Shown in pieces: positions 1-64,000 of a DNA stretch of 64,000 nucleotides (its first letter is position 1; each line of letters starts with the position of its first letter). The position numbers were made by a program, and so were the translations under genes. Under the pieces are notes generated by a model that was not told the DNA's origin, did no database searches, and worked only from the letters and a program-made list of their open reading frames with translations. Source of the DNA: Candidatus Latescibacterota bacterium (lineage in GTDB: Bacteria > Latescibacterota > UBA2968); assembly GCA_965222605.1 (NCBI GenBank), contig OZ244960.1, forward strand, positions 4,224,001-4,288,000, written 5' to 3'.

Positions 1-728
1 TTCTCATTGCCGAGGGGGGTAATGAAAATATTTCGGGACAAGCTTTTGACAACTTTGGGTATCACGTTTTGAAAGAAGAATACGATATTCCCATTCAACT
101 CGTCGATCTCAATTCCGAGACCCGATGGGAAACTGTGCCGATTCTCCTCGACGACCGCACTGAATACCAGGTGCATATGCCCAAAACCGTGCTGGATTGC
201 CCCTGTACGATTTCAATGGCGGTTGCTAAAACCCACGATGTCACAGTTGTTACGCTCGCGCTCAAGAATATGATTATGGGAACGATCCGCAAAGAGGACC
301 GCGTTAAAATGCACGGGTTTCCCTCTCATCCAGAACGCCTGCGTCCCAATGAATCCAAACGTCTCAATGTCAATCTCATTCGGCTCGCCAAATATCTGGC
401 ACCCGATATCGGCGTTATCGATGGCACTGTGGGTTTGCAGGGCAATGGCCCCGGAGGGACGGACTCGGTTGATCTGGGCGTTGCTGCAGCGAGTGTGGAT
501 GTTTTTGCTGTGGATGCGGTTATGACCAGTGTTATGGGCTTTGAACCCGCGAAGCAGGGGCTTCTCTATTATGCCAATCAACTCGGTATTGGTGTAACCG
601 ATCTCAACAATATCAATATTCTCGGAACTGCTATTGAAGATGTCGCCAGGGCGTTCAAACCCCACAAGTGGATCGAACAACAACGCCAGTGGCACGAACC
701 AAATGCAATGGCCGATATTTCCGCGTGA
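1..728 (+). CDS. DUF362 family protein (5'-partial)
   Basis: The frame is open from the window start (LIAEGG...). KTH-x4-VTLALKN, IDG..G.QGNGP and D.FAVD motifs are typical of DUF362. Confidence 0.75.
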   Translation, partial: LIAEGGNENISGQAFDNFGYHVLKEEYDIPIQLVDLNSETRWETVPILLDDRTEYQVHMPKTVLDCPCTISMAVAKTHDVTVVTLALKNMIMGTIRKEDRVKMHGFPSHPERLRPNESKRLNVNLIRLAKYLAPDIGVIDGTVGLQGNGPGGTDSVDLGVAAASVDVFAVDAVMTSVMGFEPAKQGLLYYANQLGIGVTDLNNINILGTAIEDVARAFKPHKWIEQQRQWHEPNAMADISA

Positions 729-743
729 TTCAAAACTACAACG

Positions 744-785
744 AAAAAAACTCCCAAGGCTATAATGTAATAGCTTTGGGAGTTT
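744..785. terminator. Intrinsic terminator between convergent genes
   Basis: Stem AAACTCCCAAGGCTA / TAGCTTTGGGAGTTT. An A7 tract at 744-750 gives a U-tract on the minus strand. Confidence 0.7.
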
Positions 786-817
786 GAGTAGATGCGCCAG
801 CGGACTTTCAGAAATAT

Positions 818-1105
818 TCACAAATTGTCTTTCAGGGTCTGTTCGTATTGTCGCGCTTCTGCTTCTTCAGCCGCGATATCGGCTTCTATCTCAGATTGAT
901 TGGCATGGAAATAGGCCAATGCTGCCTGCACTTGAGCCAGTGTCAGATGTCCCAAACGATCCTTAATTTCATTCGGTGTCAGTCCCAATTGATACCATCC
1001 CACGATACGTCGAACAGTCACCCCCGTCCCTGCAATGCGAGGTCGGCCTCCCCGTATATCATCCGAGCGGACAATTAGAGTTTCAATATCAGTCAATGTG
1101 CTCAT
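818..1105 (-). CDS. DUF433 family protein (VapB45-like antitoxin), orphan
   Basis: GGRPRIAGTGVTV...G.T..EI......LT.AQV.AALAY is the DUF433 signature. Confidence 0.85.
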   Translation of the reverse strand: MSTLTDIETLIVRSDDIRGGRPRIAGTGVTVRRIVGWYQLGLTPNEIKDRLGHLTLAQVQAALAYFHANQSEIEADIAAEEAEARQYEQTLKDNL

Positions 1106-1355
1106 ATCGAGATCCTATTGGTTTTTTATCTTCAACTTGTTGTCAGATTTTGTCATAGTAGGATCGGCGGGGGCAATTGCTTCGATCAATGGCCTGACGG
1201 AGTTTTTTGAATCCACCCCCATATTGTTCTTTTCAAAACCAAATATAGCCCATAATCGGGTTATTTGCAATAAGACGACGGGTCATTTTTCGCGTGATTC
1301 AACTTTTTTTAGTATATTATCATTGTGTTTTTTAAGTCATGCACAGGAGCTTTTC

Positions 1356-2423
1356 TTGCCCACTATTGTTCTCATTGGCGGTGGTACCGCAGGGCATGTT
1401 ACGCCCAATATTGCGCTGTTGCCCGGTTTGCGCGATGCGGGATACGCTGTGCATTATATCGGTACGCGGGACGGTATTGAGCAAGAACTGATCGCAAGGG
1501 AGGGTATTCCCTTTCACGCGGTTCCCGCAGGCAAACTCCGCCGCTATCTGGACTGGCAAAATTTTACCGATCTCGCCCGCATCAAGTTTGGATTTCTCAA
1601 GTCGCTGTTGATCCTCGCTCGCATCAGACCCGATCTCGTCTTTAGCAAGGGGGGATTTGTCACGCCGCCGATTATCTGGGCTGCGTGGTTGCTGGGCATT
1701 CCCGTCGTGTGTCATGAATCGGACCTTACGCCGGGGTTGGCCAATAAGCTCTCTCTTCCGTTTGCCCGGCGTATCTGCTATGCCTTTGCGGAGACAGCCA
1801 AATATTTGCCCGCTGGCAAAGCGGTTCACACAGGTATTCCCGTCCGGGCAGAACTCGCAAATGGCGATGCCCAAAAAGGACGCGATTTGTGCGCTTTCTC
1901 GTCTGAGAAACCCATTATTCTCATCATGGGTGGTAGTCTGGGATCGCGTGCGATTAACGCGGCGGTTCGCGCTGCACTTCCCGATTTGCTTGTCGATTAC
2001 CAGATTTGCCACCTGTGCGGGCAGGGCAATCTCGATTCGGCTCTCGACCAGACCGAAGGCTATGTGCAGTTTGAATATGTTACGGATGACTTGCCCCATC
2101 TTTTTGCAGCAACTGATTTTATTGTCTCTCGCGCAGGTGCTACCGCGCTCTTTGAACTTCTCTCGCTCCAAAAACCCGCGCTTTTGATTCCTCTGTCCCT
2201 GCAAGCCAGTCGCGGAGATCAGATCGAGAATGCCGAAGCTTTTCGAAATGCCGGTTATAGCCTCGTCCTCTCAGAAGATGGTCTTACGCCCGACGCGCTT
2301 TGCAAAGCCATCCGCGATCTGCGCGATCAGAGCGACGCGCTCCGTCAATCTATGTCCGATTGGCGCAGGCGAGACGCTATAGCGGAGGTCCTCTCAATCC
2401 TCGCCGATTGTCTGAAGCGGTGA
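1356..2423 (+). CDS. murG: Undecaprenyl-PP-MurNAc-pentapeptide GlcNAc transferase MurG
   Basis: GGGTAGHV, KGGFV, HESD..PGLANK, GGSLGS, SRAGA and DQ..NA motifs. TTG start at 1356 with AGGAG RBS at 1345-1349; the track start at 1035 is over-extended. Confidence 0.92.
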   Translation: MPTIVLIGGGTAGHVTPNIALLPGLRDAGYAVHYIGTRDGIEQELIAREGIPFHAVPAGKLRRYLDWQNFTDLARIKFGFLKSLLILARIRPDLVFSKGGFVTPPIIWAAWLLGIPVVCHESDLTPGLANKLSLPFARRICYAFAETAKYLPAGKAVHTGIPVRAELANGDAQKGRDLCAFSSEKPIILIMGGSLGSRAINAAVRAALPDLLVDYQICHLCGQGNLDSALDQTEGYVQFEYVTDDLPHLFAATDFIVSRAGATALFELLSLQKPALLIPLSLQASRGDQIENAEAFRNAGYSLVLSEDGLTPDALCKAIRDLRDQSDALRQSMSDWRRRDAIAEVLSILADCLKR

Positions 2424-2433
2424 ACTGACTACT

Positions 2434-4404
2434 ATGGCTCAAGAAACGCATCCATCTGTTGAACCCACTCGGTTTGTAAGAGAAGCCGTTACGCTGAAGT
2501 CCATTTTGGTGGGCATTCTGGTTATTCTTCTGTCCGAAGCCTATATCACATGGGGCATGTTGCATCTGGCTTCTCGTATGAATAAGTCCTATCTGCCGAT
2601 GGGGCTGTTTTTTGTGTATGTGGTTCTGGTGTTGACAAATATCGCGTTTGATCGGGCAAAGAGCAGGTGGGCACTTTCTCAGGCTGAGTTGCAAGTTGTG
2701 CTCGGTATGGGATTGATTGGGGCATTTTTCCCATTTTTTGGTCTGGCGAGTTTTTTGCCCACGGTGATTGCGGCGCCTTTTTATCTGGATACGCCGGAGA
2801 ATGGCTGGCGTGAGCTTTTGCACGAGCATATCCCCAGGTGGATTGTTTTGCACAATGAAGATGGGGCAGCAACGCTGTTTTACGAGGGGCTTGCGCCGCA
2901 TCAGCCGATTCCGTGGGGTGCGTGGGTGGTGCCGCTTTTCTGGTGGGGGTCTTTGATTTGTGCTATTGGCTGGCTGACGTTGTGCATCATGGTGATTTTG
3001 CGAAAGCAGTGGGTGGAAAATGAGCGATTGGAATATCCGTTGATGAATGTGAGTATTAAGATGGCAGCCGGATCAAATGATGCCGAAGGTATCGCGCACA
3101 TGGTTCGGCAGCGAGGGTTTAAGATTGGTTGTTTTTTGGGTGCTCTGGCTGTTTTGTGGAATATTGTGACCTTTTTTTATCCTTTGATACCGCGATTGCC
3201 CACAACGCCGAATGCGGCCAGTTGGTTGCGCTGGATGGATGGCGCGCCGACGTTCTGGGTGCAGATCAGCATTTATATTATTGGCTTTGCCTATTTTGCG
3301 CGTGTGGAAGCGCTGTTCAGTTTTTGGGTGTTTTTTGTTCTGACGGGTATTGAGATGTCTGTGTTTGATCGTCTCGGTGTGGGGTCTTCTGTTGGTCAGG
3401 GGGGCCTGGAGGCGGTTCGGTCTCAGAGTTTTGGCGCGTTTGTGATGATTGTGCTGGTGAGTTTGTGGATGTCGCGTGGGCATTTGAAGGCGGTGTTTCG
3501 GAAGGCATTGAGAGGTGATGCGGAGGTTGATGATTCGCGAGAGGTTTTGTCTTATCGGACGGCGGTGTTTGGGATGGCGATTGGGTTGCTTTATGTGGGT
3601 GGATGGTTGCATCTGGCGGGTATGGAATTGAAGGTGCTGGTGCTTTATATGTTTTTTGCTCTGGCTGCTTATATTGGTCTGTCGCGGATCGTGGCTGAGA
3701 TGGGGTTGCCTTATGCGAATATCTCGGATACGGCACTGAATTTCGCGCCTATTTATATTTTGGGGTCGCGTGCGATTTCGGCACCTTCTATGGTGAGTCA
3801 GGGTTTTATCTACGCTCTGTTCGCCACGACGCGAGGGTTCCTCGGTCCGCCTCTGGCACAGACGCTGAAGCTGACGAGTGGGTTAAAGTTTCGGCGGAAT
3901 CGGTTGGTTGGTGCGATTGCGATTGCAGTGATGCTGGGATTCGTGGGATCTATTGGCGATACGATTTATACCTCCTATCGGCATGGTGGATACAATCTGG
4001 GGGGGCTGACGAGGGTGACGGGTGTTCGGAACAATTATCAAAAAGCTGTGACCTGGATCCGAAATCCCCAACCGCCGGATTGGGATAGGCTTACATTTGC
4101 CGGTTCCGGTATGGTGATTGTGTTGTTGTTGACCTTTTTGCGCTATCACTTTATCTGGTGGCCTTTGCCCGCTGTTGGTCTGGCGCTGCAAGGTATGTAT
4201 ATGGCGCGTCGTCTGGTGTTTCCCGTTTTTATGGTGTGGATTTATAAGTCGCTTATTCTGAAGTTTGGTGGTGTCGCAATGTATCGCAGAGGACAGCCGT
4301 TCTTTATCGGTCTGATGGTGGGCTATGCTTTTGCGGTGTTTTTCTCGACTTTGATCGATCATCTCTTTTTCTTTGGGCACGGCCATGTGGTGCATGATTT
4401 TTGA
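2434..4404 (+). CDS. Polytopic membrane protein, DUF6785/DUF6784-like (putative transporter)
   Basis: 656 aa with many TM segments. P.W..W..PL..W, LRKQW...ERL.YP, R.VAE.G and WWPL motifs. Confidence 0.65.
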   Translation: MAQETHPSVEPTRFVREAVTLKSILVGILVILLSEAYITWGMLHLASRMNKSYLPMGLFFVYVVLVLTNIAFDRAKSRWALSQAELQVVLGMGLIGAFFPFFGLASFLPTVIAAPFYLDTPENGWRELLHEHIPRWIVLHNEDGAATLFYEGLAPHQPIPWGAWVVPLFWWGSLICAIGWLTLCIMVILRKQWVENERLEYPLMNVSIKMAAGSNDAEGIAHMVRQRGFKIGCFLGALAVLWNIVTFFYPLIPRLPTTPNAASWLRWMDGAPTFWVQISIYIIGFAYFARVEALFSFWVFFVLTGIEMSVFDRLGVGSSVGQGGLEAVRSQSFGAFVMIVLVSLWMSRGHLKAVFRKALRGDAEVDDSREVLSYRTAVFGMAIGLLYVGGWLHLAGMELKVLVLYMFFALAAYIGLSRIVAEMGLPYANISDTALNFAPIYILGSRAISAPSMVSQGFIYALFATTRGFLGPPLAQTLKLTSGLKFRRNRLVGAIAIAVMLGFVGSIGDTIYTSYRHGGYNLGGLTRVTGVRNNYQKAVTWIRNPQPPDWDRLTFAGSGMVIVLLLTFLRYHFIWWPLPAVGLALQGMYMARRLVFPVFMVWIYKSLILKFGGVAMYRRGQPFFIGLMVGYAFAVFFSTLIDHLFFFGHGHVVHDF

Positions 4405-4440
4405 GAGATAAGAGATCTCTATAACCGATAGGAGCGAACA

Positions 4441-5337
4441 ATGGAAAAGAAACGAATTAACAGATGTATCGAGCTTCTCGAGCAGGGGGAGTATCTCTAT
4501 TACTCGGGTGCTGGTCCTCTCACTTACGAGAATGGCAAGAAGCAGGCCAGGACGTGGGCGGATTTTTTGATGGTGGATTACGAACACAGCCCGTTTGATG
4601 TGGTTGGTCTTCGCGCGTTTATGAGAGGGTTGGTGGATGGCGGTCCCACAAATTCGGGGCATCGCACGCCGACTGTGTTTGCGACGCTGCCGTCCAATTG
4701 TCGCACTGTGCATGAGGTTCGCGCCAATGCGTGGCAGATCAGGCATGTTTTGAGTTCGGGGGTACACGGTATTTTGCATACGCATGCGCGGCAGGCCGAT
4801 GCGGTGAGGGCGTTTGTCGAAGAGTGCAGGTATCCGTTCCAGACAGCAGGGCTGGATCGCGGGCTGGTGCAGGGTCAGCGCGGGGCGGGCGGTCAGGGAT
4901 ATGCCGCGGGTATCTGGGGACTTACCGGACCTGAGTACGCGCGAATAGCCGATCCATGGCCGCTAAATCCAGATGGCGAATTGATGCTCGGTCTTAAAAT
5001 TGAGGACAGGGAGTGTGTTGCGAATGCCGAGTATATATGCAAGGTGCCCGGTTTGTCATTTGCAGAGTGGGGGCCGGGAGATATGGGTATGTCCTATGGT
5101 TTTGCCGATGCACACGATCCGCCTTATCCGCCGATTATGGAGGAGGCTCGAAGAATTGTGAAGGGCGCGTGTGATGATAATGGGATTCATTTTTTGTGTT
5201 CGTGGAAGGATTCTTCAAAGAGTACGGAAGAGAATATTCGGTTTCTGATGGATTGGGGCGTCAGAATTCTCTCTGGCGGCGGAGAAGATTACGCGAGAAT
5301 TGGCCGCGCAATTTCAGGTAGGCGGATGCCTGTGTGA
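4441..5337 (+). CDS. HpcH/HpaI aldolase/citrate lyase family protein
   Basis: D.EHSP, KIED...V.N...I..VPG, GPGD motifs. Confidence 0.75.
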   Translation: MEKKRINRCIELLEQGEYLYYSGAGPLTYENGKKQARTWADFLMVDYEHSPFDVVGLRAFMRGLVDGGPTNSGHRTPTVFATLPSNCRTVHEVRANAWQIRHVLSSGVHGILHTHARQADAVRAFVEECRYPFQTAGLDRGLVQGQRGAGGQGYAAGIWGLTGPEYARIADPWPLNPDGELMLGLKIEDRECVANAEYICKVPGLSFAEWGPGDMGMSYGFADAHDPPYPPIMEEARRIVKGACDDNGIHFLCSWKDSSKSTEENIRFLMDWGVRILSGGGEDYARIGRAISGRRMPV

Positions 5338-5368
5338 GTGTGTATTCAACTTATTTTTGGAGGAGATT

Positions 5369-6364
5369 ATGGCAGCATCAACCGAACAACCATTAGGCGG
5401 AGAACCGACCATTACGCGACAGCTCTCATTTCATGGTCAGGGCGGTTCTTTATTTGGCATTCATATCGTGAATATTTTGCTCGCGATTATCACGCTGGGC
5501 ATCTACTATTTCTGGGGTAAAGTCAGAGTGCGAAACTACATGAACAGCCAGACCGAATTTGAAGGTGACCGCTTTGCGTATCACGGCACCGGTAAAGAAC
5601 TTTTTATCGGCTGGCTGAAAGCGATGGGTTTTTTGATTGTGATCGGCGGGATCTCTTTTGGCATACAGCTTTTCGGTAAAAGCATTACCTCGCAGATCAT
5701 CGGCACAATCATTTTATATGTGGGTATCCTCTTTTTGCTTTTCCCTGTTGCCATTGTCGGTGCCTGGCGTTTCAAGTTGAGTCGTACGTCGTGGCGGGGG
5801 ATTCGCTTTTCTTTTCGAGGCCATACGCGCGAATTTTTCCGCATCTATTTCCCCGGTATGTTCCTTACACTGATCACATTGGGCCTTTACAGTCCCTATT
5901 TTGAAGTGCGCCTTCGAAAATTCTTAGTCAGTCAGTCTTATTTTGGCAGTGCCCAATTCCATTTTGATGGCAATGGTCGAGATTTGTTTTGGGGCAATTT
6001 TTGGGCCATTGTCCTGGCCATTCCCACGCTGGGGATTTATCCCTTCTGGTATGCTGCTACTCGACACAGATATTTCTGGTCACGCACGACATTTTCAACA
6101 GCGCAATTTCGCTCCACCATGTTGGGCGGTGATCTTTTTGTGTTTCAGCTCGTCAATGGTCTGTTGCTTATCTTCACGTTGGGGTTAGCGCAGCCCTGGG
6201 TGCTTGTACGCAGTGCGCGATTCACTTTTGAACGGATTCTTCTTGAAGGAGATCTCGATCTCGACGTCATTGAGCAAGACGCAAGGGATGCCTCGGCTAC
6301 TGGAGAAGGCATGACGGACTTTCTGGATACGGACTTTCTGGATATCGATTTGGGGCTCTTGTAG
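5369..6364 (+). CDS. YjgN/DUF898 family membrane protein
   Basis: Repeated (I/L)TLG(I/L)Y.(F/P)W units, F.Y.GTG.ELF and SRT.WRGIRF.F.G. GGAGG RBS before ATG 5369. Confidence 0.85.
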   Translation: MAASTEQPLGGEPTITRQLSFHGQGGSLFGIHIVNILLAIITLGIYYFWGKVRVRNYMNSQTEFEGDRFAYHGTGKELFIGWLKAMGFLIVIGGISFGIQLFGKSITSQIIGTIILYVGILFLLFPVAIVGAWRFKLSRTSWRGIRFSFRGHTREFFRIYFPGMFLTLITLGLYSPYFEVRLRKFLVSQSYFGSAQFHFDGNGRDLFWGNFWAIVLAIPTLGIYPFWYAATRHRYFWSRTTFSTAQFRSTMLGGDLFVFQLVNGLLLIFTLGLAQPWVLVRSARFTFERILLEGDLDLDVIEQDARDASATGEGMTDFLDTDFLDIDLGLL

Positions 6365-7470
6365 TGAACACATTGCGACAGAACAGATGGGATGGTCGCT
6401 ATTTCGACGGGCAGACCACTACCCCTCATCCTGTTAGCATCACCATCTCAAAAGATGGGCTGGTGATTGCGAAGGCCGATGGTACGGAGTATCAGTGGTA
6501 TTTTCATCAGATCAGGCAGTCTCAGGGTACTTATACTGGTGAGCAGATACGCGTGGAAAAAGGGGATGAAACGCTCGTTGTTGACGACTCTGATTTTTTG
6601 CGAGCCATTCACGAAATTGCACCGAGTCGCACGGGATTTCACAACCCTCGCTTTCGCAGACACAGGACGGCACTCACAGTGCTATCTGCTGTGGCAATTA
6701 TTGTCATCGGTCTGGTGCTCTATTTTCGCGGCATTCCAACCCTAACTGATCTTGTGGTGGTTTATTTGCCCGTCCGCTGGGAGGAAAAACTCGGTGCTCA
6801 GGTCGTTTCATTGCTCGCCCCCGAAGATAGGCGAATTGACGATCCAAATTGTCAGAAAGCCATTGAACACCTTGCCGATTTGCTCATGAAAACCGAACAG
6901 CCATCCCCCTACCATCTACATATTATTTTGAAGCGAGATCCAATTATCAACGCCTTTGCAGCACCTGGCGGATATATTGTCATACACGATGGATTACTGA
7001 GAAAAACCAAATCGCCTGAGGAACTCGTAGGTGTGCTTGCACATGAAATTCAGCACATCCTGCAGCGCCATTCAACGCGGGCAATTCTCCGCGAATTGTC
7101 AATTGGCGTGCTCTTCTCTGCGCTGTCGGGCGATGCGGGTGGGATGTACTATGCTCTTGAAACAGTGCGTACATTGGGTGGCCTACGCTTCCAACGTCAA
7201 GATGAAGTCGAAGCTGATCAAAAAGGCATGCAAATGCTCCAGAAAGCCAAAATTGATCCCAAAGGCATGGTTACATTTTTTGAAACTCTCAAGGAGGAAG
7301 TGGGAGACATCCCCCGTTTTTTGAGCTACGTATCAACCCATCCGCGCACCGAAGAACGCATTGAGCAGTTAAAACAGATGGCCGACCAGACCAGCTACGA
7401 ATCTGTTGTCCTCTTGCCAGATACCGACTGGGCAGATATTCAGAAGATGTGCGCCAGAACACCAAAATAG
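6364..7470 (+). CDS. M48 family zinc metallopeptidase
   Basis: NAFAAPGG, HEIQH, E.EAD and STHP...RI motifs. Its start overlaps the YjgN stop, a common pairing. Confidence 0.88.
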   Translation: MNTLRQNRWDGRYFDGQTTTPHPVSITISKDGLVIAKADGTEYQWYFHQIRQSQGTYTGEQIRVEKGDETLVVDDSDFLRAIHEIAPSRTGFHNPRFRRHRTALTVLSAVAIIVIGLVLYFRGIPTLTDLVVVYLPVRWEEKLGAQVVSLLAPEDRRIDDPNCQKAIEHLADLLMKTEQPSPYHLHIILKRDPIINAFAAPGGYIVIHDGLLRKTKSPEELVGVLAHEIQHILQRHSTRAILRELSIGVLFSALSGDAGGMYYALETVRTLGGLRFQRQDEVEADQKGMQMLQKAKIDPKGMVTFFETLKEEVGDIPRFLSYVSTHPRTEERIEQLKQMADQTSYESVVLLPDTDWADIQKMCARTPK

Positions 7471-7525
7471 GAGACGCAATTTATACTTGTTTATCAATGG
7501 TTTCAAAGGGTTCTGAGGAGAGTTT

Positions 7526-8962
7526 ATGAAAAACCCCAATATTCTGTTCATTTTTAGCGACCAACACCGCCACGATGTGCTCGGCTGTGCTGGGCATTCG
7601 CTGGTCCAGACGCCGAATCTGGATCGGCTGGCGGATTGGGGCATGCGTTTTGAGCGGACGTGGACGCAGTGTCCGGTTTGTATGCCTTGCAGGGCTACGA
7701 TGATCACGGGGCGATATACGCATGAACTGGGGTTCACGTCTAATGTCACGGCTGATCATGGAGATACGGTTGATGATAGTCCTTTCAAACCCGCCTGGCC
7801 GACGATTATGAAGCAGTTGCAAGGCGGGGGGTATGAGACTGCGTCAATTGGCAAGACACACTATCACGGGCGGCCCGGTTCTCTGGAGGCGGGAGAATGC
7901 GGGGAAGTTTTTGATACGCGGCAGTTTGGGGATTTTGTGAAGGGTTTTGGATGGGATTATGTGATGGAGGAATACGACCGGTATGGACATGTTCAGAGCC
8001 ATGTGAAAAGCCCGTATATGGATTATCTCGAAGCGCGGGGTCTCCTGAAGGCGCATCGGGAACAGATCCGGGGGATTTACAGGCTTACGCCCACACACTG
8101 GCGGGGCGAGACGAGTGTGTTGCCACAAGAATGCGAGTTGTCCAGTTTTATTGCCGATCACGCGATGGACTGGCTGAAATCGCGCAATTCCGAGAAGCCC
8201 TTTTATCTTCATCTGGGTTTTGTGCAGCCGCATGTTCCGCTGATGGATGATCCGATTTGGGCTGCTTATTATGCAGATGCCGATATCGAATTGCCCGATA
8301 TGACGATGCCGCGAGCTACAAATGAGTTTTGGGCAGAAAAGGTCGAACGGCTCAAGGGGCATTCTCAGGTTCAGACGATGACGGATGATTTTGTGCGCGA
8401 AGGTATCAGGCATTATCTGGGTGCTGTTTCTCTGGTCGATCAGAAGATTGGCGAGGTGATTGATACGCTGGATGAGTTGGGAGAATTGGACAATACGTGG
8501 ATTATTTACAGCGCGGACCACGGCGAGATGCTCGGCGAACATCATTTGTGGGCGAAGCATTGTTTTTACGAAGGATCAGTTCAGGTCCCGCTGATTGTCA
8601 GTCCGCCGGATCGCAAGAGCAGAGGGGTTTGCAGCGATCTCACGCAATTGATCGATGTGGTCTCAACTATCGCAGAGATCGGGCAGGTTGTACCGCCCAA
8701 AGGTGCTCGTGGACAATCTTTGTTGCCGCTGTTGGAATACGGTTCTGGTGGGTATGAGTACGTGTTTTCGACGATTGAGGATTGGACTGGGGTGAGGAAT
8801 GAAGCCTATCGTTTTACGCTGCATGTTCCAACGGGGACGCCCTGTGAGTTGTACGATCTGGCGAGAGATCCGGGCGAGTTGAATAATTGCGTGGAAGATC
8901 CCGCCTATCGAGAGATTGTGGCTCAGTTCAAAGCGGTCGTCCTGAACCATCGCGCGAGTTGA
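7526..8962 (+). CDS. Sulfatase (formylglycine-dependent, S1)
   Basis: PNILFIFSDQH, C-M-P-C-R signature, GKTH, DHGEMLGEH...K. Confidence 0.9.
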   Translation: MKNPNILFIFSDQHRHDVLGCAGHSLVQTPNLDRLADWGMRFERTWTQCPVCMPCRATMITGRYTHELGFTSNVTADHGDTVDDSPFKPAWPTIMKQLQGGGYETASIGKTHYHGRPGSLEAGECGEVFDTRQFGDFVKGFGWDYVMEEYDRYGHVQSHVKSPYMDYLEARGLLKAHREQIRGIYRLTPTHWRGETSVLPQECELSSFIADHAMDWLKSRNSEKPFYLHLGFVQPHVPLMDDPIWAAYYADADIELPDMTMPRATNEFWAEKVERLKGHSQVQTMTDDFVREGIRHYLGAVSLVDQKIGEVIDTLDELGELDNTWIIYSADHGEMLGEHHLWAKHCFYEGSVQVPLIVSPPDRKSRGVCSDLTQLIDVVSTIAEIGQVVPPKGARGQSLLPLLEYGSGGYEYVFSTIEDWTGVRNEAYRFTLHVPTGTPCELYDLARDPGELNNCVEDPAYREIVAQFKAVVLNHRAS

Positions 8963-8973
8963 GGTCTATACAG

Positions 8974-10230
8974 ATGAGTGAAGAGACAGAGATATTGATT
9001 ATTGGCGGTGGGGCAATCGGTGTTTGCTCGGCTTATTATTTAAATGCTGCGGGTAGAGATGTCGCACTGGTTGATAAAGGCGATATTTGTTCGGGGTGTT
9101 CGTATGGGAATGGGGGTCTTGTTGTGCCGAGCCACAGCATACCTCTATCCGCTCCGGGGGTGGTGTCTCAAAGCCTGAAGTGGATGTTGAATCCAGATAG
9201 TCCATTTTATATTAAGCCGCGATTGGACCGAGATTTGATTTCCTGGTTGTGGCATTTCCGTCGTGCGTGCAATGAGAAGCATGTTGTGGGGGTAACGCCT
9301 GTTATTCGGGCGATGAATATGGCGAGTGTGGCGTTGTTTGAAGACATGGCATCGCTCGAGAGCATGGATTTTGGGTTTGAAAAGAGGGGGACGATCACGG
9401 CATATAGAACTGAGAAGGCTTTGTCAAAGGCGGTCAAAGACGCGCGTTTTTTGTCTGAGATGGGGATTGAGACACGGGTTCTCGATGCCGATGAGATGGT
9501 GGCATTAAATCCCGGCATTCGAATACGGGCGATTGGTGGGATACATTTCCCTCAGGATGCTCATCTCGTGCCGCATCGCTTTGTGCGTGGGTTGGCGCAG
9601 TACGTCGGTGGAAAGGGCGTTCGCATCCATAGAGAGACAGAGGTTCTGGGGTTTAAGACTTCGCGCGATCGCGTGGTTGCTGTGCAAACGACTCGGGGTG
9701 ATTTTCAGGCCGAGCATGTTATTTTGGCAGGTGGGTCGTGGTCGCCTATGATTGCCGATGGTCTTCATATCAATTTGCCCATTCAACCTGCCAAGGGGTA
9801 TAGTATTACCTTTAAGCGGCCTGACGTTTGTCCGACTACGCCATTTTCTTTGGGGGAAGCAAAGGTTGGTATTACGCCTATGGATGATATGCTGCGGTTT
9901 GCGGGCACGCTTGAATTGGCAGGACTCGATTTTTCGATTAACCAGCGGCGCGTGCAGGCTATTCTCAAGGCTGTGCCCGATTATTTTCCCGATTTGAATC
10001 CCGATCATCTCGATATGATAGAAATTTGGCGCGGTTTGCGGCCTTGCACGCCCGATGGTGTGCCATTTCTCGGCCGTGCCCCCGGGTTTGAGAATGTGAT
10101 CGTCGCTGCTGGTCATGCTATGATTGGCATTTCTCTGGGGCCTATTACCGGAAAGCTGGTGGCAGAATTGATTTCCGATGAGATACCATCTATTGATTTG
10201 TCTGCATTAGAAGTGGATCGGTTTGGGTAG
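8974..10230 (+). CDS. FAD-dependent D-amino acid dehydrogenase (DadA-like)
   Basis: IIGGGAIG, SYGNGG, KGYS, W.GLRP.TPDG.P, GH...G..LGP.TG motifs. Confidence 0.85.
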   Translation: MSEETEILIIGGGAIGVCSAYYLNAAGRDVALVDKGDICSGCSYGNGGLVVPSHSIPLSAPGVVSQSLKWMLNPDSPFYIKPRLDRDLISWLWHFRRACNEKHVVGVTPVIRAMNMASVALFEDMASLESMDFGFEKRGTITAYRTEKALSKAVKDARFLSEMGIETRVLDADEMVALNPGIRIRAIGGIHFPQDAHLVPHRFVRGLAQYVGGKGVRIHRETEVLGFKTSRDRVVAVQTTRGDFQAEHVILAGGSWSPMIADGLHINLPIQPAKGYSITFKRPDVCPTTPFSLGEAKVGITPMDDMLRFAGTLELAGLDFSINQRRVQAILKAVPDYFPDLNPDHLDMIEIWRGLRPCTPDGVPFLGRAPGFENVIVAAGHAMIGISLGPITGKLVAELISDEIPSIDLSALEVDRFG

Positions 10231-10260
10231 TCTGTTTGTTATTTTTTAGAGAGGTGAAAT

Positions 10261-12030
10261 ATGGTAAAGATGTTGCTGAGAGATGTTGCGATGTCCGATC
10301 TGGCGGAGATTTACGAGCGGAATGCAGATCGGTCGCCTGCGCCGTATCTCAAAGATGCGGAGGCGGTAGATCTGTCGAGGGAATTGGCGAAGAAGAACGG
10401 GGTGTGGGATGATTTGAGCGAGAATTTGGATGGGAGCCGGGAGATTCCCGTGTTGAAGCGGTCGGCTTTTCGCAATTATCAGCGCGTTGGGGATCGCATT
10501 TTGCCACAGACTGTAGCGGGTAACCGCAGACGCGAGTTGGAGCGGGCAGCGATGGCTTTGTGGCTGGGGCATCCCAATGCCGATGTGGATTATTTGCAGG
10601 ATTTGCTCTGGGCGTATTGCGACGATCACACGTGGGTGATGGCCGCGCACGAAGGTCGAGCTATTGATTTGGGGTCGGCTGCATTGGGTGCTGCGTTTGC
10701 AGAAATTTTACATGTTCTGGGTGATCAACTCGAGGCGGAGGTGGTCGAGCGCGTTTCGCGGAAGATTGAGGAGCATATTTTTGAGCCGTTCTGGAATTAC
10801 AGACATCTGGATTTTTGGAAGACCGTGCGGATGAATTGGAATCACGTTTGCAATGGCGAGATTATCCGCGCTGCGCTGTATCAGATCCAGGATCCGGTTG
10901 TGCTGGCTCATATGACCCACGCGGCGATTGTGAATTTGACGTATGCGATAGATGGATTTACAGATGATGGCGGGTGCGAAGAGGGGCCGGGTTATTGGGA
11001 ATACGGTTTTGGACATTTTTTGTACGTTGCCCATGCATTGTATTTGAAGACCAATGGGGAATTGAATTTGATGGTGGATGAGACGGGCAAAATCCATCGG
11101 ATATGCGAGTACCCGCTCGCGGCGCATATTCAGGGTGCGTTGCGCTCGACATTTGCGGATTCGAGCCACGGATATACGGGTGCGCGGTCTGCGATGATCG
11201 TCAATGCGTTTTTTGATATGCCCGAATTGTACGCTCTGTGCGACAAGCATTCGGACAATACTTTGAAGGTGCGGGATATGCATAGCCTGGCGATGTATTC
11301 CGGGTTTGAGGTGGAGGTCGAGGCGAATGATCGGGATTATGTTTTGTCCGATTTGGGGCAGGCGAAGTTGCGAGGGACGCCCGGGAAAGAGCAACTGACG
11401 CTGATGTGTCTGGCGGGGAATAATGGGGTGCCGCACAATCACAACGATATCGGGAGTTTTATTGTGCATCGCGGGGATGCGCTTTGGCTGACGGATCCGG
11501 CAGGTCCTGTTTATAGCCAAAAGACTTTTGGTCCCGATCGCTATGATATTCTGTTTTGCAATGCGCTGGGCCATTCTGTGCCCGTGATCAATGGGCAGTT
11601 GCAGCAGCCTGGCGGCGAGTATTTTGGTACGTTGGAGGTGGAAAATTTGAATGGCGAGGGCGAAAAACGCGCGGTGATAGATATGACGCAGGCGTATCCG
11701 GAAGGTACGGTGAAAAGCCTGACGCGTACCTTTGTGCTGGAGGAGAATGTTCTGACGATGGAAGATCACTATGTGTTTGATAGTGTTCCGCAAACACTTG
11801 AGGAAGGGTTTATTACGTTTGAGGATGTGCACATTGATGGTGGTTCGGTTCAGATCGGTCCCAAAGGCGAGGGTATTACACTTTCTGCGGTTGATACACC
11901 GGGCGCGTTTGCGGTCAAGCGGTTTGAAGAGGAGTCAAAAGAAGGGCGTACAGGGGAGGTGGTTACGCGTGTGACTTTTACGCCCGCAGAGCTATCGCAA
12001 GACTTCTGTTTGCGGTTTGCTATGGGGTGA
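10261..12030 (+). CDS. Heparinase II/III-like polysaccharide lyase domain protein
   Basis: NWNHVCN, DGGC.EGPGYW.YG, HNHND.GSF and HSVP.ING motifs. Confidence 0.8.
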   Translation: MVKMLLRDVAMSDLAEIYERNADRSPAPYLKDAEAVDLSRELAKKNGVWDDLSENLDGSREIPVLKRSAFRNYQRVGDRILPQTVAGNRRRELERAAMALWLGHPNADVDYLQDLLWAYCDDHTWVMAAHEGRAIDLGSAALGAAFAEILHVLGDQLEAEVVERVSRKIEEHIFEPFWNYRHLDFWKTVRMNWNHVCNGEIIRAALYQIQDPVVLAHMTHAAIVNLTYAIDGFTDDGGCEEGPGYWEYGFGHFLYVAHALYLKTNGELNLMVDETGKIHRICEYPLAAHIQGALRSTFADSSHGYTGARSAMIVNAFFDMPELYALCDKHSDNTLKVRDMHSLAMYSGFEVEVEANDRDYVLSDLGQAKLRGTPGKEQLTLMCLAGNNGVPHNHNDIGSFIVHRGDALWLTDPAGPVYSQKTFGPDRYDILFCNALGHSVPVINGQLQQPGGEYFGTLEVENLNGEGEKRAVIDMTQAYPEGTVKSLTRTFVLEENVLTMEDHYVFDSVPQTLEEGFITFEDVHIDGGSVQIGPKGEGITLSAVDTPGAFAVKRFEEESKEGRTGEVVTRVTFTPAELSQDFCLRFAMG

Positions 12031-12049
12031 GTTTCTGGGAGGATTAGTC

Positions 12050-12865
12050 ATGTATAAAATTTCTTATGACGGCAGCAATAAGAAGGTGATGTGGCAGGAG
12101 ATGTGGCGGCACGAGTTTTTGGATGCTTTGAAACGCGATCCCGTGGTGATTGTGCCCGTGGGATCTGTGGAACAGCACGGACCGCATTGTCCGATGGATG
12201 TGGATATTTCGGCGCCGTTCTATATGGCGGTGGCTGTGGCACAGCGCGTGGATGATTTTCCCGTGATTGTCGCGCCGCCGGTGTGGTCTGGGTTTACGCA
12301 TTATAATATGGGATTTCCCGGTACGATCAATTTGCGTTTGGAGACGTTTCAGAATTTGCTGGCGGATATTTTTCGCAGCATTTACGCCAATGGGTTCAAG
12401 CGGATTATTTCCGTCAATGGACACGGGGGCAATGCGGCGCCCTGTCGCGCTGTTTCGTGGCAGGTGGCAGAGGAGAATATTTTTACGCTGTCATTTAGCT
12501 GGTGGGATATGGTGGATAAGGAATTGCGGGAATGGAGTGCGACAAATGAAGGCGTGGGGCACGCCGGGGAATGGGAGACGGCTGTGCAGCTTCATTTGCG
12601 CGAATATCTCGTTGATAAGAGCCGTATTGATAGCGATGAAACTGGGACGAGATCCTTTGGCGATGATCTGTCATTTGCAGAATTTGCCGAGCGCCGCCGC
12701 GATACGAAAAAAGATACGGGTATTATGGGCGATGCGTTTGCTGCGAGTGCGGAGAAGGGCGCGCGCATTTTTGAACTGGCCTGTGAACGCCTGGAAAAGC
12801 TGGTGCGGGAATATCACAAGTTGCCAGTGCGCGAGTACCGGGAGTTCGGGTCTCACTGTCTTTGA
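12050..12865 (+). CDS. Creatininase/mycofactocin peptidase family protein
   Basis: P.GS.EQHGPH.P..D, NGHGGN, HAGE.ET motifs. GGAGG RBS before ATG 12050. Confidence 0.88.
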   Translation: MYKISYDGSNKKVMWQEMWRHEFLDALKRDPVVIVPVGSVEQHGPHCPMDVDISAPFYMAVAVAQRVDDFPVIVAPPVWSGFTHYNMGFPGTINLRLETFQNLLADIFRSIYANGFKRIISVNGHGGNAAPCRAVSWQVAEENIFTLSFSWWDMVDKELREWSATNEGVGHAGEWETAVQLHLREYLVDKSRIDSDETGTRSFGDDLSFAEFAERRRDTKKDTGIMGDAFAASAEKGARIFELACERLEKLVREYHKLPVREYREFGSHCL

Positions 12866-13000
12866 GCGTTAAATCTGGCTGTATATTGCTGCCAGAGGGT
12901 CCCGGCTGGGGTGTAGAACTCGATATGGACGGTGTTGAGAAACACCGCTGGCGGGTGGGAGATCCGCGGTAAAGATTCCCATTACATAAGGAGATTTTCC

Positions 13001-13912
13001 ATGCGTCGCTTCACGCGTACGCCCTATTATAGTGGGCCGGATGATCCGGCTATTGGCGAGGTACGGGGTACTCTCGCCCTGGGTGAGACCGTGGTTATTG
13101 AGACGATTGGTGGAGCCGATAATGATTTTGAGGCTGCTGGTGAGACCCGCGCGGGGATGATTACTTCTGGAGAAAGTCACCGCCGCTATGCCCGCCGTGG
13201 CGGTCCTTTTCGCATTGAAGGGATTGCGCCGGATGACTGGGTTGCTATTGAGATTATTGATATTGAGGTGGGGCCTTATGGCTTTTATCGCAATGGTGGT
13301 CCCAATTGGGGCAACTGGCGCTGCGTGGCGCCTGTGCGCGATGGGTTGATCCACTTTCCGCCAGATTTTGTGGTGCCGGTGCGCCCTATGGTTGGCGTGG
13401 TTCAACTCGAACCGTGGGCTGCCCATTCGATTGACCACGGCGGCAATATGGATTTTAATGCGATTCAGCCGGGCAGCACTGTACATATTCGCGCCCAAAA
13501 GCCCGGGGGATTGCTCTCTTTGGGCGATGTCCATGCGCGGATGGGCGATGGCGAGTTGACCGGTGCTGGTGTGGAAATCGATGCGGCGGTTACTTTAAAA
13601 GTGGATCGCTCTCCCGGGTTTCCCAATAGCAGTCCGGTGGTGGAGACGACCACGGTGGTAGAAGCCGCTGAGGAGTATCTGACCAGTGCTCGGGCGGCTG
13701 AGTGGGGCGAGGTGCTCAGGCTGGCCTGGCTGGAGATGGTGGCGCTGATTATCGATCGCTACGATACCACGTACGAATACGCCAATATGATCGTGGGCAC
13801 GATTGGCGATGCGCGGCCCGGTTTTGCCACCGGTTATATGGGCAGCTATGTCACATGTCAGATTGCTGTAACTAAGGAACTGCGGCGCACGGGAGTACCG
13901 TACGAGGCGTAG
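13001..13912 (+). CDS. Acetamidase/formamidase family protein
   Basis: GP..IEG..P.D, PMVG, GGNMD, GD.HA.MGDGE motifs. AAGGAG RBS. Confidence 0.85.
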   Translation: MRRFTRTPYYSGPDDPAIGEVRGTLALGETVVIETIGGADNDFEAAGETRAGMITSGESHRRYARRGGPFRIEGIAPDDWVAIEIIDIEVGPYGFYRNGGPNWGNWRCVAPVRDGLIHFPPDFVVPVRPMVGVVQLEPWAAHSIDHGGNMDFNAIQPGSTVHIRAQKPGGLLSLGDVHARMGDGELTGAGVEIDAAVTLKVDRSPGFPNSSPVVETTTVVEAAEEYLTSARAAEWGEVLRLAWLEMVALIIDRYDTTYEYANMIVGTIGDARPGFATGYMGSYVTCQIAVTKELRRTGVPYEA

Positions 13913-13959
13913 GGGTTTGGGGTTGATGTTATTCACAATTATTGATGAAAGGATTTGCT

Positions 13960-14733
13960 ATGTATTTGTATGGGATTCGCAATGCGAGTCTAAATATGGA
14001 TTGGGGGAAAGATGCTTTTGCCGCAGCAGGGGATATTGGGTTTGATGGGGTGGAGATTGTGCTGCGAGAGGAGGAGCGATTGGACTGGCTTTTGAGTGCG
14101 GCGGGTCGGGAGGAGGTTGGGAGATGGGTTCAGGAGACGGGCACGCAAGCGTGTTCAATCAGTTTTGCCCTGTTTCGGGCATACAAGGGAAATGAGGAAG
14201 ACGAGGCTGTGCGCGATCGCGTGGTGGAGCTTGTGCAAAAGGGGATTCGCGCGTGTAAGGGCATGGGGGGTGTCGGTATTTTACTCCCGTATTTCGATGC
14301 GGAGAATCTCGATATGTCGAGCGCGCATGCAGAATTGCTGATTGAGGACATGAAGCGATGCGCCCCTGTCGCTGAAGACGAGGGCATTAAGGTTGCTCTG
14401 GAGACCAGTTTTTCACCGGGATTGTTGAGGACGATTTGCGATGGCGTGGGGTCTGAGATGGTGGGGGTGTATCAAGATACGGCAAATGCGCTGCAATACG
14501 GGTACGATTCGGTAGATATGCTCGTCGCGTTACCCGAACACACACAATTGATTCATCTGAAAGATACGCGGCGTTCAGACCTGGGCGAAGGCGATGTGGA
14601 TTTTCCCGCGTGTCGAGATGCGATTGCACAGATTGGTTACGAGGGATGGCTGGTTTTTGAAACGCCGGGGGGGTCTGATCCTGTGGCATCGGGTGAGAAG
14701 AATTTGGCGTTTGCGAAAGAGATGTTTGGGTAG
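13960..14733 (+). CDS. Sugar phosphate isomerase/epimerase (xylose isomerase-like TIM barrel)
   Basis: GFDGVE, ALE, D.AN, IHLKD, LGEG.VDF, GY.GW.V.E motifs. Confidence 0.85.
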   Translation: MYLYGIRNASLNMDWGKDAFAAAGDIGFDGVEIVLREEERLDWLLSAAGREEVGRWVQETGTQACSISFALFRAYKGNEEDEAVRDRVVELVQKGIRACKGMGGVGILLPYFDAENLDMSSAHAELLIEDMKRCAPVAEDEGIKVALETSFSPGLLRTICDGVGSEMVGVYQDTANALQYGYDSVDMLVALPEHTQLIHLKDTRRSDLGEGDVDFPACRDAIAQIGYEGWLVFETPGGSDPVASGEKNLAFAKEMFG

Positions 14734-14735
14734 GC

Positions 14736-14822
14736 TGGCAGAGGGTGAGGGAATCGAACCCTATGCGGTTGCCCGCACCACCGACCAATGTCAGGCGGCC
14801 CACCACGGACCGTTCACCCCCT
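14736..14822 (-). ncRNA. tRNA-like RNA with 8/4 (allo-tRNA-type) fold and defective anticodon loop
   Basis: Minus strand reads AGGGGGTG AA CGGTCC-GTGGT-GGGCCG C CTGAC-ATTG-GTCGG TG GTGCGG-GCAA-CCGCAT AGGG-TTCGATT-CCCT CACCCTCT G CCA. This gives an 8-bp acceptor stem, 6-bp D stem, long variable arm, 4-bp T stem with canonical T loop, G discriminator and encoded CCA. Confidence 0.75.
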
Positions 14823-14850
14823 ACCTATCTATTTTGACAAATCTGCGCGC

Positions 14851-15838
14851 TCAAGGGTTTCTCCAAAGGTGAGGTCGCAGTTCACCCAGGGATTGTTCAT
14901 TGGGTTGGATAAATTCTACGGCTGGGCTTTCGATGCGCCCATAGGCATTCCACACTTTGAATCCGAGCAAAGACAGGAGATCGGGCGATGCATCAGCCAG
15001 TACTTTGGTATCCGTGCCTACGGTAAAATTTTCCTGTGGACGGAACTGGGGACCGCAGAATGTGGTGAGTATGGCCCAGCGCAATTGGTCGCTTATATTG
15101 GCTCCCGTGCCGTGCCAGATACGTCCGTCGAGGAACCCAACCGTGCCGGCTGGACCTTCGAGGGCGACTGTTTCGATGGTGTTGTCGTCGGGGTTGTCTG
15201 GGCGTCGTCCCCACAGGTGGCTGCCGGGAACGATGCGGGTGCCGCCGTTTTCTGCTGTGAAGTCGCCAATCATCCATGCATGCCACATTGAGGACTACGC
15301 GGGGCCATATAGATGTGGCATTGGGTTCATCTGTTTGCTCGCGGGTGATGGAACCTGCGGGTAAATGCGTTCGGTCTGGGCGCGTTGGCATGGGCATCCA
15401 CCACTGGTCTGTGTGCAGGCGCATGGGAACGCCGCCGGGTTTGGCAATATTGGCCGAATGGCTCGATAGCAAATAATCATTGCCCAGTGCGTGATCTGCG
15501 ATGTTGCGAACCCTTGAGTGTAAGAGCATGTCTTGAAATACCCGACCTTTGTTGATTAGCATCCACACGCGCTGGTTTACGCCTCCCGCAGATTGCGTAA
15601 ACGCTCCCCCGCGTACCTGCCCTTTTTTGTTTCGAAAATCCCCCCAGTTTTGTTTTGCACCCCCGTCTTCAAATGCGAGCCCGCGTTGTTTTTCGGCTAT
15701 GGCCTGTTCTTTTAGGCGGGTTTTTATTTGCAACAGGTCTTCTGCATTGAGCGCGTTGGCGAGCAGGCCATAACCATAGGTGTCGAATTGTGTTTTGACC
15801 TGTGCGAGATCTTCGGTTGGTTGTGGAAGTTCAGACAT
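14851..15838 (-). pseudogene. Phytanoyl-CoA dioxygenase (PhyH) family, frameshifted
   Basis: The N-terminal part (GYGLL, LHTDQ) and C-terminal part (WMIGDFTAENGGTRIVPGSH, IWHG) are in different frames. ATGC is duplicated at 15276-15283; removing 4 nt restores a 327-aa ORF (..LNVAWMIGDF..). Confidence 0.85.
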
Positions 15839-15867
15839 GCGTATTCCTCAGATTTGGATAATCGCTA

Positions 15868-16250
15868 TTATCGTGGCAAAATGCCATACTGGCGCAGGGT
15901 GCTCTCCAGTGTTGGGCGACTAAGGCGAATGCGGTCGTCGTTTAGCAAATAGGAGAAGACATACCCGAGGCCGAGCATAAAAATCCCGATCAAAAAACAA
16001 TATATGACTGCGCGGCCGGGGTATTCGTCTTTCAGATATCCCACGTAGCGGGGTCCGAAGATTCCCGCTGCGGCCCAGGCGGTTAGAATTGCCCCGTAGA
16101 TGTTGGACATTTTTTTGCTGCCAAAAACGTCGAGGACAAAAGATGGCATTGTGGCAAAGCCACCGCCAAAGCACAACAGGACATAACAAACGAGCGCGGA
16201 AAAGATCCAGGGGTTGCGCTCTGTCATCAAGATACCGAACAGAGTTGCAA
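15868..16250 (-). pseudogene. C-terminal fragment of an OFA (oxalate/formate antiporter)-type MFS transporter
   Basis: CFGGGFATMPSFVLDVFG.K....IYG.ILTAW.AAGIFGP is the OFA-MFS C-terminal half. The N-terminal TMs are absent. Confidence 0.7.
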
Positions 16251-16309
16251 GAGCGTGCATAAGAGCGCGATAACTGAACGTGGAATATGTATTTCCCGTT
16301 TTGCCATTT

Positions 16310-16615
16310 TTATGTGTCCGGTTGATCGCTTTTTTGATCTCCTGAAAAATGGAGGAAGAGGTGGGCCAGATGCCCGACCTCGTCGTCGCGCGATAGCAGT
16401 TTGTCGTCCGAGGACCCAGCTTCACCACGCGCGAGACCCACTGCATAAGCAAGGAGTTCGCCCAGGGGATTCGCCGCGAGGTTGACGAGCCATATCGCAG
16501 CAAAGAAGCCAACCACGAGTATGATGCAGATGAGATAGACCTGCCTTCCGATTGCTCTTCTCGTTATTGGTTTCATACGGGATGTAATCTTTCGCTGACG
16601 CCCAGACCTGATCAT
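16310..16615 (-). pseudogene. TM + HAMP domain fragment (sensor remnant)
   Basis: A hydrophobic helix is followed by NPL.EL...A..LARG......RDDEVG.LA..F, a HAMP pattern. There is no input or output domain. Confidence 0.5.
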
Positions 16616-17412
16616 TCCTCAAGCGTTGGACGATTTAGCCGCGTGTGATAGGGCGGTTCCATGACCGCGCGGTGTCGTTCGTTTGCCCATTCGGGTGTGT
16701 CGTAGGCGCGTACATACGCCATGTTGCCGGCGGTGTAGCGGGTGAGCGTTGACCGGCGGGGATGGTCTGCTGTCCAGGGCAGGGTGCCGTGTGTGACGGC
16801 TTCGGTGAAGATGATTGCGTCACCAGCCTTACATGTGATTTGGCGAATGTGCTCACGATGTTTCTGGTAGAGACGCATGTCTTGCGGACAGAGATAATTG
16901 CTTTTGTGCGATCCGGGAATGAGGGAGAGACCACCATCGCCTGGGTTGACATCGGTGAGCTGGATGGAGACGACGGTGAGGCCGTTGTGCATTTTGCCGT
17001 TTTTGAAAATATAATACTGGTTGGGGTCAAATCCGGGGCCAGAGGAGCCGTGGAAGCGAAAGCCTTCAGCCCCTTTGTCCATCCAGAGCAGCAACATCTG
17101 GTGATCGATGCGAAAGCCTTTGCCGAGCATTTCGTTGAGATAGGGCACAATGCGAGGGTGCGCCAGCATGTCGCGGAAGGGGTTGCACCAGGGTTCGTCC
17201 CAGTGGATGAGGCTACCCAGTTCGCCGCGACCATGCGTGCCTTCAAGGGCTGGTGAGTTGCCATCAAGACGCTGTTCTCTCGGGCGAATACGCCCTTTGT
17301 CGAGGTGGCGATCAACCGCTTCGTTTGCCAGGGCGAGTTCGTTTTCGGTCAAGACGTTTTCAACGACGAGATATCCGTTGAGGTCAAAGAGATATTTTTC
17401 GTCTTCGGTCAT
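16612..17412 (-). CDS. Phytanoyl-CoA dioxygenase (PhyH) family protein
   Basis: FDLNGYLVVENVL, LTDV.PGDGG...IPGSHK, AGD.IIF.E...HGT.PW, RR motifs. Start at MTEDEK. Confidence 0.85.
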   Translation of the reverse strand: MTEDEKYLFDLNGYLVVENVLTENELALANEAVDRHLDKGRIRPREQRLDGNSPALEGTHGRGELGSLIHWDEPWCNPFRDMLAHPRIVPYLNEMLGKGFRIDHQMLLLWMDKGAEGFRFHGSSGPGFDPNQYYIFKNGKMHNGLTVVSIQLTDVNPGDGGLSLIPGSHKSNYLCPQDMRLYQKHREHIRQITCKAGDAIIFTEAVTHGTLPWTADHPRRSTLTRYTAGNMAYVRAYDTPEWANERHRAVMEPPYHTRLNRPTLEE

Positions 17413-17438
17413 GGTGTTAGATTTCTTGTTTGGGGTTT

Positions 17439-18884
17439 TTAATTTATCAGACCCGCATACGCTTCTCGCCCTTGTCGGAAGAGGTCTTTGACTTCTTCGC
17501 GTTGCTGGTCGGTGTTGTAGCGGCCATAGGTGTCGATCCATTTGAGCGCGTCTTCGATGCCGTTGAGAAAATACTGTGCGGATTCGTTGCGCTCGGCAGG
17601 TGGGCGGCCGCAGGCAAAATAAACCGGGCTGCTGTGTGCGTAGATCGATTGGTCGAAGCTGTCGCGCTGGTTGCCCCAGATCCGGGCGGCGATCCAGCCG
17701 TCGCGGTCGATATTTACCCGATGGCGAATGGCGCCTTCGCGTTTGCCTTCGGGATAGTTTTCCCTGTGGATGATGCGGCCATTCATCGCGATTTCGGCGC
17801 AGTGAATGGGGTAAAAGGATGTGAACGTGGATTCTATGTCGAGCGCGCCGCCAGAGGGCAATTCGACCGTGGCGCCCATGGGTTGATCGTTTACGTTCAG
17901 GTCAATGGCGGGACCATTGGTGATAAAGGTGTTGCCCGATTTCATGCCGGAAATCCAGTTTTCGTAGGAGAACGCGCCTTTGGTGTTGACATAGACGCGG
18001 TTGTTGGAGCAGACGAACCAGTCGGTGCCGGTGGAGGCGGGCAAGGCGATGCCGCAATTGAGCAGTTTGTACCACAGGTCGTATTCGGGGTCCATCCAGA
18101 AGGGATCGAATAGGTTGAAGGCGTCCAATTTACCCAGTGCTGCGGCAATGGGGGCTTCCATGCCGCGACCGTTGTGACACCATATCACGATGCCACCTTG
18201 ATCGCGGGCTTCGTCGCAGCAAAAGCATAGCGGGGGATAGTCGGGGTCGAATTGCGCGGTGAGGATGTGGCCGCGGCTGACGGGTTGGATGAGGTTGCGG
18301 ATGTTGAGGAACATGACGTGCCCGTATCCAAACCCCCAGGGCGAGTTTTCGCCGTAGTGGCGGTTTTCTTCGCCGATGTCGAGTACGTGATGTGCGGTGG
18401 TAAATTCGTTCATCACGCCGATGGGATATTTGTTGCTGGCGTAGGGGAGTTGTCTTCTGTCGAGGACGCTTACGACGGTGACGTTGTAGCCTTCCACGCT
18501 ACAGTCAACGGATAGACGGTCGTCGGGGCGGGTTTCTTTTTCGTCGTAGTGGATGTGCGTGTTGCCCGGATACCAGTTGTTTTCCTGTGGGATATACCAG
18601 CGGTTGAGGGTGATTTCGACGTCTTTGACGCCGTTTTCCGGCATTTCGACTACGGTGCGGATGGGTTCGTATTCCGTGCCGCGTTCGACCAATATGTCGG
18701 TGCGCCCGCGTGAGGCTTGAACTTCAAATTCGCCATCGCAGAAGAAGAAGGGCGTGCCGGGTCCGCGTTTGAGCATGGCATCGCGCGGGTGGCAAAAACG
18801 ACCGTTGGCGGTCAGGACGTGTACTTTGGCGTTGATGTGTTCGCCTGTCGCGCTGTCGATAATATGTCCGTGCAGGGTGCCCAT
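17439..18884 (-). CDS. CehA/McbA-like PHP metallohydrolase with N-terminal carboxypeptidase-regulatory-like domain
   Basis: W..GNTHIH, GEE.R, GH, WCH, GTD and G..F.TNGP motifs; C-terminal AHSSPVY. Confidence 0.7.
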   Translation of the reverse strand: MGTLHGHIIDSATGEHINAKVHVLTANGRFCHPRDAMLKRGPGTPFFFCDGEFEVQASRGRTDILVERGTEYEPIRTVVEMPENGVKDVEITLNRWYIPQENNWYPGNTHIHYDEKETRPDDRLSVDCSVEGYNVTVVSVLDRRQLPYASNKYPIGVMNEFTTAHHVLDIGEENRHYGENSPWGFGYGHVMFLNIRNLIQPVSRGHILTAQFDPDYPPLCFCCDEARDQGGIVIWCHNGRGMEAPIAAALGKLDAFNLFDPFWMDPEYDLWYKLLNCGIALPASTGTDWFVCSNNRVYVNTKGAFSYENWISGMKSGNTFITNGPAIDLNVNDQPMGATVELPSGGALDIESTFTSFYPIHCAEIAMNGRIIHRENYPEGKREGAIRHRVNIDRDGWIAARIWGNQRDSFDQSIYAHSSPVYFACGRPPAERNESAQYFLNGIEDALKWIDTYGRYNTDQQREEVKDLFRQGREAYAGLIN

Positions 18885-18928
18885 AGATAACTCCCGGTTT
18901 GGGTGACTGCCTGCTTTTTTGGGGGCGT

Positions 18929-19351
18929 TTACTCCAAATTGAGCTTGTCTGCAAATGCCAGCATTTTTGCTTCAACCTCCTGGGCAATCGGTTGTAGTGT
19001 TTCCTGATCGATCTCGATCTGCTGAATTCTTTCATCCGTATTTGTCGTGAGACAAAAACGCAGGTTGTGTGTCAGGTCGTGCATCGCTTGCCCAATATGG
19101 TCTCGAACCGTTCCGGGGCGGTACATCCACTGCCTTGCCCGGGTCTGTTTCAAGTTGATGTGGCAATGGCCTTTCCCTCCGTGTTTTTTTGCCTCTCCAA
19201 AGCAGTCCAGACGCAAAACCTCCTGATTATAAGCATACACAGATGCTGCGGGACCGTAACCGGCGCGGTCATCCCGCCAATAGACGTCCAGTCGCACATC
19301 GTCTTGTATCGGATATGTAACCCGATCTTGTCTGCCTGGTTGTGTATCCAT
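18929..19351 (-). CDS. Hypothetical protein (140 aa)
   Basis: Clean ORF with AGGGG RBS, co-oriented with the downstream genes. LRLDCF...GHCH suggests metal-binding residues. Confidence 0.6.
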   Translation of the reverse strand: MDTQPGRQDRVTYPIQDDVRLDVYWRDDRAGYGPAASVYAYNQEVLRLDCFGEAKKHGGKGHCHINLKQTRARQWMYRPGTVRDHIGQAMHDLTHNLRFCLTTNTDERIQQIEIDQETLQPIAQEVEAKMLAFADKLNLE

Positions 19352-19602
19352 GTCATTTCCCCTTTATTGTGGCCTGTTAGGGCCTGTGAGCAGCTTCGTG
19401 GATGGCGTATTTAGCACAAGTTAGGTTTTAGGCAGAACGGCGTAGTTCAGGAAGTGATTGCCTGTTCTGATAGTTTGCCGATATTTTTTATTTTTACTTT
19501 GAAAGCCATGGCAGGTTTGATTGATAAGTTGAATACACGCTTTATGGTGTTTGTTCAGGATATTGCCAAAATTCCATAAAGTTAAGATACATATCTTAGG
19601 AT

Positions 19603-19646
19603 AAAAAGAAAAGCCCCGCTTTTACCATTGTTTTTTGTGGCGGGGC
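19603..19646 (-). terminator. Intrinsic terminator after the GH-like gene
   Basis: GCCCCGC/GCGGGGC stem followed on the minus strand by TTTTCTTTTT. Confidence 0.55.
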
Positions 19647-19666
19647 GTTCTGTATTTGTCCGCAGG

Positions 19667-21244
19667 CTATTGGTCGCCTGCTTGGGAATGGACTCGAATC
19701 CCGCATTCTATGTGATCTACGATGATATCTCCGTCAATATTTTTTACAGATTCGATGGTCAGGCCCAGATGGTTGTCGCCATAAATAAATGGCGGGTTTG
19801 ATAGCGCGATTGTACACGATGGGGGTTGGTCGTCATCGGGCCAGGTCCAGGTCAAATTTTGAGATGGGATTTTTGTGCCGTTGATGTCAACAGTGAGCGC
19901 GTCGTCTTTTGATAAGCCCTGAGCGAAGAAAGTCAGGGCATTTTCTGAGGGAACGGGTTCTGCGGGGAGATTTTCACACAGGCGAAATCTGAAGGTTTCT
20001 CGTTGTCCCGTTTTTTGGCGGGGGAGGACAAGTTCTTCTTTTTCATAGACCTCGCCCAAACTTTTGCTATTTGCCCAGAGGGAACGGAACGTATAGTGTC
20101 GATCTAGGCCGATGCTTTGCGGGTCTTTTAATTCTTTGAGGTCGTTCATCGCCGCTGGATACATTGCGGGGTTTTGTGCGCCATTCTTTTCGGGGGGTTC
20201 AAACTGAGGTCCCCAATGGAAGAAGTAATTTTGGGTCGAGAATCCGTCGGCACCTGCGGCGTAGAAGTTTTGCAATGCTGCGCGGTATTGGGGCATGTCC
20301 ATGAGAAATTCTGTATCGATACTGAGTCTGGGTTGTACCTGGGGATAGACATAACAGTTGTGTTGCCGAGCTATTGATACAAAGTCTTCGTATTTTTCGT
20401 TGAAGTCGGTAAATCCAAAATCCCCAGGCGCAACATAGTCGATCAGGCCCTCTTTGATCCAGGCGGGTACGTCTAAGCTCAGCTTTTTACAGCCCGCCAT
20501 TTGCTGGGGTACGCGAACGCCGAGGATGAGGTTCCGCTCTCTGCCTGTTGGGGAATGGGCATTGTCCAGCATATTGCGGACTTGTCGAATAAAGCCGGTC
20601 ATGGTGCTGTGGCTGTGTGCCAGTTCAGCTTTGGGAAAACATTCTGCGAGGCGCGTAAAATTAAATTCCATGCCGTCGATGTCGAAGCGATTGGCGGCTT
20701 CTTCCATGATGGCGAGCAGATAAGCGCGCACTTCTGGTATGGCGTAGTTTAAAGAGCATCCGTATTTGCGGCTTTCGGGTGGCGCGCGTCTGGTGGAGGG
20801 TTTGTATTCTCTGAGTACCCATTCGGGTTTTTCGTCGCAGAGTTTCTTGAAAAATTCTGTGTGGTGGCCGTGGCGGTCGTTCATTCGGAAACCAGCGATA
20901 AATTCCATGTCTTGCTTATGGCATTCGTCGATGTAGATTTCGACGGGCATGATGCCCGTGTCCATTATGGGTACCAGGCGCTGGTGTTGATACCGGATGT
21001 CGTAGGGGCATTTGTCGGTTCGCCAGAACATGGTCATTGCTTCGGCGAAGATTTCCTGTACGAGGGTGTCGATACTTCCCGCAGAGGCGTAATTGCGAAC
21101 GATCTGACGCAGTTCTTCGGGTTGAGCCGCCGGGACGCTGAGGTGGCTGGTGGTGTTTGATGGGTCGCTGACGTAGATGAGACGGCGTGTACCACGGGGT
21201 TGCAAGCGGCCCAGGTGTGGAGATGATGTTTGTGAAGTTGGCAT
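19667..21244 (-). CDS. Glycoside hydrolase-like TIM-barrel protein (GHL10/DUF187-like)
   Basis: FRMND.H, LNYA.PEVR, DIDG.E.NF.R, LDV..WI.EGLID, GADG motifs. Confidence 0.6.
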   Translation of the reverse strand: MPTSQTSSPHLGRLQPRGTRRLIYVSDPSNTTSHLSVPAAQPEELRQIVRNYASAGSIDTLVQEIFAEAMTMFWRTDKCPYDIRYQHQRLVPIMDTGIMPVEIYIDECHKQDMEFIAGFRMNDRHGHHTEFFKKLCDEKPEWVLREYKPSTRRAPPESRKYGCSLNYAIPEVRAYLLAIMEEAANRFDIDGMEFNFTRLAECFPKAELAHSHSTMTGFIRQVRNMLDNAHSPTGRERNLILGVRVPQQMAGCKKLSLDVPAWIKEGLIDYVAPGDFGFTDFNEKYEDFVSIARQHNCYVYPQVQPRLSIDTEFLMDMPQYRAALQNFYAAGADGFSTQNYFFHWGPQFEPPEKNGAQNPAMYPAAMNDLKELKDPQSIGLDRHYTFRSLWANSKSLGEVYEKEELVLPRQKTGQRETFRFRLCENLPAEPVPSENALTFFAQGLSKDDALTVDINGTKIPSQNLTWTWPDDDQPPSCTIALSNPPFIYGDNHLGLTIESVKNIDGDIIVDHIECGIRVHSQAGDQ

Positions 21245-21265
21245 TTGGTCCGTCCTTGTTCGCGT

Positions 21266-21706
21266 TTATGGCAGGGCTGTGTGTTGCGGTTGTGCGCCGT
21301 TGGGCAGTGGGGGAACGTCAATGCTGGCTTTTGGCAGGGTACCGGTCATTTCCTGCTGCGGGTGTGCAACAAAGCCAGCGGCACAGCAGTAGATCATTTT
21401 CAGGGGTACGTCGCCCGTGTTGGTGAGTTGATGATATTCTCCCGGGGGAATGTACACGGCCTGACCGGCTTTCAGGGTTTGTCTTTCGGTGCCGAGGCAC
21501 ATTTCGCCTTTGCCTTCGATTACAAAGTAGATTTCTTCCTGTGCTTGATTGTGCCATGGCACCTGTCCTCTGTTGGGTTCAAAGGTGACGAATCCAACGG
21601 AGAATTTTTCTGTGGGTATGGGGGTGCCAGCACCTGCAAATGGCTGTGTTCTTCTGCGTGCGGGAAATTGTCGGCCTTCAATCTCGCGCAGGTCTGAGAT
21701 GATCAT
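21266..21706 (-). CDS. Cupin domain protein
   Basis: PWH...QEE.Y....G.G and G..VYIP.G..H.L.NTG motifs. Start at MIISDL. Confidence 0.85.
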   Translation of the reverse strand: MIISDLREIEGRQFPARRRTQPFAGAGTPIPTEKFSVGFVTFEPNRGQVPWHNQAQEEIYFVIEGKGEMCLGTERQTLKAGQAVYIPPGEYHQLTNTGDVPLKMIYCCAAGFVAHPQQEMTGTLPKASIDVPPLPNGAQPQHTALP

Positions 21707-21717
21707 GTCGGGGTCCT

Positions 21718-22308
21718 TTAATCGGCAGCGACTGTTTCGCGGGTTTTCATTCTTTCGCGTTCTTCGATGAGCAGGTTCATCCAGTGTTTCATGTACTGCC
21801 CGTGGTCGTTCCACACGCGGCCACTGATCAAATTGCCATCGATGACACACGGTTCATCGACGAAGATGCCGCCGCAGACTTCGAGGTCAAATTGGCATTT
21901 CCAAACGCAGGCCATGCGTCGTCCTTTGACTACGCCTGCGCGACATGGGATTTCAACGCCGTGGCAGACGCTGGCAACGGGTTTGTTGTGTTCAAAGAAA
22001 TAGCGCGTGATGCGAATGAGGTCGGGGTCGTCGCGGATGTATTCGGGGGCGCGGCCGCCAGAGAAGAAGATGCCGACGTATTCGGATGGGTCGATGTCCC
22101 GAAAGGCGATGTCGGCATTGATTGAATACCCTTTCCATTCTTCGGTGATGTCCCAGCCGGGGGAGATTTCGTGGAGTACCATTTGATAGCGCCGCTTATC
22201 TGGCCCGGCGACAACGGGGGTAAATCCGTCTTCCTGTATCCTGAGAAATGGATATAGCGTATCGACGGTTTCTGTGGCGTCTCCAACGATGATGAGAACT
22301 TTGTCCAT
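21718..22308 (-). CDS. DJ-1/PfpI family protein
   Basis: GD..E, GGRAPEY.R, catalytic CHG, DGNL.SGR motifs. Confidence 0.88.
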   Translation of the reverse strand: MDKVLIIVGDATETVDTLYPFLRIQEDGFTPVVAGPDKRRYQMVLHEISPGWDITEEWKGYSINADIAFRDIDPSEYVGIFFSGGRAPEYIRDDPDLIRITRYFFEHNKPVASVCHGVEIPCRAGVVKGRRMACVWKCQFDLEVCGGIFVDEPCVIDGNLISGRVWNDHGQYMKHWMNLLIEERERMKTRETVAAD

Positions 22309-22335
22309 GACGGTCTCCTTCGAAAGGTGATGGGT

Positions 22336-23328
22336 TTATATATCGACGAGGATGGTCTTATGCTCCTGGGCAGATCGCACGATGGCGTCGGCGGTTGCGA
22401 CATATCTTCGCCCCTGTTCGGGTGTGACGATTAGAGAGGCTTCGCCTCTGATGGCGGAGAAGATATTTCGATAAAAGGGACGGCTCTGCAAGTGAAATTC
22501 GGGTGGGTCTGGAATTTTTCGTATTTCCGTTTCTTTTCCGTCCATTCTTTTGTGTAGCCAGTGTCCCTGTTTTTCATCGATCATGACCATGAGGTCGCCT
22601 TTTTTGCAGGCGATGTGAAAACGGGGAAATGCTTTCAGTCTGTTTCCCTTGCTCATTTCGACCAGAGCGGTGGAGCCATCGGAAAATGTGAGATAGCTGT
22701 TGAAGTAGTCGTGTTCGTGTACAATGGATTTCAAAATACCGGATACATGGATGGGGCCTGAGGGAGCCAGCATGAGAATCTGGTCCAGCAGGTGGGGGCC
22801 GAAAGACATGAAGGGCGCACTGCCCGTGAATTTTTTTGATCCCGCCCATGTCTTCTTCCAGGGGCCGCCCAGATGTCTGGATTGGATCATCAGGGGTTTT
22901 CCGATATGTCCTTCGTTGAGGATGCGTTTGAGTTCGAGATAATCGGGGTCCCAGCGGCGGTTTTGATGGGTTGTGACGACGAGTCCGTTTTTTTGGGCTA
23001 TTTGCAACATGTACTCGGTTTCCGAAAGGCTGAAAGACATGGGTTTTTCAATGACCACATTTTTGCCGGCTTCCAGAACGCGCACACCTGTGGGGCCGTG
23101 CAGGTAGTTGGGCAATGCCACGACAGCCATTTGCAGACCTGGATGCGCGAGAAATTCGTCGATGTCGCGATAGCCCTCACAGCCGTATTCGCTTTTGGCA
23201 TGTGCGAGGCGTTCTTCTCGGGTGTCGCAAACCGCAATCAATTCGCATTCTTCCATTCCCGATAAACACGGGGCATGCAGGTTTTCCGCAATTGCTCCCC
23301 AACCGATGATTCCAGTGCCAATACGCAT
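22336..23328 (-). CDS. Gfo/Idh/MocA family oxidoreductase
   Basis: GIIG.G.I, AGK.V.IEKP, NRRWD, H.LD motifs. Confidence 0.88.
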   Translation of the reverse strand: MRIGTGIIGWGAIAENLHAPCLSGMEECELIAVCDTREERLAHAKSEYGCEGYRDIDEFLAHPGLQMAVVALPNYLHGPTGVRVLEAGKNVVIEKPMSFSLSETEYMLQIAQKNGLVVTTHQNRRWDPDYLELKRILNEGHIGKPLMIQSRHLGGPWKKTWAGSKKFTGSAPFMSFGPHLLDQILMLAPSGPIHVSGILKSIVHEHDYFNSYLTFSDGSTALVEMSKGNRLKAFPRFHIACKKGDLMVMIDEKQGHWLHKRMDGKETEIRKIPDPPEFHLQSRPFYRNIFSAIRGEASLIVTPEQGRRYVATADAIVRSAQEHKTILVDI

Positions 23329-23491
23329 GGTTGCCTCTGAATTTGTGATTTTGTGGGATTCCTATTTGTAAATCTATCTTAGACCTCTTGTTTGTTCTAT
23401 TTAGAGATTATGGGAAAGGTGCAAGTAAATTAGTCCCTTTACAATAGAAATCAAATGATTTTTATAGCAATGTTTTGGCATATCTTGCACC

Positions 23492-23577
23492 AAAAAAATA
23501 AGCGACCAGGGGCAAAAAGCCCAGGGTCGCTTAAAATATAAGATAAACACAGTGCCTGCCAAATGGCAAGCACTGTG
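23492..23577 (-). terminator. Two hairpins downstream of ino1; the distal one is an intrinsic terminator
   Basis: CACAGTGC/GCACTGTG stem (23548-23577). TAAGCGACC/GGTCGCTTA stem (23499-23533) followed by a T7 tract on the minus strand. Confidence 0.65.
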
Positions 23578-23590
23578 CGGGAGAGAGGTT

Positions 23591-24676
23591 TTACTCTTTT
23601 ATGCCGTACTGGCGAATAAAATCGCTTGTCATTTCACGGGCCTGGTCGTCGCTAAATTGTTTGGGCGGCGATTTCATCAGGTAAGACGATGGTCCCATCA
23701 AGGGACCTTTGAGGCCGTGGTTAAGGGCGAGTTTGCAGAGTCTGACTGCGTCGACGACCACGCCTGCTGAGTTCGGTGAGTCCCAGACTTCGAGTTTGAG
23801 TTCCAAATTGAGTGGCACGCCACCAAAGGTTTCGCCTTCCATGCGGATATGACACCATTTGCGGTCTTCCAGCCAGGGGATGTAGTCGCTGGGACCAACG
23901 TGGATATTGTCTTCGCCCAGGTCGTAGTCGAGTTGAGAGGTGACGGCCTGTGTTTTGGAGATTTTTTTCGATTCTAAGCGTTCGCGCTCGAGCATGTTGT
24001 AAAAGTCGGTGTTGCCGCCAAAATTGAGTTGATACGTTTTGCTGAGTTTGACGCCGCGTTCGCGGAACAGGCGGGTGAGCACGCGGTGAGTGATGGTGGC
24101 GCCGACCTGTGATTTGATGTCGTCGCCGATGAGGGGCAGGCCGCGTTTTTCAAAGCGCTCGGGCCAGTGCCCGGCACTGGCGATAAAGACGGGCATGCAG
24201 TTGACGAAGGCACATCCGGCTTGAAGGATTTGTTCCACATACCACTTGGTGGCCTGTTCGCTGCCCACGGGAAGGTAATTGACGACGACATCGGTGCGCG
24301 TGGCTTTGAGGACTTCGGCAATGTCAACGGTGTCGCCTTCGGCTTTTGTGATGACTTGATTGAGGTATTTGCCCAGGCCATCGTGGGTCATGCCGCGGTA
24401 AACGGGAACGTCGAGGTGGGGGACATCGGCAAATTTGATGGTGTTGTTGGGATGCGCAAAGATGGCTTCGCTCAAGTCTTTGCCCACTTTTTTCGCATTG
24501 ATGTCAAAGGCAGCAGAAAATTCAATGTCGCGGATGTGATAGCCGCCCAGGTTGGGGTGCATCAATCCGGGGATGAACTCATCCTCAGAAGCGTTCTTGT
24601 AGTATTCGACGCCCTGTACGAGCGAGGATGCACAGTTGCCTGCGCCGATGATGGCGACTCGGACTTTGGAGGACAT
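23591..24676 (-). CDS. ino1: myo-Inositol-1-phosphate synthase
   Basis: [58 protein letters not shown] motifs. Confidence 0.95.
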
Positions 24677-24772
24677 GGTGCTTCTCCTTAAAGAGAAAGG
24701 TGTTTAAGGTATTGTCGGACAAAATGTCAGTGATTTTTACTTATTCGACAAATTAATAATTACTATATTATA

Positions 24773-24789
24773 TATAGATAAAATCTATA
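24773..24789. promoter_or_regulatory. LysR-type operator (T-N11-A palindrome)
   Basis: TATAGAT-AAA-ATCTATA lies between the divergent ino1 and LysR genes. Confidence 0.65.
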
Positions 24790-24815
24790 GATTACATTCC
24801 GAATAGGAGCGAGAT

Positions 24816-25739
24816 ATGAATCTTTATCATTTGCGCTATTTTTTGTCTGTTGCCCAAACCGGGAGTTTTAGCCAGGCTGCACGGGAGATGCATGTGACAC
24901 AGCCAACGGTGAGTAGTGGTATTGCTGAGTTGGAAAAAACGATGGGTGTGAGGCTTTTTAACCGGGGAGGCAAGCGCGTGGCGCTGACAATGGAAGGGCG
25001 CACGCTGGTGAATTATGCGATGCAAATTCAGGATCTGGTCGAAGAGGTAGAAGACCACTTGCAGCGGCGCGATGTGTTGCCAGGGGAGGGGTTTCAGTTT
25101 GGCGCGATTGATGCGGCTGTGACGTATTTATTGCCGGATATTTTGAAGGATTATATGCGCGCTTATCCCAATGTTTCACTGTCTGCACAGGTGGCACCGT
25201 CGCGTTATCTGGTGGATGATCTGCTGATGAACCGCTCAGAGTTTGCGGTTATTTCTTTGCCTTATGATCATCCGCGTGTGGAGACGGTGTCGATTTATCG
25301 GGATTCTATGCCGCTTGTGGTGGGGGCATCTCATTCTTTTGCGGCGCGAAAAAGCGCGATTTTGCAAGAGGTTGTGCAAGAGCCGTTGATCCTGTTTCAC
25401 ACGGATTCCATATCGCGCAAAATTGTGGATGAGCGATTTGCCGAAGCAGGCGTGTCTCCCGGCGTGGTGATGGAGATGCGAAGTCCAGAGGCGATGCGAA
25501 AACTGGTGGAGGTCGGTGTTGGGATTTCGTTTCTGCCTATGCTAACTGTGCAGGATTCCCTGGATGCTGGGGCGTTAAAAATGGTGGATGTGGAGGGGGT
25601 GGCATTTAGCCGCGAGATCGGCGTGGCGTGGAGGCGAGGACGCTATTTTAGTGCGGCGATTCGCTATTTGATTGAGGCGATTTTTGAGGCATACCAGGGG
25701 CTGGAGGTCTGGCACAAGAAGGTGGGGATTGCAAAATGA
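24816..25739 (+). CDS. LysR family transcriptional regulator
   Basis: N-terminal HTH L.YF..VA..GSFS.AA.....TQP.VS..I..LE...G..LF.R plus substrate-binding domain. Confidence 0.95.
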   Translation: MNLYHLRYFLSVAQTGSFSQAAREMHVTQPTVSSGIAELEKTMGVRLFNRGGKRVALTMEGRTLVNYAMQIQDLVEEVEDHLQRRDVLPGEGFQFGAIDAAVTYLLPDILKDYMRAYPNVSLSAQVAPSRYLVDDLLMNRSEFAVISLPYDHPRVETVSIYRDSMPLVVGASHSFAARKSAILQEVVQEPLILFHTDSISRKIVDERFAEAGVSPGVVMEMRSPEAMRKLVEVGVGISFLPMLTVQDSLDAGALKMVDVEGVAFSREIGVAWRRGRYFSAAIRYLIEAIFEAYQGLEVWHKKVGIAK

Positions 25740-25744
25740 GTATG

Positions 25745-26914
25745 CTAAAACTTAAACGTTTTGCGTTCGGTTTGTTCAAGGGTTTGTGCGATGAGGGGGG
25801 CGAGGTCAAGCGTGGATTCGATTTCGCGGACTTTTTCCAAATTGGCACGCGTTTCGGGGTGTTTGGGTACAAAGACAGAGCAACAATCTTCGTAGGGTTC
25901 AATGGAGATTTGATATGTGCCGATGCGCCGTGCTTCGTTGATGATTTCTTCTTTGTTGTCACCGGCCAATGGGCGCAAGATGGGCAGTGGGGTCACTTCT
26001 TCGATGGCGCGCATGTTCGACAGGGTTTGCGAGGCGACCTGTCCGACATTTTCGCCTGTGACAAGTGCCTGGGCATCTACTTTTTCGGCTATAGCTTCTG
26101 CAATGCGCAACATGGCGCGGCGGTAGAGAATGACGCGGTAGCTCGCAGGTGCTTGCGTCATGATGTGGCGTTGAATTTCGACAAATGGCACCAGGTAGAG
26201 GTCAGACACATATTGATGCCGGGTGAGGAGTCGTACGAGGTCTTCGGTGTTGCGCTGGGAATTGCGATTGGTATAAGGCTGGCTGTGAAAATGTACATAA
26301 GTGAGTTTGACACCGCGTTTCATAATTTTGTAAGAAGCCACGGGTGAGTCAATGCCCGAAGATAGGAGGCTTACGGCGCGTTCATTGGATCCGACGGGCA
26401 AACCCCCTGGGGCAGGGATTTTTTCGGCGTAGATAAATATGCGTTGTGGGGCAATTTCAATAAAACAAATGAGGTCTGGGTTGTCCATCAGGACGCGGGC
26501 ACCCGACAGGGTTTGAATATGCTTGCCCACATCCCGGTTGATTTGATCTGAATTGAGGGGAAAGGTTTTGTCGCCGCGTCTGGTGACAATTTTGAAGGAT
26601 TGAAAGTCGGCTTTTTGTGCAAGTATCCAGGCTGTTTCTCGAATGGCTTCGATATTGCGTTTGGCCACGACTGCTTCGGAAAAGTTGGCGATGCCAAAGA
26701 CTGTTGAGAGCCGTTCTCGGATTACATCTATCGGCGATTCTGAAGTGAGTGCGAGCATCATGCGGCCCGATAGACGCTCGAGCTTTCCACAGGGCACATC
26801 TTTGAGTGCGCGGTTGATGTTGATCATCAGACGCCGTTCAAATCTGCCCCGATTTTTGCCTTTGAGGCCAATTTCGTGATAGTGTATGAGCATGAAGCAG
26901 TTGTTGGTCATCAT
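25745..26914 (-). CDS. thiI: tRNA 4-thiouridine synthase ThiI (no rhodanese domain)
   Basis: EIGLKGKNR..FE, THUMP domain, GGLPVG, LLS.GIDSPVA, TGE..GQVASQT, RPL, EDCC motifs. Confidence 0.93.
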   Translation of the reverse strand: MMTNNCFMLIHYHEIGLKGKNRGRFERRLMININRALKDVPCGKLERLSGRMMLALTSESPIDVIRERLSTVFGIANFSEAVVAKRNIEAIRETAWILAQKADFQSFKIVTRRGDKTFPLNSDQINRDVGKHIQTLSGARVLMDNPDLICFIEIAPQRIFIYAEKIPAPGGLPVGSNERAVSLLSSGIDSPVASYKIMKRGVKLTYVHFHSQPYTNRNSQRNTEDLVRLLTRHQYVSDLYLVPFVEIQRHIMTQAPASYRVILYRRAMLRIAEAIAEKVDAQALVTGENVGQVASQTLSNMRAIEEVTPLPILRPLAGDNKEEIINEARRIGTYQISIEPYEDCCSVFVPKHPETRANLEKVREIESTLDLAPLIAQTLEQTERKTFKF

Positions 26915-26930
26915 TTTTATATGAGATGGG

Positions 26931-28496
26931 TTAGGGATTAGTGGATAGGTCGCGTTGGAGAATAACGAGGGTTATATCGTCGGTGCGCCGCGCTTTGCCA
27001 ATAAAAGATTTGACATCGGCGACGAGGTCGGCAATCAAATCTGTGGGTTTCTGATCTATGGATGCGCGTTCGAGGCAACGAATAAATCGGTCGTCGTCAA
27101 AGAAGTTGCGTTTGGCATTTTGGGCTTCGACAACACCATCGGAGTAGAGCACGAGGCGATCACCGGGCGCGAGTGTTAAATGCACAACGCGATAGGGGGT
27201 TTGGGGGCGCACAAGTGCCGGGATCCCAAGGGGATATCCCGCGAGGTCGATAAATTGAGATCTGTTGGAAAGATGGATCGGTGGACAGTGTCCTGCACTT
27301 GCAAGCGTGACTTTGCCGGTGGGTACGTCGAGCACAGCGATGCAGCATGTGATAAATGTGGCATGGTCAATCTGACCTTCCAGTGAGTCATTAAGACCGT
27401 CGAGAATATCGGCTGGCGCAACGCGATTTTGGCATTCATAGCGGAGCATTTCATTGAAACGCACGGCGGTCACGGCTGCTTCCATGGCTTTGCCAGAGAC
27501 ATCGGCAACGACAATGCCGAGTTTTGTTTTGTCTTCATCCAACCAGCGGTATGCATAGTAATCCCCCCCGACGCTGTTGGCGGGAATACACGTTCCGTCG
27601 AGTGCATAACCAGGCAGGTCAGGACTGGATTGCGGCAACAGACCCATTTGCATGTCGTGTGCTGTTTGCAATTCATCGCGCATTTCCGAAAATTGTTGTT
27701 TGTAGCTCTCCCACTGTCGCGCTTCTTCGCAGAGGGTCTGGTTATAGGCCGATGCAAAAATCCCGAATGCGAGGGGTTGAAAGAGGACGAAGACACAGAG
27801 TGTGGCTAAGGCATTGTCGGCGATGCCCCTGGTGAGAGCGACCGAGCCTATAAGAATTCCGAGCGCGGTAAGTATAAGCGCGCAGTGGCGAAAGAAACCG
27901 TAGCGTTCAACGGCTTTGCGACTTTCGACATAGGCTTCATCAATGTGTACCCCCCGGTCTGCTGCCAGAAGATAGATGTAGAAGCATTTGATAACAAAAA
28001 CGAGGCCGGGCAAAAATAAGAGGCAAGCTGCCAGAATGACGGCCCAAAAAATATTTTTTTCTTCTAAGAATTTTCCAATGTGTTCTGATCCAATGGGGAT
28101 GATCCAGGGCGTTTTCTGGGTAACTACCTGTTTGAATGCATTGAGCAGAAATGCAAAGAAATCGCTGCTCATAAAAACCAGTACCGCAATGATGATAAAG
28201 CCGAGAATAAAAAACAGGAAGATAAAAATATTCATCGAAAAAAAACGGACGAAACGAATGATCTGTCCAAATAGATCTCGCATAGAGGGTTGTTCCCCTT
28301 GTTGCGCGCGCAAGATCATGATGGCAAAGCCCGCATATAAGCTACCCAGGAGCAAAGTGCCCGATATCGCACTCAGGAGTATTGCCAAAAATGAAGCGAG
28401 ACACAAAATGGGTAGGTGACTCGCCCAGGAGGATATGCTGTCGTTGAGACAGCGAAGGTATTGGAGATTTGCCCGAACGGGGATATCGAGAGCCAT
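26931..28496 (-). CDS. Membrane-bound PP2C/SpoIIE Ser/Thr phosphatase
   Basis: N-terminal multi-TM domain (DUF975-like pattern). EL..A..MQ..LLP, VGGDYY, ADVSGK, SAGH, YSDG..EA and DD.T motifs. Confidence 0.88.
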   Translation of the reverse strand: MALDIPVRANLQYLRCLNDSISSWASHLPILCLASFLAILLSAISGTLLLGSLYAGFAIMILRAQQGEQPSMRDLFGQIIRFVRFFSMNIFIFLFFILGFIIIAVLVFMSSDFFAFLLNAFKQVVTQKTPWIIPIGSEHIGKFLEEKNIFWAVILAACLLFLPGLVFVIKCFYIYLLAADRGVHIDEAYVESRKAVERYGFFRHCALILTALGILIGSVALTRGIADNALATLCVFVLFQPLAFGIFASAYNQTLCEEARQWESYKQQFSEMRDELQTAHDMQMGLLPQSSPDLPGYALDGTCIPANSVGGDYYAYRWLDEDKTKLGIVVADVSGKAMEAAVTAVRFNEMLRYECQNRVAPADILDGLNDSLEGQIDHATFITCCIAVLDVPTGKVTLASAGHCPPIHLSNRSQFIDLAGYPLGIPALVRPQTPYRVVHLTLAPGDRLVLYSDGVVEAQNAKRNFFDDDRFIRCLERASIDQKPTDLIADLVADVKSFIGKARRTDDITLVILQRDLSTNP

Positions 28497-28501
28497 AACA
28501 A

Positions 28502-29911
28502 TCAGGGTTTTTCTTTGTTGAGTCTGTATTTGCGGTACAGGTGACGAAATTGGTCGTAACTGAGTTTGAGTTGTTTGGCGGCTTCGCGCTGGTTCCAGGA
28601 GACTTTATTGAGAATGCGCCGCAATAGACTCATTTCAAAGGATTGCACTTGTGATTCAAAGCCGTCGCTCGATTCGGATGATTGGGGCGCTTGTTGAGAA
28701 ACTTCGGGGGGCAGGTCGCCGGATTCAATCTCAGTTCCACGGGCAACACAGGCTGCGCGTTCGGTCGCAAATTTGAGTTCGCGCACATTTCCCTGCCAGC
28801 TATATGTCATCAGGCGTTTTGTTGCCGCATCGGAAAAATTGCGTTGTTGAAGGCCTGGTACTTCCTCAACGATTTGCGCGACAAAATAATCGGCTAACGC
28901 GGGAATGTCTTCGCGGCGTTCGCGCAATGGGGGCATGTGCAAGACTTCAAAGCGCAATCTGTCGTAGAGGTCCTGGCGGAATCGGCCTTCGGCAATTTCC
29001 GTTTCGAGATCGGTATTTGTGGCGGCAATAACGCGCACATCGACAAAGATGGGTGTCGCGCTGCCCACGCGCTGTATTTCGCTATATTCAATGGCGCGCA
29101 ATACGTTTTGCTGAAATTCGGGGGTGGTGTTGCCAATTTCATCGAGGAATAGGGTACCGCCACTTGCGGCTTCAAATTTGCCCGGGCGGGCTTCTGTCGC
29201 GCCCGTATAAGCCCCTTTTTCGTGTCCAAAGAGTTCGCTTTCAAGCAATTGGTCGGCAATGGCAGCGCAATTGACTTTGACAAAGGGACGGTCTTTGCGG
29301 TCACTGCCATAGTGGATAGCAGCGGCGACGAGTTCTTTGCCCGTTCCGGGTTCGCCCGTGATGAGCGCGGGCCGGGGGATGGGGGCTACGGTTTGCGCTC
29401 GCTGGAGAATTTGCTGGAGTTTGGGGCTGGAGCCGATGATTTGATAACGCTTGCCAAATTCGTTTCGGTAGAATTGGTTTTCGCGCCCCAGATCCTGGAC
29501 TTCGGCCCGCAGTTGGGCGTTTTCCTTAAGTGCTTGATACACGCGGTCGAGTTTTTCAAGGCTGAGTTCGATTTTGTCTTCGATGTAAAAGTCTTTTTCA
29601 ATAAAGTCTGTTGCGCCCAATCGCAATGCAGCCACGGCAGTATCTATTGTGCCCTGGCCGGTAAGCATAATGACGGGCAGGTCGGATACTACTTTGAGCA
29701 TTTGCGGTAAAATTTCGAGGCCATCGGGTTCATCGGGGCCATAATCGAGGTCGAGAATGGCCAGGCTAATCTGATTGGGATGCTGTTTGAGATATGCCAG
29801 GGCTTCGCGTCCGGTAGAGAAGGCATGGACGGTGCGCGTGTCGTCTCGCAGGCTTCGAATCAGCATGTCGAGGACTTCAATCTGGTCGTCAGCAACGATA
29901 ATTTCGGTCAT
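28502..29911 (-). CDS. Sigma54-dependent response regulator (REC + PspF-like AAA+ + HTH)
   Basis: REC domain (ADD..LDL..MLTG..EK), GEPGTGKEL, ELFGHEKGAYTGA, LFLDEIG, DRL.F.V. C-terminal NQ..AA..L.L.Y.QFR HTH. Confidence 0.9.
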   Translation of the reverse strand: MTEIIVADDQIEVLDMLIRSLRDDTRTVHAFSTGREALAYLKQHPNQISLAILDLDYGPDEPDGLEILPQMLKVVSDLPVIMLTGQGTIDTAVAALRLGATDFIEKDFYIEDKIELSLEKLDRVYQALKENAQLRAEVQDLGRENQFYRNEFGKRYQIIGSSPKLQQILQRAQTVAPIPRPALITGEPGTGKELVAAAIHYGSDRKDRPFVKVNCAAIADQLLESELFGHEKGAYTGATEARPGKFEAASGGTLFLDEIGNTTPEFQQNVLRAIEYSEIQRVGSATPIFVDVRVIAATNTDLETEIAEGRFRQDLYDRLRFEVLHMPPLRERREDIPALADYFVAQIVEEVPGLQQRNFSDAATKRLMTYSWQGNVRELKFATERAACVARGTEIESGDLPPEVSQQAPQSSESSDGFESQVQSFEMSLLRRILNKVSWNQREAAKQLKLSYDQFRHLYRKYRLNKEKP

Positions 29912-29933
29912 GGGAGAAATATTGGAAAGGATC

Positions 29934-31196
29934 TTATTGAATAAATTCTTCAGCTATTGGATCGCGCGAGGTGTCGGGGACGCTGTGTTGCAGGCCAATG
30001 CTGTCTTGTTGTGTTGAGACTTCAAAATCGACGGGCAGGTCAATGCGAAAAACCGCGCCTGCACCCGGCCGGCTGATCACGCGCAGTGTGCCGCGGTGTG
30101 CCGCGGCAATGCGAGAGCATATACTCAGCCCATATCCATTGCCCCGTTCCCGCGTTGAAAATCCGGGGTCAAATATGCGGGTTTGCAAATTTTCGGGAAT
30201 GCCGGGGCCATTGTCTTCCACTTCAATATAGACCGAACTGCGTTCTGTATCGGCGCCGACCTGTACTGTCACCTTGCCAGTATCTTCAACGGCTTCGATG
30301 GCGTTGAGGGTCAGGTTTGTGACGGCTTCAGATAACATGCCTGCGTCCGCTTTTACCTGAGGTACATGAGGTTCGGCGGCAAAGGCGAGTTCTTTTGTCC
30401 CTGCTCGTGCAGAGAGTTTATGGGTCATCTTTGCAATGAGTTGGGGGACATCGACCAACGCGGGGTTCATGGTGTCTTGTTTCATAGACCGCAAGTAGGC
30501 GACCCATTGGTTGTAGATGTGTTCTTGTTCGTGTGCGATGTCTTTTAGATCATCCAGGCCGTCGGTATTTGGAGGTAAATTGCGTATGGCGCGGCGCATT
30601 CGGCTGCCGGAGAGACCCATCAGGTTTTTGATGCGGTGGCCGTGCGTGTAGAGGCTTTCATAGACCTGTGCGCGGCCCAGGTCTATGAGTTCGAGAGAGA
30701 GCCGCGCGAGAATGCCCGGTGCTCTAAGGCCAAATTCTTCGGTGATGCTTGCATATTCGCGTTCCATTTGTGTCGAACTCATGTGGTGAAAGAGCAATCG
30801 GGCGAGATTGCCATAGGGCAGCATGTAATCGGGTTCGAGATGTATGGCGATTTTAAACTCGCCAAGTGCCGATAAAATTTGCCCATTTTGCATGAGCAAA
30901 ACGCCCAGGTTGTTGTGCCCGGGCGCAAAGAGTGGATCGGCTTCTAAACCCCGGCGGTAAACGGCAATGGCTCGATATGTGTTTTCCGGAAAGTCATCGA
31001 GCAGGCTGCCCAACAAAAAACAGACGCGATCAATGAGGGCATGGCCCTCGCCCTGGTCACTGACAGTTAGGATGTATTCGAGGTGTTCAACCGCTTTTTT
31101 GTAGTCGTCCGAACCCGGTGTTGCCCTGCGTGCGTGTTGCAGGGCTATTTGGAAACGGGATTCCAGGTCGGGGGTTGTGTTCAGGGTGTTGGCCAT
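29934..31196 (-). CDS. Cytoplasmic TPR-containing sensor histidine kinase
   Basis: TPR helices (A...HNNLG.LL...G....A..EF..AI.L.P), H-box HRIKN, N box NL..NA, G1 DNGPGI, F box, G2 G.GLS. No TM segment. Confidence 0.85.
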   Translation of the reverse strand: MANTLNTTPDLESRFQIALQHARRATPGSDDYKKAVEHLEYILTVSDQGEGHALIDRVCFLLGSLLDDFPENTYRAIAVYRRGLEADPLFAPGHNNLGVLLMQNGQILSALGEFKIAIHLEPDYMLPYGNLARLLFHHMSSTQMEREYASITEEFGLRAPGILARLSLELIDLGRAQVYESLYTHGHRIKNLMGLSGSRMRRAIRNLPPNTDGLDDLKDIAHEQEHIYNQWVAYLRSMKQDTMNPALVDVPQLIAKMTHKLSARAGTKELAFAAEPHVPQVKADAGMLSEAVTNLTLNAIEAVEDTGKVTVQVGADTERSSVYIEVEDNGPGIPENLQTRIFDPGFSTRERGNGYGLSICSRIAAAHRGTLRVISRPGAGAVFRIDLPVDFEVSTQQDSIGLQHSVPDTSRDPIAEEFIQ

Positions 31197-31218
31197 GGCT
31201 GTACTTGCGCGTTTTAGA

Positions 31219-32739
31219 CTATGTCTGTGCGTCTTCTGAGGTATCGGATTTGCCGTTTTCCCCGGAGGCTTGTTCGCCGCTCATTTTGCCCAAAAATTCG
31301 GGCAATTCAAGCCCGGCCAGACGCGCCAGATCGTGCATGGGCGGTATGGCACCCATGAGGCGTTGTCCCAGGTTGGACATGCCACTGTCGCCATTGCCGC
31401 TATCCCAGACCATCACTTTGTCGATGGGCAAGTTGCTAATGGCTTCGGCCTGGATGTTGGCGACTTCGGTGAGGCGTTCGATGATCAGGAAGGCCGCTGC
31501 TGCCTGGTCTTTGTTACCACAGGCTTCAACGAGTTGTCTGTATCCTTCGGCCTTGGCGTTGAGTATGGCCTGAGTCCCCTGGGCTTCGGCCTGTTTTTGT
31601 GCGAGAATGGCAGCGGCTTCACCCTCGGCAACAAGGCGTCGCTGTTCTTTTTCGGCTTCTGCTTGGACGACCTGGCGTTGCTTTTCGGCTTCTGCTTGAA
31701 CGACGATTTCTGCGCGTAAGCGCGCTTCTTCGCGCAGTGCCCGGGCTTCTTCGGCTACTTTTTCTGCGATTTCCTGGGCGACGCGAACGGCGCCGTCAGT
31801 GGCTTTGGTCGCTTCTTCTGCTTTTCGGCGCGCTTCTTCTTCTGCAACGCGTTGTCCTGCGCGATAGCCGGCTGTTTTTGCTTCTGCTTCTGTTTCTGAT
31901 TGTACGGCTTCGGCTTCGAGAGCCGCGACATTTTGGCGTTTGTCTCGCCCGGCTTTAGCTTCGCCAATTTCAGCTTCTGATTCGAGTGCTGCGACTTGTC
32001 GTCGTCTGTTTCGCGTTGCTTGGGCTTCGCCGATGTCGGCCTCTGACTCGGCTGCGGCGACCTCCCGACGGCGATCGCGTGCGCGTTCGGCTACACCAAC
32101 CTGACCATGCCTATCTTGTTCGGCCACGTCAATGGATGCCTGGTTGATGGCTTCGGCTGCTGCTTTTTGGCCGATGGCTTTGATGTAGCCGCTTTCGTCG
32201 TCGATGTCTTTGATGTTGACGTTGATAACAGAGAGGCCAATTTTTTCCATTTCGGTGGAGACGGCTTCATTTACTTTGGCCATAAATGCCTGCCGGTCCT
32301 GGTTGATTTCTTCAATTTTCATGGTTGCAATGACTGCGCGCATCTGGCCGAGGATGATGTCTTGTGCCTGGCTTTGAACTTTTTCGCGGGATAGGCCCAG
32401 GAGGCGGATGGCCGCGTTGTGCATGATGCCGGGTTGATTGGAGATGGCTGCTGTGACTGTGGTGGGCACGGATACGCGGATGTTTTCCTGTGAAAGCGCG
32501 TTGTCCAGGTCGATGGGCACGACAAAGGGTTCGAGGTCGAGGTACTCGTAGTCCTGCAATAGGGGCAGGACAAAAGCTGCGCCACCGTGTACACATTTTG
32601 CGGCTGTGCCACCTCCTGTTTTGCCGTAGATGACGAGAATTTTGTTAGATGGGCAGCGCTTGTAACGCGAGATGAATGTGAGGAATAGCAGAAGTACGAC
32701 GGCTGCCAGGATGACGGTGAGAATGAATTCGGTGGGCAT
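31219..32739 (-). CDS. Flotillin/SPFH (band 7) family protein
   Basis: N-terminal TM, RYKRCPSN.ILV.YG, SPFH domain and AEA-rich coiled coil with three 22-aa repeats. Start MPTEF after a GGAGG RBS. Confidence 0.92.
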   Translation of the reverse strand: MPTEFILTVILAAVVLLLFLTFISRYKRCPSNKILVIYGKTGGGTAAKCVHGGAAFVLPLLQDYEYLDLEPFVVPIDLDNALSQENIRVSVPTTVTAAISNQPGIMHNAAIRLLGLSREKVQSQAQDIILGQMRAVIATMKIEEINQDRQAFMAKVNEAVSTEMEKIGLSVINVNIKDIDDESGYIKAIGQKAAAEAINQASIDVAEQDRHGQVGVAERARDRRREVAAAESEADIGEAQATRNRRRQVAALESEAEIGEAKAGRDKRQNVAALEAEAVQSETEAEAKTAGYRAGQRVAEEEARRKAEEATKATDGAVRVAQEIAEKVAEEARALREEARLRAEIVVQAEAEKQRQVVQAEAEKEQRRLVAEGEAAAILAQKQAEAQGTQAILNAKAEGYRQLVEACGNKDQAAAAFLIIERLTEVANIQAEAISNLPIDKVMVWDSGNGDSGMSNLGQRLMGAIPPMHDLARLAGLELPEFLGKMSGEQASGENGKSDTSEDAQT

Positions 32740-32755
32740 TGTGCCTCCTTTAAGT

Positions 32756-33361
32756 TCAGGATTGAATGGGTTCGACTTCAACGGTGGTTATGTCGAGTGT
32801 TCGCAGCACGCGAACCGGTGTCTTATTCTGGACGGGCTGCCCGTCTTTGCTGCGCGCAGAGATGTAGTTAACAGCACCACTTTCCATCACGCGGATTTGA
32901 CCGGCGCCATTTTCGGGGATGTCCATATAGACTTCGCCTTCATTGCCAATACAGGACGATAGGTTTCGGTTATGCGATTCGGAGAGTTGCTGCACTTTGT
33001 AGAAGAAGTAGGCAACCAGGACCATCCCCGCGCCGCCCCATACGAGACCGCGAAGAACCGACTCTTCGATTGAGAGACCCAGGTCGAGGTAGAGTGCGCT
33101 GGCCCATCCAAAGAGCATGCCAAAGGCTATTACAGAACGCAGTGAGAGCAGTTGAAAGGTGGCGGCACCGTGATCATAAGGACTATTATCGACATCTGGT
33201 CCTGCATCGTTGGCATTGAAGTCGTCGGCAAGGCCATCTGCGGAATCACCCAGGCCGATGAGTGTCGTGATAAATTGCCAGAGAAACAAAAGGGTGAAGA
33301 AGACTGCACAGCCATAGAATGCCTGAGTGAGAGGCGCGAGTTCTGACCACCATGCCTGCAT
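32756..33361 (-). CDS. NfeD/YqiJ-like membrane protein (flotillin partner)
   Basis: TM segments plus C-terminal OB-fold pattern IG..G.VY..IP....GQI.V. Lies directly upstream of the flotillin gene. Confidence 0.8.
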   Translation of the reverse strand: MQAWWSELAPLTQAFYGCAVFFTLLFLWQFITTLIGLGDSADGLADDFNANDAGPDVDNSPYDHGAATFQLLSLRSVIAFGMLFGWASALYLDLGLSIEESVLRGLVWGGAGMVLVAYFFYKVQQLSESHNRNLSSCIGNEGEVYMDIPENGAGQIRVMESGAVNYISARSKDGQPVQNKTPVRVLRTLDITTVEVEPIQS

Positions 33362-33461
33362 ATTAACCTCCAGAAATCGGACCGAAAGTTGCGCGTTCTA
33401 TCAACGACCTTTATGTTCCTACAATTTGTCTATGCAAAGAGCGAAAAGCAAGGGTTATTTC

Positions 33462-34052
33462 TTACCCGGGCTGTAAACCGAGTTTGCGAAATTCATTTTT
33501 GAGTTGGCGGCGGGCGCGGCACAGCCAGGTTTTCACGGTTCCAAGCGGAACGCGAAGCGCCTGTGTGATTTCTTCGTAGGACCAGTCCATGACGTAGCGC
33601 AGCCACATGGCTTTGCGATAGCGTTCGGGTAAGTTTTGAATGCTTTTGTGGACCAATTGTATGCGTTCGCGTTTTTCGACTATTTGGTCTGGTAGCGTGC
33701 CGGGTATGAGGTCGCGGATGACGTTGTGTACGACTTCGGGGTCTTCGGTTTGACGGACCCAGTTTTGCCGAACTTGCTGCGAACGCAGGTGCGAGCGATA
33801 GACGTTGAGGGCAATTTGTGTGAGCCAGGTCGAAAATGCTGCTTTGCCTTTGAATGTGTGGAGCGAGCGATAGGCGCGAAAAAATGTGTCTTGCATCAGG
33901 TCGTCAATGGTGTCGCGGTCTGACATGCGCTGCGCGAGGGTGCCGTAGATTTGATTCTGGTATTTGTGGTAGAGTTTGTCAAAGGCTCGGCTGTCGCCCG
34001 AGAGGGATGCGCGAATCAGGTTTTGATCCTGTGTTTTCACTTTTTTCTCCAT
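33462..34052 (-). CDS. ECF RNA polymerase sigma factor
   Basis: GD..AF..LY, DL.QDTF.RAY..L..F.G...FSTWL..IA.N, region 4 SY.EI...L.VP.GTVK..L.RAR. Confidence 0.93.
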   Translation of the reverse strand: MEKKVKTQDQNLIRASLSGDSRAFDKLYHKYQNQIYGTLAQRMSDRDTIDDLMQDTFFRAYRSLHTFKGKAAFSTWLTQIALNVYRSHLRSQQVRQNWVRQTEDPEVVHNVIRDLIPGTLPDQIVEKRERIQLVHKSIQNLPERYRKAMWLRYVMDWSYEEITQALRVPLGTVKTWLCRARRQLKNEFRKLGLQPG

Positions 34053-34110
34053 TCGTTAAGATGATTTGTTTATTACTATTCTTTGGCTTGTGACAAGACG
34101 GATTTTTCCG

Positions 34111-34284
34111 TCAGTCTTCTCTTTTGATCAAGCGATAACCGATCCCAATACATATAACGGCGATGGCGAGTTTGACCAGGAGAAAGATTAGCCCAAATAG
34201 AGAGCCGATGAGCGGGAAGAGAATCTGGATGGCGAAAATGCCGCCGATGACGATGAGTACGATGCCGATGAGTTTGGCCAACAT
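34111..34284 (-). CDS. Small 2-TM membrane protein (57 aa), PspG/LiaI-like
   Basis: Below the ORF-track cut-off. MLAKLIGIVLIVIGGIFAIQILFPLIGSLFGLIFLLVKLAIAVICIGIGYRLIKRED*, with an AAAGGA RBS upstream. Confidence 0.75.
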   Translation of the reverse strand: MLAKLIGIVLIVIGGIFAIQILFPLIGSLFGLIFLLVKLAIAVICIGIGYRLIKRED

Positions 34285-34322
34285 GGGATGTCCTTTTTAT
34301 TTCTGAGGTGTGAGGTTGTCCG

Positions 34323-34685
34323 TCAATCCGAGATGGTCGGCGGAGGTGAAGATGACTTAACGGGTGAGCGGCCTTCGAGACGCTCAAGTTTGTCATCGTT
34401 GGTGATGACGATGTCTTGAAGGTCGGTGAGGCGGCTTTCAAGTTCTTTCACGCGTTTTGAAAGTTTTTCAGACAGGTTGTTGTTTTTTGTCGATCTGTTT
34501 CTTTTTTCTTGTTCTGATCCAAATGTGAATGTGATGGCAAAAAAGGTAATGAACGCCATAGCACCCCAGGCTGCTGCAAGGACGAGGCCTCCTCCAAATG
34601 TTGGGTCATGGAGAATATAGGCGACTGTACCGCTTGCAAGAGTCATCAAGCTAATACCAACTACGATTGTGAGAAAGATGCGCAT
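34323..34685 (-). CDS. Membrane protein with PspB-like C-terminal coiled coil (2 TM)
   Basis: GGAGG RBS and two TMs. Tail RVKELESRLTDLQDIVITNDDKL is shared with the two upstream ORFs. Confidence 0.7.
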   Translation of the reverse strand: MRIFLTIVVGISLMTLASGTVAYILHDPTFGGGLVLAAAWGAMAFITFFAITFTFGSEQEKRNRSTKNNNLSEKLSKRVKELESRLTDLQDIVITNDDKLERLEGRSPVKSSSPPPTISD

Positions 34686-34707
34686 GGTGCCCTCCCGATA
34701 GTTTAAG

Positions 34708-34929
34708 TTAGCGCGCAATAGGCGATCGGTTGAGTTTGTCGTCAATAGCAATTATGACGTCCTGAATGTCCGTGAGCCTGCGATCGAGTTCGTCCATTCT
34801 TGCATTCAAGCGTTCTTCCGCATTGCTGGGGATGGAGCCTTTGGTGCGGCGATCAATAAATTTGTGTACCGCTGATACAATGGCCCCTACAATGATGATC
34901 ATCAATATGCCGCCAATAACATCAGTCAT
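34708..34929 (-). CDS. PspB-like small membrane protein (1 TM + coiled coil)
   Basis: GGAGG RBS; N-terminal TM; ERLNARMDELDRRLTDIQDVIIAIDDKL. Confidence 0.75.
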   Translation of the reverse strand: MTDVIGGILMIIIVGAIVSAVHKFIDRRTKGSIPSNAEERLNARMDELDRRLTDIQDVIIAIDDKLNRSPIAR

Positions 34930-35080
34930 GGTATCCCTCCCTTATCTTCTGCTGAGTTTTTCGTCAATGGTGATCATGACGTCTTGAATGTCCGTGAGCC
35001 TGCGGTCGAGTTCGTCCATTCTGGCGTTTATGCGTTCTTCTGCATCGCTGGGGATGGATCCTCGGGTGCGGCGTTCGATG
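34740..35080. repeat. Tandem gene duplication (two ~115-bp near-identical segments)
   Basis: ATGACGTC(C/T)TGAATGTCCGTGAGCCTGCG(A/G)TCGAGTTCGTCCATTCT...GCTGGGGATGGA occurs at about 34754 and about 34976. Confidence 0.8.
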
Positions 35081-35139
35081 TATTTGTATGCCGCTGATGC
35101 GAGAATGATTATCGCAACCATGATTCCAATTTCAAACAT
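34942..35139 (-). CDS. PspB-like small membrane protein (1 TM + coiled coil)
   Basis: GGAGG RBS before ATG 35139; ERINARMDELDRRLTDIQDVMITIDEKL. Near-duplicate of 34708-34929. Confidence 0.75.
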   Translation of the reverse strand: MFEIGIMVAIIILASAAYKYIERRTRGSIPSDAEERINARMDELDRRLTDIQDVMITIDEKLSRR

Positions 35140-35160
35140 TATTTTTCCCTCCCACACATA

Positions 35161-35817
35161 TTAAAGTTCATCCACGGGTCTCGCGCGGTATTTTTCATCC
35201 CAGCGTTCGATTTCCGGAAAATGGTAAACGACCATTCCCGAATCTGAGATTCGCATTTCCGCATGACCACTTATGGTTAATTCTCGCAGGATTTCTTCGG
35301 TTTTTTCAACTGTTATTCTAGTGTCTGTCGCGGCTTCTATCACGGTGAGACTGCCCCCTTTTTCCCGGGCGAGACGGAGGATGCGGTGCTGATTTTTGGC
35401 ATGTGCTTTTTCGTCTCCCGATCTTTTGACCCGGCGACCTGCCCACCATATAATCTGAGAGATGATGATTAGCACGAGACCACCACTGAGTTTTTCAAGC
35501 ATTGTACTATTGCCCGAGGGGGTATATTCTACCAGTGCAATGAGTACGAGCATGAGGCCGCAAAATCCCATAAGTGCAGCCATTCCTATTAAACCATAAG
35601 CGAAGAGATAACGCATGGCACAACTCCCATCGGTGGCGAGATCAGAGAGGCGGTCGGGCACTCGCTTGAATGAATTGATTTGGAAATCGCTGCTCGCGCT
35701 GTGAACGCGCGCCTCCCAATTCCCCTTCCATTTCTTTTTTATTTTTCGCTCTGCGTCGTTGACCGCGCGGTCAATTTTGCTGGCGATTTCATCGGCGAGT
35801 TTTTCCAGGTCACGCAT
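35161..35817 (-). CDS. Membrane protein with N-terminal coiled coil, 2 TM and C-terminal winged-helix-like domain
   Basis: C-terminal ILRLAREKGG.LT..EAA....I......E.L.EL...G.....SDSG..VY.F pattern. Start overlaps the pspA stop. Confidence 0.7.
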   Translation of the reverse strand: MRDLEKLADEIASKIDRAVNDAERKIKKKWKGNWEARVHSASSDFQINSFKRVPDRLSDLATDGSCAMRYLFAYGLIGMAALMGFCGLMLVLIALVEYTPSGNSTMLEKLSGGLVLIIISQIIWWAGRRVKRSGDEKAHAKNQHRILRLAREKGGSLTVIEAATDTRITVEKTEEILRELTISGHAEMRISDSGMVVYHFPEIERWDEKYRARPVDEL

Positions 35818-36487
35818 CTTTTTGTCCCATTTTCTGTTTCAGCGCATTGAGTTCGTCTTCTACTGTGCTTTTGCGCTCGAGTTTGGAAAATTCTTCTTCT
35901 AAAGAGGGGTCACCACTCGCCATCTCTTGATGGGCTTCGGCTTCGGCTTCTTCGGTTTCGATGCGCTGGCGGAACCGCTCAAAGCTCGAAAATGCGTCGT
36001 CACCCACCCCTGAGAGACCCCTGGCGATTTGCTTGCGGGCTTCGGCTGCACGGCGGCGTGCAATCAGGGTGCCCTGGCGGGTGCGAGCTTCGTCGAGTTT
36101 GACTTTGAGTTGGGTGAGTTGTTGCTTGAGTTGGGACGAGGTTTTACGGCTTTCTTCGAGGGCTATTTCAAGGTCGCGCGTGGCTTCCTGGGTTGCAGCT
36201 TTGCGCTCGAGGGCGCGGCGAGCAAGGTCGTCCTCGCCTGCTTCAACAGCCAATTCGGCTTTTTTTTGCCAGGCCTCGATCTGATCTTGTTTTTCGAGAT
36301 ATTGTCTTTCCAGACGTTTTTCATTGGCAACAGCCGTGCCGACCGAGGCGGTGGCTTTGTTGACGGCTTCTTCCATTTCCAGAATCATCTGGTGGATCAT
36401 TTTTTCGGGGTCTTCTGCGCGGGTAATCAGGTCGTTGACGTTGGCTTTGACGATGTCGGCCATTCTGTAAAAAATTCCGCGTGCCAT
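35810..36487 (-). CDS. pspA: Phage shock protein A (PspA/IM30)
   Basis: GIF.R..DIVKAN.N.LI..AEDPEKM..Q.I.EME, W..KA.LA...G.DDLAR.AL, F..FER, EL..LK motifs. Confidence 0.95.
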   Translation of the reverse strand: MARGIFYRMADIVKANVNDLITRAEDPEKMIHQMILEMEEAVNKATASVGTAVANEKRLERQYLEKQDQIEAWQKKAELAVEAGEDDLARRALERKAATQEATRDLEIALEESRKTSSQLKQQLTQLKVKLDEARTRQGTLIARRRAAEARKQIARGLSGVGDDAFSSFERFRQRIETEEAEAEAHQEMASGDPSLEEEFSKLERKSTVEDELNALKQKMGQKDA

Positions 36488-36557
36488 GATCTACTCCTTT
36501 CACAAGGTGCTGCATTTATGGGGGATTCTGATGTTTTTTGCTGACGCACCCTTTTTA

Positions 36558-36573
36558 TGCAAAGTCTGTGCCA
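36558..36573 (-). promoter_or_regulatory. Sigma54 (-24/-12) promoter of pspA
   Basis: Minus strand TGGCAC-AGACT-TTGCA matches the consensus with correct spacing, about 70 nt upstream of the pspA ATG. Confidence 0.88.
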
Positions 36574-36649
36574 AGAAGGGTATATGATATTAAATGTTGT
36601 TTTTCATATATATAGATGTTTTCGAGGAAATGGGATAGATCGATAAAGT

Positions 36650-36708
36650 TGGGAAAAATTACCATGTGTTCTGGCGAGATTAACCAAGTGTCTGTCCCAA
36701 ATTTTCCA
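36650..36708. promoter_or_regulatory. Putative upstream activator sites for the bEBP
   Basis: TGGGAAAAATTACCA (36650-64), TGGCGAGATTAACCA (36672-86) and GTCCCAAATTTTCCA (36694-708) are exactly 22 bp apart. An AT-rich spacer separates them from the sigma54 site. Confidence 0.55.
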
Positions 36709-36740
36709 TTTTTGATCGGATATTTTTAGAGGGTCCTATC

Positions 36741-36769
36741 TTGTCTTTTTCTTCTAAAAGGTCTATTAT
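36741..36769 (+). promoter_or_regulatory. Sigma70-type promoter for the LysM amidase
   Basis: TTGTCT-17 nt-TATTAT. Confidence 0.5.
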
Positions 36770-36836
36770 CTATCGGTTTGTCGCAAGTTGGTCTCAAATG
36801 ACATCACTTTTTCACCCTATATACTGAATTTTTATA

Positions 36837-38321
36837 ATGTTTCGATATATCCGAGTGTCTTTATTGGCCTGCTTCCTTTTGTCGTGTGCAGCACATGCGC
36901 CTGCTTTAACAGAGACTTATGTGGTGCAAAGAGGGGATTCTCTGTGGGAAATTGCCGATCAGTTTTCCATGAGTGTGACTGAACTCAAGCGGATCAATGG
37001 GTTGAGATCGCATCACATTTATCCCGGACAAAGGCTGCTCATTCGCTCACAGGGGCTTAGCATTCGCTCCTCCAGTGGAGTAGAATACGTGGTGAGAAGG
37101 GGGGATTCGCTCTCTAAAATCGCCGCGCGGTTTTCTATGAGTGTGACCGAGCTCAAGCGGATCAATGGGTTGAGATCGAATCAAATCTATCCCGGACAAA
37201 AGCTTCGCACTCGCGCTTATGTAGCGCAACAATCTCGCACTCGCACTTATACTGTGCAACAGCCTCGCACCCGTCCCTCTCTTAGCCATGTAGAAATGGA
37301 ATATGTGGTGAGAAGGGGGGATTCGCTTTCTAAAATTGCCGCGCAATATTCCATGGGCCTGACCGAACTCAAGCGGAGCAATGGCATCAGATCGGATCGC
37401 ATTTATGTGGGACAAAGGTTAAAGATACGGACTCGGCTGAAAAAGATCGCAATGGATAATGGACCGTATTATTTTTCTCGTCCCAAAGCCGCTGTGCAAC
37501 GCAGTCGGGGATATCGGGAAGTGCCCCCCAAAAAGCCGATTGAAGATTATAGGAATGCCCAAAATTTGATGGGCGTGTTTAATACAAATATTACTATGCG
37601 TCGAGATAGCAGATCACAGACGTTGAGAGGCTGGCGCATTGTGCTTGACCCTGGGCACGGGGGACGCGACCCGGGTGCTATTGTTTCCAATTTAGATGGT
37701 AACAACAGTTCGGTTTATGTGGTTGAAGACGAATTTGTTTACGATATTGCGTTGCGTTTGTACCAAAAGCTGAGGCTTGCAGGTGCCGAGGTGGAGATGA
37801 CGGTGATTAGTCCAAATCATCTCATTCGAGAAAATAATCCGCCGACGAGGACGTTTGTACACGAGCAAAATGAAGTCTATAACGATGCAAGTGTCAACAG
37901 AAGAAATAGTCTTTCGGTGCGTCCAGGGCTTCACAATATTGCGCAACGGGTGAAAATTGCCAACCGATTCTTTGCAAGGCGCGGGAAGACTCTATTTATA
38001 TCGCTGCATGCAGACAACAGTCCCAATCGCCCAAAAGGTCCGCTGGTTATTTATTGGAGCAGGCGGGGAAAGATTGATTCGCGGTCCCGGTCATTTGCGC
38101 GGATTATGGAAAGGGCACTTGATCTGCCAGATGTGCCGGCACAAATTGGTGGGCGCAATCTGGCGGTGTTGCGGGGCAATCTGGCGCAAGCAGAAATTCT
38201 GGTGGAGATACGCAATGTACACGATAAAGGCGAGGCCTGGGCGTTGCGATCTCACAAGATACGCGACTCCGACGCGGATCGAATTTTGCGCGGGATATTA
38301 AATTACGCGAAGAGGTATTAG
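36837..38321 (+). CDS. N-acetylmuramoyl-L-alanine amidase (Amidase_3) with three LysM domains
   Basis: Signal/lipoprotein-like N-terminus and three YVV.RGDSL..IA....M...ELKR.NG LysM repeats, near-identical at DNA level. LDPGHGG.DPGA, E, SLHAD and LVE motifs. Confidence 0.9.
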   Translation: MFRYIRVSLLACFLLSCAAHAPALTETYVVQRGDSLWEIADQFSMSVTELKRINGLRSHHIYPGQRLLIRSQGLSIRSSSGVEYVVRRGDSLSKIAARFSMSVTELKRINGLRSNQIYPGQKLRTRAYVAQQSRTRTYTVQQPRTRPSLSHVEMEYVVRRGDSLSKIAAQYSMGLTELKRSNGIRSDRIYVGQRLKIRTRLKKIAMDNGPYYFSRPKAAVQRSRGYREVPPKKPIEDYRNAQNLMGVFNTNITMRRDSRSQTLRGWRIVLDPGHGGRDPGAIVSNLDGNNSSVYVVEDEFVYDIALRLYQKLRLAGAEVEMTVISPNHLIRENNPPTRTFVHEQNEVYNDASVNRRNSLSVRPGLHNIAQRVKIANRFFARRGKTLFISLHADNSPNRPKGPLVIYWSRRGKIDSRSRSFARIMERALDLPDVPAQIGGRNLAVLRGNLAQAEILVEIRNVHDKGEAWALRSHKIRDSDADRILRGILNYAKRY

Positions 38322-38325
38322 GATA

Positions 38326-40533
38326 TTACGGACAAAATCGTTTTAAACGCAGGGCATTGGTGACAACGGAGACAGAAGAGAGGGCCATAGCGGCTGCGGC
38401 GAGCATGGGACCACCCAGGGGATTGAGCAGACCCAGGGCAGCAATGGGAATGAGAAGGGTGTTGTAGGCAAATGCCCAGAAGAGATTTTGGCGAATGATG
38501 CGCATGGTTTGCCGCGATAGCCGAATAGATGTGGCTATGGCCGTCAGGTTGCCCGACATGAGAATCATGCCCGCGCTTTCTATGGCAATGTCTATGCCCG
38601 AATTCAGGGCGATGCCGACGTTGGCCTGGGCGAGTGCGGGGGCGTCGTTGATGCCGTCGCCAACCATGCCCACGTTCATGTTTTTGTTTTGGAGTTGCGC
38701 GATTTTTTTTGCTTTGTCCTGGGGCAGAACTTCGGCAAAGACCCGATCGATGTTGAGTTGTTGCCCCACTGCTTTGGCCGTGCGCGTGTTGTCGCCTGTC
38801 ACGAGAGAGACTTCAAGGCCCAGATGCTGGAGGTCTTGAACGGCTTGCGCGGCGTCGGCTTTCAGGTTGTCTGAGATGGCGATGAGGCCCGCGGGTTGAT
38901 CATTGACGGTGACAAATACGGCGGTTTTGCCCTCGGCTTCGAGTTTTTCTGCTGGATATTTTGCGCGATCAGATATACTGGCGTTGTGCTGCGCGTGTGC
39001 ATCTGAGTTGCCGAGCACGACGCGCTGTCCGTCAACTGTGGCGGCGATACCAACGCCGGGTCTGGCTTCAAAATCTGTGGTTGGATGCAGGGAGAGGTTG
39101 GCTTCTTGTGCGGCGCGAACAATGGCTTCGCCAAGGGGATGTTCCGATCCTTTTTCTGCCGAGGCTGCGAGTTTGAGTATTTGATCGCGGTGGTAATTTT
39201 CTATGGGGATAATATCGGTGACAGTGGGTTTGCCCTCTGTTAGCGTGCCCGTTTTGTCCAGGACAATGGCATTGAGGCGGTGTGCATTTTCGAGCGCATC
39301 GCCTCCTTTTATGAGGATGCCGAGTTGCGCGCCCCGTCCTGTGCCGACTGCGATGGCGGTGGGCGTGGCCAATCCCATTGCACAAGGGCATGCGATAATG
39401 AGAACGACTACGGCATTGATGAGGGCGGTTTCGATTCCAAAACCAAAAATCCACCACAGGGTGCAGGTCAGCAGGGCGATGGCGAAGATTGTCGGGACAA
39501 AGATGCGGGCGACGCGGTCGGCGAGGTGTTGTATGGGTGCTTTAGATCCTTGTGCCTGTCGCACGAGATCGATGATTTGAGACAAGACGGTATCGGCGCC
39601 GATCTGTGTTGCTTTGAAGATAAAACTGCCGGTTGTGTTGCGCGTGCCGCCTATGACTTTGTCGCCGAATTGTTTGTCAACAGGCATGGATTCGCCTGTG
39701 AGCATGGATTCGTCAATTGTGGATTGTCCGTTTTGTATGAGGCCATCGACCGGGATATTTTCACCGGGCCGTACGCGAATGTGATCACCAATCTGGATGT
39801 GTTCAATAGGTGTTTCAACATCCCGATCGTTGCGAACGATGCGGGCGGTTTTCGGGCGCAGGTCAAGGAGTTTTCGGATGGCTGACGATGTTTGACCTCT
39901 GGCGCGCGTTTCGAGCAGGCGACCGAGCAGGACAAGGGTAATGATCATGGCGGAGGTGTCGAAGTAGGTCTGGATATTCTGTGTGCCGAGTGAGGCAAAG
40001 GTTGCCGCAGTGCTGTAAAAATAAGCGGTGAGGGTTCCCGCGGCAATCAGGCTGTTCATGTCTGCTGTGCGATGGCGCAATGCCGTCCAGGCCCCTTTGA
40101 GAAAACGCCAGCCGCATAAGAATTGAACCGGTGTGGTCAATGCGAAGAGCAGGATGTGAATGTGATAGGGGGGGATGTTTGCGCCCCACAGGGTGCGGGT
40201 CATGCCCGTTGCCATGGTGAGCGCGGAGAGGATTGCGGCGACTGTGAATAGAAAACGCAATTTGCGATATTCGATGGTGCGTTCGATCTGTTCGGCGTCT
40301 TCCGAAGTGTGAGAAGAGGCTTCGTAACCGGCATTGGAGACGGCATTTACAAGCGTGTCTAATGGGACAGCTTTGTGATGAACGGTGGCCCGATGGGTGG
40401 CAAAGTTGACATGGACATCTGCGACGTCGGGAACGGTTTGGAGGGCATTTTCAACCCGTGCCACACACGCGGCACAACTCATGCCCTTGATTGAGAGCGT
40501 TAGGGTTTGCATGGGGTGTTTAGTTTTTGTCAT
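38326..40533 (-). CDS. copA: Copper-translocating P1B-type ATPase
   Basis: GMSCAAC HMA domain, [26 protein letters not shown] and M..SS (Cu+ type). The start may be 40512. Confidence 0.92.
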
Positions 40534-40553
40534 GGGTAGTCGTGAAAGTTAGT

Positions 40554-41672
40554 TTACTTGAGGTTTTCGGGGTTTAACCCTTTGAGGTCCTCTACGACAA
40601 AATGTCCGTCTTTGCGAATGCATTCATCGTCGAAGTAGATTTCTCCACCGCCGTATTCGGGGGTTTGGATGAAGACCATGTCCCAGTGTACGGCAGAGCG
40701 GTTGCCGTTGTCGGCATCATCGGGATAGGCATTGCCGGGTGTAAAGTGGAATGATCCCGATATTTTTTCGTCGAAGAGAATATCGAGCATGGGCGATGTG
40801 ATATAGGGGTTGAATGCGATGGCAAATTCACCAATATAACGCGCGCCTTCATCTGTGTTGAGAATATCGTTGAGTTTGGTGGTATCGCTTGCGGTCGCGT
40901 CGATGATTTTTCCCGCTTGAAAGGTCAGTTTGATATCTGAAAACGTCGTGCCGCGATAGATGGTGGAAACGTTGAAAAGGATGTGACCGTTTACGGAGTC
41001 TTTAACCGGCGCGGTGAAACACTCGCCATCGGGGATGTTGCGAAGCCCCGTACACGGTCTGACCGGTATGTCTTTGATGCTAAAGGACAGATCGGTATCG
41101 ACTCCTGTGATACGCACGCGATCAGTTTGTTCCATGCGTTTTTTAAGGGGTGCGACTGCTTCGGCCATTTTGCCATAATCGAGCGTGCAGACGTCAAAAT
41201 AAAAATCTTCAAAAGCTTCAGTACTTTGTTGCGCCTGTTGTGCCATAGAAGGCGTGGGCCATCGCAAGACCACCCATTTGGTGTGCGGCACGCGGATGGC
41301 AAAATGCACGGGTTTGAGCCAGTGTTTTTCGTAGATATCCATCGCGGTACTGGATACATCTGATAATTCTGAGATATTGCGGCTGCCGCGCAGACCAATG
41401 TAGGCCTGTACGCGCTTCATTCGGTAGGCTTCATAATCGCCTGCTTGTTGCATGGTGGCGATATTGCCTGCATGGATGAGTTCGCGTTGGATGCGGTTGT
41501 TTTTAATGGATACCAGGGGAATACCGCCAACTTCGCGCACTTTGCGAATGAGTGCAATGATCATGTCTTCGGGCATGTCGTAGCCCTGAATGAGGACGGT
41601 TTCGCCCGCTTGTAACTTTGTGGAATGGCGAATTAAGACATCGGCGAGTTTTTCAAGGCGGGGATCTTGCAT
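40554..41672 (-). CDS. Aminopeptidase, M29 (AmpS/AmpT) family
   Basis: DPR..KLA.VL, NIPDGE.FTAP, GEFA, LFDEKI.GS.H, S..HWD motifs. Real start at MQDPRL. Confidence 0.92.
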   Translation of the reverse strand: MQDPRLEKLADVLIRHSTKLQAGETVLIQGYDMPEDMIIALIRKVREVGGIPLVSIKNNRIQRELIHAGNIATMQQAGDYEAYRMKRVQAYIGLRGSRNISELSDVSSTAMDIYEKHWLKPVHFAIRVPHTKWVVLRWPTPSMAQQAQQSTEAFEDFYFDVCTLDYGKMAEAVAPLKKRMEQTDRVRITGVDTDLSFSIKDIPVRPCTGLRNIPDGECFTAPVKDSVNGHILFNVSTIYRGTTFSDIKLTFQAGKIIDATASDTTKLNDILNTDEGARYIGEFAIAFNPYITSPMLDILFDEKISGSFHFTPGNAYPDDADNGNRSAVHWDMVFIQTPEYGGGEIYFDDECIRKDGHFVVEDLKGLNPENLK

Positions 41673-41757
41673 AAAGTTTCCTCGGGATGATCGCGGTTGA
41701 TGTTGATATAAAAATAACACATAATATGTTTGTAATCCATATTTTTTACAGAAAGTT

Positions 41758-41784
41758 GTAGGGGCGGTGCCCCTGTGCCCGCCC
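41758..41784 (+). repeat. GTAG-type REP-like palindrome (single copy)
   Basis: GTAG followed by a GGGCGG...CCGCCC hairpin in the intergenic region. Confidence 0.55.
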
Positions 41785-41798
41785 GTAAGGTAGATCAC

Positions 41799-42563
41799 AT
41801 GAAATTTAGACCGTGTATTGATTTGAAAGATGGCCGGGTTGTACAAATCGTGGGGGGCACGTTGCGCGATGGGGATACCCAGCGCACGGTGACAAATTTT
41901 GAGACCGAGCGCTCTCCCGCGGATTATGCGCGGCTGTATCGCGAGGACGGATTTTGGGGAGGCCATGTGATTGCGCTTGGCCCGGGCAATGAAGCGGCGG
42001 CGTTGGATGCTCTTAAGGCATTTCCCGGGGGGTTGCACATGGGTGGGGGTATCACGCCGCACAATGCGGAAAAATTTTTGCGCGCGGGCGCGAGCCATGT
42101 GATTGTGACGTCTTATGTTTTTCGCGATGGGCAAATTGATATGACGCGATTGGATGAGATGATACGGGCTGTGGGTAGGGAGCGTTTGGTTCTGGATTTG
42201 AGTTGTCGAAAACGCGGTGATGACTATGTTGTTGTAACGGATCGCTGGCAAAGATTTACGAATGTGACTGTCGGCGAGGAGATATTGAGCGCGTTGGCCG
42301 GTTATTGTGCTGAGTTTTTGGTACACGGGGTTGATGTAGAGGGCAAACGCGCAGGTGTAGAAGAGCCTCTGGTGAAAATGCTGGGAAGATGGTCACCCGT
42401 GCCGGTAACTTATGCAGGTGGGGTGCGAGAGTTATCGGATTTGCACCGCGTCAATGTGCTGGGCCAGGGGCGGGTAGATCTGACTATTGGCAGTGCGCTG
42501 GATATTTTTTGGGGCGATGTGGCATATCGAGATGTTGTGGCATGGGCGAGGGGAGAAGTGTGA
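41799..42563 (+). CDS. hisA: ProFAR isomerase, eukaryote-like (His6-type) HisA
   Basis: FRPCIDL..G.V.QIVGGTL, GGHVI.LG, GASHVIVTS, LVLDLSCR, EFLVH..DVEG, TYAGG, LTIGSALDIF motifs. Confidence 0.9.
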   Translation: MKFRPCIDLKDGRVVQIVGGTLRDGDTQRTVTNFETERSPADYARLYREDGFWGGHVIALGPGNEAAALDALKAFPGGLHMGGGITPHNAEKFLRAGASHVIVTSYVFRDGQIDMTRLDEMIRAVGRERLVLDLSCRKRGDDYVVVTDRWQRFTNVTVGEEILSALAGYCAEFLVHGVDVEGKRAGVEEPLVKMLGRWSPVPVTYAGGVRELSDLHRVNVLGQGRVDLTIGSALDIFWGDVAYRDVVAWARGEV

Positions 42564-42618
42564 AGTGTGGGATGGTGTACAACTGGTCGCAGTCCAGACC
42601 AGTTCACGGAGAAGTGAG

Positions 42619-43629
42619 ATGGATCGTTTTAAGGATATCGGAGAGTTCGGTTTTATTGATCGCATTGCCGCGCACGCACAGCGCAATCGGGTTCTGTGTG
42701 GGATTGGAGATGATTGTGCTGTTATGGCAGCCGGGCAGGAGCGCGTGCGATTGGTGACGGTTGATGCGATGGTTGAGGGCATCCACTTTGTGCCGCATGC
42801 ACCGCCAGAAGGCGTGGGGTACAAATTACTGGCTGCGAGTTTGTCCGATATGGCCGCTATGGGTGGGAAACCGACGGATGCTGTTGTGGCGGTTAGCGTG
42901 TCGGGTGATTGTGATGCGGGTTATGTCGAGCGGATTTACAACGGGCTTTTTGTCTGTGCAGATCGGTTTGATGTGGCTGTTGTGGGTGGTGATACAACGC
43001 GCACGTCTGGTGCGCTGGTTTTGAGTTTGACGCTTACAGGTGAGATGGCGCAAGATCAGGTGTGTTATCGGTCTGGCGCGCAAGTGGGTGATGCCGTCTA
43101 TGTATCGGGCACGTTGGGCGATGCTGCGGGTGGTTTGGGGGTGGTATTGAGTGATGTCGATCTGCCGGGCAAGATGCGAACCGCGTTGTTACAAAGGCAT
43201 TATCGACCTGAGCCTCGGTTGGATTTGGGACTGGCGTTGGCGGAAACAGGGGCAGTGACAGCGATGATCGATGTGTCGGATGGGTTGGCTTCGGATTTGA
43301 GCCATATTTGCCAGCAAAGTGGTGTGTCGGCTGTGATTCGAGCAGCGGCGATTCCCATGTCGCGAGCGTTTATAAAATTTTGTGAAGTGAGTGGTGAAGA
43401 GAAATTGGATCTTGCACTCACTGGAGGGGAAGATTTCGAGTTGCTATTTTCTGTGTGTCTCACACAGGTCAATAAGGTGGAGGCATTGGCAGAGGCGTAT
43501 TCGATTTGTCGCATTGGCGAGATTGTGGCTGGCGATGGCTGTGTGATGATAGAAGGTGAGGATGGAAAGCGCGTGCCATTGGAACAGTTGGGTTATGATC
43601 ATTTTGGAGGGGAGTCGCCAGGGGGCTGA
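42619..43629 (+). CDS. thiL: Thiamine-monophosphate kinase
   Basis: GEFGFI, GIGDDCA, D..VEG.HF, SD.AAMGG, GGDT, RSGA..GD, D.SDGL, GGEDFEL, GY.HF motifs. Confidence 0.95.
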   Translation: MDRFKDIGEFGFIDRIAAHAQRNRVLCGIGDDCAVMAAGQERVRLVTVDAMVEGIHFVPHAPPEGVGYKLLAASLSDMAAMGGKPTDAVVAVSVSGDCDAGYVERIYNGLFVCADRFDVAVVGGDTTRTSGALVLSLTLTGEMAQDQVCYRSGAQVGDAVYVSGTLGDAAGGLGVVLSDVDLPGKMRTALLQRHYRPEPRLDLGLALAETGAVTAMIDVSDGLASDLSHICQQSGVSAVIRAAAIPMSRAFIKFCEVSGEEKLDLALTGGEDFELLFSVCLTQVNKVEALAEAYSICRIGEIVAGDGCVMIEGEDGKRVPLEQLGYDHFGGESPGG

Positions 43630-43632
43630 CCG

Positions 43633-43977
43633 CTAATTGCTGAACGCTGTACGTTGTCGCTGGCGTTTTTTTTCTGAGCGCTGGCGTTTTTTTTCAAGGC
43701 GTTTTTCGATTGAAGATCGGTTGGGGCGGGTTTTAATGCGCGGTTTGCGCTTTTTGTCGCGCTCTTTCAGGCGGTTTTGCAAACGCTCGAGGGCGAGTTG
43801 TTTGTTGCGGTGTTGTGAGCGGTGTTCTGTGGCGATGACTGTAATACCCGTGGGTATGTGGATCGCACGTACGGCGGTTTCAACTTTGTTGCGATGTTGG
43901 CCGCCGGGGCCAGACCCGCGCATGGTTTGAAATCGGACATCCTTCAGGAGCGCGTTGTTGTCGGTGTTTTTAGACAT
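43633..43977 (-). CDS. arfB: ArfB-like peptidyl-tRNA hydrolase (GGQ domain + basic tail)
   Basis: RGSGPGGQH.NK..TAV, RSQ.RN...AL.RL, and C-terminal R..T.P......RL..K...S.KK..R. Confidence 0.8.
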   Translation of the reverse strand: MSKNTDNNALLKDVRFQTMRGSGPGGQHRNKVETAVRAIHIPTGITVIATEHRSQHRNKQLALERLQNRLKERDKKRKPRIKTRPNRSSIEKRLEKKRQRSEKKRQRQRTAFSN

Positions 43978-43985
43978 TTTGACAT

Positions 43986-44043
43986 AAAAAATAAGCGGTC
44001 AGTTTTTAACGATCACCCAACGAGTGGCGCAAAACTGACCGCT
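43986..44043 (-). terminator. Hairpin/terminator after the S1-domain gene
   Basis: 13-bp perfect stem AGCGGTCAGTTTT/AAAACTGACCGCT with a long loop, followed by TATTTTT on the minus strand. Confidence 0.55.
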
Positions 44044-44060
44044 GAATTTTAACAGTTTAC

Positions 44061-45338
44061 TCAGGCCAGTCCTGCACGGCGAAGGGCGTCTGTCATGGCA
44101 TTATCGCTTTGAGACTCTTGCGTTTGCTTGGACTTAAATGCGGCCATGTCCTCAACTTCGGCGGTTTGCCTATCTTGTTCTTCAACGGCACGCATGGAGA
44201 GTGAGATGCGTTTTTTTCTCGAATCGATTTCGCGGATCAAGGTTTTGACTTCTTGGCCGACTGAAACGACTTCGCTGGGGTTTGAGATGCGTTTTCCCGA
44301 AACGAACTGCGAGATGTGGATCAGCCCCTCAATACCGGGTTCAATTTCGACAAAGGCACCGAAATTTTGGATTGAAACGACTTTGCCCGTGATGACGCTG
44401 CCTTCTCGGTAGCGCTCTGCTACCGTATCCCATGGATCTTTTTCCAGTGCTTTGATGGAGAGCGATATGCGCTCATTTTTTTTGCCCAGATTTTTGAGGC
44501 CGATTATTTTGACGCGCACTTCTTCGCCTTTTTTTAAGACACTGCGCGGATTTTCTACGCGGGTGTGGCTGATTTCTGAGACGTGTACCAGGCCTTCAAC
44601 ACCTCCCAAGTCAACAAAAGAGCCAAAGCGTTCTATGCGTGTAATAGTTCCCGTTCTTTCTTCACCTTCTGAGAGTTGTTGGCGCATCTCGTCGGCTTTT
44701 TTGCGATTTTCTTCTTCCAGATAAGCGCGGCGTGAAACAACGACATTGTTGCGTCCCCGCAGTTCAACAATTTTGAAGTTGTGGGTCTGGCCCGCATACG
44801 AAGCCGGGTCATTGCAATATCCCGTGTCAATTTGCGACATGGGGCAAAATGCGCGAAGGCCGCCGATATTCACCACGAGGCCTCCGGTATTGAAGCCGGT
44901 GACTTTGCCAGCGATGGGCATGTCGTTTTGATGTGCGTGACGCAGGAGTTGACGGCTGGAAACGCGCAACGAAAATGTCAGGCGTATTTCGCTATCAGTG
45001 CTGGCGACAAAGGCTTCGATGGTATCGCCAGTCTTGTATTTTAATTCGCCCGATTTGTCGCGCAGTTCTTGGATGTCTATTGATGCTTCACTGCGGCCAC
45101 CAAAGTCGATAAATGCTGTGGATTCACCAATTTCGCGGAGGGTTCCAGAGACTTTTTCGCCGGTAGAGACTTCGCGATAACTCCGCTTATCGCTTTCTTC
45201 GAGCAGTGTAGCAAATTCGGCATTAGGTGTGTCTTCGGCGTATTTTTTGTCGAGTTCTTCGACAGTGGGCGCGTCGTCTGAAGGGGCTTGGGCTGGTGTA
45301 TCGCCAGCCGTTTTGCCTGTTTTTTCGAGGGTGCTCAT
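44061..45338 (-). CDS. rpsA: 30S ribosomal protein S1-like protein with four S1 domains
   Basis: Four S1 repeats (F.D.GG.SE; GG....F.P.SQ; FG.FVDLGGVEGLVHVSE; FGAFVE...G.EGLIHIS; RISLS). It is shorter than the six-domain form and may be a paralog. Confidence 0.7.
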   Translation of the reverse strand: MSTLEKTGKTAGDTPAQAPSDDAPTVEELDKKYAEDTPNAEFATLLEESDKRSYREVSTGEKVSGTLREIGESTAFIDFGGRSEASIDIQELRDKSGELKYKTGDTIEAFVASTDSEIRLTFSLRVSSRQLLRHAHQNDMPIAGKVTGFNTGGLVVNIGGLRAFCPMSQIDTGYCNDPASYAGQTHNFKIVELRGRNNVVVSRRAYLEEENRKKADEMRQQLSEGEERTGTITRIERFGSFVDLGGVEGLVHVSEISHTRVENPRSVLKKGEEVRVKIIGLKNLGKKNERISLSIKALEKDPWDTVAERYREGSVITGKVVSIQNFGAFVEIEPGIEGLIHISQFVSGKRISNPSEVVSVGQEVKTLIREIDSRKKRISLSMRAVEEQDRQTAEVEDMAAFKSKQTQESQSDNAMTDALRRAGLA

Positions 45339-45536
45339 AGTTTGTGACCTGTGGAATCGTTTTTGAGGGATGGGGGCTGTTAGATAGACTAAAGAATCTA
45401 TAAAGGATACCGAAAATAAGCAACCAAATTTTTCCTTCTCAGGTATAAATTTAGTGCCTACTCCGATCATGTGCTTAAAAAAAAGTGACAGTTTGACGTG
45501 TGTGATGTGTTATAAAAATAAAGCGATGAGTTGTCT

Positions 45537-45809
45537 ATGAATGTCGAAATATTATATGAAAAATACGGCCCCATGGTGTTGCGGCGCTGTCGGCGGTTAC
45601 TACGAGATGAAGATCGCGCCATGGATGCCATGCAGGATGTGTTTGTGCGGGTATTGCAACGCCGGGATCGTCTAAAAGCGACCTATCCGTCGAGTTTGCT
45701 GTATCGCATTGCGACCAGTGTGTGTTTGAATCGCATTCGCGATCAGCGGCTCGTTCTGCCGGGCGATGACGTGTTGATGCATATTGCAGGGGTGAAAGAC
45801 AAGGTGTAA
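45537..45809 (+). pseudogene. Truncated ECF sigma factor (region 2 only)
   Basis: LYEKYGPMVLRRCRRLL.DED.A.DAMQDVF...SLLYRIAT.VCLN..R. Region 4 is missing; the frame ends about 6 codons after the junction near 45789. Confidence 0.75.
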
Positions 45810-46207
45810 AGCCGGACTTGTTGCTGTATCGAAAAAGAGCGTCTGAGATTGAACAATTGGCGGATAGCAGTGTGGCTTATGCGGGCGATTTGATTCAAGT
45901 TTTTTATCGCGCGGCGGGCAAGCCTTTTGGGGTGATTTTGTCTGTGGATGGGCGCGGTACTGTGACGCGGCATTTGCCCGCATCGGGAACAAGAGCCGTG
46001 CGTTTGATACAGGGCGATCCCGTGCCTCTGGATTATTCTTATGAATTGGATGATGCCCCAAAGTGGGAACGTTTTTATTTTTTAACAGCAAGTACGTCTT
46101 TTGACATGCGCGATGTGACACAAGCGGCAAAGGACGGTCTCGATTCATTGCGGGTGGGAAGAGAATTTGAGCAGTTTGCCATTACGCTTTATAAGGGAGG
46201 TGAGTGA
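45790..46207 (+). pseudogene. C-terminal part of an anti-sigma/DUF4384-like protein
   Basis: Reads ..GERQGVKPDLLLYRK..GDLIQV.Y......GVILSVDGRG.VT.H.P....L..SYELDDAP..ERF. The N-terminal and TM parts are absent. Confidence 0.6.
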
Positions 46208-47784
46208 TGTTGCGTCAATGGAGAGTGCTGTTGGTGTTCGGTTTGCTGTTATGTGCCCAGGGAATTGAGGCAACTCAAGTTGTGCGGCGTTTTGTGCTGG
46301 CGGTGGGTGCAAATTTTGGTGGAGAGAAACGCACGCCTCTGCGTTATGCCGTATCGGATGCAAAACATTTTGCTCGTGTTTTAGAGATGATGGGTGGCGT
46401 TGACTCTGAGGATCAATTTTTGTTGGCTGAGCCGAGTTTGGGAAATTTTAAACGGGTTTTGACTAATTTGGAGGCCCGGGTCATAAAAGCATCCCAGTCG
46501 TCAAGTCGCATCGAAGTTGTCCTATATTATTCCGGGCACGCCGATGAGAATGGATTGCTGTTGGGAGAAGATCGGCTGACCTATCGCGCTTTGCGCGATG
46601 CAATGAATAGCGTTCAGGCGGATGTGCATATTACTGTGCTCGATGCGTGTGCTTCGGGCGCTATTACGCGTCTGAAAGGCGGGCAAAGGCAAAAAGCCTT
46701 TATGGTCGATGCGTCGTCGGATATGCGGGGGTATGCGTTTTTGACTTCGAGTTCCGAAAATGAAGCTGCACAAGAATCGGATCGCATTCGCGGGTCGTTT
46801 TTTACGCATTATCTGGTGTCGGGTCTGCGAGGTGCAGCAGATGTGACTGGGGATGGCAAGGTGACACTCAGCGAAGCTTATGCGTTTGCATTTCGCAATA
46901 CGTTGAAGCGAACGGAAAAAACCCAGGGAGGGGCACAGCATCCGGCTTATGATATTAAAATGACGGGTACAGGTGATGTGGTGATGACCGATATGAGAGA
47001 GACCTCGGCGAGTTTGATTCTGTCAGATGAGTTAAATGGTCGATTTTTTGTGCGCAATTCGCAGGAGCAACTGGTGGCAGAGTTGGATAAGACTGCCGGG
47101 CAAACACTCGAGTTGGGATTAGAACCCGAGGTTTATGACATTCATTTTGAACAGCGAACACAATTGTTGCATTCAAAGGTCGCGTTGCAAAAGGGTGAGC
47201 GGTTTTTGCTTGAAAATCGGCATTTTCGCTCTCAAGTGCGCGAAAAAACCACGAGCCGAGGGCCTGCGTTGAAGAAACCAGCAGCCGGGAAATCTGTTCG
47301 ACCTCGCTATCCGCACAAGCTATCGGGAAAAGGGCGTATTGAACGCAGCAGGGGCGTATGGAACTTGGGAGATGATAGCAAAGCCTGGATTTTTGGATTC
47401 TGGCCCACAGAACATGTTGCGATCAACTATTCTCGTTCGGGATTTTCGTTTGCTGACTTGGCCGACGACGCAAAAACAGGTGTGTCATCGGAACTGGTCA
47501 GCCTGCGTATTTATATGCCTTTGACTGTGTTGCGCTCACCTCTGCGCCCTTATGCCGAAGGGGGCGTTGGTCGGTACACGGGTAAAGTATTGGATGTGGA
47601 TGTCGATGAGGTGAATGGATTGTATTGGGGGGGTGGACTGGATGTGCCGTTTATGAAGTTTTTTGTTCTGGGTGGACGCATAGGCTATAATCGGTTTTTC
47701 GAGCCTTTTGCTGTGCCGGTGAATGGGCAAACGGATTATAGCGGGATGGAGTACAGCGTGGGGTTGGGTTTGCTGTTATTCTGA
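46207..47784 (+). CDS. Exported caspase-family (C14) peptidase with C-terminal outer-membrane beta-barrel
   Basis: Signal peptide, LRYA..DA, catalytic YYSGH and LDAC, S.FT..L..GL.GAD...DG.VT..E.Y, Q.P. C-terminal amphipathic strands (PYAEGGVG, GGLD, terminal F). Confidence 0.85.
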   Translation: MLRQWRVLLVFGLLLCAQGIEATQVVRRFVLAVGANFGGEKRTPLRYAVSDAKHFARVLEMMGGVDSEDQFLLAEPSLGNFKRVLTNLEARVIKASQSSSRIEVVLYYSGHADENGLLLGEDRLTYRALRDAMNSVQADVHITVLDACASGAITRLKGGQRQKAFMVDASSDMRGYAFLTSSSENEAAQESDRIRGSFFTHYLVSGLRGAADVTGDGKVTLSEAYAFAFRNTLKRTEKTQGGAQHPAYDIKMTGTGDVVMTDMRETSASLILSDELNGRFFVRNSQEQLVAELDKTAGQTLELGLEPEVYDIHFEQRTQLLHSKVALQKGERFLLENRHFRSQVREKTTSRGPALKKPAAGKSVRPRYPHKLSGKGRIERSRGVWNLGDDSKAWIFGFWPTEHVAINYSRSGFSFADLADDAKTGVSSELVSLRIYMPLTVLRSPLRPYAEGGVGRYTGKVLDVDVDEVNGLYWGGGLDVPFMKFFVLGGRIGYNRFFEPFAVPVNGQTDYSGMEYSVGLGLLLF

Positions 47785-47796
47785 TCGGAGGGGAAT

Positions 47797-49473
47797 ATGT
47801 ACCGAATGATTTTGTACGCGATTGTAATTTGTTTTTTTATTTCTGAAATCGCGAATGCACAACAAGATATTACCAATCATTTGGGTTATGTGGAGGTTGA
47901 GGCACTGGATGTGTTCGAGTCCAAAGATGTCAATGTGGATGTGTCTATTGGACAATTGATGTTGAAGCAGGTCGCTGAAAGGGTCAGAAGTAAAAATAAA
48001 AAAGTTGGTGAAGTCTTATCAGATCTGAAGCTGGTGCGCGTGCATGTTCTGTCGGTTGATGCGATTGCAATGCGTATGGACAAAATTGCGCGATATTTAG
48101 ATGAGATGGGTTGGGAGATAACCGTTCAGTCATGGAAAAAACGCGAGCGCGTATCGGTGTATTTGCAGAAGGAAGCGGATGATATTATTGGTCTGTTTGC
48201 AATGGTCTATGATCGCAAGGCTGGCACTTTAACGCTGGTCAATGTGGTAGGCGTTGTTAAAATTGATAAAATAGGAACTGTTGGTCGAGAATTAGAGGTG
48301 GAGGCGTTTGATCGCATTGCCCGTTTATTGCCCGGATATAAACCGTCTGTCTCTAACGTACACCACCGCCTGGGTTCCCGGAAGGCGCGTATCGCTCCAT
48401 TTTCGAATATTTGGCGCATAGATCATGAGGATTTTTTGGTGCGTTACAATCGAGTGGCTGGCGTTTTTGTTGGCTGGCGCTTGCCATTGAAATATCGCAC
48501 CTCGCGCGGCGTGGTTCACTATGGCGAAGTGGGGTATGGATTTGGGAGTAATCAATGGGATTATCAGGCTGGTGCAGAGTTTTTTACTTTTTCTGGTGCA
48601 TCAAAGGGCAACATAGCTGCGCTGGGTTTTGAACTGCACGGGTTGACAAATACGCAGGATAATTGGCGAATTGATGAGATAGAAAATTCGATTTTTGCCT
48701 TTTTGTTGCGACGCGATTTTAGAGACTATTATCGTCGGGAGGGCGTCAGCACTTATATTTTTCGGGATTTTGACCGCATGGTAGAGGTTCGGGCACAAGT
48801 AGGTGTAGATGTTTTCGAATCGATGCCCAATAGTGTTTCCTGGAATCTGTTTGGCGATCGATGGGGCAGTCGAATGGATTTTCGACCCAATCCTGAGATT
48901 GAAGCCGGGCAAATGCGCGGTGTAATGGGCACACTACAGTTGGATAGCCGTGCAGGCCGACGGTCTCGGCAGGGCTGGCTTTTAATGGCACAGGCAGAGA
49001 AAGCAGGCAGTGTTTTGGGAGGCGATTTTGATTTTGAAAGGTTTATCCTGGATGTGCGCCGCTATCAGTATGCGGGGCGTGGAACCCAATTGAATTTGCG
49101 TATTCGCGCGGGCACTGGACGAGGACAGGTTCCCGTGCAATTTTTCTATCGTCTCGGAGGCCCTTCTTCGCTTAGAGGTTATGAACTGAATGCTTATGAG
49201 GGAGATCGCATGGTGTTGTTTAATGCGATTTATTGGGTTGATGGCGAAGCCCATTTTAGGGATGACTGGCCCCTGAATGATGTTGGCATTGGTGTATTTT
49301 TTGATGCAGGTAAGGCGTGGTTTGCAGAAAGAGAGCCTGTTGGAACACGGGTTGTAACGAGTGCGGGATTTGGTTTAAAGACCGATAATTTGCGCGTGTT
49401 TTTTGCCCGGTCACTGGATGCGAATGATCCTGTCGATTGGCGGGTGTGGGTGCGGTTGCGCCGGGCATTTTAG
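47797..49473 (+). CDS. DUF4252-like domain fused to an Omp85/BamA-TamA-type barrel
   Basis: Signal peptide and N-terminal DUF4252-like region (LK..RV, GW......ERV.VY, LVNVVG). RYNRV.G, LGG..SLRGY, FFDAG.AW motifs and terminal RAF. Confidence 0.65.
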   Translation: MYRMILYAIVICFFISEIANAQQDITNHLGYVEVEALDVFESKDVNVDVSIGQLMLKQVAERVRSKNKKVGEVLSDLKLVRVHVLSVDAIAMRMDKIARYLDEMGWEITVQSWKKRERVSVYLQKEADDIIGLFAMVYDRKAGTLTLVNVVGVVKIDKIGTVGRELEVEAFDRIARLLPGYKPSVSNVHHRLGSRKARIAPFSNIWRIDHEDFLVRYNRVAGVFVGWRLPLKYRTSRGVVHYGEVGYGFGSNQWDYQAGAEFFTFSGASKGNIAALGFELHGLTNTQDNWRIDEIENSIFAFLLRRDFRDYYRREGVSTYIFRDFDRMVEVRAQVGVDVFESMPNSVSWNLFGDRWGSRMDFRPNPEIEAGQMRGVMGTLQLDSRAGRRSRQGWLLMAQAEKAGSVLGGDFDFERFILDVRRYQYAGRGTQLNLRIRAGTGRGQVPVQFFYRLGGPSSLRGYELNAYEGDRMVLFNAIYWVDGEAHFRDDWPLNDVGIGVFFDAGKAWFAEREPVGTRVVTSAGFGLKTDNLRVFFARSLDANDPVDWRVWVRLRRAF

Positions 49474-49519
49474 ATCACGGCACAGATGAGGAGAGAGATC
49501 TAAAGGAAGGAGAATCGCA

Positions 49520-50374
49520 ATGATCTATCGCGTTTTGGTTTTTTTTGTCATTTTTTTTATAACGGGATGTCATATTGATATCGATATAAGTGATAGCAAT
49601 CCAACGCTGTCTTCAAGAGAGCGATATACTGAAAATTTGACACGGATAGTGGATGGCATTGGCGTTGATCGGGTTGTTGCAGAGACGAGCAATGGTAATA
49701 TTGGCGTGGCTGGGACGAGCGATGGAGTTGTGCGCGTTCAGATTCGAAAGGTTGTCAGAGCGCCGAGTTTGTCAGAGGCAGAGGACTATGCTCGAGATGT
49801 ACAGGTATTTGTCGAAAGAAAGGGAAGTATGATCCACATTCACAACGAGCATCCGCGTTTTCCCAGAGATGTTCAGGTGGAAGTGAGTTACGATATTTTA
49901 TGCCCGGCTCGGTTGGATATAAATCTCAGGACATCAAATGGCAATATCGAGATTCAAGATGTGGAAGCGGTTGCGCTGGTGAAGACAACAAATGGCAATG
50001 TGCAATTTCGGGGCAATCCCGGATATCTTGAAATCAAGACCTCAAATGGGAATATTCGGGCATCTGTGATTCAGTTGCGCGATGTGGCGCAATTTGAGAC
50101 CACAAATGGAATGGTCGCCGTGGTTGTGCATAGTGGCATTGCTCCTATTTCAGCTGTTACGACCAATGGCTCTATTGACGTGACGCTACCAGCTGATTTT
50201 TCGGGAAAATTGGAGGCGCGTACAGTAAATGGTCGAGCGCGATCTGCTTTTGACATTCCACGGTCCGCGGGTAGCCGTCAAAATAGGCTTTCTGGTACTC
50301 TGGGTTCAGGCGGCGATACACTTGTGCAACTGCGTGCGGTAAATGGAAATGTGAGCGTGTGGAAATTGCAGTAA
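49520..50374 (+). CDS. DUF4097 (beta-strand repeat, adhesin-like) lipoprotein
   Basis: Lipobox ITGC and repeated T(S/T/V)NG.(I/V) units. Confidence 0.85.
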   Translation: MIYRVLVFFVIFFITGCHIDIDISDSNPTLSSRERYTENLTRIVDGIGVDRVVAETSNGNIGVAGTSDGVVRVQIRKVVRAPSLSEAEDYARDVQVFVERKGSMIHIHNEHPRFPRDVQVEVSYDILCPARLDINLRTSNGNIEIQDVEAVALVKTTNGNVQFRGNPGYLEIKTSNGNIRASVIQLRDVAQFETTNGMVAVVVHSGIAPISAVTTNGSIDVTLPADFSGKLEARTVNGRARSAFDIPRSAGSRQNRLSGTLGSGGDTLVQLRAVNGNVSVWKLQ

Positions 50375-50620
50375 AGGCGGGGTGACGATATGTTATTAGC
50401 GCATACCGGCATTAACGCTAATAAGCATCATTCTTGTTTTCAAATGTGAAAATGAGAGGGCGCAGGGGATAATCTATCAATTGCGCGATGCAATTAGAGG
50501 GTTAAAAGCAGGTTGCTGGCACTCGTTTCTTGCGTTTTTATATGGTCTAATTTAGATTTTACGCATAAGTTTTAATAAATGTGCGGCTTATTAAGTTATG
50601 CTTAACAAGGATGCTTCTCT

Positions 50621-51781
50621 ATGAAACGCGGCGAGACCGGACGATACGAAACTACGACCATTGTTGGTGAGACAGTACGAGCTTTTGTACCCGCCCGCCT
50701 GCCGCCCAAGCCCGCGCTGGATTTGGCAGTCCTACAAAGCCCCCTGGAGAAGGCGTTGCTGGCACTGGGTCGTTTGGATAGCCTTGCCGTATTGCTGCCC
50801 GACACCCACCTTTTTCTTTATACCTATATCCGCAAGGAAGCCGTGCTGTCCTCTCAAATTGAGGGCACCCTGTCTTCGTTATCGGATTTTTTATTGTCCG
50901 AGTTAAAAGAGTTGCCAGGCACACCGCTTGACGATGTCATTGAGGTCTCGAATTATGTGGCGGCACTGGAGCACGGATTACACCGAATGCGCGAAGGGTT
51001 CCCGCTTTGCAATCGCCTCATCCGCGAAATCCATGCCGAGTTACTCTCACAGGGACGCGGCAGCGACAAAACACCGGGTGAGTTTCGGCACTCGCAAAAC
51101 TGGATAGGCGGCAGTCGTCCCGGAACCGCACGCTTCGTACCCCCCCCAGCACACGCCGTTCCCGATTGTATGTCGGATTTGGAGCGTTTTATCCATACAC
51201 GGGATTTAGGGGTGTCTGCGCTCCTGCGGGCGGGACTCGCTCATGTCCAATTCGAGACCATCCACCCTTTTCTCGACGGCAATGGACGGGTCGGCCGCCT
51301 GCTGATCACGTTCATGCTGTGTCACGACGGGGTACTGCGCGAGCCGTTGCTGTATTTGAGTCTCTATTTCAAACAATATCGAGAGAGCTATTACGCGCTC
51401 CTGAATGATGTGCGGCAAAACGGCGACTGGGAAGCGTGGCTATCGTTCTTTCTCGATGGCGTGACCCAAACCGCAGAGGGGGCTGTTCAGACCGCGCAGC
51501 GGTTGCTATCCCTGTTCCAGGAAGATCAGGCGAGATTACAACAGACGGGCCGTGCGGCGGGTTCGGCATTGCGCGTTCACCAGGTGTTGCAGGAGCGCCC
51601 AATAGCATCACTCCAAGAGCTTGCCAATCGTGCGGAACTTTCGTTTCCTGCGGTTACCGCTGGGATGCAGATACTCGAAAAACTCGGCGTGGCACGCGAA
51701 TTGACGAACAAAAAGCGGAATCGGCTTTTCGGCTATGATCAATACCTCGCCATTCTCGGTGAGGGCACCGAAGTGCCGTGA
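50621..51781 (+). CDS. Fic family protein with N-terminal inhibitory helix and C-terminal HTH
   Basis: HPFLDGNGRVGR active site, EAVLSSQIEG inhibitory motif, PGEFR..QNWIG. Confidence 0.93.
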   Translation: MKRGETGRYETTTIVGETVRAFVPARLPPKPALDLAVLQSPLEKALLALGRLDSLAVLLPDTHLFLYTYIRKEAVLSSQIEGTLSSLSDFLLSELKELPGTPLDDVIEVSNYVAALEHGLHRMREGFPLCNRLIREIHAELLSQGRGSDKTPGEFRHSQNWIGGSRPGTARFVPPPAHAVPDCMSDLERFIHTRDLGVSALLRAGLAHVQFETIHPFLDGNGRVGRLLITFMLCHDGVLREPLLYLSLYFKQYRESYYALLNDVRQNGDWEAWLSFFLDGVTQTAEGAVQTAQRLLSLFQEDQARLQQTGRAAGSALRVHQVLQERPIASLQELANRAELSFPAVTAGMQILEKLGVARELTNKKRNRLFGYDQYLAILGEGTEVP

Positions 51782-51874
51782 ACATGGTGATTTCCGCACG
51801 CGCTTTTGAAGACGCTATTGAGGTGGTTTGCTTTGACTGCTGGGACCGGGCGAGATGGAGAAGGTGCGGGGGTT

Positions 51875-52990
51875 TTAATGTGATGAATTGTTAATCAGAC
51901 GGCGGACGACTTCGGCGGGGTCGCCAGTGAGGGCAAGGAGGTCCATCTGCCGTTGCGCCCAGGTGGGTTGGTGAGCCATGTCGAGGACGTGTTTGAGAAA
52001 AGGTACGCAATTGAGCTGTTCGGCCATGGGAAGCAGGGCTTCGACGAGTTCCTCGGTCATTTGCGGGACGGATTTGAGGTCGTGAGAGGTGGAATCGACC
52101 AGTTTTGCTTCGATGCCGTAGCGCGAGGCGTGCCATTTGTTTTGACGGATGAGCATGGGGTGGCTGTCGTGTTGATAGATTCCCTGGTCGATTTGGTCGG
52201 ACAGGTTGCAAATTAAACACTGAATTAGTGCGGTTAACCCCAATGTGTCTTCGAGAGTGCCGGGAATGTCGCAAATGCGGACTTCAACGGTGCCAAATGC
52301 ATGGTGGGGACGCACGTCCCACCAGATTTCGCGGATGGATTCGATATAGCCGGTGTCGATGAGGTGGTTGATTAACCAGACATATTCACTCCAGTTGCGC
52401 ATTAAGGGGGGCAGCCCAGCGGTGGGGAGGCCCTCCATTACTTTTGACCGCCACGAGTGCAAGCCCGTGACCCGACCCTCCCAGAATGGACTGTTGCAAG
52501 AAAGAGCCAGTAAGACGGGTAAATAGCGCAGAATCCGGTCGCAGATCATGATGGCTTTGTCGCCGCTGTTGACGCCCACGTGTACGTGGAGGCCAAATGT
52601 GACCAGTTGTCGGGCGGTGTCCTGGAGAAGGTTGACGAGGCCCATATATCGGTCATTGGGTGTGATTTTTTGTTCGCGCCAGGTAGAAAATGGGTGTGTG
52701 CCCGACCAGTAGAGTTGGACATTTTCAGCAGTCGCTGCGCTGGATAACACCTGAAGTTTGGGCTTGAGGTCGGCTTCTACATCGCTGACACCTTCGCATA
52801 CGTCGGTGTTGATTTCAACATAACACTGCATCAATTCAGGCTTGATTTTGTCGGCATATTCGCCGGGAATGCGATTGAGAATCGCGGCATTTTTGCTGCA
52901 CAAAGCCATGGTGTTGGCATCGACTAAAGCCAGTTCTATTTCCACGCCGACGGTAGGTTGAACACTGGGATTAAATTCAAGTCGGGTCAT
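51875..52990 (-). CDS. Carboxylate-amine ligase, YbdK/GCS2 family
   Basis: TVGVE.E..LVD, EL....VE.NT, GTHPF, FGLHVHVG, NSPFW.G, WWDVRP...FGT.E.RI.D, NKW.A.RYG motifs. Confidence 0.9.
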   Translation of the reverse strand: MTRLEFNPSVQPTVGVEIELALVDANTMALCSKNAAILNRIPGEYADKIKPELMQCYVEINTDVCEGVSDVEADLKPKLQVLSSAATAENVQLYWSGTHPFSTWREQKITPNDRYMGLVNLLQDTARQLVTFGLHVHVGVNSGDKAIMICDRILRYLPVLLALSCNSPFWEGRVTGLHSWRSKVMEGLPTAGLPPLMRNWSEYVWLINHLIDTGYIESIREIWWDVRPHHAFGTVEVRICDIPGTLEDTLGLTALIQCLICNLSDQIDQGIYQHDSHPMLIRQNKWHASRYGIEAKLVDSTSHDLKSVPQMTEELVEALLPMAEQLNCVPFLKHVLDMAHQPTWAQRQMDLLALTGDPAEVVRRLINNSSH

Positions 52991-54200
52991 GGCAATCTCC
53001 GTTTTTTTTTTGCGCTGGATCGAAATAGTTGACGACGCTGCGCGCGAGTATTTTGGCACCTATGACCAGGGCGCGTTCATCAATGTCGAAGTCGGGTGCA
53101 TGCAAAGGCGGGGCACTTCCCCGGGCGGGCATGCACCCCAGGCGAAACAGACTGCCGGGCACATGGTCGAGATAATTGGCAAAGTCCTCGCCACCCATAC
53201 TCGGTTTGGCAATGGACTGAACGTGTGTTTGGCCCAATAAATCGGTGGCATTTTGGCGGATCAGTTTTGTGAGTGTGGGGTCGTTATTGACCGATGGGGG
53301 GCCAGTGAGAAAATGAACATCAATTTGCGTGTCGGTGAGATTGGCTATGCTATTGGCAATCTTGAGTATGTGATCCATGGCATGGGCCTGGGATCTGTCA
53401 CTGAGGGTGCGAAGCGTGCCGCGGAGCGCGGCCTGGTCGGGTATGACGTTGGGATTTTCGCCCGCAGAGATATGCCCAATTGATATGACAACCGGGTCGT
53501 ATGTATCCACATTGCGAGGCAATGATTGATAAAGCGCAATGATGACCTGGGCAGCAGCGGCGATGGGGTCTCGCGTTTCCCGGGGGCGTGCGGCATGTCC
53601 GCCCCGCCCCTGGATGCAAATTTTTATTTCGGCACAATTGGCTGTGAGCACGCCCTTGCGTATGCCCACAGTACCTGCTGGACGCGAGGGATCGAGGTGA
53701 AGACTGAGGAGGCCACAGACATTTTTGAGGGCACCAAAGGCGATCATATCCTTAGCGCCGCGGTTGGTTTCTTCAGCAGGTTGAAAGATGGCGCGCCAGT
53801 GTACAGGCCACGGCAATACCTGATCGCATTCCAAAAGGCCCAAAACAGCACCGAGTACTGTGGCTGTATGACCATCGTGTCCGCAGGCGTGCATCACATC
53901 TGGTACGCGGCTGCGATAGGGCACGTTTTTTTTTGTATCTTGTATGCGCAGCGCGTCGATGTCGGCTCGCAGGCCTATACGCGTGTTTTCCAATGTATTG
54001 TCGGCGATAACGCCACAACCTCTGGGACCTATCTGTACATGGCATCTGGTCTGTTGTAATAATTTGACGAGATAACGCGTGGTTTTCACTTCGCGACCGC
54101 TGGGTTCGGGATACATGTGCAGATCGCGGCGGACGCGTACAATTTTTTGCCGTTGAGCGTCAATGGCACGGTCGAGTTTTTGCATCCATGTGTTGGGCAT
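52977..54200 (-). CDS. M20D family amidohydrolase
   Basis: RRDLH..PE.S..E, LRADIDAL, MHACGHD.H, FQPAEE, G.GGHAARP, MGGEDF, LH...FD.DE motifs. Confidence 0.92.
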   Translation of the reverse strand: MPNTWMQKLDRAIDAQRQKIVRVRRDLHMYPEPSGREVKTTRYLVKLLQQTRCHVQIGPRGCGVIADNTLENTRIGLRADIDALRIQDTKKNVPYRSRVPDVMHACGHDGHTATVLGAVLGLLECDQVLPWPVHWRAIFQPAEETNRGAKDMIAFGALKNVCGLLSLHLDPSRPAGTVGIRKGVLTANCAEIKICIQGRGGHAARPRETRDPIAAAAQVIIALYQSLPRNVDTYDPVVISIGHISAGENPNVIPDQAALRGTLRTLSDRSQAHAMDHILKIANSIANLTDTQIDVHFLTGPPSVNNDPTLTKLIRQNATDLLGQTHVQSIAKPSMGGEDFANYLDHVPGSLFRLGCMPARGSAPPLHAPDFDIDERALVIGAKILARSVVNYFDPAQKKNGDCHDPT

Positions 54201-54393
54201 GTATTTAAAATAAGTATAATTTTTTTTTCTGCTATAAATTGTTTCAAGCGGTTCGCACGCTTGTGCGCGATTTGGCAGGTCCAATACTTGAATGCCTATT
54301 TTAGCTTGACTTCGCGTCGTGGATGGCTGAAATTAGACTGTCATTTTTGTAACGATAGATAAACCGAGATATTTCTTTTCTAAGGAGTGTGTT

Positions 54394-54630
54394 ATGTGGC
54401 GACGACAAGAAGTACATCGCGATTTTTTTTGGATTGGGGTTGTTGCTGGCTTTGCCATCGTTGGCCTCGCCACTGTGGGATTTTTGTTGGGAACGGAAAT
54501 GGGGCGAAATACGCGCACGCGATTGGGACAGGCCGTTCAACGTGTGCGTAGCCGCATCAATGGAGCAGCAAAATCCAATGGTTCAACAGAATCTCAGGAA
54601 TCATCCGCTGAAGCAGAATATATAGATTAG
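54394..54630 (+). CDS. YtxH-like small membrane protein
   Basis: AAGGAG RBS; FF.IG..AG...G...G.LL....G..TR..L pattern. Confidence 0.6.
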   Translation: MWRRQEVHRDFFWIGVVAGFAIVGLATVGFLLGTEMGRNTRTRLGQAVQRVRSRINGAAKSNGSTESQESSAEAEYID

Positions 54631-54702
54631 AAAGAATCCCGGGTGTGTTTCTGGATTGAACTACCCGAGTGGTTAACCGAATCGCAGTTTTTAAGAGATG
54701 AG

Positions 54703-54746
54703 ACGCGAGAAGTAAAACGCGAGAGCGTTTTACTTCTTGCGTTTTT
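54703..54746 (+). terminator. Intrinsic terminator
   Basis: 18-bp stem ACGCGAGAAGTAAAACGC-GAGA-GCGTTTTACTTCTTGCGT followed by a T tract. Confidence 0.75.
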
Positions 54747-54753
54747 GTATGTG

Positions 54754-55257
54754 ATGAATTTGCTTTCCAAACCCGATGGATATCCCATTTATGCTGTTGT
54801 GGAAAATGTTCGTTCCCTGTTTAATGTGGGCGCGATTTTTCGCTCGGCAGATGGGATCAATGCATCGGGGGTTTATTTAACGGGGTTTACGGGATGTCCC
54901 CCGCGCAAGGAAATCAGTCGCGTGGCGTTGGGCGCAGAAGAGACCGTGCCCTGGCATTACGAACGGGATACAGAAGAGGTAATTGGCGGTTTGCGCTCAC
55001 AAGGTGTGCAGGTGGTTGCATTAGAGCAAACGCCAGATAGTGTCGATTTTCGAACCTTTTGCTATCGCTGGCCGGTGGCTGTGATTTTGGGCCATGAGGT
55101 GACGGGCGTGCGTCCTGAGACACTGTGTTTGTGCGACGGCGTTGTACATATTCCAATGTTGGGAACAAAAGTGTCTCTAAATGTGTCTGTAGCTACAGGG
55201 GTTATGCTTTATGAATTGTTGTCCGTTTTTGAGGGGCAACGAGATAGGGAGTGGTAA
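54754..55257 (+). CDS. TrmH/SpoU family RNA methyltransferase
   Basis: ENVRS..NVGAIFRSAD, LGHEVTG, IPM.G.K.SLNVSVA motifs. Confidence 0.9.
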   Translation: MNLLSKPDGYPIYAVVENVRSLFNVGAIFRSADGINASGVYLTGFTGCPPRKEISRVALGAEETVPWHYERDTEEVIGGLRSQGVQVVALEQTPDSVDFRTFCYRWPVAVILGHEVTGVRPETLCLCDGVVHIPMLGTKVSLNVSVATGVMLYELLSVFEGQRDREW

Positions 55258-55386
55258 ATTGCTCACACAAAGACACGGAACGGTGTACAACTGCGACGGT
55301 GAACGAGCCTCAGGCTCGTTGTACCCCACTCACCAGCAGTTCCACACACAAAGGGGGCGGGGACTGGTTGGGTTGAGCAGTTGGGG

Positions 55387-55409
55387 CTGACCGCTGACTA
55401 CTGACTGCT
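55387..55409 (+). repeat. Short heptamer tandem repeat (CTGACYR)x3
   Basis: CTGACCG CTGACTA CTGACTG. Single related copies follow the murG stop (about 2425) and overlap the thiL stop (about 43626). Confidence 0.5.
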
Positions 55410-55443
55410 TGTTTTGCTGACGACTGAGAAAGGACGTATCCCG

Positions 55444-56646
55444 ATGAATTTACGCTTTTGCGCTGTGCTGTGTATGCTTATGGTCCTGAATGGAGGGGAA
55501 CTGCGGGCTGAAACGAGCGTGTTTTGGGTGGCTAACGGCCCTATGGCATCAGATTTTGATGGCGATGGCAAGGTGACGTTTACCGATTTTTTGCACTTTG
55601 TCAATAATTTTAATGTGAATTCAGAGGATGAGAGCTATGATCCCCGCACGGATTTGAATGAGGATGGGGTCACAAATTTTAACGATTTTTTGGCATTTAG
55701 TTCTTTTTATGGTCAAACGGAGACCTCTGTTGAACTGAGTGGGGATCGATATATTATTTATGTGGCAGATTCAGATGACAGTTCGGTTATGGCACTGGAT
55801 TTTGACTCACATCTGATACTGGATTATATGCCCTATCGCGGTCCGGGTGGGGTAACGGTGTCTGCGGATCAGCAGTCGATTTATGTGACGGAGATATTTG
55901 GATTTTTTAAGATGGACACGCGCCATCAGGTGCAGTTTAGCGTGCCTGTTGAATCGCGGGGCAAAGCGGTGCTGAGTCTGGATCAGACGCGGGCTTATGT
56001 GACCGATCAGGTACAGGATCTGGTTCGGGTGGTGGATGTGGTGAATGGCGTTACCACAGATTCTATCCTGGTGGGCAATCGCCCATTTGATGTCGTGCTC
56101 TCTCCCGATGGTACAACGTTGTATGTGGCAAATCTAACCGATCAAAATGTGGTCGTTGTCGATCTGGCGACGATGACGGTTACGGCGAGGATAATTATCG
56201 GTGATTTTCCGGGGGAGATATCAATTACGCAGGATGGTGCGCGTGCTTATGTGACAAATTTGACGCGTGGTGTGATTTCTGTTTTAGATCTCAATACCAA
56301 TCAGGTGGTGGGCGCGATTCAGATTGATCAGGGGTCTTCATTTGGTGCAGAGTTTTCGCCCGATAGGAGTTTGTTGTACGTGGGCGCGGAGGGCGTGTTG
56401 TTGGAAATTGATGTGGAGCACAATTTGATTGTTCGCACATTGCGGTTGGGGGATGATTCGACGGTGCTCGGGGTTTCGCCCGATGGCTCTCGGGCTTATG
56501 TCACAACGCTTGTGCGACAGGCTGGGGGACCGGGACTTACGGTAGTGGATTTGAATGAGTGGAAGATTCTCGGGCGATTACGGGGGTTCTTTTACCCGAG
56601 GGAAATCGCGTTTCGGACTGTGCCGAGGAGCACGGAATCTCAGTGA
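55444..56646 (+). CDS. Secreted protein with dockerin/EF-hand-like pair and YVTN beta-propeller
   Basis: Signal peptide, DFDGDGKVTFTDFL.F and DLNEDG.TNF.DFL.F, multiple SPDG...YV(T/A)N repeats. Confidence 0.85.
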   Translation: MNLRFCAVLCMLMVLNGGELRAETSVFWVANGPMASDFDGDGKVTFTDFLHFVNNFNVNSEDESYDPRTDLNEDGVTNFNDFLAFSSFYGQTETSVELSGDRYIIYVADSDDSSVMALDFDSHLILDYMPYRGPGGVTVSADQQSIYVTEIFGFFKMDTRHQVQFSVPVESRGKAVLSLDQTRAYVTDQVQDLVRVVDVVNGVTTDSILVGNRPFDVVLSPDGTTLYVANLTDQNVVVVDLATMTVTARIIIGDFPGEISITQDGARAYVTNLTRGVISVLDLNTNQVVGAIQIDQGSSFGAEFSPDRSLLYVGAEGVLLEIDVEHNLIVRTLRLGDDSTVLGVSPDGSRAYVTTLVRQAGGPGLTVVDLNEWKILGRLRGFFYPREIAFRTVPRSTESQ

Positions 56647-56682
56647 GGCGAGCGTGTGATTTGATCTATGAAGAAAGCGACC

Positions 56683-57399
56683 TTAATGGTCGCTTTTTTT
56701 ATTTGGTAGAAATAGGTCGAGACATTCCGCCATGAGGATATTGATGTGTTCAAACTCGTGTTGATCTGTCAGTATTTCGTGTGCGGACTGAATATAGGGC
56801 GCATCGACGATTTCGTGCCCACAGTTATCGATCAATGCCTGGGCGGCGTTGCGCGTTGTTTCCAGGTGGAATTGCAATGCGAGGATCTGAGCGCCTACCG
56901 AGAATGCCTGATTCTTACAGACAGGGCTTTTGGCAAGGTGCGTTGCTTCAGGGGGGAGGTCAAATGTGTCGCCGTGCCAGTGAAAAACTTCGCCGGCATT
57001 GGAGAATACTTTTCCGATTGAACTGCTGAAGCTGTTGTACGCCGCTCGCACGCCCTCAATGGGGAACCAGCCGATTTCTTTGTGATCATTTGGATAGACC
57101 CTGGCACCGAGCACTTCGGCAATGAGTTGGGCACCCAGGCAAACGCCCAGTATTTGCGTACCGGAAGCTATCGCCTGTTTCAAAAATTTCTTTTCTTTCA
57201 CGAGCCAGGGGTACTCGCGCTCGTCATAGACGCCCATGGGTCCCCCCATGACCACCAACAGGTCAATTTCATCGGCTGATGGCAATGTCTCACCCGCAAA
57301 GAGGCGCGTGCGTGAGATTTGAGCGCGACGCGCTTTTGCCCAGGACGCAATGCTGCCCAGACCTTCAAAAGGCACATGCTGGAGATAGTGCAGTTTCAT
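56683..57399 (-). CDS. Type 1 glutamine amidotransferase
   Basis: LQHVPFEG.G, MGGPM, GVCLGAQL, EIGW, FHWHGDTF, QFHLE motifs. Confidence 0.9.
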   Translation of the reverse strand: MKLHYLQHVPFEGLGSIASWAKARRAQISRTRLFAGETLPSADEIDLLVVMGGPMGVYDEREYPWLVKEKKFLKQAIASGTQILGVCLGAQLIAEVLGARVYPNDHKEIGWFPIEGVRAAYNSFSSSIGKVFSNAGEVFHWHGDTFDLPPEATHLAKSPVCKNQAFSVGAQILALQFHLETTRNAAQALIDNCGHEIVDAPYIQSAHEILTDQHEFEHINILMAECLDLFLPNKKSDH

Positions 57400-57403
57400 G
57401 ATT

Positions 57404-58402
57404 TCAAGAAATGTCAACGGGTTGTTGTGTTCTCATGGACTCGTAGATGGCGTCCATTGTTTTCATATTGCCGATGCTGTTTTCCGGTGGGATGCGGTGC
57501 GGTTGCCCGGTGTCGAGGCAATCGCACAGATGGTGGAGTTGGTTCAGGAATTGAAAAATGGGTTCAAATTCATGGGTTTTAATGCCGTCGCGGGTGTGGA
57601 CCTCAAGGGTCGTGGGCTGGTTTTCGTTGTTCCAGGCGCGTTCTGTTCGCAACATGCCATCGGTGCCGGAGATTTCAAAATATTGTGAGGAGGCCATTTT
57701 GAAGCTAAAGGTGAGTTGTGCAGTGACATGATTGGGAAATTCGTAGATGGCTATAATTGTTTCATCCACTTCGCGACCAAATTCTCCTGTGGCATAGACG
57801 CGGATGGGGTCGGCGTTGGCTATGAAGCGAGCGTGATGGGTATTGTAACAACCCAGATCATAGACTGCGCCACCGCCTTTTTCTTTGTTGAAACGCCAGT
57901 TGAGTTCGGGTTTTCGGCGGTCGTCTGAAACGCCTGTGCAAAAGGTGCTGCGAATGTTACTCAGGGTTCCGATTTGTCCACTGTCGAGAATTTCTTTGGT
58001 TTTGAGATGTAAGGGGTGATGGCGAAATTTGAAGGCTTCGGCGAGGAGGATATTGTTGGCTTTGGCGCATGCAACCATTTCTCGGCATTCGGCAGCGGTT
58101 TGTGTGATGGGTTTTTCGCAGAGGATGGCGCGAACTTTTTGCGATTTCGCGATTTGATTGCTCAGGCTGGCGTGAAAGCGGCCCCAGGTGCAGATGATGG
58201 CGATGTCGAGGTTTTCATTGTCGAGCATCTGGTCGAGATCTGTATAACCTTTTCGGACGTCAAATTCGCCGCGATATCTCTCAACTGCTTCGGGCAAGAC
58301 ATCGCAGACTGCAACGATTTCTGCGCGGTCAGATTGTGCAGTAGCCCGACCGTGAGCACGCGAGATACCACCAGCACCAACAATTCCAATGCGATAAGAC
58401 AT
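57404..58402 (-). CDS. Gfo/Idh/MocA family oxidoreductase
   Basis: IGIVGAGGI, LCEKP, EAF.FR.HP, GGGA.YDLGCY motifs. Confidence 0.9.
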   Translation of the reverse strand: MSYRIGIVGAGGISRAHGRATAQSDRAEIVAVCDVLPEAVERYRGEFDVRKGYTDLDQMLDNENLDIAIICTWGRFHASLSNQIAKSQKVRAILCEKPITQTAAECREMVACAKANNILLAEAFKFRHHPLHLKTKEILDSGQIGTLSNIRSTFCTGVSDDRRKPELNWRFNKEKGGGAVYDLGCYNTHHARFIANADPIRVYATGEFGREVDETIIAIYEFPNHVTAQLTFSFKMASSQYFEISGTDGMLRTERAWNNENQPTTLEVHTRDGIKTHEFEPIFQFLNQLHHLCDCLDTGQPHRIPPENSIGNMKTMDAIYESMRTQQPVDIS

Positions 58403-58426
58403 GTAAAAACTCCTGAAAAAAAGACC

Positions 58427-59044
58427 TCAGTCCAACACATCCAAAATATGTCGCGCAACAGATTCAGCCAGTATGGCAGAGCCTTCTTTTGAAAAATGCA
58501 CATTGGCGGGGAGTTGTATATCGTCAAGGCGTTCTATAGCATATCCATAGAGGTCGTTTGTGGGAATGCCGTGTGCATCCATGACTTTTTGTGCGATGGC
58601 GTTGTATTCAATTTCGTCGCCGGGTTTGCGGAGGGACGCGCCTTCGGGAACTGGTGTGGTGGCGCACCAGATTAATTTGGCACCGGTTTGTTTGAGGCGT
58701 TTGACCAGGGTGTCGAGGTTTTGTTCGTATTGGTCGGCACGCACTTGATGTTGGCCCTGCGGTGGATTGACGCGTTCTCCGTTTTCTTTCATGTGAACGA
58801 TGTCGTGTAAGCCCCAGTTGAAGTGAATGACATCCCAGGAACCGTCGCCGAGCCAGTTTTCAATTTCTTCTACGCCGCGCTTTGTCGGCCCGCAGTTGGT
58901 AAGCGGGCGGTGGAGGTTGGCTTTGAGCAATTTGCGCACGGGCAGGGTATAACCAATGGAGATGGAGTCCCCAATGATCAGTACGCGCGGCAGACCAGGT
59001 TCATCTTTAATGGGTTCAAATGCTGGATTATTGTTGGGGGGCAT
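58427..59044 (-). CDS. SGNH/GDSL hydrolase
   Basis: IGDSIS, FNWGLHD, TTPVP, NVHF motifs. Confidence 0.88.
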
Positions 59045-59065
59045 GAGGTTCTCCTTTTATAAATC

Positions 59066-60724
59066 TCAGGCGTTGTGCCAGGCGTCTTCCCAGGGCGTGC
59101 CTTCGAGCGATTCTGCGGCGATATCTCGGGGACCGCGTTTGAGCACTTGTTCTTTATATTTTTTGATGCTCAATTTGTCGGGGGATAAGGTGGTTTCTTT
59201 ACTGATGGCGCGGGTAAATGCTTCGGCGAAGGTTTCGATACTGTCTTTTTTATTTTCCGGCAAGCGCTTGGGCCATGGACCGTCGTTGAGGTTGACTGTG
59301 CGGCATTCTTCTTCTGTAGGAATGCTGTCTGGACCGGGATACGAGCGCAGCCTATCGCCGTCAAAGGAATCATTCAGGCCGTGCTGTCGTTCCCAGGCGA
59401 TGATTTGATTGCGAAATTTTGACGCCAATGCGGGGTGTTCGGCGATGAGGTTGTGCTGTTCGTGTGGATCGTTTTCAAGGTCGTAGAGTTCTTTGATGCC
59501 GCCGTGGGCAAAAAAGGCGTATTTGTATTTTTGGTTGCGCGCTGAAATCCAGCGTCCTGCGCCCTTGCCGTAGTCTATAATCGCGGATTCTCGAGGCTCT
59601 GCCAGGCCTCCACCTGTTGCGCCCAGGAGGTTCGCCCCCGGCAATGGGCCGTGTTCTTCTGGATACTGGAGGTCGAGTTCTTCAATGAGGGTGGGAAAGA
59701 AGTCGAGCAGGCTGACGAGGTCATCGCATTGCCGCCCCGCCTGTGTTTTGCCGGGCCAGCGGAGGAGATATGGAATGCGCACGGAGGATTCATAAGGGCA
59801 GTTTTTTTGCGAAAGGCCGTGTTCGCCCATCATTTCACCGTGGTCTGAGACAAAGAGGACGATAGTGTTATCGGATAGACCGAGGGTTTCGAGTTCATTC
59901 AAAATGCGACCGATGCCGTCGTCAACATGAGTGATGAGACCATAGTAAAGGGCGCGCAGGCGGCGCAGGCGGTCGGGGTCGCGGTGGGCACCGTCCAGAC
60001 GTCCTCGACTGCCGTAAAAATTGGGCGGCAGGGTTTTGATAGGGCGGTCGGCAAAGGGTGGGAGGGGCATATCGGCGGGGTCGTACATGTCGTCGTACGG
60101 TTCGCAGGGCGCAAAGGGCGGGTGCGGTGATATCCAGGAACTCCAAAGAAAAAAGGGTTGATTTGGGCGGTAGCGGGTGTGTTCGCGGAGAAAGTCAATA
60201 GACTGGTCGGCGACCCAGGTATTTTTGTGGTGTTCAACGGGTATGCCACAGGTTTGGGGCTGGAAGAAGAGCAGATCGCGGATGCCTTTGGGAAAACGGG
60301 TGCGAACGCCGTTTTCCCGCAGATAGCGAAGGTAGTCATCATCGACCCAGTGATTGATGCATTCTTCCATTGTGAGGAGGTTTCGGAAGCCGTAGTGCCG
60401 ACCGTGAAAGTGCATTTTTCCAATGCCCTGCGTCCAGTATCTGGCGCGCAGAAGGAGGGTCATGATGGTGGGAAGTTCGGGTAAGGGGCCAGGTAGCGCA
60501 CTGTTGTCTGTCCAGTGGTGTCGGGACATTCTGTGACCCGTGATGAAACTCATGCGCGCTGCAACGCAGACGGGGGTGGGCGTGATGGCCTGTGTAAAGC
60601 GTACACCTGAATTGGCAAGCGCGTCGAGGTTGGGTGTGCGGATTGTTGTATTTCCAGCGCAGCCCATGGCATCTGCGCGTTGCTGGTCGGTCATGAGAAC
60701 GAGAATATTGGGGCGATCTGGCAT
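59066..60724 (-). CDS. Sulfatase (S1), CxAxR variant
   Basis: PNILVLMTDQQR, PVCVAAR, GKMH, PHPPF, SDHGEM.GEH...K motifs. Confidence 0.9.
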   Translation of the reverse strand: MPDRPNILVLMTDQQRADAMGCAGNTTIRTPNLDALANSGVRFTQAITPTPVCVAARMSFITGHRMSRHHWTDNSALPGPLPELPTIMTLLLRARYWTQGIGKMHFHGRHYGFRNLLTMEECINHWVDDDYLRYLRENGVRTRFPKGIRDLLFFQPQTCGIPVEHHKNTWVADQSIDFLREHTRYRPNQPFFLWSSWISPHPPFAPCEPYDDMYDPADMPLPPFADRPIKTLPPNFYGSRGRLDGAHRDPDRLRRLRALYYGLITHVDDGIGRILNELETLGLSDNTIVLFVSDHGEMMGEHGLSQKNCPYESSVRIPYLLRWPGKTQAGRQCDDLVSLLDFFPTLIEELDLQYPEEHGPLPGANLLGATGGGLAEPRESAIIDYGKGAGRWISARNQKYKYAFFAHGGIKELYDLENDPHEQHNLIAEHPALASKFRNQIIAWERQHGLNDSFDGDRLRSYPGPDSIPTEEECRTVNLNDGPWPKRLPENKKDSIETFAEAFTRAISKETTLSPDKLSIKKYKEQVLKRGPRDIAAESLEGTPWEDAWHNA

Positions 60725-60767
60725 AGTGTTTCCCTCAGCGCTTATGGCAATTCATGACATTCGGTAT

Positions 60768-62264
<1,497 letters not shown>

Positions 62265-62319
62265 CTATAGAAAGTCGAGAAAGTAGATGAGGATTATTTT
62301 CCCTCTTTGGATCGAATAC

Positions 62320-62354
62320 AAAAATCCCCTTGACGCAGACACATCAAGGGGATT
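62320..62354 (-). terminator. Intrinsic terminator in the guaB leader
   Basis: Minus strand AATCCCCTTGA-tgtgtctgcg-TCAAGGGGATT followed by TTT, about 65 nt upstream of the guaB start. Confidence 0.75.
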
Positions 62355-62455
62355 CAGGCGACAGGCACAGTTACACACTCCGCTCTGAGACCTGGCGGAG
62401 GTGTAAACCGCCGTTTTTTCCGGCAACAATAATAAGTGTAAAACCTCTGGTGCAT
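62354..62455 (-). CDS. Putative 33-aa leader peptide upstream of guaB
   Basis: GGAGAA RBS; MHQRFYTYYCCRKKRRFTPPPGLRAECVTVPVA*. The stop codon abuts the terminator stem. Confidence 0.5.
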   Translation of the reverse strand: MHQRFYTYYCCRKKRRFTPPPGLRAECVTVPVA

Positions 62456-62487
62456 GATGGTTCTCCAAATCGCGATTAGATTTGCCA

Positions 62488-62516
62488 AATATACCGCTTC
62501 TCTTTTGTTCTGTCAA
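62488..62516 (-). promoter_or_regulatory. Sigma70 promoter of the leader/guaB transcript
   Basis: Minus strand TTGACA-17 nt-TATATT. Confidence 0.8.
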
Positions 62517-62756
62517 TATGTGTGAAATAGAATTTTGTTTACAAAGGTCTCTGGAAAAGGGGTTGACATCGATCTTTATGGCTTATATTTTTTATTTTTT
62601 ATTAACTCAAACTCCTAATACCGTTCTTGATTAATTAGCCATCTTAAATTTTTAAGACTGGGATAATTAACATTTTTCATAAAACATTGTTGCAGAGTTG
62701 GATATACCGGGAACTCTACTGATTTGTATTTCGTTTAATCTGAAGCAGATTTTGGC

Positions 62757-62785
62757 TTGACAGGGTTTTTTTCATTCATTAGATT
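62757..62785 (+). promoter_or_regulatory. Sigma70 promoter for the TPR gene
   Basis: TTGACA-17 nt-TAGATT. Confidence 0.55.
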
Positions 62786-62928
62786 CTTCAGCCCTGATAC
62801 CTGTTATCGCATTTATTTTTTGCTGTGGGTCGTATATTATTAATTGTATATTATTAAAGGGAAGCGGCCTGTCTAAGCTATGTGTCGTTTTCTATGAATT
62901 TTCATCCACAATAGTATGGAGATTGGAT

Positions 62929-64000
62929 ATGAAATTCCGATCTGGTTTGCTAACCTTGTTGTGCGGTTTTTTTGTTTTGGGTACAGCGTCTTTTTGTTTT
63001 GCCGAAGAAGGCGAAACCGAGATGACACAGGCGGATTCTATTAAGAAAGCCGGCCAACACCTGTCTTTTGGTGTTCGATATCTCAAGAGTAAGCAATATG
63101 AAGACGCCGAAACACAATTTTTGAAATCTTTTGGTTTTAATCCCAAAAGAGCACGCACGGCCCGAGAATTGGGCAAGTTGTACGAAGAAATTGAAGAATA
63201 CGAGGATGCTATTCAGTGGTTTCAAAAAGCTGTTGAACTTGACCCCAAAAGCAAATACACGAAGATAGCACACATCGCATTGGCCCGTATCTATATTATG
63301 CAGGAACAGCCCGAAAAAGTCATTGGAAGTTATGAAACATTGCTGGAATTTAACCTCGAGTCAGAGGAAAAAATTAAATATTATCACGCGCTGGTCAGTT
63401 TGAATGTTGAAACTAAAGAGTATGAAAAAGCCTTGGAGTATGCCAAAAAGTGGGGTGAATTGGCTCCCGATGAGCCCGAAGTGCGGGATATGATTGGTAA
63501 ATTACATCTACAAACAGGTGGCGAGGACGAGGCTCTGGCCGAAATGGAAAAAGTGCTGGAGATAAATCCCGATGATTATGCTACGCTGGAAAAATTGGCG
63601 GGTATGTATGAGCGACGAGGCGATGATGATAAAGCCTTTGATGCCTTTGAAAAATTGTATCAAAATGATATCTCGAGTGTTTTCTTTTTGGAAGAGACCA
63701 TTAAATTGGGCAAGAAGGTGGGGAAATCCAAAAGCTGGATCGTCAATCGGCTTGAAAAATTATACGCCATGCAGCCTGACAATTTGGCGGTGATTGAAGA
63801 ACTGGCCGAGTTGACCGAGAAACTCAAGTGGGTCAATAAAGGTCTGGAACAAGACCCTAAAAATGGTAGGTACCCCTATATGAAGGGCGATCATTATTTT
63901 CATAGGTGGGAAAATTCAAGCACAAAACAGGATTCGATCAATGCCTTGACATGGTATAGAAGGGCGTTGAAAGACCCGCAGTGGAGGGGCAATGCCAATG
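62929..64000 (+). CDS. Exported tetratricopeptide-repeat protein (3'-partial; absent from the ORF track)
   Basis: GGAG RBS, signal peptide MKFRSGLLTLLCGFFVLGTASFCFA, TPR units such as LGKLYEEIEEYEDAIQWFQKAVELDP. The frame appears open to the window end. Confidence 0.85.
   Translation, partial: MKFRSGLLTLLCGFFVLGTASFCFAEEGETEMTQADSIKKAGQHLSFGVRYLKSKQYEDAETQFLKSFGFNPKRARTARELGKLYEEIEEYEDAIQWFQKAVELDPKSKYTKIAHIALARIYIMQEQPEKVIGSYETLLEFNLESEEKIKYYHALVSLNVETKEYEKALEYAKKWGELAPDEPEVRDMIGKLHLQTGGEDEALAEMEKVLEINPDDYATLEKLAGMYERRGDDDKAFDAFEKLYQNDISSVFFLEETIKLGKKVGKSKSWIVNRLEKLYAMQPDNLAVIEELAELTEKLKWVNKGLEQDPKNGRYPYMKGDHYFHRWENSSTKQDSINALTWYRRALKDPQWRGNAN

Follow-up and report, generated by a model that had tools for sequence, protein, structure and literature searches.

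The window, a 64-kb stretch of the genome of an uncultured, sponge-associated Candidatus Latescibacterota, contains a string of twelve open reading frames, all on the minus strand and separated by gaps of 3–100 nt or overlapping, in agreement with the original prediction of 12 closely spaced, co-oriented genes. A thirteenth co-oriented gene, thiI, lies 16 nt 3' of the PP2C gene. Pfam gathering scores were reached among the cluster proteins for PspA_IM30, Sigma70_r2/r4_2, Band_7, HATPase_c plus TPR_17, Response_reg plus Sigma54_activat plus AAA_lid_14, and SpoIIE. Of the gene labels proposed originally, those of PspA, TM-wHTH protein, ECF sigma, flotillin, TPR histidine kinase, REC-bEBP and PP2C hold by threshold or by fold, while PspB-like describes an architecture only and NfeD-like is weak. 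No match above the cut-off to PspB (PF06667) or PspC (PF04024) was found in the cluster or in the whole genome, consistent with the claim that there is no recognisable pspC, and the 12 cluster proteins gave no Pfam match to LiaI, LiaF-TM or Toastrack (DUF4097) at E ≤ 0.1. Hydropathy analyses indicated that the kinase, PspA, the ECF sigma and the bEBP have no hydrophobic segments.

The string opens with pspA (35810–36487), whose 225-aa product is a PspA/IM30 ESCRT-III-like effector; its match to PF04012 (E = 1.7e-46, 159 bits versus a cut-off of 33.9) is full-length, covering residues 4–220 of 225, and its score against TIGR02977 (177 bits) is under the equivalog cut-off. Across 22 orthologues, identity ranges from 61 to 96%. 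The start of the next gene (35161–35817) overlaps the pspA stop by 8 nt. It encodes a protein of 218 aa, hereafter TM-WH, with no Pfam family match, for which the AF2 model (pLDDT 74.6) predicts a cytoplasmic N-terminal helix, a membrane hairpin of two long helices and a C-terminal winged helix, the last being the best-conserved portion of the protein. The top Foldseek matches are winged-helix regulators of the MarR, ArsR and IclR types, all with E > 1e-3, and they concur with the predicted fold and with the TM-wHTH label. This protein was found in 101 of the 168 genomes of the phylum.

A perfect sigma-54 promoter, TGGCACAGACTTTGCA (-24/-12; 36558–36573, minus strand), stands 70 nt 5' of the pspA ATG, where a consensus promoter before the cluster had been predicted, and is the single match to TGGCAC-N5-TTGCA in the window. 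Sites with one mismatch are no commoner in the window than in shuffled sequences (3 found versus 3.05 expected), so that the weight of the promoter site derives from its position and conservation and not from counts. Allowing up to two mismatches, a site occurs 54–94 nt 5' of pspA in 44 of the 47 rows of our locus comparison and is also present in all 10 loci from a third family, the distances in the three families together spanning 48–95 nt, versus 5.5% of 3000 segments of 300 nt drawn at random from the genome. The genome encodes rpoN and has 23 sites of perfect consensus that are followed by an ORF, and a sigma-54-like site also accompanies a second pspA paralogue. Farther upstream, about 75–115 nt from the -24 element, we identified a candidate enhancer (UAS), TTGGT-N6-CGCCAG-N7-TGGnA...CCAA (36649–36687, minus strand), which includes a GCCA/TGGC inverted repeat. 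When the upstream regions of 18 loci from the same genus are aligned, no other block is conserved, and the sequence flanking the element diverges. With up to one mismatch allowed, its inner core is found a single time in the genome (6.3 Mb). This element is presumably bound by the bEBP of the cluster.

TM-WH is followed by the genes for three small membrane proteins. The first (34942–35157; 71 aa) consists of an N-terminal TM segment and a cytoplasmic helix with an invariant RLTDIQD..ID.K motif, the second (34708–34929; 73 aa) is its paralogue, and the third (34323–34685; 120 aa from the ATG at 34685, with the ORF open to 34751) shows two TM segments and an RLTDLQD motif. All three are true paralogues, with an N-terminal TM segment and the invariant RLTDIQD helix. 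Their earlier designation as PspB-like is unsupported as a statement of homology, because we found no PspB match in Pfam or NCBIfam and the comparison of the family with enterobacterial PspB using hhalign, where the PspB alignment is shallow (at least 82% identity), gave a probability of 9.9%.

Downstream of these, a 57-aa protein (34111–34284) with two hydrophobic segments, deduced from hydropathy as TM segments, belongs to no Pfam or NCBIfam family; of 44 loci, 42 have a homologous ORF that stops immediately 5' of the ECF gene, and in the remaining two an insertion lies between them. The ECF sigma factor itself (33462–34052; 196 aa) contains only regions 2 and 4, with Sigma70_r2 and r4_2 above their cut-offs and 106.6 bits against TIGR02937 (cut-off 42.9), and its gene has an upstream gap of 58 nt here and overlaps the preceding gene in locus L046 of the second family. 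No cluster protein matched an anti-sigma domain family at E ≤ 0.1. The original remark that the cluster has no anti-sigma must nevertheless be qualified: the 57-aa protein, encoded directly before the ECF gene and undersized for a classical anti-sigma domain, is a candidate partner of the sigma factor. From the gene order, a sigma-54-to-ECF cascade is plausible.

The next two genes form a pair. The first (32756–33361) encodes a 201-aa membrane protein similar to NfeD/YuaF/YqiJ, with a weak match to PF01957 (16 bits, cut-off 29.1), no PDB sequence match and an AF2 model of three helices followed by beta strands whose quality does not allow interpretation (pLDDT 59.6; 40–55 for the C-terminal domain); its Atlas neighbours, which are leads only, are named NfeD, YqiJ_OB and NfeD_TM. 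As for the NfeD-like label, which the score of the protein itself does not sustain, five out of nine orthologues match at E ≤ 0.1. The pairing with flotillin is strict: the two genes were never apart in 47 loci, being present together in 35 and gained or lost together. The second (31219–32781) encodes a flotillin-type SPFH protein of 520 aa from a TTG codon (alternative start, ATG at 32739) with one N-terminal TM segment (residues 19–37), a clear Band_7 match (E = 1.7e-27, 97 bits versus a cut-off of 23.6) and a full-length match to NCBIfam FloT that, at 167 bits, is under the equivalog cut-off of 700. A gap of 100 nt precedes nfeD, and contains TTGACA-N18-TATCAT in loci L073, L076 and L098; likewise, a TTGAC...TAT(A/G)TCACA block is conserved 5' of nfeD in the second family. 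These promoter-like motifs suggest that, in some lineages, the nfeD-flotillin pair may be transcribed separately.

The last three genes encode a two-component system and a phosphatase. The histidine kinase (29934–31196; 420 aa) is soluble, with TPR_17 and HATPase_c (E = 2.3e-25, 89.6 bits) above cut-off. There is no HisKA match in Pfam, and the DHp assignment rests on a motif, YTxGHxxKN, in which H187 is invariant in 22 orthologues, as are the N, G1 and G2 boxes (N294/N298, D328-G330-G332 and G352-G354-G356). Its likely cognate regulator (28502–29911; 469 aa) is a REC-AAA+-HTH sigma-54 activator (bEBP) with matches to Response_reg (E = 2e-16), Sigma54_activat (E = 7e-65) and AAA_lid_14, and a weak match to HTH_8 (E = 0.005, under the cut-off); D8/D9 and D54 of the receiver, the Walker A motif and the GAYTGA loop can be read from the sequence. 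Over its AAA+ and HTH regions it shares 42% identity with Escherichia coli PspF, the C-terminal HTH being aligned. Nevertheless, its NCBIfam scores do not place it nearer to PspF (342 bits, the top one, with a cut-off of 443) than to NtrC (336) or NifA (335). A lysine of the bEBP aligns to W56 of PspF, the residue that contacts PspA; this substitution fits a loss of direct control by PspA, yet no link to PspA is documented. Finally, the 521-aa membrane PP2C/SpoIIE phosphatase (26931–28496) has about seven hydrophobic segments followed by a phosphatase domain at residues 323–515 (PF07228, E = 1e-45, 156.5 bits versus a cut-off of 25).

The genes for pspA, TM-WH, kinase and bEBP were present in all of 20 fetched loci at the order level, save for the bEBP in one locus at a contig end, and in all 10 third-family loci, where the ECF sigma, NfeD, flotillin and PP2C are all absent. 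Synteny is thus kept in relatives, and the sigma-54 promoter, the gene identities and the gene order are conserved across three families, which share a five-gene core of pspA, TM-WH, small RLTDIQD proteins, TPR kinase and REC bEBP. Only pspA, TM-WH, kinase and bEBP are universal; for instance, the small membrane proteins went undetected in lineages L082 and L084, which keep the kinase, and they cannot therefore be the universal input. The 57-aa and ECF sigma genes are a two-gene insertion added in two of the three families, and PP2C appears in 22 of the 47 loci, all within the family of the window. The cluster had originally been viewed as a single, hybrid circuit of 12 genes; what survives of that view is that the cluster is of the Psp type and has its own His-Asp signalling and a sigma-54 promoter, with modules that vary from locus to locus.

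We consider it probable (ca. 0.6) that the locus is a self-activating, sigma-54-driven envelope-stress operon of the Psp type with its own two-component system, in which His-Asp signalling replaces the direct control of PspF by PspA. The TPR kinase would autophosphorylate on H187 and pass the phosphate to D54 of the bEBP which, sitting on the conserved upstream element, would open the sigma-54 promoter before pspA. Because the genes for the kinase and the activator lie farther down the string that starts with pspA, activation would be subject to positive feedback. As for the signal path into the kinase, we infer that the TPR domain must read a protein partner, since no portion of the kinase is in the membrane or the periplasm; the likeliest candidates would be the universally co-inherited PspA, TM-WH, which would be translationally coupled to it, or both. 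The negative feedback that PspA exerts on PspF in E. coli would here run through the phosphorelay, and the small RLTDIQD proteins might have, by their architecture and with no shown homology, a membrane-signalling role like that of PspB. Among the later additions, the 57-aa protein and ECF sigma would provide a second transcriptional tier with an output dependent on the first, nfeD-flotillin another membrane scaffold that may be served by its own promoter, and a membrane PP2C would have joined in the family of the window.

This reading would lose its positive feedback and its sigma-54-to-ECF cascade if the cluster consisted of several independent transcription units held adjacent by synteny, namely pspA, TM-WH and the small proteins under sigma-54, nfeD-flotillin under its own promoter, and the kinase and bEBP, with or without PP2C and thiI, under a weak constitutive promoter. 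The conserved motifs in the 100-nt gap 5' of nfeD and the gain or loss of nfeD-flotillin as a unit are in its favour; moreover, thiI is an unrelated housekeeping gene and is also only 16 nt away, so that tight spacing is no proof of common control. However, the other gaps are only of 3–58 nt or are overlaps, the minus-strand intergenic gaps of the cluster contain no site resembling an intrinsic terminator, and the ECF gene has just 58 nt upstream, or none in L046. Contigs from four RNA-library runs, belonging to three studies, cover the cluster and bridge each class of junction, although this evidence is weak in that they do not resolve strand, start or a single transcript and might include DNA carry-over. 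One contig of 6051 nt extends from thiI through PP2C, bEBP and kinase into flotillin, while others join flotillin, nfeD and ECF; ECF, the 57-aa gene and small protein 3; and small protein 1, TM-WH and pspA. We therefore regard independent units as possible but unlikely.

Equally doubtful, in our opinion, is that TM-WH is not an adaptor of PspA but a DNA-binding regulator anchored in the membrane, or else the anti-sigma-like partner that the cluster seemed to lack, with the TPR kinase sensing an input other than PspA. Its C-terminal domain indeed folds as a MarR/ArsR-type winged helix. Likewise, none of the 14 loci with TM-WH relatives in Myxococcota has pspA within 8 kb, and the relatives adjoin an HtrA-type protease in five of them, four of which are close kin, and a dynamin-like GTPase in one, as would fit a general regulator of envelope stress. 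Conversely, TM-WH is kept in the third family, where the ECF sigma is missing in 10 out of 10 loci, and is therefore not a dedicated partner of that sigma; furthermore, it follows pspA in every locus examined, with its start codon overlapping the pspA stop here. A more speculative version of the PspA-sensing reading draws on ESCRT functions: MIT domains grip the tails of ESCRT-III proteins, and ESCRT-II acts as their nucleator. By analogy, and with a low probability, the TPR kinase might gauge free PspA by gripping one of its helices, closing a His-Asp feedback, and TM-WH might nucleate the bacterial ESCRT-III at the membrane in the manner of ESCRT-II. Least probable of all is an ordinary NtrC-type two-component regulon merely lying beside pspA, with the sigma-54 promoter served by another activator, since, although the genome has many sigma-54 sites, including those with perfect consensus and that of the second pspA paralogue, the kinase and bEBP accompany pspA in every untruncated locus of the three families in spite of changes in the genes between them, and the upstream element is unique to the pspA promoter.

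The cluster combines traits of several known systems. As in the enterobacterial pspF|pspABCDE system, the gene for a PspA effector is preceded by a sigma-54 promoter that depends on an AAA+ activator dedicated to it (Popp 2022; Ravi 2024), and, as in the E. coli locus, small single-pass membrane proteins are encoded directly after pspA. Unlike PspF, which lacks an N-terminal regulatory domain (PMC3162934; PMC4641369), the Latescibacterota activator has a REC domain and a cognate kinase, and shows a lysine in place of W56; its gene is inside the operon whereas pspF is divergent, and PspB and PspC family members are missing from the cluster. With Bacillus LiaIH-LiaFSR it shares a PspA homologue under a two-component system (Ravi 2024). 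However, LiaS is a membrane kinase and the Latescibacterota kinase is soluble with TPRs, LiaR is a REC-HTH protein that acts with sigma-70 and not a sigma-54 activator, and the membrane inhibitor LiaF has no counterpart among our matches. Bacillus sigma-W controls the pspA and floT operons, placing an ECF sigma and an NfeD-flotillin pair in the same stress network, whereas here all the components are in one gene string. An ECF sigma without its own anti-sigma is also expressed from a sigma-54 promoter in the two-tier HrpR/HrpS-sigma-54-HrpL cascade of Pseudomonas syringae, which drives type III secretion and whose HrpR/S have no REC domains; in Latescibacterota, by contrast, the ECF gene sits within a Psp operon. 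According to Ravi et al. 2024, operons with PspA, band-7/flotillin and YqiJ/YuaF are organised around a CesT/Tir-PspA dyad together with an AAA+ ATPase, without sigma-54 two-component control, and we found such a dyad in this same genome at another pspA paralogue. In Myxococcota, the 30 best PspA loci from 201 genomes yielded no operon joining PspA to a kinase and an NtrC-type activator within 1.5 kb. In all, the Psp surveys, in the text available (Popp 2022; Ravi 2024), cover pieces such as PspA with band-7/YuaF or with classical two-component systems, and the present wiring does not appear in that text, in keeping with the original view of an unrecognised combination.

Knowledge of how bacteria turn on their PspA-type ESCRT-III proteins is limited to a few model species. 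Here, PspA is kept behind sigma-54 and the PspA-PspF contact would be replaced by a soluble kinase and a receiver, suggesting that the input logic may be rewired while the type of promoter is retained. The five-gene core is compact and could be reconstructed in E. coli to find out which signal a cytoplasmic kinase responds to upon membrane damage. With it, two unnamed families enter the envelope-stress field, that of TM-WH and that of the RLTDIQD mini-proteins.

The interval 26931-36487 of the window contains twelve open reading frames, all on the minus strand. In transcription order, they encode PspA (35810-36487), a 218-aa membrane protein with a winged helix (TM-WH; 35161-35817), small membrane proteins 1 (34942-35157), 2 (34708-34929) and 3 (34323-34685), a 57-aa protein with two transmembrane segments (34111-34284), an ECF sigma factor (33462-34052), an NfeD-like protein (32756-33361), a flotillin (31219-32781), a TPR histidine kinase (29934-31196), a sigma-54 activator with a REC domain (28502-29911) and a membrane PP2C (26931-28496). 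Intergenic gaps within the cluster span 3-100 nt, the pspA stop and the start of the TM-WH gene share 8 nt, and thiI follows on the same strand 16 nt beyond the PP2C gene. The cluster was scanned for sigma-70 promoters and for terminators; the latter scan returned 21 candidates versus 16.9 from shuffled sequences, with none in a minus-strand gap. Upstream of pspA, and divergent from it, lies a gene for an N-acetylmuramoyl-L-alanine amidase with three LysM domains (36837-38321, plus strand), which adjoins pspA in both families bearing the ECF gene and not in the third family that carries the system.

Conservation of the cluster was evaluated starting from TM-WH, which was found in 52 of the 61 relatives searched; when 168 genomes of the phylum were searched by profile, 101 had it (29/30, 21/22 and 50/76 in families f1, f2 and f3, respectively, and 0/39 in eleven other families). 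Twenty loci were chosen out of the 52 positives for genus spread and long contigs. All of them contain pspA, TM-WH and the kinase, and 19 contain the activator (the remaining contig ends) and 19 the ECF gene, while nfeD and the flotillin gene appear in 11 and the PP2C gene in 9. A species-wide scan covered 47 loci, overlapping partly in genomes with the previous set; here the kinase and activator were absent only from three truncated contigs and a Myxococcales fragment, nfeD and the flotillin gene co-occurred in 35 loci and were never found separately, and the PP2C gene appeared in 22, all from the family of the window. In the second family, other genes occupy the place of PP2C between the activator and thiI. 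Of 44 loci, 42 have the 57-aa gene ending directly ahead of the ECF gene, and an insertion separates the pair in the remaining two. Insertions of 1.5-2.7 kb occur within the cluster of some relatives, either between these two genes or behind the TM-WH gene (L036 11663-13241, L037 6402-7920 and L038 11262-14001).

Ten loci from the third family, chosen among its 50 positives for long contigs, contain only pspA, a shorter TM-WH gene, the small proteins (9/10 loci, with at most two matches per locus), the kinase and the activator; the ECF, NfeD, flotillin and PP2C genes were found in none of the ten. This pattern of presence and absence across families indicates that the string of twelve genes in the window consists of a core of five genes to which three modules were added later. 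The original prediction had described a single hybrid circuit of twelve genes; its genes and the observation itself are real, but that reading holds only in part, the five-gene core being the conserved and new element of the cluster.

Pfam gathering scores were passed by PspA (PspA_IM30), the ECF sigma factor (Sigma70_r2/r4_2), the flotillin (Band_7), the kinase (HATPase_c and TPR_17), the phosphatase (SpoIIE) and the activator (Response_reg, Sigma54_activat and AAA_lid_14). A GAYTGA loop and the REC residues D8, D9 and D54 can be read from the activator sequence, which shares 42% identity with Escherichia coli PspF across the AAA+ and HTH regions. A lysine aligns to PspF W56, the contact for PspA. 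Among NCBIfam models, PspF scored best, with 342 bits against a cut-off of 443, followed by NtrC (336) and NifA (335); with the PspF score below its cut-off and barely above the other two, the activator does not qualify as an orthologue of PspF. No hydrophobic segment is present in the kinase, and 22 orthologues retain its H187 together with the N, G1 and G2 boxes. In the genus of the window it is shortened to 420 aa, and in most relatives it has ca. 540 aa with extra N-terminal TPRs. Its C-terminus (window 29934-29960) is an acidic tail, ...P(I/L)AEEFI(E), conserved in two families and absent in the third; a TPR domain, perhaps that of the kinase itself, could bind this tail. The genome contains a single copy of rpoN.

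TM-WH matched no Pfam or NCBIfam family. In its AF2 model (pLDDT 74.6), a helix at the N-terminus precedes a helical hairpin in the membrane, and the C-terminus forms a winged helix, for which Foldseek matches, all with E > 1e-3, included MarR/ArsR/IclR-type domains and, at rank 35 among many, an ESCRT-II winged helix. The NfeD label is a weak one: a PDB sequence search with this protein gave no match, and its model was too poor for a structure search.

The three small membrane proteins are paralogues of one another, each combining one or two transmembrane segments at the N-terminus with an invariant RLTDIQD..ID.K helix. They had been labelled PspB-like, and we dropped homology to PspB because neither Pfam, NCBIfam nor the whole-genome scan identified them as such, their HMM gave 7 bits on PspB when compared with four E. 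coli Psp proteins, and hhalign scored 9.9% against a PspB alignment that is shallow and made of enterobacterial sequences only. A deeper PspB profile might raise this match; as it stands, the likeness is one of build only. Genome-wide, neither PspC nor PspB gave a match above cut-off. Copy number of the small proteins varies from 0 to 5 across loci, and small proteins 2 and 3 are missing from one relative in the RNA-library runs (joint 34348/34957). None were found in two full-length loci, L082 and L084, although these keep the kinase, so they are not a universal input.

The sequence TGGCAC-N5-TTGCA (36558-36573), 70 nt before the pspA ATG, is the sole perfect match to a sigma-54 promoter in the window. 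In the species-wide scan, 44 of the 47 rows carry a -24/-12 site with up to 2 mismatches, placed 54-94 nt before pspA; in two more rows the site at this position has 3 mismatches, and in one the contig is cut. In the third family, all ten loci have a site of this kind 48-95 nt before pspA, six of them perfect. Of 3000 random 300-nt pieces taken from the genome, 5.5% contain a site with up to 2 mismatches, and the background for the 47 rows would be somewhat above this because that scan covered 450 nt. Further upstream, a block at 36649-36687 (TTGGT-N6-CGCCAG-N7-TGG...CCAA) survives within the genus while its flanks diverge; it holds a GCCA/TGGC inverted repeat, and its core is unique in the genome. 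Such a layout would be expected if the block served a dedicated activator as its enhancer, and the activator would bind there.

Two other candidate elements were discarded. The first, TTGGGACAGAC (window 36690-36700, minus strand), resembles the -24 region in degenerate form and is located 126 nt upstream of the genuine element; as only 3 of the 18 loci from the genus have it, it looks like a recent local duplication rather than a conserved feature. The second, a GGAAC-N17-CGC-like string before nfeD, was considered as an ECF promoter, but variants from the same genus do not conserve it. At window 43563-43578 (minus strand) there is a further sigma-54-like site, TGGCACGCGCTTTCCA, which has one mismatch. 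The whole genome has 148 sites with up to 1 mismatch, and 23 perfect sites with an ORF of at least 60 aa starting 15-160 nt downstream, so sigma-54 seems to be heavily used; by eye, one of these ORFs (near 6206539) resembles a small heat-shock protein gene, and two look like response-regulator genes.

The genome (G000) contains two other pspA paralogues outside the window. One is part of a CesT_Tir_1 - PspA - DUF4178 string (G000:C1:4520872-4524233; L132 5872-9233) beside a divergent spermine-synthase gene, and matches the CesT/Tir-PspA polyamine neighbourhood described by Ravi et al. 2024 (PMC11237479). The other (G000:C1:4065454-4066122; L133 6454-7122) has a sigma-54-like site, TGGCATAAATATTGCA, upstream, and the two proteins encoded after it belong to no Pfam family. 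The TM-WH family, with membrane hairpin and winged helix, extends to Myxococcota, where 45 of 301 genomes have it. No pspA was found within 8 kb of 14 of these loci (L118-L131), five of which, including four close kin, neighbour an HtrA/DegP-type protease and one a dynamin-family GTPase. Conversely, the best 30 PspA loci of Myxococcota showed no sigma-54 activator, histidine kinase or TM-WH within 1.5 kb.

RNA-library runs labelled as sponge metagenome contain near-identical sequence, with 7 of 21 X17 pieces at least 99% alike. Contigs from four runs in three studies, 90-99% alike, span the cluster and its junctions: a 6051-nt contig (26221-32195) begins in thiI, crosses the PP2C, activator and kinase genes and reaches into the flotillin gene, and others link flotillin, nfeD and ECF; ECF, 57-aa and small protein 3; and small protein 1, TM-WH and pspA. 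Such contigs cannot prove a single transcript, its strand or the absence of DNA, and we gave no weight to contig ends or uncovered stretches as transcript ends; they are consistent with expression of the cluster.

Several of these associations have precedents. Popp et al. 2022 (PMC9239133) describe band-7 genes beside pspA in several phyla and histidine kinases in actinobacterial pspA operons, and give PspF as described in Enterobacteriaceae alone. Ravi et al. 2024 (PMC11237479) report PspA with band-7/flotillin and YqiJ/YuaF, PspB duplications, PspF variants with ACT/PAS domains, and classical two-component systems of a membrane kinase and a REC-HTH regulator; by their own statement, PspF and two-component systems fall outside their detailed analysis. 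PspF-type activators are listed without an N-terminal domain in two further sources (PMC3162934, PMC4641369), whereas the activator of this cluster bears a REC domain. Our literature search, supplements and web applications aside, retrieved no pspA operon containing both a REC sigma-54 activator and a TPR kinase.

Gene identities, order, promoter and conservation are established, and from them we infer how signalling might proceed. The soluble kinase would phosphorylate the activator, which would open the sigma-54 promoter; activation would be self-reinforcing, since both genes lie downstream of that promoter. As nothing in the kinase is membrane-embedded or periplasmic, its signal must come from a protein, and PspA and TM-WH are favoured as its input because they are the only other universal members. 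PspA feedback would thereby have shifted from the activator, as in E. coli, to the kinase. Prediction of a three-chain complex of the kinase TPR region (1-172), the TM-WH C-domain (135-218) and PspA scored 0.76, 0.73 and 0.73 in three runs, against 0.57 for one unrelated-partner control; this falls short of the 0.20 margin demanded, the tool's calibration did not involve three chains, and the prediction carries no weight in either direction. The ECF sigma factor, always accompanied by its 57-aa partner, would form a second tier, and nfeD-flotillin may be under its own promoter. The host is uncultured, and the five-gene core is suited to reconstitution elsewhere.
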